The notes beneath the pieces were generated by a model. The model was not told the DNA's origin. It was given only the letters and a program-made list of their open reading frames with translations, and did no database searches. Source: Mobula hypostoma (Eukaryota). From it: DNA of 64,000 bases. Both the position numbers and the translations under genes were made by a program. Of the stretch, positions 1 to 64,000 are shown piece by piece (position 1 is the first letter of the stretch; each line of letters opens with the position of its first letter). The DNA is taken from NCBI RefSeq assembly GCF_963921235.1, contig NC_086118.1, positions 24,738,001 to 24,802,000 of the forward strand, in the 5' to 3' direction.

Positions 1-544
1 GATCAAATAGCAATGAAACTGGTGTTTGAAATGACAAATGTTGCTTCTGGCACATGCTGAAAGTATCTCAGCAAAGTAACGTTTATTCGTGTAATGAAAT
101 CAGATCAATGCCTATAGCTATGTGTATAAGCAGGTATACATTCAGGAATAGGAACAGCTTTATTTGAAGCCAGATGCAGCTACAGTTAAATACAGCCATG
201 GAAAATGTAGATCCAAATAGATCCGTGTGCAGGAAGTAGCAGACATCAGACACAAGCCTTCAACCATACCAATGCTGTATCTGATATCTGCCACTTCCCC
301 AACACAGATCCATTCAGGCCAACATTTCCCATGTCTGTACATAACTGTAATTGCATCCTGTCCTGTGTTACTAAAGAACATGTGCAATTAATTCCAAAAG
401 GTTTTCTGATCCCAATGTCTTTCTTATTGTAAACCATCCAATCTTCTGCATGGTATGTTTGACAATTGGACTTGCAAGGTGCTCTGTCTAAATGTATCTC
501 TTTCCTGTAACAAGAATAAGAAACAACTGTCTCTTCTTTTCCAG

Positions 545-1445
545 TCACCTTATTCAGGATCATCTGCAGACTGTCAATGACTATGCTGAGAATCTCCGAC
601 AGAAGTTGGCTCCTTACACCGATGGTCTTCATAAGAAGATGACAGTAGACATTGAGAGCCTTCACCAGCAGATAAGAGAACAGCTGGAAGACCTGAGGGA
701 GAAACTTGCTCCATTTGCTGATGGAGTTCATCAGAAGATCAGCAGGAACATTGAAGAATTTCATCAGAAGTTGACCCCTTTTGCTGAAGACCTGGGCCAA
801 CAGCTGCGTAAGAATGCAGCGGACCTTCGGCAGAAGTTGACTCCCTTTACTGAAGAGCTACAGGCCAGATTGGAAGTGAGCACTGAGAACCTGAGGGAAG
901 TCCTGACTCCCTACGCTGAGGAGCTCCAGGTGAAGATTGATGAAAACATGGACACCCTCAGGCAGAATATGGCTGCCAAAGCTGCTGAATTCCACTCCAG
1001 GTTTAATGAGAATGTCCAGGAGCTTCGCAATAGCTTGGCCCCCTATGCCAAGGATGTCCAGATCAAGATGAACCAACAAATTGGAGAAATGTCCCAGATG
1101 GTTGAACCATATGCCAAGAAGCTCCAGGCAAAAGTCAATGAGCATGTGGATGTTCTGAACCAAAGGCTGAACCCTTACATCATCGAACTGAAGGCTAAAC
1201 TTAACGAGAACATGGACCAGAACCTGGGCCCATTCATTGAAAATTTCAACACCAACGTTAACCAGGGAATCGAGGAGTTCCATCAGAACCTGGCTCCCTA
1301 CACTGAGCAGCTGAAACAAATCATCAGTCAGAATGTGAAGGAGATGCAGGACAGACTTGTCCTGAATGGAGGCAATGTTCAGCAGGATCTTCAGACCCAG
1401 CTCACCACTTTATGGGGCAACCTCTGGCAGCATCTGCAGAACTAA
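545..1445 (+). CDS. APOA4: Apolipoprotein A-IV-like, copy 1, terminal coding exon (upstream exons not in window)
   Basis: Polypyrimidine tract and CCAG acceptor at 541-544; open frame to TAA 1443-1445; Pro-punctuated 22-aa amphipathic repeats (PFADGVHQK.., PYAEELQVKIDENMD.., PYAKDVQIKMNQQ..) resembling ApoA-IV; AATAAA at 1606-1611. Confidence 0.85.
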
Positions 1446-1605
1446 TTGAGATGTAGAATGTGGCTCTATCAAACTGTGTGTCAAGACTCAGGAGTCCTCT
1501 TACTATCTCAAATGGTAATATGCCGAAAGTACTTAATTGTTTTTCGACTGAAAAGTATTAAAATCAAATACTGAAATTTTGGAGTGTGAACTATAAAATA
1601 CCTGC

Positions 1606-1611
1606 AATAAA
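1606..1611 (+). terminator. Polyadenylation signal of APOA4-like copy 1
   Basis: AATAAA 160 nt after the stop, conserved in copy 2 at 14524-14529. Confidence 0.7.
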
Positions 1612-2034
1612 GCTTTAATATCTGAGAAGTTTTTCTTGCTTTACTAATGGTCGAAAATAGTTATCACTAGAACTATGTAAATCATACTGCACAGAACAAA
1701 GCAATTCATCCAATTCGTCCAACACACTACATCCCATTTTCCCACACGTTTCCCCAATTACTGCAAATATCTCTGACAAGCATTGGTACAATGCAATTTT
1801 TGGAGATACTTATTGAAATCACACCTGCCCTATTCTGCCATATCTTTGATGGAAATCTGCTCCTTCTGCAGCTTGGACAGCCTTCATAAAGTATTTCAAC
1901 CATACTTAACATCAGTAATTCAATCAGTGTTTCAAAGATTCTAATACAACTTCAATCCTGTATATATATTTGAACAGGTCATTTCAGCAGGCAACGGAAC
2001 CTGCTAACTTCAATGTTTAGAGTGCAAGATCTGT

Positions 2035-2560
2035 AAGACGTAGGAACAGAATTAGGCCATTTGGCACATCAATTCTGCTTCACCATTCAATCATGACTGT
2101 TTTATTTTCCCTCTCACCTGATTCTCCTGCCTTCTCCCTGAAACCTTTGACACAGCTACTAATAAAGAATTGACCTACCTCCACTTTAAATATTCCCAAT
2201 TACTTGGCCTCCATACCTGCATGTGATAATGAATTCCACAGATTAACCACCCTATGGCTGAAGATATTCCTCCTCATCTCTGTTCTAAAGGGGTGTCCTT
2301 CTATTCTGAGTCTGTGCCCTTTGGTTCTAGAGTCTTCGACAATTGGAAACATCCACTTCAGAAGTACTCCCTTTAAGCCTTGCAATATTTGTTAGATTTC
2401 AATCAGATTCCCCCGCAATCTTCTGAACTCCAGTGAGTACAGGCCCAAAGCCATCAAACGCTCCTCATATGATAGCACTTTCATTCCCAGGATCATTGTT
2501 GTGAACCTCCTCAGGACCCTCTCCAACTGCCAGCACATCCTTTTCTAAACACAGAGCCCA
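2035..2560 (-). mobile_element. CR1 LINE 3' fragment
   Basis: Minus-strand translation 'SRTKGHRLRIEGHPFRTEMRRNIFSHRVVNLWNSL' is the CR1 ORF2 C-terminus, homologous to 36150-36270. Confidence 0.8.
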
Positions 2561-4277
2561 AACCCATACATACACACCATATCTGTACACACACTGTCCC
2601 ACACCACACCAGAACCATGTTTGGGTACCTGATATGTTCTGTGCAGGTGACTGCGGATCTCTGATGAACACTTACCCATTCATGCCAGCTGCTTATTACA
2701 AGCTTGTTGAAAGCCTGAAGATCACTACGATCAGGGACTGGACAGTGGGAACAAGAGTTTATGCTCAGTGCAAGGAATAAGGTGTCTAGGTGCAATTAAA
2801 AGATCAGAGAGTGAGAATCGATGGAATTGGAAGTGCAAACAGAGAGTTTAAGGATGCAGATAATCCAGTGGAGCAGAAAAGAAGTCATTTCAAGAGAGAC
2901 AGATACAGATTCAGATTTATTTATCATATTTGTGTTAACAATGAACACAACCCAAGGGTGTGCTGGGGCACCAAGTGTTTCCACATAATTCATCACTAAC
3001 ATCACTGGCCCACAACATTCCAATAAATAACACAAGGAGCAACAACAGCAAATTAGAAGAGACAATAGCAACAAAACAAACCCCTTTTCTATCCATCTCA
3101 CCCATTCACACACCCTGACAGGCCTCCAAACCCAGAGTAGTTCACCCTTGGGCCTCCAGGCCTTGTCTCTGGATTCTCAGACTCACAGGCATTGGGCCTC
3201 CAACTTCAGACTTCACAGGACACTGATCATGGGTTTGACCTTCAGACCTCAACTTCCAGACTTGCACAGATTTCTCACCCTGGTAACCCGTGTCTTCATG
3301 ATTCCTTTGGACTCCCATGACTATTTTGAGCCCCTACTTCTACCTTCAGGCTTATAACTTTGGTTTTTCCCTCGGTACTTTGCCGGGTTTGACCCTGGAG
3401 CTTCTACTTCCACGTCAGTGGAATTTTCCATATCTACTGCTATATCAGAGTCATGGGTTCCCACCCTAAATACATCATTGATTTTAAGTGGTGTTCAGCT
3501 TGCAGCACCAGAGAACAGAATAATTCTTCAGGCAAGTTACCCAGAGCCAAGTCCATGACACTAGTAATAACTCAGCCACATGAGTTGAAGGTAGAAAGGT
3601 CACAAGCCCATAGTGACAGTTAATTTAAGACTTAGAAGGTCAGATTGGGATTTCTGCAGTCATAAATGTAATCACAGTTGCGCCAAAGCTAAGGACAGAA
3701 TCAGGCAATAATATCCTGTTAATTCCCCCAGGCCGTTCTGTTGTAGCCAAAACATTGTGAACCAGCCTAATCCTAGCTAGAAGGTCCATAACACTCACCA
3801 GTGTAAATCAAGTAGTTTTTCAATATAAAGAGGGTTTCTCCTTCTGTTACCCTTTTGGATAGTGAGTTCAAGACACTTAACACCCTCGAGGTGAAAACCA
3901 TTTCTCATCTCCCCTCTATGCCACTTGGCTTTTGTTGCTCTTTGAAGGAAAAAAAAATCAGTCCTACCTCTTTACTGTAGATCCTCATAATTTTACACCC
4001 CTCAGTCAACTCCCAAAGAAAACAACCCAAGCTTCTCTTCTCAAAGCTGAAATGACCTGGTTCTGTCAAGAGTCTTGAAAGAAGTGGCAAGTGAGAATTG
4101 ATACAATGGTTTTAATTTTCCAAAGTTTCTTAGATTTGGGAAGGTTACTATTTCTTAGTCACTCATTTCAGTATTGAGCAGACTACACCTCTGTGACTGC
4201 TTCATATGCTTACGTCCTTTCTGTGGGACGGTGGTGGACTGTTATCATTAGTACTCATAGTGTTCTGTTAAATATAT

Positions 4278-6270
4278 TGTCGCGCTCTGGTCGTGGTGGG
4301 GGGGGGGGGGGCATGTGGTCCTGGCCAGAACTCCTAGCAGCCAGTACTATTTATTGTACTTGTTTAAAATGCTTTCGTGGGATTATAGTGGGATGTTCAA
4401 GTTAATTTATTGTTACCTTTCAGCTCGGGTTATTCTAATGTGCGTTTGTGGGTCACCCTGACATAACCAGGGTTTGTAATAATCACCTCCCCTGTCTGTG
4501 TGTGATTGAGTGGCTTCTCTCCCCGGGCCATAGTGCCTGGTCAGTTTTTGTACTTGTCGCAATAAAACTGGCAGTTGAGCATTTCTGATCTGTTATCATG
4601 GACCGAATGCTCACCTCGCTGGTGTCAGGAGTGGGATTAGAAATTGACGGCGAGATTGAAGAACTACGACGTCAAATAGAATGCCTTAAAATCTGGGGAA
4701 TAAGTCGAAGGACTGAGTAGTATGCCTCCCCCGCACCATCAGGCCAGGCTCTTGAAGACGGGACGCAGACCCGAAGGGAGGACTTGGGAACCGAGCATGG
4801 TGCTTTTCCAAGGATCCCCGATGGGGCGAGCATACCCAGGCTCCAAAGTCTGGGGCACACAGCGGAGCATATCACCTGCCTCACTCTCAGCCCATGCAGA
4901 ACCCAAGACGTCGCAGCCATGGAAGGACGGGCAATATGGCAGGCACCACCGATGCCCCTGGAACAAGAGGACAACCAAATGGCCTCAGGAGTTCACACCA
5001 TAAGGTCCACCATGAAGCTCCCAGATACAATGGTACCAGCCGCTTGGAGCCTTACATGGCGCAAGTGAAACTTACGACATGGCACAGCAGATGGAGCCCC
5101 ACCAAGACGACAGTACACCTTGCCCTGGCGCTGGAGGGGATGCCCTGCGGGCCCTCCTCGACCTAATATCGGCTGAGCAGCGTAACTACAGGGCCCTCAT
5201 CATGGTGCTGAGATGGTGTTTCGAGCTGAGGCCATTGGAGGAAGCATTGAGGGAAGAACTGGCAGCAGGCAGAACCATGTGAGAGAAAGCCTGGGGGCAC
5301 TTGCAGCAGATCTCCATCACTGTGCTTGGCATGGCTACCCCCAGTTCCCTCCTGCAACCCAGAAAGAGCTTGCCCTTCACACCTTTCTAAAGGTGCTGAT
5401 ACCCAAGTGCATTCAGAAGCATGGCACCAGCAAAGGCAAAGAGGGCAAAACCGATTTTAGCCCCCAAAGTGTTCCAGCATCGCCCCGCACACCACGAGCC
5501 CAGGCTTCTGTCAGCAAGGCAGAGGAGGAAACAGACAAGCTGGAGCCAGTGAGACAGGTATAACCAGCACTGTGCAGACCCTGCCATAGGCCACGGTACG
5601 ATCTCTGCTACCAATGTGGCAAGGCAGGCCAAGTGGCCAGGAATTGCCCAGCACCAGCACCACACCGCAGCCCAGTGCAGCCAATGGGAAATGCCAAGTG
5701 GGTGGCAATACCTGAGACTTCCAGCAGAATCCTTCCGTTGTTGCCTCTCCGGGTGGGCCATTTGGGTGAAGAGCATGGCTTGTACGTGGCCTGCGTGGTG
5801 GAGGGCATCAGATGCCGTGCATCAGTAGGCACAGAGTCGACCAGCACCATCATCTGTCCCGGAGTCCTCCCCAGCAGGGACCAGCCAATCCTGCCTGCGT
5901 GTACAACGATGGCGGTCCAGCTGGCTACGGTCACAGGTGACTGTGCGGCGATGTGAAGAAAGAGGTGGCTGCGCGTCGCAGTGGAGAAAACCACAGTGAA
6001 GCATGAGGTGTGGCCAGCTGACTTCTAGGAGTCCTGCATAATTGGCTGGACCTGCTGTCCCACTGGGGGGGGAGGGCATGTGTGAATGTGCCAGGGGCAA
6101 CTCCCTACCTCCGTGCAGAAGCCACGGTCTCCGCCAGGGAAGCTCCAGGATGCAGACGCATTGGGGGCAGCAACAGCCACCATTGATCTCACAGCGGCCC
6201 GTGTTAATGCAGCACAACCCACAGTGGCCCACAGCAAACCAGGGGCAAGTGTCAGCAACCACTATCTGAG
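4278..6270 (+). mobile_element. Decayed, 3'-truncated Ty3/Gypsy LTR retrotransposon (5' LTR, PBS, gag, protease remnant)
   Basis: LTR-like segment with AATAAA at 4561; PBS 4620-4637; gag motif 'PRYNGTSRLEPYMAQV..VHLALALEG'; degenerate zinc knuckle CYQCGKAGQVARNC near 5606; protease-like 'CRASVGTESTSTII' near 5812; frameshifted; no 3' LTR seen. Confidence 0.75.
4620..4637 (+). other. Primer binding site, tRNA-Leu(CAG)
   Basis: TGGTGTCAGGAGTGGGAT is the reverse complement of the vertebrate tRNA-Leu(CAG) 3' end plus CCA. Confidence 0.85.
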
Positions 6271-6644
6271 GAAAAGAACTCTAAAGATTCAAAATCCGCT
6301 AAGACAAAACCCTTATTCTAACACTAATTCCAGTTTCAGATATCCCACAAGGCAAAAATATCCTCTCCCATTTATCCTGTCAAGATCCCTTATATGTTTC
6401 AATTAGGCCACCTCTCAGTTTTCTAAAGTGCACACACAAAAGATAACCGGTTCAGTCTTTCCTCATGAGACAACACACCCATTTCAGATATTGTCTCCAC
6501 TGAGCAGCTCCTGTCCTTGTTTAATTGAACTATGCACACCATTCCAGATGTGGTCTCACTCATACCCCATCTAACTGAAGAATAATCTGCCCACTAGTGA
6601 ATGCAACCCCTCTGACAATAAATAATACTCCATTTTGTGAGCTT

Positions 6645-6993
6645 TCTCAGGTGTATAAGATGATAAGAAGCATTGATTGTCTGGATAGCCAGAGGATTTT
6701 CCTCAGGGCTGAAATGACTAGCACGAGGGGCATAGTTTTAAGGTGCTTGGAAGTAGGTACAGAGGGAATGTCAGGGGCAAGTTTTTCCACACAGAGTGGT
6801 AGGTGTGTGGAATGCACTGTCAGCGACGGTGGTGGAGGCGGATACAATAGGGTGTTTCAAGAGACTCTTAAGCACATGGAGCTGAGAGAAATAGCGGGCT
6901 ATGGTAATCCTAGGCAGTTTTAAGAGTAAATTACGTGGTCGGCACAACATTATGGGCTGAAGGGCCTGTAATGTGCTGTAGATTTCTATGTTC
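6645..6993 (+). mobile_element. CR1 LINE 3' end fragment
   Basis: ORF2 tail 'VYKMIRSID..DSQ..' and TTCTATGTTCT terminus; similar copy at 46515-46800. Confidence 0.75.
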
Positions 6994-7564
6994 TTATTTA
7001 CTGGCTGTAGCTTTATTTTCATCTTTTCTGATCCATGCTCTAGGACACCAAGATCCTTCTGTATCACCTAAACCCACCAATTACATCACGTACTGTATAT
7101 CTTTTATTTTTCCTACTAAAAAGGACAATACCACAATTTCCACCATACATTTTGTCACCTCTTACATCCTCTTCACAACTTGCTTTCACACCAGTTGTGT
7201 CACTGACAAATTTAACATCGTAACTTTATCCAGGCCAGTTGTACTCGTCTTAAGACACACTGAGACACACAAGCCATTTCATCCTTCTGACCAGAAAAGT
7301 ACCATTTATGCGAACTCTTGGCTTTTTCTGTTAACTATCCTGTTTTCTATATGAAACATTACCTCTTCTGCCTGTAAATTTTATTTTCACAGTAATATTT
7401 GATGTGACACTTTATCAGTTTATCAACTTGCAGACTTGTCCAATGTGTCCCACTTCGTTCAGTTCAAGCAATAAGCTGACTTGAATATGTATTTGATCTG
7501 AATGGTTGCCTTGACAACAGTACTGTGGCTTCCTGACTTTCACATGACCAAGTCCCACTGAAAA

Positions 7565-9203
7565 TGTAAAGGATTTGAAAGTTGGAGGGGGAGGGGGAGA
7601 TCCAAAATGATAGGAGAAGACAGGAGGGGGAGGGATGGAGCCAAGAGCTGGACAGGTGATAGGCAAAAGGGATACGAGAGGATCATGGGACAGGAGGTCC
7701 GGGAAGAAAGACAAGGTGGGTGGGGGAACCCAGAGGATGGGCAAGGGGTATATTCAGAGGGACAGAGGGAGAAAAAGGAGAGTGAGAGAAAGAATGTGTG
7801 TATAAAAATAAGTAACAGATGGGGTATGAGGGGGAGGTGGAGCATTAGCGGAAGTTAGAGAAGTCGATGTTCATGCCATCAGGTTGGAGGCTACCCAGAC
7901 GGAATATAAGGTGTTGTTCCTCCAACCTGAGTGTGGCTTCATCTTTACAGTAGAGGAGGCCGTGGATAGACATGTCAGAATGGGAATGGGATGTGGAATT
8001 AAAATGTGTGGCCACTGGGAGATCCTGCTTTCTCTGGCGGACAGAGCGTAGGTGTTCAGCAAAGCGGTCTCCCAGTCTGCGTCGGATCTCGCCAATATAT
8101 AAAAGGCCACATCGGGAGCACCGGACGCAGTACATCACCCCAGCCGACTCACAGGTGAAGTGTTGCCTCACCTGGAAGGACCGTTTGGGGCCCTGAATGG
8201 TGGTAAGGGAGGAAGTGTAAGGGCATGTGTAGCACTTGTTCCGCTTACACGGATAAGTGCCAGGAGGGAGATCAGTGGGGAGGGATGGGGGGGACGAATG
8301 GACAAGGGAGTTGCATAGGGAGCGATCCCTGCGGAATGCAGGGGGGCGGGAGGGAAAGATGTGCTTAGTGGTGGGATCCCGTTGGAGGTGGTGGAAGTTA
8401 CGGAGAATAATACGTTGGACCTGGAGGCTGGTGGGGTGGTAGGTGAGGACCAGGGAAACCCTATTCCTAGTGGGGTGGCGGGAGGATGGAGTGAGAGCAG
8501 ATGTACGTGAAATGGGGGAGATGCGTTTAAGAGCAGAGTTGATAGTGGAGGAAGGGAAGCCCTTTTCTTTAAAAAAGGAAGACATCTCCCTCGTCCTAGA
8601 ATGAAAAGCCTCATCCTGAGAGCAGATACGGCGGAGACGGAGGAATTGCGAGAAGGGGATTTTTAAAGAAAGGGGCTTCCCTTCCTCCACTATCATCCCC
8701 TTTTCGCAATTCCTCCGTCTCCGTCTGGGTAGCCTCCAACCTGATGGCATGAACATCGACTTCTCTAACTTCCGCTAATGCCCCACCTCCCCCTCGTACC
8801 CCGTCTGTTACTTATTTTTATACACACATTCTTTCTCTCACTCTCCTTTTTCTCCCTCTGTCCCTCTGAATATACCCCTTGCCCTTCCTCTGGGTCCCCC
8901 CCACCTTGTCTTTCTTCCCGGACCTCCTGTCCCATGATCCTCTCGTATCCCTTTTGCCAATCACCTGTCCAGCTCTTGGCTCCATCCCTCCCCCTTCTGT
9001 CTTCTCCTATCATTTTGGATCTCCTCCTCCCCCTCCAACTTTCAAATCCCTTACTCACTCTTCCTTCAGTTAGTCCTGACGAAGGGTCTCGGCCTGAAAC
9101 GTTGACTGCACCTCTTCCTAGAGATGCTGCCTGGCCTGCCGTGTTCACCAGCAACTTTGATGTATGTTGCTTGAATTTCCAGCATCTGCAGAATTCCTGT
9201 TGT
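7565..9203. mobile_element. Penelope-like retroelement with inverted arrangement (GIY-YIG endonuclease region, pseudo-LTR, hammerhead motif)
   Basis: Minus-strand ORF 7845-8756 carries a GIY-YIG signature (VMYCVRCSRCGLLYIGE..R..EH..HF..E..N). Arms 7566-7902 and 8721-9054 are reverse complements. 3' end on + to ~9203. Candidate TSD TCC(C/T)ACTGAAAA at 7553-7564 and 9204-9215. Confidence 0.9.
9072..9107 (+). ncRNA. Minimal type I hammerhead ribozyme motif in PLE pseudo-LTR
   Basis: AGTC-CTGACGA-stem II-GAAAC-GTT-GACT: CUGANGA and GAAA cores, stem I AGTC/GACT, NUH triplet GUU in this copy. Confidence 0.7.
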
Positions 9204-11187
9204 TCCTACTGAAAAAGATACTTACTTTGCCCAGTCAGTTTGTTTACATGCAGTACATACATTCATATCTGCATCTAGCAAAGAACAAAATTCCCTCGTG
9301 GTTTTTGATAGTTTTTTCACAGAAATGCTAATTTTACACATGATATTCAGTGTGAGCCTGAGTGAGATCAAGTGTAAGTCTACAGATAACTGCTAAATCT
9401 CCGAGGATCCCACAATTAGCAATTTGCAGGTTATTCCAGTCAGTGATGGTTTCTCCAATTCCTTCCTTCGATTGGCTCTTAGTTTTAGTTACCAGATTTA
9501 TAGCTTTAGACAGTTTCTGAATGCACTGGATTAAAGTGAGTGCCTAATATCGTAACTGCCTCAGTGAGTAGATCAAATACCTACCAATAAATGAAATACC
9601 ACTGTTCAAATTAATTTCTACATACTAGTTTTCTTTCTTGAGTAAATCGCCCTGTTCTGCTCATTTTCTCCTCTTTCCACTGCACTATAATATCATTACC
9701 GCAGGGGGAAAAAAATCTCCATTTGCTTCAAGTATGCATTAAACAATCCTGCGTCTTGTCACAATTTAACCTTCCAATATATCCAGCCATACTCCAGTCT
9801 ACCATTTTCCTCAAGTATCATTTACCTGAACAACCTGTTCATGTAATTTGACATCTGGACGCAGTGCCACATTTTCACAGTTTCCCCAAACTCATTTAGT
9901 GTCACGTCCCATATTTTTTGCAGCCTTTAATAACTCACAAAAGGCATCAGCCACTTGACACAGTATTAACAGGTCAACTCTGCATCGAGTGGAGCTACTG
10001 TCCCATGGTGTCCCCATCTGGGTTCAACCCTGACCTTGGGCACTGTCAGCTTCAGATCCATCTATACATCATGTGTACATCAAAACAGACATTTCCGTTA
10101 ACAGCCAACACAATCTACGGCAGCCTGCAAGTATCGCTATGCATTCCAACACCAACACAACATGCCCACAACGCTTCGCAGAGCAAGACAAAACACACAA
10201 GCAACAAAACAACTACAGCAAAACAATCCCTGTTCCTCCCTCCTACACACACAAACAAACAGTTGTCCAACCCCAGGACAGGCCTCTGGGCCTCCAGCGT
10301 CCAGTGAACTTGTAGATTCACAGACACGGGGCTTCATTTTCCCCATTGGATTCACAGTGGACTCAGGGCTCTGTGTGCAGTTTGCACGTTGTACATGAAG
10401 CAAAGTGGGTTTCCTTCAAATGCTCCTTTTCCTGACACACCTCAAAGTCAGACAGGTTGGTAGGTTATTGGACATTGTAAATTGCCGATAGACGGTTAGA
10501 ATATGAGGAGATTTGAATGGAATGTGGGAAGAATTTAAAAATGCAGTTAATATAGTGTTAATGTAGGCTGTTGTTTGTCAAGGACACCATTGGCCAAAGG
10601 CCTGTTTCTGTGCTGTGTGACTCTGTGACCATGAGGTCGCAGGTTTAAGCAGCAGTGATCGTCTTGTGTGAATATGTTCACATGGAGAACTTTAAGGCCT
10701 TAGCAGGTAAAACGATACAAAATCATAGATTCTTTTATCTCAGACAGGACCTTGTTAGGCCCAGCATTTCTGTCCAAGGAATTAATTCCAATCATCACAC
10801 TTTCCACATGGCTTTACAATTTGCTTCCTCTCGATCTATTTGCGGAGGCAAGGGGAGACTCTTTCCATCCGCTCCACAAGATTCATTCCAGATGCCAGCA
10901 ACTCATTATTCCTACATCTCCCATCTGCTTCCTTTGCTGATGATCTCGAATCAATGTTCTCAGGTTACCTAACCTGCTGCCAATGATGACAGACTCTCCC
11001 TGTATTTCAAAATACCTCACCCCAAGTCCATAGAGTGATCTAATGTTACATAATAACAAATCATGGCCTTTGGACTGAAAATCTAATCTTGAATGGAATT
11101 TGCCCTCTCAGGTTGAGTTGGAGTCATGGTGAAGGCAGCAGTTCAGAGTAACATTCTTGTTGGAAGCTCCACATTCTCCTGGTTTTC

Positions 11188-11260
11188 AGGGAAAGTCCAC
11201 GAGTCGAACACAAATGTACCAACTTTGTTATCAGCTGCTGATAAGGTGCCCTTATATAGA
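11188..11260 (+). promoter_or_regulatory. APOA4-like copy 2 proximal promoter
   Basis: TATA-like TTATATA 11252-11258 about 30 nt before candidate exon 1; two GATA motifs (TTATCA, GATAAG) at 11228-11245; HNF4-like GAAAGTCCA 11191-11199. Confidence 0.6.
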
Positions 11261-11282
11261 GTGAGCATCTGTGGGCTGCCAC

Positions 11283-11314
11283 ACAGATCTCCTGGAAGAA
11301 CGCAGCAGAAACAG
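11283..11314 (+). other. APOA4: APOA4-like copy 2 non-coding exon 1 (start approximate)
   Basis: Follows the TATA box and ends at strong donor CAG/GTGAGA (11315); matching acceptor TTTCTTTTCACAG at 12051-12063. Confidence 0.6.
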
Positions 11315-12124
11315 GTGAGAGGAGCCCTGACGCTCACTTTTCTCCACCCCAGCGAGCTTGCCTGCTTATCCTTTTAACTACTCTCTATGGACAGCTTCAC
11401 TGATCAGGCAATTGGTCAAGGCATAGAAACTAAAGAACAGCTTTCTATGTTTCTGTAATGTTACAGGGTATAATAAACTGGGAGTTTGATAGGTTCTTCA
11501 TTAGTATGGGATCAAAGTTTATGGGGAGAATGTAAGAGAATGGGTCTGAGAGAGAAAATAAATCAGTTTTGATTGAATGGACGAGCGAATTCGATGGGCC
11601 AAAAGGCTCAATTCTGCTCCTGTGATTTATGGTTTTATTACTGACACGTCACAGGCTAGATGTATGCAGGATACTTTCTCTGGCTGAAGAGTTTAGGATC
11701 CCGGGGTGGGGTCGGAGTTTCAGAGCAAAGGGTGTGCCATTAAGGACATCGAAAAGAAGGAATATTGTAAATTAGAGGTCAGTAGGACTTTGGAAGTCTG
11801 GAGGGCTCAGTCACTAAGCTCATTCAAAGCAGATATGGATATATTTCTGGTTGCCATGGGAACCTAGCGATATTGATACAGTGCAGGAAAATGGTGGTGA
11901 GCTCAAAGATCAGCTTTAATCTCAATAACTGAACAGGTTCAAAGGGCTGGATGCTGACTCCTTGTATAACAGATAGAGTTCAGAAGGGGGCAGTAATACT
12001 CGGGTAGATTTTCCATGTGGGTTTAAACCCTGGACTAACTCTGATCGCTATTTCTTTTCACAGATTGACTGCAAAGGGATACAGAACTAATCTGCCATAC
12101 TCAATATCATTTGAGAACACCACC

Positions 12125-12173
12125 ATGTTTCCCAAAGCAATCCTCCTGCTTCTGGCTGCTGCCTTTCTCACAG
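12125..12173 (+). CDS. APOA4: APOA4-like copy 2 exon 2 coding part (signal peptide MFPKAILLLLAAAFLTG)
   Basis: Kozak CACCATG, hydrophobic signal peptide like the ApoA-IV N-terminus, phase-1 donor GTATGA at 12174; exon begins at 12064. Confidence 0.9.
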
Positions 12174-12604
12174 GTATGAGATTCAAATATTCCTGTTCTC
12201 TTATTCTGGGACGATGACTGGGATTTTATTGCCATTTCCAGTCTTCAAAGATGGTTCTTGATTGACCTTGGACTCACTAGCTTCACTTCACTGACGTGCA
12301 CCTGATTTTAGCTCTGATCTGAATTCTGGAGCCCCTTGCATTGTCTATTCCTCCACACATCGGCTCCTGGGTGCAACTTGTTCCTCCCCTTACTGCGTAC
12401 GTCTTAAATCCACGTTACAAATAATCAAAGACCTGGGATTTTACTCAATGACTCATTCAGCTACAGTATATCCCCAAAGAGGAGTGATCAGCAAGATACA
12501 GTGTGAAGTCTTGTTACACATCATTTGGTTGAATGAACAGTAGATGTTGTGGAATGTTCCTGCTGTGTTCCTACTCTGATCACCTCAAATTTTCCTTCCC
12601 ATAG

Positions 12605-12731
12605 GCTGTCGGGCTGAGAGCAATGGAGATCAGGTTCGAGATGCCTTCTGGAATTACATCAGCCAAATGACTGAGGAAGCCCAGGATAGTGTCGAGCTGA
12701 TCCAGAGCTCAGAAATCGGACAGCAACTCAA
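12605..12731 (+). CDS. APOA4: APOA4-like copy 2 exon 3
   Basis: Acceptor TAG 12602-12604, donor GTGAGC 12732; encodes GCRAESNGDQVRDAFWNYISQMTEEAQDSVELIQSSEIGQQLN, aligning by eye to ApoA-IV '[30 protein letters not shown]'. Confidence 0.9.
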
Positions 12732-13464
12732 GTGAGCATTTGGGGTTTTAATGGGTACTAAGAACAGATCAGCAACGTCTATTGAGCAAGGAGCTGGCCA
12801 GGCATGCCTTAGGACTGGAACACTGCAACAGTCCGAGAGTTTCTTTACAATAATTTTATAGAATCTGATCCTCACCAACATTATTGTCCAGCTCTATTTG
12901 TTAATTGACCAGTTTAAGATGCCAGTGAAGTCTCAACTGTGGACACAGATTTCCTTCCCTTAAGGACATTATGGACTTCTATAATAACACAGTCAATCTG
13001 CTATAACAAGAGTGATATTTTGAATTCTAGATGTAAATGTTTTTCACGAGGAGCTGAATTCATTATTTCAGATTAATCGTCATGGTTTTGTAGATTGGTT
13101 TTACCAGGAACATAACCACTGTGCTGTAATATTAAAGTGAAGGATCCCCAGCAAGTTTAAAAACAAACAAGAATGAGAATAAATGATAAAAGGGGTAAAC
13201 TCATCAGGGCTTGTGGAACAGATACCCAGCAAAACTTAACAGATAGGTAATAATAGATTGAATGAAAACTATTGTGTGACTCACATCCTCCCTCTGCAAT
13301 GAAAATCTATAGTTATCCTCAGAAGATTTTGTGATCCAGAATATCCTTTATAAGCTCTCCTTTCCAGTGTGCATTTGTTTCAGAACCAGCCATGTACGTA
13401 GCTCTGTCTAAATGTATCTCTTTCCTGTAATGAGAATAAGAAACAACTGTCTCTTCTTTTCCAG

Positions 13465-14364
13465 TCACCTTATTCAGGATCATCTGCAGACTGTCAATGA
13501 CTATGCTGAGAATCTCCGACAGAAGTTGGCTCCTTACACCGATGGTCTTCATGAGAAGATGACAGTAGACATTGAGAGCCTTTGCCAGCAGATAAGAGAA
13601 CAGCTGAAAGACCTGAGGGAGAAACTTGCTCCATTTGCTGATGGAGTTCATCAGAAGATCAGCAGGAACATTGAAGAATTTCATCAGAAGTTGACCCCTT
13701 TTGCTGAAGACCTGGGCCACAGCTGCATAAGAATACAGCGGACCTTCGGCAGAAGTTGACTCCCTTTACTGAAGAGCTACAGGCCAGATTGGAAGTGAGC
13801 ACAGAGAACCTGAGGGAAGTCCTGACTCCCTACGCTGAGGAGCTCCAGATGAAGATTGATGAAAACATGGACAGCCTCAGGCAGAATGTGGCTGCCAAAG
13901 CTGCTGAATTCCACTCCAGGTTTAACGAGAATGTCCAGGAGCTTCGCAATAGCTTGTCCCCCTATGCCAAGGATCTCCAGATCAAGATGAACCAACAAAT
14001 TGGAGAAATGTCCCAGATGGTTGAACCATATGCCGAGAAGCTCCAGGCAAAAGTCAATGAGCATGTGGATGTTCTGAACCAAAGGCTGAACCCTTACATC
14101 ATCGAACTGAAGGCTAAACTTAACGAGAACATGGACCAGAACCTGGGCCCATTCATTGAAAATTTCAACACCAACGTTAACCAGGGAATCGAGGAGTTCC
14201 ATCAGAACCTGGCTCCCTACACTGAGCAGCTGAAACAAATCATCAGTCAGAATGTGAAGGAGATGCAGGACAGACTTGTCCTGAATGGAGGCAATGTTCA
14301 GCAGGACCTTCAGACCCAGCTCACAACTTTATGGGGCAACTTCTGGCAGCATCTGCAGAACTAA
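13465..14364 (+). pseudogene. APOA4: APOA4-like copy 2 exon 4, frameshifted
   Basis: About 98% identical to 545-1445 but GGCCAACAG is GGCCACAG at ~13719, giving a premature TGA at 13757-13759; original stop at 14362-14364. Confidence 0.8.
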
Positions 14365-14558
14365 TTGAGATGTAGAATGTGGCTCCATCAAACTGTGTGT
14401 CAAGACTCAGGGGTCCTCTTACTATCTCAAATGGTAATATGCCGAAAGTACTTATTGTTTTTCGACTGAAAAGTATTAAAATCAAATACTGAAATTTTGG
14501 AGTGTGAACTATAAAATACCTGCAATAAAGCTTTAATATTTGTGAAGTTTTCCTTGCT

Positions 14559-14702
14559 TCAGGACTAACGTCAGGACGAAGGGTCTCGGCCCGAAACATC
14601 GACTGTACCTCTTCCTAGAGATGCTGCCTGGCCTGCTGCGTTCACCAGCAACTTTGATGTGTGTTGCTTGTATTTCCAGCATCTGCAGAGTTCCTTGTGT
14701 TT
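14559..14702 (+). mobile_element. Short PLE 3' terminal insert (partial hammerhead region plus tail)
   Basis: GACGAAGGGTCTCGGCCCGAAAC..GCATCTGCAGAGTTCC matches 9078-9200; preceded by small inverted PLE pieces TCAGGACTAAC and GTCAGGA. Confidence 0.85.
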
Positions 14703-14837
14703 CCGAGTTCACTCAACCTGTTTTCATAAGGAAAGCTCCCCAATCCAGGCAACATCCTTGCAAACCTCCTCAGTACCTCTGCACCCTTTCTATGGTTTCC
14801 ACATCCTTCCTGTCATGAGGCGACCAGAACTGAGCAC

Positions 14838-17800
14838 AAATATTCTTTGGTTTGCTTACATAATTCATTATTGGTTAAATGTAAGAAGCCCATGAATAGT
14901 ATACATCATTACTCCACCATTTCCTATGTGACCACCTCACTAACTTAAAACTAAGTGCACAAGTATCTCCAGGCTCTTGTGCTTTTCTTTCAGTTAGTTT
15001 TTGGAGTTATAGGATGTAACAGTGATGTTGAGGATGTTTTAAAATGAGTACAAGATGACAACCTACCTGTTGAAGCATAGCATATTTTATTCTTCACAAG
15101 AAAGAGAGGTATTGGAGTTTAAATAAAAACACTGTACGTGTTTCTTCACAAGGGGAGAGAAACTTTTCAGTTAAAAGAAGCCGAAAACATACAAAATTCA
15201 CAGGATCATAAACAGTAATAGGGATAACAATAATAATAAATAAATGAAGCAGAAATAGATGGCTACATTGGAAAGATAGACATGTTGGATTGTACAACGG
15301 ATAACTGGATGATGTACGCTGAATGAATTGAACAGTATTTTGAAGCAAATGAAAGAGCCAATGAAAAGTGATTGCCAGTGCTACTGAGTGCAACAGGTGG
15401 AAATTGTAGTTTGCTTAGAAGTTTAACTGCTCCAACCAAACCATCCAAAGTAAGCTTTGTTGACATCATGAATGTAATTCAAGAACATTTAGAACCAAGA
15501 CCATTGTAGTTTGCAGAATGCTTTAGGTTCCATGAGCAGAATCAAAAGTAAGAGGAGTCCCTTTCAGTTTCTGTGGCTGAATTGAAGAGATTGTCCGAGC
15601 ATTGTCAGATCAGTGATGGGCTTAATAATGCAGAAAAATCATTTAGTTTGTGGAATCTTACAAGAAAACATTCCAAAACAGCTCCTAACTAAAGCACAAA
15701 TCACATTTAAAAGAAGAGTTGAAATCGCTGCATCAATGGAAACAGCAGTCAGAGACGCAATTGAGTTGTGGTCAGGAATGAAAGTGAGAGTGAATAAAAC
15801 TGTAATGTCTGTACAGAAACCTGCCTGGCCGAACAAATTGTTTTACTGCTGTGAAAGAGGTTCACATACACCAGATCAATGCAGATTCAAAGGCAAAATT
15901 TGCAAAAATGCAATGAGGTAGGACACACACAAAGAGCATGTTGGGAAGACAAAAATAAAATGATGACAGAGGGAATAGATAAAGTCAAATTGCATTTTCA
16001 AAAAGAACACTAATCTGTATGATGCTGATGAAAGATTTGGCAAATTAATGAAGGTACTCAAAGATGTCACAGCAGTGTTAAAGAATGGCATTGGAAAACT
16101 CAAATGTATCAATAGTAAAATCGTGTTTAATAAAAACTCCACAACTGAGTTCCATAAAGCTTGTCCAGTTTCTTATACCATCCATGATAAAGTAGCCAGT
16201 GAACTCGATCACAAGGAGCCTGGAGGAATTATTTCCAAGATTGAGTGCAGCACATGGGCAATGCCAATAGCCAAGAAGAATGGGTCTGACATGATCTGTG
16301 GTGATTTTAAGGTTACCATCAACCCAGTACTGAAAGTAGACCAATACCCTCTGCCTAGGATAGAGATCTTTTCAAACATTTCTAGTGGAAATTATTTCAG
16401 CAAAGAGGATTTAGCTGAGGCCCACTGCAGGTGGAGATGGAAGTAGATTCCAAAGCGTTTCTTACCATAAGCTCTCACAAAAGGCTTTATCACTATAATA
16501 GACTTATTTTTGGAGGAGTGTTTGCACCTGCAATCTGGCAGAAAGCTATGGACCAGGTGCTACGAGGCTATCTGGGCACTCAGTGTTACCTGGATGACAT
16601 TATTGTTGCCAGTAAAGATGACAAGGAACATCTCAAAAACTCAAGACAGTGTTAAAAAGATTCGAAAATTAAGAGCTCAGAGCACGATGTGACAAGTGTG
16701 AATTCCTTAAACCAAGCATCACTTACTCTGATCAGATGATTGATACACCAGGATTACACAAGTGTGCTGAAAGAATTCAAGCAGTGGTGGATGCCCCAAG
16801 GCCTGGGGATGTGTCACAGTTGTGATCCTTATGAAGCTTTGTCAACTACTGTGACGGATTCTTGTCAAACCTGGCGACTGTGCTCCTCCCCATGAACTCA
16901 TTACTGCAGATTGGGAAGCAATGGCAATGGACAAAGCAGTGTGAGGTGGCTTTCTAAAAGGGTAAAGGAAACGATGACATCAGACTCTGCACTCACACAT
17001 TATGATCCACATTTCTAGTAATGTTTGCCTATAACATCTCAACCTGTGGTATAGGTAGAGTGAGGTCACATGTTATGAGCGATGGAAGTGAACACCCCAT
17101 AGCCTCTGCATCACCTTCCATTACCTCTGCAGAGAAAAATTATGCACAGATTGACAGAAAAGCCTCAAGTTCGGTTTGGGGGTGTAAAATCCTTCAACCA
17201 GTACTTGTATGGGAGAAAGTTTACCTTTTGTTACTGATAATTAGCCACTAGTGTCCATTTTCAAACCACAGAATGGTGTTCCACTAACAGCAACAGCATG
17301 AGTGCAGAGATGGGCTCGGTTTCATGAAGGACACAATTGCAAGATTGAATTTAGGAGGATGATTAATCAGATAGTGCTGATGGATTATCCTGTTTACCCT
17401 TGGAAATGGAACTACCAGAAAAATTTACAAAAAAGGACACCCTTGACAAATTCTACCCAACACAATTGAAAGCCTTCCTATTACAACAGAGATGATCGAA
17501 AGGGAAACTAGAAAAGACCTCACACTCTCTCAAATCTACATGACCACCAAAAATGTCTGAAGTGTTCATCAGAAACTCCAATATTCCAATTTTTTCCTGG
17601 GCCGATATGAACTTGCCCTTGATGAGGGTTGCTTTATGTGGGGATTTAGAGTTGTTGTACCATCCAAACTCAGAGCTAAACGTTGAAGTAGCTACGTGCT
17701 GGTCATCTAGGTGTGTTTAAAATGAAAGCACTGGTTCAAAACTTTGTCTGATGGTCTGGGATACTCCAGCAGATCGAGCAGCTTGGCATACACAGTATGG

Positions 17801-20800
17801 GATGAGCCTAAAGTTTGCCTAGAAGTTTAAATACTCCAAATAAACCAGCCGAAATGAGCTGTGCTGATATTATGAAAGTAATTCAGGAACATATAGAACC
17901 AAAACTATTGTCATTTGCAGAATGATTTATGTTTCATAAGTGGATAAAAAGGAATGGGAGTCCAGTTCATCTTAATTGAGGAAATTGAGTAGCTGAATTG
18001 AAGAAATTGTCTGAGCATTGTCAGTTCAGTTATTAGCTTATTGATGCACTGAGAGATTATTTAGTTTGTTGAATCTTACAAGAAAGCATTCAAAAACAGC
18101 TCCTTACTGAAGCACAACTCACATTTAAAAGAGCAGTTGAAATTGAAGTATCAATAGAAACAGCAGCTAAAGATTCAATTGAGTTGCACACAGGAACCTA
18201 CCTGGCCAAGCAAATTGTGTGACTGTTATGGCAGGGGTTCACATACACTAGACCAGGATTAGAGTCAAAACTTGCAGAATAGAACAAAGTAGGAAACATA
18301 TAAAAAGCATATTGGGCAGAAAAAAAATAAATAGACTGCACAGGGAAGAGATAAAGATAAAAAGTCAAATTCCAATTTCAAAAAGAGCACTAGTCTGCAT
18401 GCTGTTGATGAAAAATCTGATAATGATAAGAGTAATACAGGACAGAGTAGCCTTAAGATTTACAATGCAAAAAGTAACCATAGGACAAGGAATATGGCTT
18501 ATACCAGAAGTGGACATCAAATTAATTAAAAGGGAATTGGACACAGGCTCCCCTGTATCTGTCATTCTACAAAATGAGCTTGAACAGATTTTCAGATACT
18601 GAACTGAAACCTACAGATATCCAACTAAGAACTTATAATGGAGAAAAGGTAACTTCTATTGGAATGACATCTGTAACAGTGAAACACAACAACCAACAAG
18701 CCATATTGGGCTTGTATGAGGTTAAAAGCAGGAAGACAAGCATTGTGGAACAGTGATTGGATGTGACAACTGCAATATAACTAGTGATGCATCCACTATC
18801 TCTATACCTCATCCCCTGCAAAGGAGTGAACTGAAAGTGGATTAAGAAAGGTACTGGATAATGCCACATTCCTCAAGGGTGGCATTGGGAAACTCAAGCA
18901 TCAGGGTAAAATAGTGTTAAATGACAATGGCACACCAAGGTTTTACAAAGCCTGTCTGATTCCTTAAACCATCTTTGAGAAGATGGCCGGTGAGCCAGAT
19001 CACATGAAAGCTGAAGGAATTCTGTCCAAGTTTGAGTGGAGCATGTAGGCAATCACAGTCATTCCAGGAGCCAAGAATGATTGGTCTGTCAGGATCTGTG
19101 GTGATTTTAAGGTCACCATCAACTCAGTACTGAACGTAGATCAATCCCTTCTGCCAGGAGAGAGAGTATCTTTTCAAACCTTTCAGCAAATTGGATTTAG
19201 CTGAGGCCTACCTACAGAGATGGAAAAATAGTCCAAAGTTTTTTTCACCATAAACACTCACAGAGGGCCTTATTGCTATAATAGACTTAGTTTTGGCATA
19301 GCATTTGCATCTGCACTTAGGCAGAAAGCTATGGACCAGGGACTGAGTGCAACCAGGATGACATCTTTTTTACCAATGTGGATGACAAGGAACAACGCCA
19401 AAATCTCAAGACACTGTTAAAAAGATTACTATGTTATTGGCTCCGAACACAACCCAAATGTGAATTCTTGAAACCAAGCTTCACTAATTGTAGTCACACC
19501 TTTGACTCACAAGATTTACACAGGTGTGCTGTGAAAATTCAAGCCGTGCTGGATGCTCCAAGGCCAAAGGACATGTCACTGTTGCAGTAATTTCTAAGAA
19601 TTTGTCAATTACTATAACAGGTTCCTGCCAAACCTGGCTACTGTGCTCCACTCCTTGAACTCACCACTATGGATCGGGAAGAAATGGCAAAGGACAAAGT
19701 AGTGCGTGGTGGATTTCCAAAAGACAAAGGAAGTGGCGATGTCAGGCGCTGTACTCAGACATTATACGTCCACATGTGAAGCTTGTTTGTGACACCTTGC
19801 CTTATGGTATAGATGCAGACGTATCACATGTTATGAATGATGGAAGTGAACACTCTATAGCCTTTGCATCACATTCCCTTACAGCTGCAGAGAAAAATTA
19901 TGCACAGAGGCCTTGAGTCTGGGGTGTAAAACATTTCAACCAGTACTTGTATGGGGGAGAGTTTGTCCTCAATACTGATCACCAACCACTAGTTTTAATT
20001 CCACCTCCCATTCCCCTTCTGACATGTCTATCCACGGCCTTCTCTACTGTAAAGATGAAGCCACCCTCAGGTTGCAGGAACAACACCTTACATTCCGTCT
20101 GGGTAGCCTCCAACCTGATGGCATGAACATTGACTTCTCTAACTTCCGCTAATGCCCCACCCCCCCATCGTACCCCATCTGTTACTTATTTTTATACACA
20201 TATTCTTTCTCTCACTCTCCTTTTTCTCCCTCTGTCCATCTGAATATACCCCTTGCCCATCCTCTGGGTCCCCCCCCCTTGTCTTTTTCCTGGACCTCCT
20301 GTCCCATAATCCTCTCGTATCCCTTTTGCCTATCACCTGTCCAGCTCTTGGCTCCATCCCTGCCCCTCCTGTCTTCTCCTATCATTTTGGATCTCACCCT
20401 CCACCTCCAACTTTCAAATCCCTTACTCACTCTTCCTTCAGTTAGTCCTGACGAAGGGTCTTGACCTGAAACGTCGACTGCACCTCTTCCTAGAGATGCT
20501 GCCTGGCCTGCTGCATTCACCAGCAACTTTTATGTGTGTTACCAACCACTAGTGTCCATTTTCAATCCACAGAAGGTTATTCTACTTAACAGCAGCAGCA
20601 CAAATGCAGAGATGGGCTCAGTTTCTTGGAGGACACAATTACAAGATCAAATTCACGGAAATGCTGACGGATTGGTCTGTTTACCCTTGGAAAAAGGAAA
20701 TACTTGAAAAATTTCCAAAGCAGGGCTCTCCTCTTGACATATTCTCCCTCTCACGGCACAGATGATCCAAAGGGGAACTAGAAAAGACCCCACACTGTCT

Positions 20801-21403
20801 CAGGTGTACGTGGCAACTCAAAATAGCAGGAATGTGCATCAGAAGTTCCAGTTCCCTCATTTTTACTGGTGCCGGAATGAACTTGCCCTTGAGGGAGGTC
20901 GCCATATGTGGGGGTCGAGAGTTGCTGTACCATCCCAACTGAGAGCTAAAGTGTTGGAGGAGCTGCATGCTGGTCATCTAAGCATGGTCAGAATGAAAGT
21001 GTTGGCTCAAAGCTTTGTCTGGTGGTCCGGGATAGGTCGGCAAATCAGACAGCTTGCCTTGCACCATTCGGGATGCAAACATATCCAGAAGAAAGATGTG
21101 CAGAGCTGTCAGTACCATTTCCTACAGTTCCACAGTCAACTCTTACACAGCTTATAATTTACAGCTAAGCAGGGAGGAGTGTAGTGTACTAAATATTTCA
21201 GTAATATTGTAAATATATTCTTTGATTAAGCACTGTTTGTTTACATAATTCATTATTGGGTATACACAAGAAATGTAGGAAAGGGCATACATCACTTTGC
21301 CACCATGTTATAGTGAGCACGTGACTAAAGAAAAACTAACTACAAGTATCCCCGGGCTCCTATGGTTTTCTCTCAATTAGTTTTTGGAGTTACAAAACGT
21401 ATC
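14838..21403 (+). mobile_element. Decayed Gypsy (Mag-like) LTR retrotransposon locus with two tandem gag-pol internal regions
   Basis: Diverged LTRs ~14838-15021 and 21180-21403; polypurine tract AGCAGGGAGGAG before the 3' LTR; RT motifs ICGDFKVTINP, YPLPRIE, CYLDDIIV; protease ELDTGS (~18535); integrase Zn finger LHAGH; many stops and frameshifts. Confidence 0.85.
19994..20540 (+). mobile_element. 5'-truncated PLE nested in the Gypsy element
   Basis: GIY-YIG C-terminus plus pseudo-LTR homologous to 8721-9165; hammerhead core 20444-20479 with GUC triplet; perfect 13-bp TSD ACCAACCACTAGT at 19981-19993 and 20541-20553. Confidence 0.9.
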
Positions 21404-23878
21404 AATTATCACACAAGGATTTACGTCATTCTTACGTACTTCTCTGAGATGTGTATAATTAAACAATCTGCCAAAAATGACACTAGTAATGTTGGCTTTT
21501 GTTTTACATCAACCTCTAATTGTCCCTGAATTAAATCACAATTAAGAATCAAGGTCCAGAATCACATACTGATCAGAGCAGATGAAGATTAGAAAATATT
21601 TTCCTTGAAGGATGTTAAAGCAAATGGATTCTTACATTCCACTGGTTTGGTGGCTGCTAAAACTCGCTTTTTAAAATAAAAATCCAGATACTTAATCACC
21701 TGAATTTGAATTCTTCAGTTGGCATGGAAAGATTCAAACTCATACCTCTGCATCAATGGTATAGAATACTGGTTGCTAATCTCGTAACTACCGGCATAGT
21801 TACTGCTACTTACTGTCTTTGTTAGTGCAGACAGCAAATAATTGGAGCGGAAAATAGACATAATATGTTGAGGAGATAAACGGTTTAATTTTAGGAGGCT
21901 TTTTCCTGCAATGTTTATTGAAAATCAATATCCTGTTCTCAGTGGTGGGTACCTACAACAACTGTTAGTGCTGTGCACATCAAAGAATTAACATCTGCTG
22001 AAAATTTGTTATTTCAACAGTGTAATTTTGGTGCACTTTGCATGCCCTCAGTGTGTCCCAAAATATCTCTAACCCAAAAAAAAATGTCACTGAATGTTGG
22101 CACTGCTGTTACATAGGTGAACTGCTAATATGCACAGTAAGTTGTGATAAGCAGCAGTGAAAAGAATGTGAAAATAATCTGTTCTGCTTTTCTTCTTCTG
22201 AGGCAATCCCTTTGAAAATATCAAGCATTATATTTGTTGCATGGTGCAGCATACAGGGAAAGGAGGCCCTGTGACTTAGTCCTGCTTCTATCCAATTTTT
22301 AATGTCACCCTCTCCCTAAATTTAAAAGAAAATAGTCTTAAATTATATTTCACAGGGCAGTGGGTTGCCGACTCTGACTAGATGGATAACAAGTGATGCA
22401 CGCCAATTGATAATGACATTTCATTCTCATTGCATTGTCCCGGCCAGCACATTAAATATGGTCCTTTGGGAGCTGCTGACATCTGTGGATTTTGCACTGG
22501 TGTCATCACAACAACATCAACACCACGAACTGAGGATCAGAGGTAGTGTGGACTTCAAGCTCAATGCAGCAAGTTAGGCCGAAGGGATTACAGTACTTCC
22601 ACTCTGTGCGACTCTGCATCTTAAACAACAGGCTAAAGTCTTTTATAGCACTAATTAAAACAGCAAAAACTTACCAGTGGATTCCAATTAAAAACTACAG
22701 ATGATTGTTTAAGCACTGCTCTGCTTTAGAACTGGAATATAAAACATGACTTGCTAAGTTTAAACTTTATAATTCAAGTCATCTTCAACATGAGAGAAAT
22801 ATATACTTATGCCCATGTCACAACATTTACAAAGATTCTGACACACAAACAGCCTGAAGCCTTCCCTAACCATTCACAACCACAAAAGGATGGCTGCATC
22901 ACAATCTTTTTGCTATACTTAAACAACATTTTTGTTTTAGATTAATAACACTTACGTTATCAATGTATACAGTGCCGATAAAATGTATTCAACCCCCCCG
23001 TGGAAGTTCCCATGTGCTATTATTTTACAATATTGAATCACAGTGGATTTAATTTGGCTTTTTTGATACTGAAAAGGACTCTTTTGTGTCAAAGAGAAAA
23101 CAGTTTTCGATAAAGTGATCTAAATTAATTACAGCTATAAAACACAAAATAATTGATTGCAGAAATATTCACCCCCTTCAAGTCAGTCTTCAGTAGATGC
23201 ACCTTTGGCAGCAAGTATAGCTTTGAGTCTGTGTGGATAGGTCTCTATCAGCTTTGCACATCTAGACACTGCAACTTTTCCCCAATCTTCTTTACAAAAC
23301 TGCTCAAGCTGTGTCAGATTGCATGGGGATCATGAGTGAACAGCACTTTTTAAGTCCAGCCACAAACTCTCAATTGGATTGAAGTCTGGACTCTGACTTG
23401 GCCACTCCAGGACATTAACTTTGTTGTTGTTAAGCCATTCCTGTGTAAATTTGACTTGGGGTCATTGTCTTACTGGAAAATAAATATGTTCCCAAGTCGC
23501 AGTTCTCTTGCAGACTGCATCAGGTTTTCCTCCAGGATTTCCCTGTATTTTGCTGCATTTATTTTACCCTCTGCCTTCACAAGCTCTCATGGCCTGCTGC
23601 AGTGAAGCATCCCCACAGCATGATGCAGCCACCACCATGCTTCACGTTAGGGATGGGGTGTTTCTGATAATGCACAGTTTTTGGCTTATGCCAAACATAG
23701 TGTTTAGTCTGATGGCCTAAAAGCACAATTTTGGTTTCATCAGACCATAGAACCTTCGTCCAGCTGACTTCACAGTCTCCCACATGCCTTCTGGCAAACT
23801 CTAGCCATGATTTCATGCGAGTTTTTTTCAGTAATGGGCTTTCTGTTTGCCACTCTCCCACAGAGTTGCAACTGGTGA

Positions 23879-26800
23879 CAGTGATGGTAAGAATTGGAGG
23901 AGATGGCAGTTGAATGCGTGGCTGAGGAGTTGGTGCAGGGAGCAGAGTTTCAGATTTTTAGATCATTGGGATCTCTTCTGGGGAAGGTGGGACCTGTACA
24001 GATTGGATGGGTTGCACCTGAACTCGAGGGGGAGCAATATCCTTGCAGGTAGGTTTGCTAGTATGGTTCGGGAGGGTTTAAACTAATTTGCAAGGGGAAT
24101 GGGACCCAGAGCGATAGAGCAGTGAAAGAAGTGCACGGAGCAAAGCCAGATCTAACTTACAGAGAGGCTTTGAGGAAAGAGAAGCAGAATAAACGGTGTA
24201 AAGACAGTAAGGTAGAAGGGCTGAAATGTGTGTACCTCAATGCAAGAAGCATCAGGAACAAAGGTGATGAACTGAGAGCTTGGATACATACATGGAATTA
24301 TGATGTAGTGGCCATTACAGAGACTTGGTTGGCACCAGGGCAGGAATGGATTCTCAATATTCCTGGATTTCAGTGCTTTAAAAGGGATAGAGAGGGCGGG
24401 AAAAGGGGAGGAGGGGTGGCATTACTGGTCAGGGATACTATTACAGCTACAGAAAGGGTGGGTAATGTAGCAGGATCCTCTTTTGAGTCAGTATGGGTGG
24501 AAGTCAGGAACAGGAAGGGAGCAGTTACTCTATTGGGGGTATTCTATAGGCCCCGTGGTAGCAGCAGAGATACAGAGAAGCAGATTGGGAAGCAGATTTT
24601 GGAAAGGTGCAAAAATAACAGGGTTGTTATCATGGGTGACTTTAACTTCCCTAATATTGATTGGCACCTGATTAGTTCCAAGGGTTTAGATGGGGCAGAG
24701 TTTGTTAAGTGTGTCCAGGATGGATTCCTGTCACAGTATGTGGACAGGCCGACTAGGGGGAATGCCACACTAGATCTAGTACTAGGTAATGAACCGGGTC
24801 AGGTCACAGATCTCTCAGTGGGTGAGCATCTGGGGGACAGTGACCACTGCTCCCTGGCCTTTAGCATTATCATGGAAAAGGATAGAATCAGAGAGGACAG
24901 GAAAATTTTTAATTAGGGAAAGGCAAATTATGAGGCTATAAGGCTAGAACTTATGGGTGTGAATTGGGATGATGTTTTTGCAGGGAAATGTACTATGAAC
25001 ATGTGGTCAATGTTTAGAGATCTCTTGCGGGATGTTAGGGATAAGTTTATCCCAGTGAGGAAGATAAAGAATGGTAGGGTGAAGGAACCATGGGTGACAA
25101 GTGAGGTGGAAAATCTAGTCAGGTGGAAGAAGGCAGCATACATGAGGTTTAGGAAGCAAGGATCAGATGGGTCTATTGAGGAATATAGGGAAGCAAGAAA
25201 GGAGCTTAAGAAGGGGCTGAGAAGAGCAAGAGGGCATGAGAAGGCCTTGGCAAGTAGGGTAAAGGAAAACCCCAAGGCATTCTTCAATTATGTGAAGAAA
25301 ACAAGGATGACAGGAGTGAAGGTAGGACTGATTAGAGATAAAGGTGGGAAGATGTGCCTGGAGGCTGTGGAAGTGAGTGAGGTCGTCAATGAATACTTCT
25401 CTTCAGTATTCACCTATGAGAGGGAACTTGATGATGGTGAGGACAATATGAGTGAGGTTGATGTTCTGGAGCATGTTGATATTAAGGGAGAGGAGGTGTT
25501 GGAGTTGTTAAAATACATTAGGACAGATAAGTCCCCAGGGCCTGATGGAATATTCCCCAGGCTGCTCCCCGAGGCAAGAGAAGAGATTGCTGAGCCTCTG
25601 GCTAGGATCTTTATGTCCTCGTTGTCCACGGGAATGGTACCGGAGGACTGGAGGGAGGCCAATGTTGTCCCCTTGTTCAAAAAAGGTAGTAGGGATAGTC
25701 CGGGTAATTATAGACGAGTGCACCTTACATCTGTGGTGGGAAAGCTGTTGGAAAAGGTTCTTAGAGATAGGATCTATAGGCATTTAGAGAATCATGGTCT
25801 GATCAGGGACAGTCAGCATGGCTTTGTGAAGGGCAGATCGTGTCTAACAAGCCTGATAGAGTTCTTTGAGGAGGTGACCAGGCATATAGATGAGGGTAGT
25901 GCAGTGGATGTGATCTATATGGATTTTAGTAAGGCATTTGACAAGGTTCCACACGGTGGGCTTATTCAGAAAGTTAGAAGGCATGGGATCCAGGGAAGTT
26001 TGGCCAGGTGGGTTCTGAATTGGCTTGCCTGCAGAAGGCAGAGGGTGGTAGTGGAGGGAGTACATTCAGATTGGAGGATTGTGACTAGTGGTGTCCCACA
26101 AGGATCTGTTCTGGGACCTCTACTTTTCGTGTTTTTATTAACGACCTGGATGTGGGGGTAGAAGGGTGGGTTAGCAAGTTTGCAGACGACACAAAGGTTG
26201 GTGGTGTTGTAGATAGTGTAGAGGATTGTCAAAGATTGCAGAGAGACATTGATAGGATGCAGGAGTGGGCTGAGAAGTGGCAGATGGAGTTCAACCCGGA
26301 GAAGTGTGAGGTGGTACACTTTGGAAGGACAAACTCCAAGGCAGCGTACAAAGTAAATGGCAGGATACTTGATAGTGTGGAGGAGCAGAGGTATCTCAGG
26401 GTACATATCCACAGATCCCTGAAAGTTGCCTCACAGGTAGATAGGGTAGTTAAGAAAGCTTATGGGGTATTAGCTTTCATAAGTCAAGGGATAGAGTTTA
26501 AGAGTCGCGACGTAATCATGCAGCTCTATAAAACTCTGGTTAGGCCACACTTGGAGTACTGTGTCCAGTTCTGGTCACCTCACTATAGGAAGGATGTGGA
26601 AGCATTGGAAAGGGTACAGAGGAGATTTACCACGATGCTGCCTGGTTTAGAAAGTATGCATTATGATCAGAGATTAAAGGAGCTAGGGCTTTACTCTTTG
26701 GAGAGAAGGAGGATGAGAGGAGACATGATAGAGGTGTACAAGATAATAGGAGGAATAGATAGAGTGGATAGCCAGTGCCTCTTCCCCAGGGCACCACTGC

Positions 26801-27076
26801 TCAATACAAGAGGACATGGCTTTAAGGTAAGGGGTGGGAAGTTCAAGGGGGATATTAGAGGAAGGTTTTTTACTCAGAGAGTGATTGGTGCGTGGAATGA
26901 ACTGCCTGAGTCAGTGGTGGAGGCAGATACACTAGTGAAGTTTAAGAGACTACTAGACACGTATATGGAGGAATTTAAGGTGGGGGTGTATATGGGAGGC
27001 AGGGTTTGAGGGTCAGCATAACATTGTGGGCCAAAGGGCCTGTACTGCGCTGTACTATTCTATGTTCTATGTTCTA
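23879..27076 (+). mobile_element. CR1 LINE, 5'-truncated within ORF1 (esterase end), near-complete ORF2 (APE + RT)
   Basis: DGLHLN motif; APE motifs (NARSI, ITETW, GDFN, SDH); RT motifs (GVPQGSVLGP, FADD); stop at 24914-24916 and frameshift near 26135; (TTCTATG)n tail; TSD TGGTGA 23873-23878 and 27077-27082. Confidence 0.95.
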
Positions 27077-27528
27077 TGGTGAAGCACCCGGGCAACAGTT
27101 ACTGTATTCGCAGTCTCTCCCATCTCAGGCACTGAAGCTTGTAACTCCTCCAGAGTTGTGAGGCCTCCCTCACTAGTCTCCTTCTTGCATGGGTCACTCA
27201 AGTTTTTGAGGATGGCTTGCTCTAGGCAGATTTATAATTGTGTCATATTCTTGATGATTGACTTAACTGTACTCCAAAGGATATTCAGTGGCTTGGAAAT
27301 TTTCTTGCATCCATCTTCCGATTTGTGCTTTTCAATAGCCTTTTCACGGAGTTGCTTGGAGTGCTCTTTTGTCTCCATGGTGTAGTTTTTGCCAGGATAC
27401 TGACTCCCTAGTAGTTGGACCTTCCTAACACAGGTGTATTTTTACAACAATCAATTGAAACACCTTAACTGCATACAGGTGATCTCCATTTAACAAATTA
27501 CATGACTTTAAAACCAATTGGTGCACTA

Positions 27529-27618
27529 TACATCAAAGTTGCTGGTGAACGCAGCAGGCCAGGCAGCATCTATAGGAAGAGGCGCAGTCGACGTTTCAGG
27601 CCGAGACCCTTCGTCAGG
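27529..27618 (-). mobile_element. 90-bp PLE terminal insert containing the hammerhead core
   Basis: Reverse complement reads CCTGACGAAGGGTCTCGGCCTGAAACGTCGACTG..CAACTTTGATGTA, matching 9075-9164. Confidence 0.9.
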
Positions 27619-28629
27619 CTTGCGTACCTAGACAGCTAGGACACGACGTCCATGGTTGACCCTGACCGACGGAGGGTTCATCACTAAGTTGTTCTGTATT
27701 TCAATAAATACATAATTTGTTATTCAGTTAAGTGATAGGTTTATCTTTTTTAATACCTTTTTAACTTTTCTGTGACACCTCAGCTAATTGGGACAGCTGT
27801 TTAATTAGGTAAGAATGTACTGGGCCTGATAAATCCCAATTATCAAGAATCCACTGTGTATTCATTTTAGGGACAAAATAACAGCAGACCCAACATACTG
27901 TGCCTATAAAAAGTATTCACACCCTCTTGGAAGTTTTCATATTTTATTGTTTTACAACATTGATTCACAGTGGATTTAATTGGCTTTTTTGACACTGATC
28001 AACAGAAAAAGATTCACGTTAAAGTGAATACAAAGTGATCTAAATTAATCACAAATGTAAAAACAAAATAATTGATTGCATAAGTATTCACCTCCGTTAA
28101 TATGACACACCAAATCATCACTAGTGCACCCTTTGGTGTGTCATATTAACGGAGGTGAATACTTATGCAATCAATTATTTTGTTTTTACATTTGTGATTA
28201 ATTTAGATCACTTTGTATTCACTTTAACGTGAATCTTTTTCTGTTGATCAGTGTCAAAAAAGCCAATTAAATCCACTGTGAATCAATGTTGTAAAACAAT
28301 AAAATATGAAAACTTCCAAGAGGGTGTGAATACTTTTTATAGGCACAGTATATTGGGTCTGCTGTTATTTTGTCCCTAAAATGAATACACAGTGGATTCT
28401 TGATAATTGGGATTTATCAGGCCCAGTACATTCTTACCTAATTAAACAGCTGTCCCAATTAGCTGAGGTGTCATAGAAAAGTTAAAAAGGTATTAAAAAA
28501 GATAAACCTATCACTTAACTGAATAACAAATTATGTATTTATTGAAATACAGAACAACTTAGTGATGAACCCTCCGTCGGTCAGGGTCAACCATGGACGT
28601 CATGTCCTAGCTGTCTAGGTACGCAAGCC
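27617..28629. repeat. Near-perfect inverted repeat: 498-bp arms, 17-bp spacer
   Basis: 27617-28114 is the reverse complement of 28132-28629, about 3 mismatches by eye; spacer TCATCACTAGTGCACCC. Confidence 0.95.
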
Positions 28630-29503
28630 AGGGCAGTACAATATGGAGAGCAAGCTGTTGCCCGTGTAGCAAGTCCCCCTCCTCCCCCATGTAACTGATG
28701 AACCCAAAGAAATGGTAGAGACTGATACAGCTTGGCACCAGCAGTGACCCAGGAGCTCCCAGTCAGTGTTGAACTTAGCATAGGATTGCATTAGGGACTC
28801 CAGCTCTGGAATTTTCCCCTCAGGCTTTACTTCCAAAGCTTTCCCCATAAGTGGGTATAGTTGCAAGGCAGTGGAGGTTTGAAATCAAAGTTTTCCTTCT
28901 CCTAGGTGAGTCGCCAACTACGGCAATTTAATACATTACTAATATTACCACCATACTATAAAACTGTATTGGTTCCTAATAGTTAACTATGGCAGAATTC
29001 ATCCAGCGTACGCGGCTGTGTTATTTTGATTGAGTGTAACTGAACAAGATCAGCAGAGTCACCTAGGTCAGATAATGAGCTTTCGATGATTGCATCTTCC
29101 AAGTACTCATTTTCATTGTAACATTCAAGATTATCATAACCTTCAAGTGCTTCATTGTTCCTAACTTGAAGTAGTGAAATCATTTCACTGTCACTGCCGG
29201 CTGTGCCTAGCATCTCCAAGCCCAAAGCTAGTTAGAAACCGTTCATCAAGTCTCCTGTCCCAATCAGTCCCAAAGAAACAAAGGGAATCCTAGCTATTTT
29301 CTTGATTAGTTTTTGTTCTTTAAGAGTTGTCCCAAATAAGGGGCTGACCCAATTAACTGATTGACCAGAATTGAGAGTATCATGCACTGAGTAATAAGCA
29401 ATTACATGCATGGATTCATAATATAATCCATTTGTCAGTTTTGTATTTGGGTAACAAAGGGGGAAATAAAAGCAAATTGCCAGCTTTGAATGGGAATATA
29501 TTA

Positions 29504-29509
29504 TTTATT
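29504..29509 (-). terminator. Candidate TVP23B polyadenylation signal
   Basis: AATAAA on - about 1.45 kb after the stop, at the end of an AT-rich, repeat-poor UTR-like tract; alternatives near 30407 and 30923. Confidence 0.45.
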
Positions 29510-30950
29510 GTTATCACCAATTTAGTTGTAATTTATAGTGGAAGCCAAAAATTGGTATACCCAAACCTTTTTAAAACTCAAAATACCTATTTTTTGCAAC
29601 AAATAGAATCCCCCCAAAAAATTCAAGCTCGACCTATATCACAGACTATTATCTACAAGAGTGCAAACATGATCAGAACTGTCAAAATTGGCAGCTTCAG
29701 TTATTAACACCTTCGTTTATGAAATATTGATTTTTCTCTAGATATTAGAATAACGTTTCTGTTCCATTAGAAATTGTACAGACACGAAATGTACTTATCA
29801 CCAGATGCTAAAAGATTTGTTAATTTCATCATAATAAGGCTCTCCGTTCAAAATTATGCCTCTTCATATTATGGCAAAATGTTGAAAATGATCTTAAAAA
29901 TAGGGCTTGAGTTTTGTGCTTGATTATAAAACACAGTTATCATCCACAGCAGAAGTTTCCTGTGGAAAAACAACCATGGCTTCTTGTAAAGAAACGTCAT
30001 CTGCTTTGGATGCAAATAATAGCCAAAATATTAAGACAAAATATAAACCCTTCTTTGCAATTGGCTGCAGATTTCATTAAGATATCTAGAGTTGACTATC
30101 ATTTTAAAGTTTAATTATTTCATACCTATAAATGAAAATTCAAAATCAGAATGCTATGTCATCAGAAACATTTCCATGCTTCATGACAGCTTATTTTGAC
30201 TGAGTATTTGGTAGTAGCTCACTGACTGTATTATGGCTATGACTTGACATCCTTCATAGCTTCATTCACCAACTAAATCTTCACAACTTTAATCACACTT
30301 TCCAAATTCTATTTTAATAATCCTAGAAACACCAAGTCCATATAAAAGTATATTTTGTCTAATTTTCTTAGTTTACAATCTGACATGTAAGGTATTGAAA
30401 CATGAATTTATTGTTCTACTTTATAAAATAAACATCATAATGCTGTAATGCATGCTGTTAAAATCCTGGCTCCTTCAGAAACGTTTTACAGATCTTTCAC
30501 TACACTAGTATTAGAAAGCACACAGCATTTCTAAACATAGTCTCCCTCCACCAGCATCCGTGTATGTTTATTATAAAAGTTTTAAACATTAGCTAGATCC
30601 CATTTGCCATCAACCGCATTCCCCCACCCACTATTTTCTAAAGTGTGACAAGAATACCCTCACACCAAGCTACATCAGATTATCAATTTGGAATGATTCT
30701 AAAATTATTTCTTCCTTCAAAAGTTCATTTCATGCTCAATCACACACAATTGATTTTGAAGTTGAGATGGACAACGTCCAATAATTAACTCATAAAAAAG
30801 TAACAAATCATAAAGATAACTATTTGCCGCTAGCCTTGTGAATGCTAAGGAAAGGAAAACATCTGAAAATTGCCATTGTTGTGAATCATCAGCTGTTCAG
30901 TGCTGAAAATACAGTGTGTCAGGTTTATTTTCCAAAATGACCTTCCTTTT

Positions 30951-30983
30951 TTACGAATCGGCTTTCTCCTCTGTTTTTAATGC
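30951..30983 (-). CDS. TVP23B: TVP23B exon 7 coding part (ALKTEEKADS*)
   Basis: Acceptor TTCATTTCCCGTTTATTCACAG, phase 0, short C-terminal tail and TAA; completes a 207-aa protein. Confidence 0.7.
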   Translation of the reverse strand, partial: ALKTEEKADS

Positions 30984-32783
30984 CTGTGAATAAACGGGAA
31001 ATGAATTAGAACATAAAACACAGAATTTAATCAACAAGGTTCCAACTATTTTTGTTGTTCTTCCTAACAGATGCTCGTAGTACTGCACGCACCGTGGCTT
31101 TATTGTACATTCAGATCATACATGTCAGTGATACTAAACCCGATTCTGAAAAATTTCAACCACTATTGGAAGAAACTTAGTAGAACACAGTCTGTGCATC
31201 ACTCATTACTATGTTAATCTAATTAATACTCGATTTAAATAAGGTACATGTTCGTGTCAATTACGTCCATTTTTACGGATGGTGGTAGAGGTAAATGCAT
31301 TACGGGCATTTAAGAAACTCTTAAGATAGGCACATGGATGATAGAAGAATCAGGAGCTATGTAAGAGGGATGGGTGAAATTGATCTTACGAGTAGGGTAA
31401 AAGGGCAGCACAACATTGTGGACTGAAAGCTCTGTACTGTGCTATTTCATTCTTTTCACTTCATTTTGCTCTGTAGTTCAAATTGGAAATGTATGCAGTG
31501 CCTTTACCAGGTACATTATAAACCGGTAAAACACTTCTTCACATTGAGTAGCAAGCTCCCATCTGGTTCCTCTACTTGCTGCCAAAGTCACTGCATAACC
31601 ACTAAAATTCAATGCAAATAGACATCATTTGCTGCTTATTTTTGTAAAGATTTTCCAAGGTAATCCCAACAGCAGCTACAGAGAGGAAGGAGTGATGGCC
31701 AGAAACACATTATCTGTTATACAGAACTTTGTGACATGGGTCTGACATATCAGGAGAGATTGTGTAGACGAGGCCTAGGCTTCACTCAGCTTCACTCGCC
31801 CCATCACTGAACTGTTCCCACAACCTATCGACTCATTTTCAAAGACTCTTCATCTCACACTCCCAATATTTATTGCTTATTTATTGCTTATATTGCAATA
31901 TTTATTGCTTATTATTTTTTTCTTTTGTATTTTCACAATTTGTTGTCTTTTGCACACTGGTTGTCCGCTTTGTTTATGCGGTGTTTCTATTATAGTCATT
32001 GGATTTATTGAGTATGACCCCAAGAAAATGAATCTCAGGGTTGTAATGATGACATACAGTACATGTACTTTGAATTTTTCTCTCAAATGAACTTCTTTCT
32101 CTAAGTGATCTCCATGAAACTGTAATAATATTCTAAGGCTCAATGGGCTGGACATTTCATGACGTTTTCCTTGGCCGAGAAACCTGAAAATATGATGACA
32201 TTTTTCTTTTACTCAGATAGATGCAAGATGGTGGAGTGGAATAGGGGAAAGGGATGTTGTGCGGTCAGCAGATAAAAGATAAGGGGGTCAATCCCCAAGT
32301 CGATGTGAAGTTGGTAGGAGCAATACTCCAAAAGTTGATCAGAAAGTGGACTAATGTTGGGCTGAAACATAACCAGTGGTTGATCACCATCACCACCCCA
32401 CATCCACCCTGAAAGATATCAAGGCCAAGAACAAAGGCTAGTGGGCAGCGGGCCTGAACAATCAAGAAAGCTTCTTACGCTAGACCAACCCGAGAACCAA
32501 CAGGCAACTTAGTTTCCCTTTAAACAAGTCCAAAAGCAGGTTCAACTCTTCAATTAGGATTTGCTTCATTTGCAATGCCAAACAGCACATTGTAAATCAT
32601 TTGTCATCACTATGTTGTGTTTAGCCATTGGGATTTTGATAGTTTAATTGCAGGGTCTAAGTAGTTTCTGTAATCCAATAACAGCTGCTGCAGTGAATAG
32701 ATTACTCATTTTTTGACTATTTAAAGTCACAGAGTACTACAGCACAGAAGAAGGCCCTTCAGCCCAACCAGTCCATGCCAGCC

Positions 32784-35700
32784 TCTCATAAACAGGTTCA
32801 CCCTCTTGGAAGCTGTTGGGACAGAAGATGATGCCAGCCTGAGAGGCGGTCAGGTCTGCGAGTCAACAATTGGCACTGAAGCAAAGCCGAGGAGACAGAC
32901 GTCAGGCAGAGCCGTGGTAGTAGGGGACTCCATAGTGAGAGGTACAGAAAGGGGTTTCTGTGGCAACAGGCGAGATTTAAGGATGGTGTGTTGCCTCCCT
33001 GGTGCCGGGATCCAGGATGTCATGGACCGATTGCAGGGAATCCTCAAGAGTGAAGGTGAACATCCGGAAGTGGTGGTGCATGTTGGCACAAATGACATGA
33101 GGAAGAAGAGGAAAGACATTCTACAGCGTGACTTCAGAGAACTCGGAAGAAGTCTGAAAAGCAGGACTTCCAGGGTGGTTATCTCCGGTTTGCTTCCAGT
33201 TCCTCGTGCTGGAGTGGGCAAGAACAGGGAGATAATGGATCTGAATGTGTGGCTGAGGAACTGGTGCAGGAAGCAAGGATTTACATTCTTGGACCATTGG
33301 GGTATGTTTCGGGGTAAGGATGAATTGTACAAAAGGGACGGGTTGCACCTTAATAAGCGGGGCACCAGCATTCTGGCAGGCAGGTTTGCCTCTGCAACAC
33401 GGGTGTGTTTAAACTAAGTAGTGGGGGGGGGGAGGGGACAAACTGGAAACATAAGGATGGAGATAAAGGGAAAGTGAGAATAAGAAAAGTTAAGAAAGAC
33501 AGCAGAATCAACAGAGCAGAAAGCTCAAGAAGGGATCATACAGTATGGCCAAGTGAAATAGGAATCGATATGGGAGGTGAGGGGAGTAATGAATTAAAAG
33601 TATTATATATGAATGCATGGAGTATAAGAAATAAAGTGGACGAGCTTGAGGCACAGCTGGAAGTTGTTAAGTATGATGTTGTGGGAATAACAGAGACATG
33701 GCTTCAAGTGGACCGGGCCTGGGAAATGAATATTCAAGAGTATACGTCCTATCGAAAGGACAGACTGATGGGCAGAGGGGGTGGGGTGGCTCTGTTGGTG
33801 AGGAATGATATTCAGTCCCTTGCTAGGGGGGACATAGAATCAGGAGACGTAGAGTCAGTATGGATAGAACTGAGAAATTCTAAGGGTAGAAAGACTCTAA
33901 TGGGAGTTATCTACAGCCCCCCAAACAGTAGTCTGGATGTAGGGTGTAAATTGAATCAAGAGTTAAAATTGGCATGTCGCAAAGGTAATGCTACAGTTGT
34001 TATGGGGGACTTCAACATGCAGGTAGACTGGAGGAATCAGGTTGGTGCTGGACCCCAAGAAAGGGAGTTTGTGGACTCCCTCCGAGATGGATTCTTAGAA
34101 CAGCTTGTACTGGAGCCTACCAGAGAGAACGCAATTCTAGATTTAGTGTTGTGCAATGAACCGGATTTGATCAGGTACCTCGAGGTAAAGGAGGTAGTGA
34201 CCATAATATGATAAGTTTTAATCTACAATTTGAGAGGGAGAAGGGAAACTCGGAAGTGTCAGTATTACAGTTGAACAAGGGAACTATGGTGCTATGAGGG
34301 AGGAGCTGGCCAAAGTTCAATGGAACAATACCCTAGCAGGGATGACAGTGGAACAGCAACGGCAAGTGTTTCTGGGAATAATGCGGAAGGTGCAGGATCA
34401 GTTCGTTCCAAAGAGGAAAAAAGATCCTAAGGGGAGGCCGTGGCTGACAAGGGAAGTAATGGACAGTATAAAAATAAAAGAGAAGAAGTATAACATAGCA
34501 AAGACGAGTGGGAAGCCGAAGGACTGGGAAACTTTTAAAGAGCAACAGAGGTAACTAAGAAGGCAATACGTGGAGAAAAAATGAGGTACGAAGGTAAACT
34601 AGCCAAGAATATAAAGGAGGATAGTAAAAGCTTCTTTAGGTATGTGAAAAGAAAAAAAATAGTTAAGACCAAAATTGGGCCCTTGAAGACAGAAACGGGT
34701 GAATTTATTATGGGAAACAAGGAAATGGCAGACGAGTTGAACAGGTACTTTGGATCTGTCTTCACTAGGGAAGACACAAACAATCTCCCAGATATAATAG
34801 TGGCTGAAGGACCTAGGGTAATGGATGAACTGAAGGAAATCTATATTAGGCAGGAAATGGTGTTGGATAGACTGTTGGGTCTGAAGGCTGATAAGTCCCC
34901 GGGACCTGATGGTCCGCATCCCAGGGTACTTAAGGAGGTGGCTTTAGAAATTGTGGATGCATAGGTAATCATTTTCCAATGTTCTATAGATTCAGGATCA
35001 GTTCCTGTGGATTGGAGGGTGGCTAATGTTGTCCCTCTCTTCAAGAAGGGAGGAAGAGAGAAAACAGGGAATTATAGACCGGTTAGCCTGATGTTGGTGG
35101 TGGGAAAGATGCTGGAGTCAGTTATAAAAAATGAAATTATGACACATCTGGATAGCAGAAACAGGATCGGTCCAAGTTAACATGGATTTACGAAGGGGAA
35201 ATCGTGCTTGACTAATCTTCTGGAATTTTTTGAGGATGTAACTGTGAAAATGGACAAGGGAGAGCCAGTGGATGTAGTGTACCTGGACTTTCAGAAAGCC
35301 TTTGATAAAGTCCCACATAGGAGATTAGTGAGCAAAATTAGGGTACATGGTATTGGGGCAGAGTACTGACATGGATTGAAAATTGGCTGGCTGACAGAAA
35401 ACAAAGAGTAGTGATTAATGGGTATATTTCGGAATGGCAGGAGGTGACCAGTGGGGTACCGCAGGGTTCAGTGCTGGGACCGCAGCTGTTTACAATATAT
35501 ATTAATGATTTAGATGAGGGAATTAAAAGTAACATTAGCAAATTTGCCGATGACACAAAGCTAAGTGGCAGTGTGAAATGTGAGGAGGATGTTATGAGAA
35601 TGCAGGGTGACTTGGACAGGCTGGGTGAGTGGGCAGATGCATGGCAGATGCAGTTTAATGTGGATAACTGTGAGGTTATCCACTTTGGTTGTAAGAACAG

Positions 35701-36464
35701 GAAGGCAATTATCTAAATGGAGTCAAGTTAGGGAAAGGGGAAGTACAACGAGATCTAGGTGTTCTTGTACATCAGTCACTGAAAGCAAGCATGCAAGTAC
35801 AGCAGGCAGTGAAGAAAGCTAATGGCATGCTGGCCTTCATAACAAGGGGAATTGAGTATAAGAGCAAAGAGGTCCTTCTGCAGCTGTACAGGGCCCTGGT
35901 GAGACCACACCTGGAGTACTGTGTGCAGTTTTGGTCTCCAAATTTGAGGAAGGACATTCTTGCTATTGAGGGAGTGCAGCGTAGGTTCAGAAAGTTAATT
36001 CCCGGGATGGCGGAACTGTCATATGTCGAAAGATTGGAGCGACTGGGTTTGTATACTCTGGAATTTAGAAGGCTGAGAGGGGATCTTATTGAAACATATA
36101 AGATTATTAAGGGATTGGACACGCTGGAGGCAGGAAGCATGTTCCCGGTGATGGGTGAGTCCAGAACCAGAGGCCACAGATTAAGAATAAGGGGTAGGCC
36201 ATTTAGAACGGAGTTGAGGAAAAACTTTTTTACCCAGAGAGTGGTGGATGTATGGAATGCTCTACCCCAATAGGCTGTGGAGGCCAAGTCTCTGGATGCT
36301 TTCAAGAAAGAGATGGATAGAGCTCTTAAAGATAGCGGAATTAAAGGTTATGGGGATAAGGCAGGAACTGGAAACTGATTGTGGATGATCAGCCATGATC
36401 ACAGTGAATGGCGGTGCTGGGTCACAGGGCCGAATGGCCTACTTCTGCACCTATTGTCTATTGT
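32784..36464 (+). mobile_element. CR1 LINE (ORF1 SGNH esterase + disrupted ORF2) in TVP23B intron 6, nested in an older antisense CR1 tail
   Basis: VVVGDSIVRG, VHVGTND and DGLHLN esterase motifs; APE and RT motifs with several stops and frameshifts; (CTATTGT)n tail; candidate TSD CAGCC 32779-32783 and 36465-36469. Confidence 0.95.
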
Positions 36465-38484
36465 CAGCCCTATTTTCTGCCTAGGGCCATATCCTTCTAA
36501 GCACCTCTCATCCATATACATATCCAAACATCTCTTAAGTGTTAGAATTGAACTTGCATCTATTACTTCTGCTAGCAGCAGATTCCAAACTCACACAATT
36601 CTTTGCTGTTTTTTTAAATGAACAAGTTTACTGATTTTTCTTCTGAATGTTTCATGTATTTTTGAGGGTGAATGATCATCATAGAAATTCACAAGTATTC
36701 AATTACAGCCGGAAGCTTGGCTGATTGCTGAGGTTGACAAGCTCAGTGATCAGCCAAACTTTCAAGTAGCCAGCCCGAGCTACCAATATTCAGCAATATT
36801 TCATCCAATTACAGTATCAGCTTTGAGCCAGTGAGTTCTGAGACAGGGTTTCAGCAATTGCCAAAAGCTGTTCTGTATATGCAGTTGGCTACTAGGCATT
36901 GCACTGAACCATACCTGCCTTGGGACATGTCAACGTACTGGGAAGCAGGTTCCCAAGAGAAAACGACATTGGAAGAAATGGCATTGTCCAAGAGAAGGTA
37001 ACTGGTGAACTCAGGATCTGCCCATTATTTATATAACCAAGGAGATACAAATTAGAAGACACAGAAGGAAGAAATTAGTCCATGACCCAAGTTCTAGAAG
37101 GCAATCAGTCCTCCATCAACTACATTAAGCTATCTGATTAACAAGTTCAATGGTTAAAATGCAACCGTTTCTATGAAATATTCATAGCAGAATTCCAAAG
37201 ACAAATAAGAGACCTATCCTCATGCCTGGTCAATACAGAAACCTCAACTAATAACAAATTATCTTATTCTTACACCTTCTGTGTTTGTTAAAATTTGCTG
37301 TACATTGACTGTCATGTTTCCTCCACCGCACTGTAGCACAGGTGACAGCCAGTGAAATATCTTGAGGCCATGAAAAACCCCAGTAGAATTTCACTCTTCT
37401 GGATGATTCCATTGGCTAGAAATTGACATCCAAATTAAGATGCTAGTTTGTTGGAAGGAATAACAAATAACACTGTAGTTGTTTCTATAGTGCAAAAGAT
37501 CCAAAAACATATAACCTGGATGTTCTGACACCAAATCATTCAGAAATAAGAGAATAATCAGAACCAGATTTGAAAAAAACAAGGAGGGAAGAGAAAATGG
37601 AATTCCAGAGATGGTCTGGAAGAGATTCAAAAGGCAAGTGTTGGTAAAGTCCTGAAAACAAGAATGAGCAGGTTAAAGCTAGGATTATGTCAGACTGGGA
37701 CTAATAACGTCAAAACATCCAGATCAGAGTGCAACATTATATTTCCTGTAACTTAACTTTCCTATGTTTGCTTATATTTATATAATAATTAACTATATGT
37801 GTGCAATTAGTCGATGAATCTTCTGTAATTGTAGTATAACTGATTTTGTATTTTTCTAAAAGCTTCTTTGCAGCCTGTGTCAAGCCACTGAATCGGACTA
37901 TTTCATGGGTTATTTCTTATCACAGGAATGTGCTTTATCTCACTAGTCTGAACTAGTTAATAGTATGAGATGACCTGAACTTTTTTCCTTAGCTCTCCTC
38001 CTTTGCTTTCTCTCCCTTCCTTACAGTAGATCAGGAAATATCCAACAACACACGGACAAGCTATGGATGAAGTTAGACTTTAAAGGAGCTAAGATATGGG
38101 CAGTAGAGTTTTGGAGATGCACAACCTGAAGGGCTGTGGGGAGAATGCATATATGATGCATAGCACTGAGAACCATCTGAAAGAAAGTTTCAAAAACAAT
38201 ACAGGGTCCCATTCCAGCTTGACTACAAGAGTTTATACAGTCTGCAGAGGATTAAAAAATGAAGATTGGCCTCTTAGGTAACATACGAAATAGCTAACAT
38301 CTGTTTGGTTGTAAATCAGCATCAATCACCATCTTCAGGCATGAACGAAAGAGAACAGAAAACTGATTTTGATAATCCCAGGAACTCTTAATGTTTTGTA
38401 TTTTGTAAATGTCTCAAATTTCACACATGGTTCCTTCTGAGGATGCTTACAGAAACATGGAATGTAAAATACCCAAAAGGGAGG

Positions 38485-38711
38485 GAGGGGAGGGAACGTC
38501 GACTCAGACCATGAGAGGCCTGTGTTGGGCATTTTCATGCCTTACAGGGCGCAGATTGGAAGTCTGTGTGGGGCGCTACTCCTCGCACAGACTAGAGCAA
38601 TGTGTGATTAAGTGCCTTGCTCAAGGGCACAAACACGCTGCCACAGCTGAGACTCGAACTAGCGACCTTGAGATCACTAGACGAATGCCTTAACCACTTG
38701 GCCATGTGCCC
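38485..38711 (-). mobile_element. tRNA-derived SINE
   Basis: A box TGGCCAAGTGG and B-box-like GTTCGAGTC head, (CCCTC)n tail; homologous to 53843-54074; flanked by CCCAAAAGGGAGG at 38472-38484 and 38709-38721. Confidence 0.8.
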
Positions 38712-39936
38712 AAAAGGGAGGCCATGTCAAAAATACTCTGTGTTTCTCTCAGATCTTAGACAGACCTAGGAGTTCTTTCAAGAACAAATTTCTAATCCAA
38801 CTTTGCACAATGCTACACGACAACAGTGTTGCAAACATCAGCAATTTATAAAAATAAGCAGCATCTTCTTAAAGTTTATGTTGATAAATTCTTGGATTCC
38901 ATAAAAGTATGGAAGCTCTTTTGCTAATTTGCAGCAGAAAAAACATGTTCTTATAAATGTAACGTACATCAGGAAAAAAATGCATTATCAGTTCAGGCGT
39001 TATCAAACAACCACGGAAATGCTGAAATGAAAACAGATAAGTAAATCCAGGACTGAAGTGTAAATGCAACTTCCCATGTTTGACACTGTTTCAATTTTAC
39101 AGTAACCAGTTTTTCACTCAACTGTTGATATGTCAGATATATAATGTAAATATTAAACCTATTATGAATATTTTCTAATATTATGCATATTATTTATAAT
39201 CTGTTAAAAACACATTAATTAAAAACTTGTACACAGTGAATAAAGAAAATAAACAATTCTTTATCACTAAACTTAAGTCAATGACTCCATTCAAATGAAT
39301 TGAATCATTGTTAGTAGAAACCTGCGGTGGTGGTTGTGGTGCCTCCCGCCCCTTCCTCAACTCAGTACAGTCTAAAGGTACGCTGGTGCCTGTAGAGGGG
39401 ATGTTAGCAGTGTGTTCCACATGCAAAGGAAGCACGAAGTCAAAGATACACAAAACAGTGGAAAGCAAATGGCTCACAGCTCTGACTCAACAGGTCCAAG
39501 AGACAGTTTAAAACAGGGGTTCTCTACCTGGGGTCCAAAGATCCCTGGCTTAGTGGTACGGGTCCATGGCAAAAAAAAAAGGTTGGGAACCTCCTGACTT
39601 AAAAGGGTAATGATAACAGAAAGACTGGAGGAACTGGAACTGTAGTTGAGGCCACTTTAAAAGACTTCTCCAATCATCTTCTGAACCTAAAATCTACTCT
39701 ACCTTACATTAAGTTTTATGCTCACTGAGGATTGATCTGATCCTGAATCATATCAGATTCACAAAATGATAATTCAAATATCTTTAATAATATCTACCAT
39801 GTTCAGACTCTAATAAAATCTTGGATACACACTAAATACATTATAACCTCTTCAAGATATGGTAATTTGTAAAACATCAAAACCCCCCCACAAGGAATGA
39901 AATTTTACTCAATATAAATTACTGCTGAGTACAAAC

Positions 39937-40894
39937 TGTGACGAGAATACACATAAAATTAAGATGTTTGCTGGCCTGGGTTAGCATCAGTGTCATCAGC
40001 AGTTGGTCTGCCACCTGTCCTCAGGGGGAAGGAGAGATAAGGAACAATGAAGCAGCATGTGGAGATGTTAATGAAGGAGCCATCAGTCTGGGTATTTCCA
40101 AGATTGGCTCCCCCTTTGAACCCTGAACTGTTTGAAGTGATGGACAGGCGATCTGAAGATGTGTAATGAAGGGACGAGAGAGAGAGCTGTCTGGAGCGGC
40201 TCCCTCTTTGAACCCCGAACTGTTTGAAGTGATGGACAGGCGATACCCCAGCAGGGGGATAAAAAGGTACAGGTTCGCTAAGGCAGGACACACACACGAC
40301 ACCCGAGGTAACGAGACCCTGGAAGCGGTGCGCCTCTCACGAGTCGGTGGGACGTACCGGACCTTAAACGCACAGGGTGGAAAGGTACGATCAGCGGGAA
40401 CCCGGTGTGTGTCCACCCTCGCTTGGGTGCTGGGTTCACTGCAGAGGATCCACCTCATCTGGAGGAGGGGTCACAGTCAGTGACCTCAGGTGACATCACC
40501 AAGGACCTGCCCGAAAGCTGCTTGTGAGCCATATCGCCGGTCTGTGAGTGGAAGCCGTGTCTGACTGATCAGTCGTTCCCGTTCTCTCTCTCCCTCCCCC
40601 CACGTTGTCCATCGCCATGGCAACGACTACTGCGAACTGAACTAAATTGGACTGAACTTTTGTGTCACTTTGAAATTTGGTCATTTACCCCTAGACAACG
40701 ATAGAGCTTGATTGATGCTGTTATCTTAATTCTGTGCACATGTGTTTATCGTTGCTGAACTGTTGCATTTATTATCCTTTCGATTACTGTGTTGCTTGTT
40801 TCTTTAATAAAACTTTCTTAGTTCTAGTAATCCAGACTCCAACTGAGTGATCCATTTCTGCTGGTTTGGCAACCCAGTTACGGGGTACGGAACA
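39937..40894 (+). repeat. 5' LTR
   Basis: Direct repeat of 44111-45071; TATA-like GGATAAAA near 40257; AATAAA 40806. Confidence 0.95.
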
Positions 40895-40898
40895 TAAG

Positions 40899-40916
40899 TG
40901 GGGGCTCGTTCGGGAT
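40899..40916 (+). other. Primer binding site, tRNA-Pro
   Basis: TGGGGGCTCGTTCGGGAT, one mismatch from canonical TGGGGGCTCGTCCGGGAT. Confidence 0.9.
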
Positions 40917-40992
40917 TTTGAACGCTAAATTTGGGACGGAGTAAATTGATTGGGTTAAAATTCCCAAAAGAAAGAAAAGACAAACAGCAGAA

Positions 40993-43937
40993 ATGGAGGC
41001 TGAGGAATTTATAAAGGCGCCAACCTTGAAGGCATTAGAGGATGCCAGGAAATCGGAATTGGTAGCTGTGGCCAAACGGTTGAATCTTGCTAAGGTGAAG
41101 TCGACAATGAAGAGAGAGGAGATACACAGAGCTATCGTAGAGCACTATGTATCTAAGGGTGTGTTTCCCCAAGGCGAGCTGGGGGTGGTGTCTATTGAAA
41201 AACCTGCTGGAGACGCGGTACAGGTGCAGCTTGAAAAACTGAGACTCGAGCACGAGTTCCGGGTACGACAATTGGAGCGAGAAGAGAAGGAGAGAGAGGT
41301 AGAAAGACAAGAGAGAGAGAGAGACAGTTGGAGAGAGAAGAGAAAGAGAGAGACAGACAGTTGGAGAGAGAAGAGAAAGAGAGGGACAGACAGTTGGAGA
41401 GAGAGGAGAAACAGAGGGAAAGGGAATTCGAATTGGAGAAGTTAAGGTTAAGGGCAGAGCAGGGGCTCGTGCCGAACCAAGGTGGAGGGTTCCGGGCGAC
41501 CCAGGAGGTTAGGCTGGTTCCCCCATTTGACGATACCGACGTGGATCGGTACTTTCTCCACTTCGAAAAAGTGGCTATAAGTCAGGACTGGCCGAGGGAT
41601 AAGTGGGTTGTTTTACTTCAGAGTGTACTGAAAGGGAAAGCCCAAGAAGCTTACTCCGCTTTGTCCGTGGAAGATGCCCAGAGGTATGAGGTGGTGAAAG
41701 AGGCCATCCTCAGGATTTATGAGTTGGTCCCAGAGGCATACCGGCAGAGGTTCCGGAATGCGAGGAAGCAGTGGGACCGCACGTATTTGGAGTTTGCCCG
41801 TGAGATGCAGACATATTGTGAGCGTTGGTGCGTCTCAAAGGGGGTAGAGGGGGATTATGACAGACTGCTACAGCTGATCCTGATTGAGCAGTTTAAAGGT
41901 TGTGTCCCTGAGGGTATGAGACCCTACCTCGATGAGAAAGAGGCAGCCACGTTAGCCGCAACTGCTAAGTTAGTGGATGAGTATGCGTTGATGCATAAAA
42001 TGAAGTTTGCCCCGAGTAAAGGCTACCAGAAGGGTAGTCAGGACGGCGGGGAGAGTCCGCCGGAAAAGTCAGAAAGTAAGCCGGGGACTAGTGAGAAGGA
42101 TAAGGTAGACCAGGAGCAGTCTGGCAGGAAGTCTCCTGGGGTCGTCTGTTATAATTGTGGGAAAGCCAGACACTTTGCGTCCAGGTGCTTTGCCCCAAAG
42201 AAGGAGACGGGAAAAGGAAAAACAGCGATTTTGCATGGCTGTATCGAGCTGTTAAGCGAACCGCTAGGGAAGGGCAGGTCTGCCAAGGTTCAGGAAGGGC
42301 GCGAGAGGTTTATCTCGGCCGGATTGGTGTCAGTGAAGGAGGGGTTAAAACCAGTTCCAGTGCGGATCTGGAGAGACACGGGAGCGTGTTAGTCACTAAT
42401 ACTGAAGAGTGTATTAGAGTTTAGCTCAGAGACCCAGACTGGGGAGGTAGAGGTCAAAGGTGTTGGGGAAGGGACAGAGTCAGTCCCTTTGCACCAGATA
42501 CACTTACAAAGCAACCTGGTCTCTGGACTAGTCACGATCGGGGTGAGGTCCGAATTACCGATGAAAGGCGTGGAAGTCTTGCTCGGTAATGACATCGCCG
42601 GGGGAATCGTGTTCCCAGTCGTGAGATTGACAGGTCAGCCTGCCAGCAGTAAGGCCCCGCCCATGGACTCACAGGTTCATCATGGGGCTGCGGTAGTGAA
42701 TTTAGCTGCGGTGGTAAATTTAGCTGAAACGTTTCTACCAGTCTTGTACGAGACGGGGGTAGAAAATGAAAAGGAGTGTAGTGAGACAAAAGGTAGTGAG
42801 GGAGCTGGGACAGACATAGCAGTAGCCAGGAAAGAATTTGTGCAGACACAGGAGCGACACGAGGAGCTGATGGTTTCGGCAGAGACAGCTCTCTCTGACA
42901 CAGCTTTGACAAGGGATCTAGTAGGCTATTGTGTGGAGAAGGAAGTGCTAAGGAAAAAAGGGAAATCAAGTACAGTACCCACAGATGAGGAGTGGGGGGT
43001 GGTGCAAAAGAGTTATGGGGACGAGGTTCTTAACATGGCCCACGAGGTACCCCCCGGTGGACATTTTGCGGTGCTGGAGGAAACAGTTGGTGGAATCATG
43101 AAAGAGGTTTACCGACTGCCCAGGAGGAAGGATGTTATTGATCATGACCGACGCGAACTGAGACGGTCACCGGCTTTTGATCTGCTAACAAACCTAGTCG
43201 GTGTTAGCGTGGAAATCAATGAAGCTAGGGGCCCCCTGATAAGAGAAAAAAACCATTTTGAAAAGATTAGTATGGGATCGATCAGATGGAAGAAGGCTAT
43301 TGTTTTGGCCAGGTCTACTGATAAGGTCTCTTCCTTAATCCCCGAACAAAGCGACTCTCTAGGAGTAATTAAACGACTCGCACCCGTGTGGTTGATTGTC
43401 CCGAGGCAATGCAAAGAACTGGGACGTTGGGTGATGTCTGTTACGATAGGTCAGCCTAGCAAACAACATCCATATATAATGAGTAATTCAGTGACTAAAG
43501 GGCTGATGAACACAGAGGTGTGTATTGGCAATTTAATACGGCTGTCTGAAGTCAGCTTGATAGTGAACCTTGAAAAAAATGAATTCGGCCACATGAGGGT
43601 CACTTACCTGGGAATTGTGGTGACACAGGGGCAGCTGGCAGCGATGCAAGCTACAGTGCAGGCTATCGCTGACCTCCCAACCCCGACAGACAAGAGAGCC
43701 CTCAGAAGGTTCTTGGAGATGGTGGGGTACTATAGGAAGTTTTGCAATAACTCTGCGGTCACTACCCCTCCCCCTCCTACTAAGCCCTTGCGAGAGAAAA
43801 CTAAGTCAGAATGGGACAACCCATGTTATTGTGGTCCGGGACAAAACCAAATGAGAGGTTACATTGATCGAAATTCATCAGTGTTTTTGGCCACTATGAA
43901 ATTTGCTGAGTTGGAGCCTGGTCTAAGGGATTATTAA
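40993..43937 (+). pseudogene. gag-(deleted)pol of the Gmr1-like element
   Basis: ATG 40993; frameshift in a GA-rich repeat ~41310; 'YELVPEAYRQRFR..LILIEQF' SCAN-like capsid; CYNCGKARHFASRC; WRDTGAC then TAG 42390-42392; same frame resumes to 43937. Confidence 0.85.
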
Positions 43938-44110
43938 TAACACATATAAAAGGGACAGAAAATGTGATGACTGTCTGTCAAGGTGTTGACAACTTCAAAC
44001 TCGCTGTGTTAGCCAAATAGCTGATAAAGATGTATATTTGTGTGTGTATCAAATAATGTATTCATGTTTGTAATTTTTACCTCCCGGTAAAAATTCTTAA
44101 AGGGGTGAAG

Positions 44111-45071
44111 TGTGACGAGAATACACATAAAATTAAGATGTTTGCTGGCCTGGGTTAGCATCAGTGGCATCAGCAGTTGGTCTGCCACCTGTCCTCAGGG
44201 GGGAAGGAGAGATAAGGAACAATGAAGCAGCATGTGGAGATGTTAATGAAGGAGCCATCAATCTGGGTATTGCCAAGATCGGCTCCCCCTTTGAACCCTG
44301 AACTGTTTGAAGTGATGGACAGGCGATCTGAAGATGTGTAATGAAGGGACGAGAGAGAGAGAGCTGTCTGGAGCGGCTCCCCCTTTGAACCCTGAACTGT
44401 TTGAAGTGATGGACAGGCGATACCCCAGCAGGGGGATAAAAAGGTACAGGTTCGCTAAGGCAGGACACACACACGACACCCGAGGTAACGAGACCCTGGA
44501 AGCGGTGCGCCTCTCACGAGTCGGTGGGACGTACCGGACCTTAAACGCACAGGGTGGAAAGGTACGATCAGCGGGAACCCGGTGTGTGTCCACCCTCGCT
44601 TGGGTGCCGGGTTCACTGCAGAGGATCCACCGCATCTGGAGGAGGGGTCACAGTCGGTGACCTCAGGTGACATCACCAAGGACCTGCCCGAAAGCTGCTT
44701 GTGAGCCATATCGCCGGTCTGTGAGTGGAAGCCGTGTCTGAATGATCAGTCATTCCCGTTCTCTCTCTCCCTCCCCCCACGTTGTCCATCGCCAAAGCAA
44801 CCATTACTGCGAACTGAACTAAATTGGACTGAACTTTCGTGTCACTTTGAAATTTGGTCATTTACCCCTAGACAACGATAGAGTTTGATTGATGCTGTTA
44901 TCTTAATTCTGTGCACATGTGTGTTTATCATTGCTGAACTTGCATTTATTATCCTTTCGATTACTGTGTTGCTTGTTTCTTTAATAAAACTTTCTTAGTT
45001 CTAGTAATTCAGACTCCAACTGAGTGATCCATTTCTGCTGGTTTGGCAACCCAGTTACGGGGTACGTAACA
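44111..45071 (+). repeat. 3' LTR
   Basis: Direct repeat of 39937-40894, preceded by the PPT and followed by TSD AAAC 45072-45075. Confidence 0.95.
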
Positions 45072-45293
45072 AAACAGAAGGTAAATCTGACAAATGAATA
45101 ACCAGACAATTCAAATAAAAGTAATATTATGCCATGTTATATCTGATTCAGCCTATTTTATAAGGATATTTAAAAGTACATGAAAGTTGTGTTGCCAAAG
45201 TAAGGAAGCGTTCTTAACTTTTCAAACTAGGAAAGGATTTCAGCACTGTGCAGTGCCAGATTCAAGAGATTGTGCAGATGCTATAAACCTTCA

Positions 45294-45390
45294 GCAACAC
45301 ACACAAAATGCTGGAGGAACTCAGCAATTCAGACAGTTTCAGTGGAGGGGAATAAACAGTCAACATTTCCGGCCAAGACCCCTCACCAGA
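45294..45390 (-). mobile_element. Older, degenerate PLE hammerhead-tail fragment
   Basis: CAACACACACAAAATGCTGG..CAGTCAACATTTCCGGCCAAGACCC..CCAG resembles 27529-27618; ends about 10 nt from the TVP23B exon 6 donor. Confidence 0.6.
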
Positions 45391-45394
45391 TTTA

Positions 45395-45529
<135 letters not shown>

Positions 45530-45729
45530 CTATTCCAAAGAAGACAGAAAGAACACTTGTAAGAGCAATGAAAACAAAACAATCCCCACTATAACCATTG
45601 AGTTTGCAAAACTGCTCGTAAAGTAACTTACGTCTCTCTGTACTAACCACCATCACCAACCATTTTAGATTCATTTCATGAATTAATTTAATTTCTAAAC
45701 ATTGTAAATGGCACAAGTACAACAAGTAC

Positions 45730-46160
45730 ATCACAGAAATCAGCCTCCCCTCCAGGGACTCTGGCTGTACTTCTCACTGCCCTAGTAAAGCAGCCAACAA
45801 TATCAGAGAACCCACCTACCCCACTCCCCCGGACATTCTCTCTTCTCCCAGTGGGCAGAAGGTACAAAAGCCTGAAAGCACATACCACCAGGCTCAAGGA
45901 TAACTTCTACCCTTCTGTTATAAGGTCATCAGGTTCCCATATTATGATACGATGGACTTTTGATCTCATAATAAACCTTGTTATGACCTTGTAGTTTATT
46001 GTTTACCTGCACTACACACTTTAGTAGCTGTTACACTTTATTCTACATTGTTACTGCTTTACTTTGTTCTACGTCAATGCACTGTGTAACGATTAGATTT
46101 GTATGAAGTGTGCCAGACAAGTATTTCACTGCATCTCAGTCCACGTGAGAATATTAAACT
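45730..46160 (+). mobile_element. Decayed non-LTR retrotransposon 3' fragment (Rex1/Babar-like)
   Basis: 'LLPxGRRYKSLKAHTTRLKDNFYP'-type C-terminal motif at ~45840-45915. Confidence 0.55.
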
Positions 46161-46306
46161 AATTCCAGTCTGTGTTTATGTAGTAATCGCTTAAAATTTG
46201 GAAACCCTATTGAATTCCCTGCTTTTGTATAATGCTACCCCAAAATGATCAATATAATTTTCAAAACAAGATTCTAAATCACCAAATAAAGTTGCAAAGC
46301 AGGTCA

Positions 46307-46447
<141 letters not shown>

Positions 46448-47253
46448 CTATGAAAATCGTACAAAAAATAATTAGAATTACATGTTCTAGTCTCCACCTT
46501 ATGATATATTATGGCTAACACGAGAGGGCACAGTTTTAAGGTGCTTGGAAGTAGGTACAGAGGAAATGTCAGGGGTAAGTTTTTTTTACACAGAGAGTGA
46601 TGAGTGCAAGGAATGGGCTGCCGGCGACGGTGGTGGAGATGAATACAATAGTGTCTTTTAATAGACTCCTGAATAGGTACATGGAGCTTAGAAAAAGAGG
46701 GCTATGGGTAACCCTGGGTAATTTCTAAAATAAGTAGATGTTTGGCACAGCCTCGTGGGCCAAAGGGCCTGTATTGTGCTGCAGGCTTTCTATGTTTCTA
46801 GTTCAGTGCAACAATTACCAGTGTGATTTAATTTAACCAATTCTCTGCTTTCAACTAAATATCAATAAAGACATTTACAACATTACTCACTTTAGCTTTT
46901 CATTTATAATTTCCACATTCTATTGTCCATTGATTTATATTGTTTATTCACGTTAGATTGTTGCTTTCAATATTACTTTACATTCACAATTATGATTCAT
47001 TACAATACATTCATGATCTTTATAATTAAGCATCATATGGTGACTCTTTCGCTTAATACAAATATTTTGCTTACTAATGCAAATTCTATGTCTCTACAGG
47101 TGCACCCATCCCACCACTACATCAGACTCAACATAAACGGACAACAGTCAGACCAACCACTAAACAGCAATTATGCTTCCAAGTTTCAAAGAGCACTAAT
47201 ATACCCAGTGCAGGTTGTAATCATGATATCAAAGCCTATTTTGCTTTTATTTA

Positions 47254-47436
<183 letters not shown>

Positions 47437-47757
47437 TCATAGTAATATCACTAATAAACAAGATTTCATAAATGTCTGATTCTTAGCTAAAGTGTACTGT
47501 CCACTGATGATTTAAAAACGCCATCTACTCAGAAGTAAAGCAAGTGTTTGAAAGCAAGAAATAGTCAGCAAATAGACAACATTTCTAGACAAGGAGCAGG
47601 CAAGGGGGAGACTGATCAACTGACAAGAGTTCTTACATTAACTCAAACGTGCACTTGCAGGAATTAGTTACAGAAATGAGCATCTGATTGTTAATAGCAG
47701 TCAAATACAAGGTAAGGTTGCAAAGCAGTTTGGTTACTGGGCTGGCACCCGTAGAAC

Positions 47758-47849
47758 AGACGAAGGGTCTCGGCCTGAAACGTCGACTGCGCCTCTTCCT
47801 ATAGATGCTGCTTGGCCTGCTGCGTTCATCAGCAACTTTGATGTATGTT
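47758..47849 (+). mobile_element. 92-bp PLE terminal insert
   Basis: Matches 9078-9168; TSD ACCC(G/A)TAGAAC 47747-47757 and 47850-47860. Confidence 0.88.
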
Positions 47850-47999
47850 ACCCATAGAACTCAACTGGTTACATCTTCCAAAAGAATAGAAAACGTGCTG
47901 CAATCAGCAATACTACTGCTGACTTGTCATAAAAACTCACCTCTATCAGAGAGGGAAACCTGCCACCCTAAACCAGTCCAGACACTTTAGCACTCACCT

Positions 48000-48310
48000 T
48001 ACTGTTCTACAGCAACAGACTGGTTGTTTTTTGGTTTTCCACACCATTCTCTGTAAACTCTCGAGATATGTGTGAAAATCCCAGATCAGCAGCTTCTGAG
48101 ATACTCAAACCACCCTGTCAAGCACCAACAATCATTCCCTGGTCAAGAGATTCACCTTTCTTCCCTGTTTTGATGTTTGGTCAGGGCAACATCTGAACCT
48201 TTCAACCATGTCTGCATGTCTTTACACATTGAGTTACTGCCCGATTATTGGCTGATTAGATATTTGCATTAACCAGCAGTTGTACCTAATAAAGCAGCAC
48301 TGAGTGCAAG
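48000..48310 (-). mobile_element. Tc1-like transposon remnant
   Basis: Homologous to 54130-54445. Confidence 0.6.
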
Positions 48311-49124
48311 TACATTTAAAAAGCGACAATATAAAGAAGCAATGGAGAAGAAAGAGGGAATTGTTGTCAATCTCCTCACCAGTTCCATGATTAAGCTGCA
48401 GATTGCAAGGAGCATGACAATGATGGGACTATATTGTCTTGACACAGTAATCATATTTAGAGAACCAGCAAAAAAGCATTTGAGACTGTAGAGTTTTAGT
48501 CATGCAAATGGTAAACTTCTACTAAAGATTTCTTTGAACTGTTTTTCGTAACATCTTATTTTATCTACTTTCCCCCCTCAATCCAATCTTCCTTTTGTTC
48601 TCTTTATTTCTACTTCTGTACCTGATATGATTTGAATTCTTTATTTGTTTCTCACAGACAATCACTCTAATTTTTTATCTTTTTTTAATGGGTTAGTTGT
48701 TAGTGGGCCCAATATCATGGTCTTACTGCAGTGTTAACCATTGGCCTTCAAGGTGTTGGGTTGCAAATTAAAACAGTTCCACGGCAAAGGTGAAAGATCT
48801 GGATCATGCTGATGGATTTACCACTCCAACCTCTGAGTCACCAGACTGACTGTGAACACCAAGACAGCAAAGTGCTTGTTTTCACAAATATTCCAACAAA
48901 ATACATCTCAGAAACTTCTGACTACGGAAAGAAATTAGCTTTCACTTCAATTACAATACAATTAAGGCATCTCTGAGGAGAAAGACCAGATTCAAATATA
49001 GCTAGTCATATTTGGTTAAGAAAATATCAAGGGAAAAATATTGTATCTAATTTCCATTGTATTCTAATTCACTTAGCTAAAAGAAAACATCGAATAGATT
49101 CCAGTGCTGTACAATGCAATCTTA

Positions 49125-49313
<189 letters not shown>

Positions 49314-51141
49314 TCAGTAAATCAACTTTAGGTTCTCACAATACAGTCGCACAACAAGTGGACGCAAAAAGGCTGGGCAAAGATCTACATTCGAGGGAGA
49401 GTCATACACGGTGGAAAGAGAAATAAAGACGGGAAGAAATGGTGTGTAAGTACTTTAGGGCTTGGTAATTCTAATTGTACTGTAATTAAATTTAGGGATG
49501 AGCTGAAATTGAGAGTGAAGACCTGTTGGAATATGTGACTGTAAATGACTGCAGGCATAGGGAAGGGAGAGGCCAGGAAAGATTTAAAATTGAATAACAA
49601 TCATAAAATCAATGTATAGCTTATCTAGGGGTGACTGTAGATCAGAAGGCTGACGGACAAAAGGGATTTCATGAGAGTTGCGGAAAAGACACCAAAGCAC
49701 TGGAAGAGAGAACTTTACTAACTAGGCACTAACTAGGAATGTTTTTGATTGGTAAAGCTGGTGATCGATAAGAGTTTTAGCATCACGTGAGTTGAAGCAA
49801 GATCGGAGTCAGTGAATACTATGTCGGCATTTTTAGAGGTGCTACATACGGTCAGTTATGATGGACATTGCAAACAGTCTAATTCCATTCATACAATTGT
49901 CAGGGAGTGCAGTGAAATCCATACTTAGGGAATGGAGCTTGGGAAAGGGTCAAAATGTTATAGACACAGAATACAATAGAAGCGATTAAAACCTGTAATT
50001 AACTGATTGAGATAAACAAAATTAAAATCAAATCAAGTATAAATGTGTAAGATTTTATTGTTTCTCCCAAGGTCATCTGTGCCAGGCCAAAGGTCCATTA
50101 ATCACTAGAGCAAAAATCTGAAGGTGCTGGAAATTAAAAATGAAAACTAGGAATGCAGTAGGCACTCAACTGAATGAGAAAAATTACTGGGAGGAGAAAC
50201 AGAACAGATATTTTACTGGAATTATCTAAAATAAATCAAATAAATATAAATATGCTATTGTTTCCACTAATTCCACAGGTATTTCCACCAGAAGATACAT
50301 CTTTCCCAGCCTTTTCCTATCAGCATCTGCCCCCTTTTACTTCATCTCTTCCCACCATCCAGGAACACAAACAAGTGAAGCAATTGAACTTTTTCCAATT
50401 TACTGTGCTGCATTCAGTGTTCGAAATGCAGTCTCCTCTACATAGGAAAAACCAAGCAGATTCGGTGACTGCTTTGCAGAACACCTCCAGTTGCCTGTCA
50501 GTTTACTTCGCTGTCCCACTCAGACCTCTGTGTCTTCTCTCTCCTCTATTGCTCCAACAATGCCCAATGGAAGCTTGAAAAAGAGCCCTCATCTTCTGCA
50601 GTGCTATCCAGTGTAGGCTTGAGGAACAGCACTTCACCTTCTGACAAGGCACATTTACAACCCCGAGTCTTAATATGCTTAATCATTTCAAGTAAACTTT
50701 TTTCAACAAACCTGGCCACTTCTTCCTACATTAATTTGTTATGTTCAAAACTGATACTGTATCATGTTGTTCCAACTACTGGTTTGTAGAGCAAATGTTA
50801 CCATGACAACTTTAACTTTCAAGTTTATTCAACCAATCCTCCTAAAGAATTTAACTTAATTTCCCAGACCTCTCACAGAACTAGTTCTACCTGAACCCTC
50901 CAATTAAACTCTTAAAAGAGCTGAACTTTTTCCCCTTACTGCAGTTAAAACGTTACCCACTCTTCAGTCCACAAAACCAACCCCACTTCACCCCCATAGA
51001 GCTAAAGAAATCCCTTCCCCTCTCCTTCATTCAAGGTCCCCCTCCAACTCCGACCCTAAGGTAATCCCTACCCCTCCTATAATAAACCTGACACCTCACA
51101 CTGCGAATCTGACCTCCGACCCCCCACCCTCTCCACATTAC

Positions 51142-51224
51142 CGGATCTTCTTTTTCTTCGGCGTTCGTCGCCCCTCATCTTCAGCATCAAACAGCGACAC
51201 GTCTTCCGCATCATCGCTAGACTC
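51142..51224 (-). CDS. TVP23B: TVP23B exon 2
   Basis: AG/GT flanked, 83 nt, ESSDDAEDVSLFDAEDEGRRTPKKKKIR. Confidence 0.93.
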
Positions 51225-51580
51225 CTGCAAGCAGAGAGGCAGAGACGGGGTGAGCAACAGACGGGTGCGGTGCGGGACGGGACTGGACTGCGCCCGGGGT
51301 CGGTCCTCTCACCTGCCGCATCATCACGGCGCTCCGCCATTGACAGCACTTCCTTACCACGTGCCGCTTGTTTACCGCTCAGGACCCGCGGCACGTCCGG
51401 CTCCTGCCGGAGACGGCGGCCAGCTCACGCGGGCTTCCGGACGTCACGTCAGGTCACGTCACGTCTCCCCTTGGAACGCGGCGCTCCCGCGGACGTTCCG
51501 AAAATCGCAACAGTCGGTGATGGCCGGGGGGGGGGGGGGGAAATACCAGGCACTTCCGCATTAGGTCGCGTTCTTCCCTC
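51150..51580 (-). promoter_or_regulatory. CpG island promoter of TVP23B
   Basis: Only strongly CpG-rich non-repeat segment in the window; ETS-like CCGGAAG 51434-51440 and two TGACGTGA motifs on - (51444-51451, 51454-51461). Confidence 0.8.
51313..51324 (-). CDS. TVP23B: TVP23B exon 1 coding part (MMRQ)
   Basis: ATGATGCGGCAG then donor GTGAGA; in frame with exon 2; mirrors the 4-codon start MLQQ of human TVP23B. Confidence 0.88.
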
Positions 51581-53699
51581 AAATCGTATCACATTTTCGC
51601 CTTTAAATAAGAACTTCGCCACTCAGGGTGTAAATATTGTTTTGATCCTCGGTTTTTGTAGGGCTGGATTAAAAAGGCGAAAACGGCGGCCGCATTGCAG
51701 ACAGCAAGGACCAGTAATGGTTGATTGCGTACTGTGTTTTGGCAATGTTGGAATTTAGGGGAACGTTACTGCCTGCCGACCGACCTACCAACTTATTTTG
51801 TCTTATTATGTACCTTTAACGTGGATCAACTGCCACCTGCTTGGGTTGATTACAAAATCCTGAGCGTGAAGATGGTGATGGGCAGCTGAATGCATCACAC
51901 TTCCAGGAATGGCAGGTGTGCAATAGTCCTATCCCCCCCCCCCCATCCATATATTATTAATTTTGGACTGCACTCCTGAGGTTTTAGAGTTTATTTTATG
52001 TATATATTCTTTGTCGTGCTGCAAAACGTTGAGCTGCTAAACTGTGTCTCATTGCTCCACAACAATGACAATAAAGATAATCTTAATGTGTGTGAGATAA
52101 AATGGGCCACGGGAATAAGATTGTTCTGGGAACTAGTAGGACCTTGAAGGACTGAATAGTCTAGTGTACGAAAACTTTAAAAAAAACTATTGAGTTTTTC
52201 CCCATAAGATGCTATTTGGTGAAATACCGCCAGAGCTGTTGAACAAGTGTCACGATATAATATTGACATTTATTTGGGGATGCAGCGCGGAATAGGCCTT
52301 ATGACCTTCCGAGCCCATACTAGATATAAGCGATTCGATCAGCGGTTTTCATCAGATGTTTTGAGTTCCTGCCGCATTTCAAAGTCGTGCATGTTGCTGA
52401 ATTAATCGGTCATTGAGCTGTAGAATATGAAGAGTTGAAGGAAGTATGCAAAAAAAAGTTACAGAAAAGTTAATAGGGGGATGGGACTGCTTTATATTGT
52501 AAGACTCAATGGGCTGAAATAACCCCCTGGGTAATTCGGAACTGTAGAAATACTTTAGTGATACATGTTTAAATTTGGATGAAAATGTTAAAATACATTT
52601 AAAGCTCAGGTTTTCTATCTCATAAAAGATCTCCAAATTACAAACTATTTCAAAAAAAACAAAGTATTTCCAAAACTTGGGTACAATTCCTATAAGCAAA
52701 AAACATACCAACGAGATGCAAATGAACCGCAGAAATCGAAGGCAGAGGAAAGGATTCTAGTCACCCTATTTTTCTGTCATTCTTAGCATTCCTTGACCCT
52801 TCCTAACAAGTCCGACTGCAATCCTACTTCTATACTTTTTTCCACTTGGGTGACTTTGCACACAGGATATTTGTTCAGGTATCTTTTCACACAATGTCTA
52901 AGCGACAGAGATCCCAAAGACCTTTAATTAATGTTGTGAATGCTGATCTTTTGAGTACGCAAATCTTCCAACTATTGATAGATCAGCTATTTTGTGTGTT
53001 TAACCAATTTCCCCCGGGGTCAATAAAGTATGACTATGACTGTGACTAGGTGATAGCATCGATCTGGTCTGCAAGCTTCCTTGAACTAAATACAGTAACT
53101 TAACCAGTATTTGTCTGGTTTGACACAAGCCAGTTAATATAACCCCATTGTGTTGCAGTACATCTCTTGAGCAGCCAACACCATGCTGTGGGTCAGGAGA
53201 CTCTGCTCTATACACAGTGTGGTTTCACTGCAAAGCTGTTCTTTTAACTTCAGACTAATTACTGCTTGCAATTTGCAGTAAGAACTGAAGAGTGGCTCCT
53301 GTTTACTACAAGAAGCTGAATAAAGAATATTGGTGGGAAGTTTAACTTAATTCAAAAACAACTCTTTGATCTCTAGAAGTGTTGGCTGTTGTGTTAGAAA
53401 GCTGAGCTTGGCAAAACACTCCCACAGCCTTGGACAATGCATGTCCATCTCACAGTGTTTTAAGTTTGTGTCATCATTCTTAATGGTACATTAATTTGCT
53501 TTATGGAATGGAATTAGTTTTCCTTGCCTAGCCTAGTCTTGATGGCACATATAGTCATGAGGTTGAGTCAAAACTACCCCAGCTAGTCCCTCAGTTCAAT
53601 GGCCAGTTAGTAAAGGGTGATAAATGTTGACCTCACCTCTGATTATCATATTCTGCAAATGCATTAAAAAACTACCTTCACGGTCTTTGGGGCCATAGG

Positions 53700-54445
53700 G
53701 GCCCATTAGGTACCTCCTTGCCCAATAAAGTGGTACTGAGTGTACGTTTGTGGTCCTCTGCTTCTGTAGCCTATCCACTTCAAGGTCTGGTGTGTGTGCA
53801 GAGACACTCTTCTGCATGGTTATTTGAGTTACTGTCAGCTTGTTACGTGGCCAAGTGGTTAAAGCGTTCATCTAGTGATCTGAAAGTCGCTAGTTTGAGC
53901 CTCAGCTGTGGCAGCGTGTTTGTGTCCTTGAGCAAGGCACTTAACCACACATTGCTCTGGTGTCTGTGCGAGGAGTGGCGCCCCACACAGACTTCCAATC
54001 TGCACCTGGTAAGGCATGAAAATGCCCAATGCAGGCCTCTTATGGTCTGAGTGGACATTCCCTCCCTCCCCTCCCAGCTTGAACTAGTCTGACTATTCTC
54101 CTCTGATCTCTCTCATTAACAAGGTGTTTTCACCCACAGAACTGCCCCCTCTGGATTTTTTTTGTTTCTTGCACCATTCTCTGTAAACTCTAAAGACTGC
54201 TGTGCGTGAAAATCCCAGGAGATCAGCAGTTTGTGAGATACTGAAACCACCCCATATGCCACCAATAATCATTCTACAATCAAAAACCCTGAAATCACAT
54301 TTCTCCCCCATTCTGAACTTCAGTTAGTAACAACAACAAACATACCTTTTGACAAACGTCTGCATGCTTTTATGTATTGAGTTGTTGCCACATGGCTGGC
54401 TGATTAGATATTTGAAATAACAAGCAGTTGTACTAATAAAGTGCA
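53700..54445 (-). mobile_element. Non-autonomous Tc1-like remnant carrying a SINE
   Basis: ORF 54093-54311 'GGFSISQTADLLGFSRTAVFRVYREWC' resembles a Tc1 transposase N-terminal HTH; repeated end motif AATAAAGTG. Confidence 0.65.
53843..54074 (+). mobile_element. tRNA-derived SINE
   Basis: TGGCCAAGTGG head, (CCCTC)n tail, TSD CAGCTTG 53836-53842 and 54075-54081. Confidence 0.8.
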
Positions 54446-54619
54446 AATATCACTGCATGTATATTCCATACTGGTCATTGGACAAACACTTGGTAGTGGT
54501 TGGAAATGCAAGGGTGGTTGATCACAGAGATTTACTTTAACCGTATAAGACTGGTTTTTAAATGCCAACAAAGAGACAAAGATGGGTGGAGAGGGGGCTT
54601 AGAGGGTGTGTGAAGAAGA

Positions 54620-55390
54620 TGCAGGACCCGAGGATCAGAGGTAGGGTGGGGGGGGGGAAGAGGGGAAAAAAAGAAAAGAGGGTGTTAGCTAAAATTGGAA
54701 AGATCAATATTCTTGCCATTGAGTTGTGCCCAGGCAGAATTTAATGTGTTGCTCCTCTAGCTTCCTTTAGACTTCATCCTGACAGTAGGAAAGGCCAAAA
54801 ATGGATGGATCAAGGTTGAAATGGGGTGGGAGGGGTGGAGTTGATGTGCTCTTCAACAAGGAACTCGGGATGGCCATTGCAAATATAATTGCCAAGTCTA
54901 CTCTTGGTCACGCCGATTTAGAGGAAGCCACATCAGGAACACCGAATGCAGTAGACAAGGTTGGGGGAGATACATGTGAACCTCTGCCTCACCTGAAAGG
55001 GCTATTTACATCCCCGGGTGGTGGTGAGGGAGGAGGTGCATGGGCAAGTGTTGCATCCACTGTGAGGGCAGGGGAAAAAGAGAGTTGGTTGTAGCGGGAT
55101 GAACGGAATAAGGAGTCATGAAGGCAGTGGTCCTTGTGGAACATGGAAAGGGGTGAGGAGGAGATGATTAGCTGCTGGCAGAAGTGACAAAGGATGCTCT
55201 GCCAAATATGGAGGCCCATATGGGGAAAGGTACAGACTAGGGAACTCTGCCTGGGGTGAGAAGTTGGGAAGATGCAAGATCTGGCACCAACAACTACTGA
55301 CACAAAAGTCAGAGTGGGAATGGTTTAGGAAGAGAAGAGGTGAAGGGACAGTTGTTACGGTTCTAGCTGTAGAGTGGGAAAGTGCCATGA
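54620..55390 (-). mobile_element. Old PLE fragment (GIY-YIG region)
   Basis: Degenerate homology to 7860-8450; similar fragment on + at ~50280-50680. Confidence 0.65.
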
Positions 55391-56858
55391 AGAGTGGGAG
55401 AGAACAGGGAGAATCAGAGCTAGTTGGTGGAATCTTGTTGGTACTGGCAGAAACTGTAAAGACTTGTCTATTGAATGTGATATGGAAGGGGAATTCTGTA
55501 CTTGCTCTTTCCAGCAGTGGGTGGGATTATCAGCATGTTTTTTTTTCATGTTGGTCTAAGGAACGACATACTGTTTATATTATTTAGAAATATGTTGTTG
55601 ACGGTTCATTGGAAAATACTGTACACAAATATAATAAATGGCAATAAATTTCATACGAACCTGCTCTGCTTTCAATAGCATCATATGCTTCATTCAATGT
55701 AAACCTGTGGATGAATTGGGGAGCCACGCAATTTAAGTAGAACTATAATTGAGAGAGAATATTATTTTTTAATGGATTAAGGGAAATGGTCTGGTTAAAA
55801 AGGATGAGAAGGTTTTCTCGGTATTTAGTTTCTCCAATATGAAAGGAAGAAAGTGCTGCTTATTCTTGTTCTAGTTTATGTCAAAATAGTGGAATATTTG
55901 GAGACAGGACAATCACAATGCGGCTTATTTCATTATGATGGCAATTCTGGGCACCACACTATGGGGCTTGGAAGGAGTGTTATGTTGATTTACCAAGCTG
56001 TATTAATAATTAAGATTTAAGCAACAATATGCCGAAGGGACTCTGGGATATGCAACATTTGTGGGAGGAAAGGAATTGTTGATGTTTTACGTCAAAACTC
56101 TGCATCAGGACCTATTTAAGATTGTGCAAATCACGTTGTATCCTTTGAAATAAAAATGATTAAAAGGTGGGTTGATTCAAGCTTTCAAAATGTTAGGATG
56201 AATGTGCAGGTGGGGTACATGAGTGGGGGGGGCGGGTGGTTGCAATAAAGATAATCCCACTGGTTGGGAGTGGGGGACATTTTAAAAATTTGAGCCTGGC
56301 TTTCCAAGGGTGAAGATAGGAAATACTTCTACAAGCAAAGGCTAAAAGAAGCTTGAAATCCTTCTGCAAACAACAATTTATGCTAAATCAATAACATCTT
56401 AAAATGTAAGAGCTATGAACTTTTGTTATGCCAAAGTATTAAGGAAGTTGTGTCAAAAGCAGGGATATGTATTTTGGGGAGAGATCAACTATGACTGAAG
56501 AGGTGTGAGGTGCTAAATGATAAGCTCCAGTTTTTTTTCAACTTGAGCCCACAAAACCTTTGGGAATTGGTAATGCAATATATTTACTTGTCTTCAGTGA
56601 CAGGCAAGAGAACCTTGTTTGATTTTTGTTCCTGAATTTGTCTTTTGCATTATCACTTCATTCCAATTTTAAAGGCTTTACTGGGTGTACCATAAGTTGT
56701 ATCTGGGCTCTCACATATAGGTTCTGGATTTGTCCTCTTGTCTCTGGCAAAAACAAGGAGTAGGAGAAGTTTGTTTCTGGGCATGTGCTCAATTGGTTTT
56801 CCTGAACTAGGCTCCCTCATTGCCAGCAATTCCTAAAATCTTTCTGCAAGGTCTAGTA

Positions 56859-57315
56859 CCTAAAATTGGGAAACTCAACATTCTTGCCATTAAGTTGTGT
56901 CCCAGCAGAACTTGTGTTGGTCCTCTAGTTTCCTATAGACTTCATCCTGACAGAAGGAAAGACCAAAAATGTCCAAATCAGGGTGGGAATGGGGATACGA
57001 GTTGACATGGTCTAAAACTAGGACCTCGGGATGGATATTGCAGATATGGTTGCTAAGTCAACTCTTGGTCACGCCAACATAGAGGAAGCCACATCAGGAA
57101 CACCAAATGCAGTAGTTAAGGTTGGAGGAGATACATGTGACCGTTTGCCTCACTTGAAGTGACTGTTTCCATCCTTGAATGGTGTTGAAGGAGGAAGTGC
57201 AGGGACAAATGTTGCATCCATTGTGAAGGCAGGGGAAAGGTCCAGGGATAAGAGAGAGTTGGTTGTAGAAGGATGAGTGGACCAAGGAGTCAAGAAGGCA
57301 GTAGTCCCCAAAAAT
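56859..57315 (-). mobile_element. Old PLE fragment between ~125-bp direct repeats
   Basis: Translation 'GCNICPCTSSFNTIQGWKQSLQVRQTVTCISSNLNYCIWCS' matches the PLE ORF; similar to 54688-55135. Confidence 0.7.
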
Positions 57316-57989
57316 ATAGATGCATAGAGCTAGATTTGTCCTCTTGTCTCTGGCAAAAACAGGAACAGAAGTTTGTTTCCAAGAATGCACTCAATTGTTT
57401 TTTTTCCAAATCCAAGCTCCCTCATTGTTGGCAATTCATAAATCTTTCTGCAAAGTCTCGTAACAAAGATAACTGGGTTTAAGTCCTTAACAATTTTAAT
57501 TCTACTTAGGAATATATCTTGGTTGACCTTTTATAAACTGCATGTATTTATAAGCAATATCAAATCATTGTCGTTATCATCCATCTTAGCATTACAGTGC
57601 CAATTGAAACAGTAGGAACTAATCATTACTTGCTGACTATTCAGAATACGAATTTTGAGATGATCCCACATTACTGTATCCATGCACGTTAGCTGGTTTC
57701 CATGAAGTAAGAAACAACATACAAGCAGAAGCATTTAAACTTCCCATTCATTACTGGTGAACCCTGTTTTTTAAGCTATTTCTTCATAATACAGACTGGC
57801 ACATTCTTTATCACAACAAATTATTCTGCCTTCATTTTTTTTCAAATCTTTACAGATGTATTTATTTTGTCAACTTTTAACATAACCTATATGAAAGGGG
57901 ACAGACAAAGTGACATTTATAATGTTACCCTTGCATCTTGCAAAAGGTTTCTTCTCAATTACTGTATTACTTTATCAACTGTATTCTGT

Positions 57990-58810
57990 CTATGGTCTGT
58001 TTGGCAAATTTCTGTCCAATTTCAAGAACTTTATTGCCTTCAGATTAGCTATTCCCTTTTCCTGTTTTAGTTTTTGTCGGTTCATATTTTGTTCTGTAAT
58101 TATTTCTTCCTCGTATTCTTTTCGTTGTTTTGGTGTCCGAAGTTTGAAGCCACTCCTATTTCGAAATGGGTTAATGTTTACACTCTGTTCAGATTTTGGT
58201 TCTGCAGCTACTGGGGATATCGTAGAAATTGGAACCAAGAAGCCGTTGAGTTGATTTCTTTCTTTTGAATCATTTGATACTTTGTTTTTCTTGATTATGT
58301 CTTCAAATGCAGTTTGTGGCCTATTCTTCTGACTGAAAAATTGGACAGGCTCTACAAACCCTAGAGTTGATTTTGATCGTTTAATCATTGGCTTTATCGC
58401 AAAACACTTTGTGTTGGGGGATTGAAGTGCAAAGTTCTGCATATGTTTTTGCTTTTTAAAATCGAAACTGTGAAGAATGGGTTGGATAGCAACATACTCT
58501 TCAGTTGATTCAGTGTCATTCCCAATAATTTTACCGCTTGTAACTGCGTGCTTTTTTGCAATAAATCTTCTCTCCATATCTTTCAAAGGATTTTGGTGCT
58601 GACCCCAATCAACAGAGAGTGAAATATTATTGAGAGTGTTTATTTCTGTTTCACTAAATCCAAAGCTGTTCTTAATAGCACTGACAGTCAAGTAGATGTT
58701 GTCTGAAGTTCTTGGCCTAGACAGCCTGTTTTTTTTAATCTGCTTTAAAGTATCTTGCTCACTTGCTGATAGAAACCTTGAAACACTTGACAATGAATCA
58801 GTCCTTTTAT
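57990..58810 (-). CDS. FBXW10: FBXW10 terminal coding exon
   Basis: Acceptor CTTTGTATAG, phase 1 compatible with the previous exon, 821 nt open to TAG; AATAAA on - at 57861-57866. Divergent sequence, assigned mainly by splicing and position. Confidence 0.75.
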
Positions 58811-59654
58811 CTATACAAAGATGAAAAAACAGTAAATTTAAACCTGTTATGTCATAGTGGCTTTCATAATAAGTTGCAATAGGAATCATGCAAAACATCT
58901 TTTTAAAATAACCCTCTACATTCTCACTTTGTCCTTGCATTCTTTTGCATGCATTTCACTCTTTTGAAGTATTGTGGAAAGCAAAGAAGCCACTTCACCC
59001 TATATCCCTCAAAAAACAACGATAATCCTTTAAAGTGACAGTTGAGAGATAATAAGTTACTATGATATACTACACTTGCTCTTCAAAATGCTGTCCCCAG
59101 GTATTTTGTGTTTATACCAAATGCATTTACATGAGTCCAATGGTGTCGATGTGGGGTTGGGGACAGGAACTTTAGTGCCTCATAATCTATTAAGCAGCAT
59201 AAGGAATGTATGGATGCATCTGTTTAAAGGACTTAAAAGGCTGTCGTATTTCTATACATATCCTTGTGGGGGTATAGCTCATCCAGAATGTTGCCTCTCA
59301 TACAATGCCCTCACTACTGCCCTGGTGTGGCAACTTAGACTTCGTGCTGAAGGAACAGGATTTGGATTTGAACAACAAACTTCTGACACAAAGGCAAGAT
59401 TGCTGGCACTGAGCTATGATTGGTAACTTATACAGACGTCGAATAACTGACATTCAGAATTTATAATTAAAATACTAACAGCAAATGCACATAAATGTTT
59501 TTTTTTTGAAATAACACTTTAGTGATGATGAGCCTGAGCATCCTTGTTGCAGCTGAAATAATCCTGTGGACTATTTTGTTTATGCTACAAATATTGATCT
59601 AGTTCTATTGCTGTAAAATTCTCTTAAGGACATGAGAAAATGCAAACCGCAGAT

Positions 59655-60450
59655 GATGATAACAATAACTTTATTTATAGAGCACTTTTCATACAGTTGA
59701 TGTAGTTCAAAGTGCTTTGCAGTGGGATAAAAGTACAAATGTATGGGAAAAAAAATAAAAGACAACAAGATGTTAGTTAAAAGGTTAAATAAATGGGTTT
59801 TGAGCCAACATTTAAAAGTGTCAACTGGGTCTGCAAGCACTTCTAGTTTTAGGTATTGAATGCCACAGTTTGGGAGTGTAATTAAAAAAAGTTGACTTGC
59901 CAATTATCTTTTGAGGGAGATTGTTTAAGAGACCGGCGGAAGAAGGCAACTGGATTATATAACAAAAACAATTTTATAATGTACTCTCGTCCCAGACCAT
60001 TAAGAACTTTAAAAATAAGTAAGAGAACTTTAAACAATTCCAAAAGATACAGGAAGCCATTGCAGAGTAGATAGAATGGGATTGAAATGTTCCCTTATTC
60101 TAGTTGTGGTTAAAGTCTAGCAGCGGCGTTCTGAATGAGTCGGACTTTGTCAATAGCTTGCTTTGGAAGGTCAGTAACAAGTGTACAGTATTGCAGTAAT
60201 CTAGTCTATTCAATATATAGGTGTAAATTAATTATTCAGCATCATTACATGACAGAAACGGATGTACCTTTGCAATATTCCTTTAGCGTAGAAATGCTGC
60301 TCTGGTCTCATTTCCTTATGTGGGATTTAAAATTAAAACTTGAATCAAGGATAACATTCATGCTTAACTTCTTATTTTACAAGGGGAGCCAAGTTCCCAA
60401 GTTTATCTCTTTTGGCTTTGGGGCCAACAAAGGTATTTCAGAAATTATTG
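59655..60450 (-). mobile_element. L2-like LINE 3' fragment
   Basis: Minus strand encodes 'RLDYCNT..IQNAAARL..LQWLPV'; AATAAA plus short simple-repeat tail near 59655-59675. Confidence 0.7.
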
Positions 60451-61552
60451 TTCATCAATTTGTTTATTACAGCCATACCAAAAATCAGAGAAGAAAGGGT
60501 GTTATCATCATGAGGCTAAACCCAGATATACAGTTGTTGCCTTTTGGTTGTGGATTGAGAGAATTTGATAAACAAAATAGATCATATTTATACAATTTTA
60601 TACACTATGAATAGAGTAATATTAACTGCATTTTCCTGGTATTTGCACCAGCTCAATTCTTTAAGGCGGGGAATGCAAAGTTCCATTCATGCTACAGAAA
60701 CAAGCTCAACTTGTTCCTAAGACCATGCTGAATTAGCAAATTGACTTAGAGAAGGAGAAAGTCAATAATAGCTTTTCCCTGATGACTACTGAATAATTCC
60801 CCACTTTTCTGCTATATCTCCAACTCTAGGGACTCGCAGCCCAGTGAAGAAGGTAACTTAATTGAACCATTTCAATTACTGTGATAGTGATGAAATAGCA
60901 GGTTGCAAATTGCCATAATAATATTACTGGGAGCTTGTAAGGAATAAAACTAATTTCTACTCAATATGTCACTCTGAAGAAATATAGAATCACCAGCAAC
61001 GAAGCAAAATATTGTAGGAGCTGATTGAACCTATCCAGCTTAAGCCCCACAAAATCAGGAGGCATTTCTATCTTGTTGATGAATGGCTGCCCTTCACACT
61101 CAAGATTCCCAAACATGGACAGGTGATCACTCCAACCTAATTAATGAGTAATTAATCATTGCTTTAAATAAAACATTGAATGTTTCAAGCCACCAAACTA
61201 ACTGAAAGTTTCAAATTCCCCCACATTGTTTGCAACCTTTTGGGCAGCTGTTCAGGTATCAATGAGGAATTTGGTCTCTTTCTTTAATTTGAGTTTTACT
61301 CTAAAGAACTTAGAACTGGGAATCCTAATATGTTTTTCTAGGAGTATTGCGTTGATAATAAAACAACAATTTTGGATTGTTTTTTTAGTACTGAAAGTTC
61401 ATAAATGAGAAGCGTTTTATTGAGGGGAAACAATAAGCCACCAATCAAAGAAGCAAAAGGGAAGAATATCATCACAGTCTATTTATCTGACCTACTAAAA
61501 TTTATCTGGATATAAATCAAAGATAGGAATATATATTTTTTTAGTAACTCAC

Positions 61553-61738
61553 CATACCCACAGCTGGACAGTGTGTAATCACTTCTTCCTTGAGAGAACA
61601 CTTCTGGGGCGCTGGACACATAACCAGTTGGTGATTGTTTGGATAGAAATTCTGATTTCCGGTTAACAAGCATTGATTCTGGACCGTGATACTGAAATTC
61701 CCTCAAGTTTGGAATTTTCGTAGAACCTGACTGAATTC
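61553..61738 (-). CDS. FBXW10: FBXW10 internal exon
   Basis: AG/GTGAG flanked, 186 nt, phase 1/1, open (RIQSGSTKIPNL..SSCGY). Confidence 0.65.
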
Positions 61739-61931
61739 CTTCCAAAGAGTAACAAAGAGATAAATAATATCTTGACAGAAACCAACTGCAAAGTAATGTC
61801 AATCAACATCATGTTTATCTTTATTTAACTGTGTTAAATTTTCAATGTAATAAGATCCCACAATCACAATTGAGAATTTTTTTTAAAAAATATTTTAGAA
61901 ATAACTATCTGAGAACTTCTAAAAGACTTAC

Positions 61932-62212
61932 TTTGTGCCTCTTGCATACATCGGCTTGACATTAAGCGTGTATGATGGGACAGACCCTGTTGTGAGATCT
62001 CCTCCTGTCTATGATAGATCTTTTCGTTGGTTGAACCAATTCTTCTCATGCGCTGAGCACGAACATAACTGTGTGGCTGTTTCCTCAATGGTGCCATTTT
62101 AAATAGGTCTTCTTGTGCTGGACTTTCGATGATTGCAGATGGCACTGTATAGTCCCACGTGACATCCTCAAAGTGAAATGCGACCACAGTGGCAACAGTG
62201 TTTATTACAATG
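61932..62212 (-). CDS. FBXW10: FBXW10 internal exon
   Basis: AG/GTAAGT flanked, 281 nt, IVINTVATVVAFHFEDVTWDY.., like FBXW10 'MVVNTESNVLMFQFEHIKWQY'. Confidence 0.8.
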
Positions 62213-63137
62213 CTAAATGGAACAGTGCAGAAATCTGCGGTCATTCTCAGAGAAAGAAAACAAAATTACATTCATTCATATGTTACCATCATTTCTAACA
62301 AGGCTGGCACGTATAGTACGCCCTTAATCTTGGGAGGAAATTACGGTTCGACGACATTGGGGTTCTACAGGCACAAACTGGCTTCTCAAAGTCCAAACCT
62401 ACGTCACTGTCGTGAGAGGTGGAAACAGGTAAGGTTAGCCAACAGGGCTCTGGTGAAACTACGTAGGCCAATCCCCTGTACAGTGAATACAGTGGATCAC
62501 AGAAACATTGATGAACTCCAACCATACCATCGACTTTGGACGATGGAGACGGGAGGTCACCAATGGCCTATGTTTCACTGAGGGTTGATGGCCCAAGAAG
62601 AAGGCACACATTGGGTAATGTTCATGGCTGAACCAAGAGTGGGGCCTGGATATCTCCATGGTTCCACTAACTAAGGAGGTAATTACAGGCTTACAGCGAA
62701 GCGAAAGTGACAGAGCGGCCCATGTTAAACTCACTGATAGTGGACGGCGGGCAGAAGAGCGATGGAAGCAGGATGATCCTGAGAGGCAGACTATGCACAG
62801 GCCTGGTAGGATGGGAAGCAAGCAGGGCTGAAAGGGTGATAACGATGTGGGGTGAACCAGCAATGAACCATTGAATGTGCAACAGTAAAGGGCCTCAGAG
62901 TAGGATGTTTGGGACTAGCTGTGGACCTGGCAGGGTGGGGTTACAGCCAATTTGAAGGAGAGAAGACAGAGTGGAGATCGAGCTGACCTGAGATGGAGGT
63001 GGAAGCTGAAGTGGGCCTGGAAGGGTGAACCAAGGGCAGGGATGAGCAATGGAAAGGCACAATTAACCAGAGGAGTAGGGTGTACAGAACTGAACCGGGC
63101 AATGTGATTCCATAGTTTCTAGAAACCTACATCATAC

Positions 63138-63296
63138 CTCTTTTCAGAAAGGTAAAAGGAAAGCACTGGATCACCACGGCCACTTGCTCTCATCACTCTT
63201 AGACAGGTGCCACGGTACAGGTCAAAAATTCTGATCTTCCCATCACTGCATCCACTGAGTACCCGAAGGTAAAGATGATGCAGACAAAGTACCTCA
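63138..63296 (-). CDS. FBXW10: FBXW10 last WD40 exon (upstream exons beyond window)
   Basis: AG/GT flanked, 159 nt, EVLCLHHLYLRVLSGCSDGKIRIFDLYRGTCLRVMRASGRGDPVLSF, closely like FBXW10 'LRVISACADGKIRIYNF..ANGRGDPVLSF'. Confidence 0.88.
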
Positions 63297-64000
63297 CTGT
63301 AGAGTGATAAGGTCATAAATAACATTCTAACAACCTGCAGTGTGAAAGGATTATAAACAAAACTCCAACAACTTCAACTGACATTTTGTGCTGTTGAAAT
63401 ACAAAGTAAATCAATGAGGGAAATCAAAAATAACAAAGGGCAATAGGTTAAGTTGAAGTTAACCATTAAACTATGACAAGGCAAAATATTAACAAATTTG
63501 AAACAGTAACCCCATCTATTTGCCATTAACTCTGGTAGTGATGAAGAAGGCAGGCAGCCAGACCTCTTTCAGGTGGTTAGGACAGTTGTTGAAATTTTTG
63601 GAGTCTATATTCCATCTCTTTAATAGCTTTTCTATTTTAACCATGGTCCCTGAGCTTTGGAAAACCTTGGAGATGAATGGAAGTGAACGGTGGGGTAACC
63701 AGGAGCAGGACCTGTTAATTTATCCTGTAAAATCCACTTACTGGCAGAAAACGATTGAAAGACAGAAATCCCATTCTGTTGGGGTTTCCTCACATCCTGT
63801 GCAGCTTTCAGAGCCTAGTACCACAATGCTTTCAAGTCATGAAAATGCACACTGACAAATTATACAAAAACATAATTTGTGAATGTGAACTTGAGGCATT
63901 CTGAGTTCACAGTTAGGATGAAGGACTATCTTCAGGAACAATAATCTGTGTGGATATTGCTTCTTCATTCAGGATAGATAGAAGCACACCTTCCAGTGAA

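Follow-up and report, generated by a model that had tools for sequence, protein, structure and literature searches.

The closest described counterpart of the locus reported here comes from L1 retrotransposition, where insertions with an inverted genomic duplication on the reciprocal break end have been recovered (Mendez-Dorantes et al., 10.1101/2024.12.14.628481, 2026 version, Fig. 4D,E). In the model proposed for these events, resection of the 5' strand at the far end frees a 3' tail that folds back and self-primes, giving the inverted duplication, and the product is joined to the cDNA, typically through a homology of about 2 bp. L1 retrotransposition is known to invert adjacent DNA or to duplicate it in inverted form, both in induced cell clones and in cancer genomes (10.1101/2024.12.14.628481). 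Inverted duplications also arise by break-induced fold-back, in which a resected 3' tail anneals to itself and is filled in, as reported by Al-Zain et al. (2023). For Penelope elements, work with a purified Penelope protein showed cleavage as well as extension of both target strands (PMC11167929), and Penelope insertions commonly carry an inverted, 5'-truncated copy; head-to-head inverted pairs are described as well (PMC8557442). A literature search retrieved no paper linking Penelope elements to the inverted duplication of host DNA.

The locus lies in a stretch of 64,000 nt from the ray Mobula hypostoma (contig NC_086118.1, positions 24,738,001 to 24,802,000), hereafter the window. We estimate with a probability of about 65% that one aberrant target-primed insertion of a Penelope-type element into a Tc1 transposon made both a 90-nt insert and a 514-nt inverted duplication of the adjoining host DNA. 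On the plus strand the order is Tc1 interior ending in ...AATT GGTGCACTA, the 90-nt repeat, the 514-nt segment, a single C, the right arm and the right flank (Table 1). A repeat search of the window returned the two inverted arms with 498 nt each, 99% complementary and 17 nt apart; in a script comparison they differ at three positions, all transitions (27894/28352, 27772/28474 and 27644/28602). The inverted copy as a whole (27617-28130) is 16 nt longer than the left arm. Its reverse complement starts with GGTGCACTA, followed by GTGATGA and TTTGGTGTG; the 7 nt GTGATGA are absent in direct orientation, where the sequence restarts at TTTGGTGTG, and are kept only in the inverted copy. The GG at 27617-18 is common to the insert (...CGTCAGG) and to the arm (reverse complement of ...GCAAGCC). 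The original prediction had described an arm beginning within the last 2 nt of the insert, an inverted copy of about 514 bp ending in the reverse complement of the 9 nt before the insert, and the loss of GTGATGA from the direct strand, and all of this was reproduced by the script comparison. It had made no mention of the C at 28131, of the three transitions, of the high-copy flank from 28630 onwards or of an ambiguity of 1 nt at the boundary between insert and Tc1, where A27528 fits both. The nonanucleotide n' is the probable primer end and would-be target duplication, and the C at 28131 was probably added without template at the joint.

Table 1 Features of the palindromic locus (window coordinates)
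Feature	Position	Strand	Remarks
Tc1/Sleeping-Beauty-like DNA transposon, event target	22970..28348	-	TA flanks 22968-69 and 28349-50; terminal CAGTGCC / GGCACAG adjoining TA
n' = GGTGCACTA, last 9 target nt before insert	27520..27528	+	reverse complement closes inverted copy at 28122-28130
90-nt Penelope-type insert	27529..27618	- (sense)	putative hammerhead core (CCTGACGAAGGG...) to ...CTTTGATGTA; 93-98% identical to window copies
GG microhomology of insert and inverted copy	27617..27618	.	sequence overlap
Left arm, inverted copy of 28132-28629	27617..28114	+	495/498 identical to reverse complement of right arm
Left arm, flank copy	27617..27895	+	
Left arm, TA	27896..27897	+	
Left arm, Tc1 end copy	27898..28114	+	
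s = TCATCAC, reverse complement of lost GTGATGA	28115..28121	+	contiguous Tc1 sequence in other family members
n = TAGTGCACC, inverted copy of 27520-27528 ('inverted target duplication')	28122..28130	+	script comparison
Single C matching neither copy	28131	.	ancestral base after n is A (27519 = T on plus strand)
Right arm, original orientation	28132..28629	+	continues minus-strand Tc1 of 27011-27528 past the missing 7 nt
Right arm, Tc1 end	28132..28348	+	
Right arm, TA	28349..28350	+	
Right arm, flank	28351..28629	+	
Right flank beyond duplication, high-copy repeat outside palindrome	28630..28990	.	summed word depth

With the L1 events the locus shares a reverse-transcribed insert at the primed end, inverted duplication of the DNA on the far side and a retained short overlap of the break ends, together with a microhomology of about 2 bp, a small hairpin-sized spacer and a small target loss. 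Unlike them, it involves a Penelope-type repeat (GIY-YIG class) and a ray germline instead of cultured or cancer cells, the spacer has the orientation opposite to that of simple fold-back priming, and the spacer joint consists of one untemplated base and not of microhomology. As in Penelope inverted pairs, the tail-less 3' end of the insert points outward and the inverted partner is fused at the 5' end of the element, but the partner arm is host DNA (Tc1 end plus flank) and a direct target duplication is missing. L1 twin priming, said to go back to Ostertag and Kazazian in 2001, reportedly uses both break ends as primers and joins the nascent 3' ends by microhomology, which results in a 5' inversion. 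The use of both break ends as primers and the joining of two nascent 3' ends by microhomology would be common to twin priming and our locus, but twin priming inverts element sequence copied from RNA and duplicates no host DNA. Fold-back inverted duplication, finally, needs no retroelement, whereas a canonical retroelement fragment caps the outer edge in our case.

The target carries the traits of the Tc1/mariner group, namely a TA duplication, long terminal inverted repeats (75% alike over about 210 nt) and a Tc1-type transposase, whose N-terminal 48 aa reach 43.7 bits with the Pfam family HTH_SB (cut-off 43). The transposase reading frame is broken by stops and frameshifts, and the element has decayed. 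It is interrupted by an APE-type LINE (about 23880-27010, with endonuclease and reverse transcriptase domains detected by Pfam at 24122-27009) and by the 603-nt block of insert and palindrome. Read contigs of other Tc1 copies run uninterrupted across the 27528 junction, both as ...TAGTGCA(G)CCAATTGG (loose ends at 28128) and as ...CCAAATCATCACTAGTGCA(G)CCAATTGGTTTTA... (loose ends at 28128, opposite-strand joints 27500>28128). Because these family members cross the point without interruption, the native order, as read from their contigs, is Tc1 end, TCATCAC, TAGTGCACC, AATTGG. A BLAST search of the window returned no second copy of the inner part of the Tc1 or of the flank 28351-28629, so the pre-insertion site was taken from the inverted copy and from the family contigs. 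The latter support the site predicted originally, in which the target read ...AATT GGTGCACTA GTGATGA TTTGGTGTG... In a related organism B the same Tc1/flank junction is present in a contig (X5 record 23) that spans 28297-28599 and has 5 differences. Since the minus-strand Tc1 runs on through the right arm up to its TA, and organism B shares the junction, the right arm is, judging from these alignments, the original and the left arm the copy. Beyond the duplication the summed word depth in read contigs rises to about 1e5 (28628-28701), compared to about 1e1-1e2 in unique parts; the right flank has no other copy in the window, and its 83-aa reading frame is without Pfam match. A joint 27618>28641, with only 23 nt on one side, had hinted that the flank from 28630 onwards is the continuation of the Penelope element; this was rejected, as longer copies continue with ACTAACTGAAGG.

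The insert has relatives in the window at about 9075, 14575, 20447 and 47759, with 93-98% identity in BLAST. A 38-nt core occurs in four copies where none are expected, and the repeat as a whole is hyper-abundant, with a summed word depth in read contigs of about 4e6 at 27518-27591. All five copies carry the boxes CUGACGA, GAAAC and GUC in hammerhead order on the sense strand, a motif on which the assignment of the family to a putative ribozyme rests. Rfam reported no hammerhead family, either at the gathering threshold for the whole window or at E<=10 for two copies, and the minimum-free-energy fold of the single-stranded motif is not a hammerhead; minimal, dimer-dependent motifs are expected to escape both the models and such folding. 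The copies fall into two 3' end classes about 38-40 nt apart, a long one (9078, 14575) and a short one (20450, 47759). This matches the optional 'tail' of 30-40 nt that arises from two reverse-transcription start sites with purified Penelope protein (PMC11167929) and thereby argues for a Penelope-type family. A further argument comes from inverted element arms at 7566-7903 and 8720-9054 (96-97% identical), since adjacent inverted, 5'-truncated copies are a hallmark of the class (PMC8557442); an inverted element piece of about 20 nt also lies just upstream of the copy at 14575. An open reading frame for a telomerase-like reverse transcriptase with GIY-YIG domain was not present among the 20 window ORFs of at least 150 aa, and the nine window ORFs scanned against Pfam contained solely APE-type LINE reverse transcriptase and endonuclease domains.

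The ends of the insert follow the family. The short copies at 14575 and 47759 and the focal insert all start within 3 nt of GACGAAGGG, and at its 3' end (...GATGTA) the focal insert stops 4-7 nt before the short-tail terminus ...GATGTATGTTACC seen at 20450 and 47759. Because both ends fall where short copies of the family end, the ends of the insert are, on this comparison, those of a real short insertion and not those of an arbitrary piece. At 47759 a plain short insert sits between the two units of a TAGAAC duplication; no target duplication accompanies the focal insert. Inverted host-DNA repeats were not found beside the other Penelope copies of the window at 14575, 20450 and 47759.

Three properties of the locus favor a single event, and no other reading is nearly as simple. 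The insert lacks a target duplication, a 2-nt microhomology links the element-5' end of the insert directly to the outer boundary of the inverted copy, and on its inner side the copy terminates 9 nt beyond the priming site, such that the would-be target duplication is now an inverted repeat. In addition, s and n (TCATCAC+TAGTGCACC) are contiguous in the inverted copy although the insert splits their direct counterparts, which implies that the DNA was copied from a target not yet split or from its two ends just as it broke. On the plus strand the insert lies in antisense orientation, with the element-3' end adjoining n' and starting in the zone of reverse-transcription starts; this polarity indicates that reverse transcription was primed from the plus-strand 3' end ...GGTGCACTA. 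The other end of the insert is the putative hammerhead core, as in other short copies, and is fused through the GG to inverted far-side DNA. The primed and the reciprocal breakpoints overlap by 9 nt (27520-28, and inverted at 28122-30). With the usual stagger, that is with 3' overhangs as argued for L1, the far end would carry TAGTGCACC as 3' overhang, identical to the tip of the inverted copy. Counted against our reading were its basis in a single locus, the position of the insert 3' end 4-7 nt short of the commonest short-tail end, and the failure of Rfam hammerhead models to score the motif.

In the proposed course of events, the endonuclease of the element would create a staggered break with a 9-nt overlap and target-primed reverse transcription would add 90 nt to the left end. 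The right ('reciprocal') end, instead of being joined directly, would be processed by fold-back or hairpin capping and fill-in. Alternatively, the nascent cDNA end may copy the 5'-ended strand back to the break, and an inverted duplication would result either way. Joining mediated by the GG/CC microhomology would close the locus. The 16 extra nt sit in the insert-proximal arm and are absent from the arm adjoining 28630. The inversion joint thus does not agree with simple fold-back priming of the reciprocal 3' end, for which the longer Tc1 copy is predicted beside 28630, and the position of the 16 nt calls for an extra step or a later flip. Four routes, worked out on paper and hence inferential, would provide it. 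(a) A nick 514 nt from the tip of a hairpin-capped far end may have allowed strand-displacement synthesis to unfold it. (b) As conceived in the original prediction, the cDNA 3' end may have paired through GG/CC with the 5'-ended target strand and copied back to the break, which would require a strand starting at n', e.g. after displacement synthesis over 9 nt. (c) A palindrome that was symmetric at first may have lost 16 nt on one side of its center; in center-break stabilization, palindrome centers gain small asymmetric deletions. (d) The spacer may have been flipped later through recombination between the arms.

Thus, the part of the predicted mechanism that joins the insert and the inverted duplication in one event is the best reading of the locus, while the part that names the Penelope reverse transcriptase as the copier found no support: nothing in the sequence shows that this enzyme copied DNA, host remodelling of the far end by fold-back or a hairpin with subsequent fill-in, as suggested for L1, fits equally well, and whether element reverse transcriptase or host polymerase did the copying cannot be told from the sequence. 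An involvement of the element enzyme is plausible, given that the Penelope protein class extends both target strands in vitro (PMC11167929) and that inverted arrangements are habitual for Penelope elements (PMC8557442). The specific proposal that the Penelope reverse transcriptase abandoned its RNA template on reaching the hammerhead core, jumped onto target DNA with a 2-nt pairing and made a DNA-templated copy of 514 nt is nevertheless considered unlikely. Two further candidates were discarded. Snap-back of the first cDNA would have yielded a second copy of the insert and the left flank, whereas it is the right flank that is duplicated; a hairpin mediated by the Tc1 transposase does not agree with a break about 220 nt inside the element or with a duplication that takes in 279 nt of flank.

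The physical reality of the locus was assessed with Logan contigs of two runs (X1 and X2) from one sample. The joint of Tc1 and insert is crossed by X1 record 5 (27449-27554) and X2 record 11 (27464-27551), and the joint of insert and left arm by X1 record 6 (27594-27722), all without mismatch and the last including the left-arm-specific base 27644. These contigs hold less than 31 nt on the repeat side because they break inside the high-copy repeat. Their depth (8.6-10, with 8.6 for the contig at the joint of insert and left arm) is like that of neighboring contigs, and the arm contigs (10.3-10.8) do not display the doubling expected of two collapsed arms. A 60-nt query of junction-spanning words matched 1 of 3 sampled words in each of two further runs (X4 and X24) of the same sample, from which the assembly was probably made; neither an empty allele nor the allele of a second individual was seen in this material. 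An assembly or library artefact, either a fold-back chimeric read or mis-joined haplotypes, has to be considered since palindromes are a known artefact of long-read libraries, the supporting runs all come from one sample, and contig support covers both outer junctions while the center (28115-28131) is absent from the listed contigs. Such an artefact, a possibility raised already with the original prediction, is unlikely because the outer junctions are crossed without mismatch at ordinary depth, in contigs of several runs, and the arms differ at three transitions; moreover, a canonical retroelement fragment at the outer edge is not what an artefactual fold-back would leave. Its probability appears minimal.

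The remaining explanations accept the locus as real. An ordinary Penelope insertion and an unrelated inverted duplication might have met by chance: the repeat occurs about once per 10 kb in the window, so chance neighbors occur, and palindromes may attract breaks. Two independent events would, however, have to coincide to the nucleotide twice, at the insert 5' end and 9 nt past the insert 3' junction; the insert would be expected to have its own target duplication, and the contiguity of s and n requires a template that was not yet split or was just being split. We regard this explanation as very unlikely. A repair process of the FoSTeS/MMBIR or fold-back type, acting on a break not made by the element and using 90 nt of Penelope cDNA or DNA as templated filler, would account for the shortness of the insert, the 2-nt microhomology, the untemplated base, the small deletion and the missing target duplication, and with a repeat of such abundance donors would be everywhere. 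A random filler, on the other hand, should not end where the short insertions of the family end (with a 5' end no more than 3 nt from those at 14575 and 47759 and a 3' end in the start zone), and an orientation that fits priming from the adjacent 3' end and a 9-nt overlap of the break ends that resembles a staggered endonuclease cut speak against it as well; repair filling is judged rather improbable. The left arm might also be a second cDNA, made by the second subunit of a dimeric enzyme from a Tc1-sense read-through transcript of the locus and paired with the first cDNA at their GG/CC 3' ends, in the manner of ordinary head-to-head pairs. All polarities would then be explained without a flip, the 7-nt loss would represent a 5'-overhang stagger, and the precedents are the extension of both strands by the Penelope protein (PMC11167929) and the reported retrotransposition of host genes in trans by Penelope elements (PMC8557442). 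There is, however, no evidence of such a transcript, initiation would have to occur 16 nt 'downstream' of the nick without homology, and the stagger would be atypical for a family that normally makes target duplications, so that a second cDNA is scarcely probable. A single aberrant Penelope-type insertion is the reading retained here.

The three transitions that separate the arms (3/498, 0.6%) indicate that the locus has aged since the event. Organism B shows 5/303 and 3/304 differences from the window in adjacent sequence (records 23 and 24). Read literally, these figures would make the event younger than the split from organism B, although gene conversion between the arms could hide a greater age. 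As the arms are less diverged than organism B, the latter is expected to hold an empty site. Holders of the 60-nt junction query were found solely in the sample of organism A, a result from only 3 sampled words and no proof of absence in organism B.

In summary, the locus would represent a Penelope-class, germline, fixed-or-segregating counterpart of the 'reciprocal-end inverted duplication' of L1, described from a single case. The integration of Penelope elements is poorly understood, the origin of their inverted and tandem structures has been called undefined (PMC8557442), and the sole in-vitro study demonstrates cutting and extension of both target strands (PMC11167929). A mis-insertion in which the second arm is host DNA can be viewed as a frozen intermediate: it implies that both break ends were free at the event, that the far end was extended or remodelled and that the cDNA end was joined by very short homology. 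On our reading, the finding that L1 retrotransposition remodels flanks into inverted duplications would extend to a second, unrelated class of retroelements and to a vertebrate germline. A general capacity of Penelope elements to produce palindromes of host DNA is a hypothesis drawn from this one locus. The product is a hairpin-forming repeat of 498 bp that includes about 217 bp of Tc1 terminal repeat; if transcribed, it would, speculatively, give rise to double-stranded RNA against that Tc1 family. Should the template jump of the reverse transcriptase prove true, the fold-back behind the head-to-head pairs of Penelope could act on host DNA as well, and Penelope elements would be a recurrent source of host-DNA hairpins in ray genomes, possibly as precursors of small RNAs or MITE-like elements.

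Within the palindrome, two ends of the Tc1/Sleeping-Beauty-like transposon, each of about 217 nt and TA-flanked, lie in inverted orientation around the 17-nt spacer (27896-28350). These paired ends are the product of the inverted duplication; in form they amount to a Tc1 derivative in miniature, with two ends. In the palindrome arms the outer 80-100 nt are moderately repetitive, with a summed word depth of about 1e3-1e4, and the repeat located just outside the right arm (28630-28990) reaches a very high depth of about 1e5. No further copy of this repeat was present within the 64-kb window, and its 83-aa ORF had no match in Pfam. The same Tc1 transposon also carries the insertion of the APE-type LINE.

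Features annotated in the window in addition to the palindrome
Feature	Position	Strand	Details
317-aa ORF	492-1445		strong Apolipoprotein A1/A4/E domain, 8e-70
Penelope-type unit	7566-9204		inverted arms 7566-7903 / 8720-9054, 96-97%
303-aa ORF	7845-8756	minus	spans the spacer of the Penelope-type unit
Nested inverted repeats	8540-8575/8660-8695 and 8632-8660/8695-8723		in the spacer of the Penelope-type unit
APE-type LINE	24122-27009	plus	Exo_endo_phos 4e-20, RVT_1 3.5e-21
Second LINE endonuclease fragment	33405-34211
ORF with SCAN domain	41328-42392		1.2e-13
482-aa ORF	42489-43937		follows the SCAN-domain ORF

The ORF with the apolipoprotein domain probably belongs to a host apolipoprotein gene, as a large coding exon. 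The SCAN-domain ORF, followed by the 482-aa ORF for which Pfam gave no match, may mark a SCAN-bearing gene, either of the host or transposon-derived.

The Penelope-type unit at 7566-9204 has inverted arms separated by a spacer of about 816 nt, which contains inverted repeats of its own; the 303-aa ORF across this spacer had no match in Pfam. Ahead of the short insert at 14575 (14530-14575), approximately 20 nt correspond to an inverted piece of the hammerhead-proximal region of the element (…CTTCAGGACTAAC…). This piece is a miniature inverted arm lacking a 3' end of its own.

The element 5' ends of all three short Penelope-type inserts (14575, 47759 and 27618) are located at most 3 nt from GACGAAGGG, a motif in the hammerhead core. 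The ribozyme cut, expected after GUC, lies 26-29 nt downstream of this common end, which therefore does not coincide with the self-cleavage site. The 5' end common to the short inserts may instead reflect the 5' end of the RNA or a structure that halts the reverse transcriptase.
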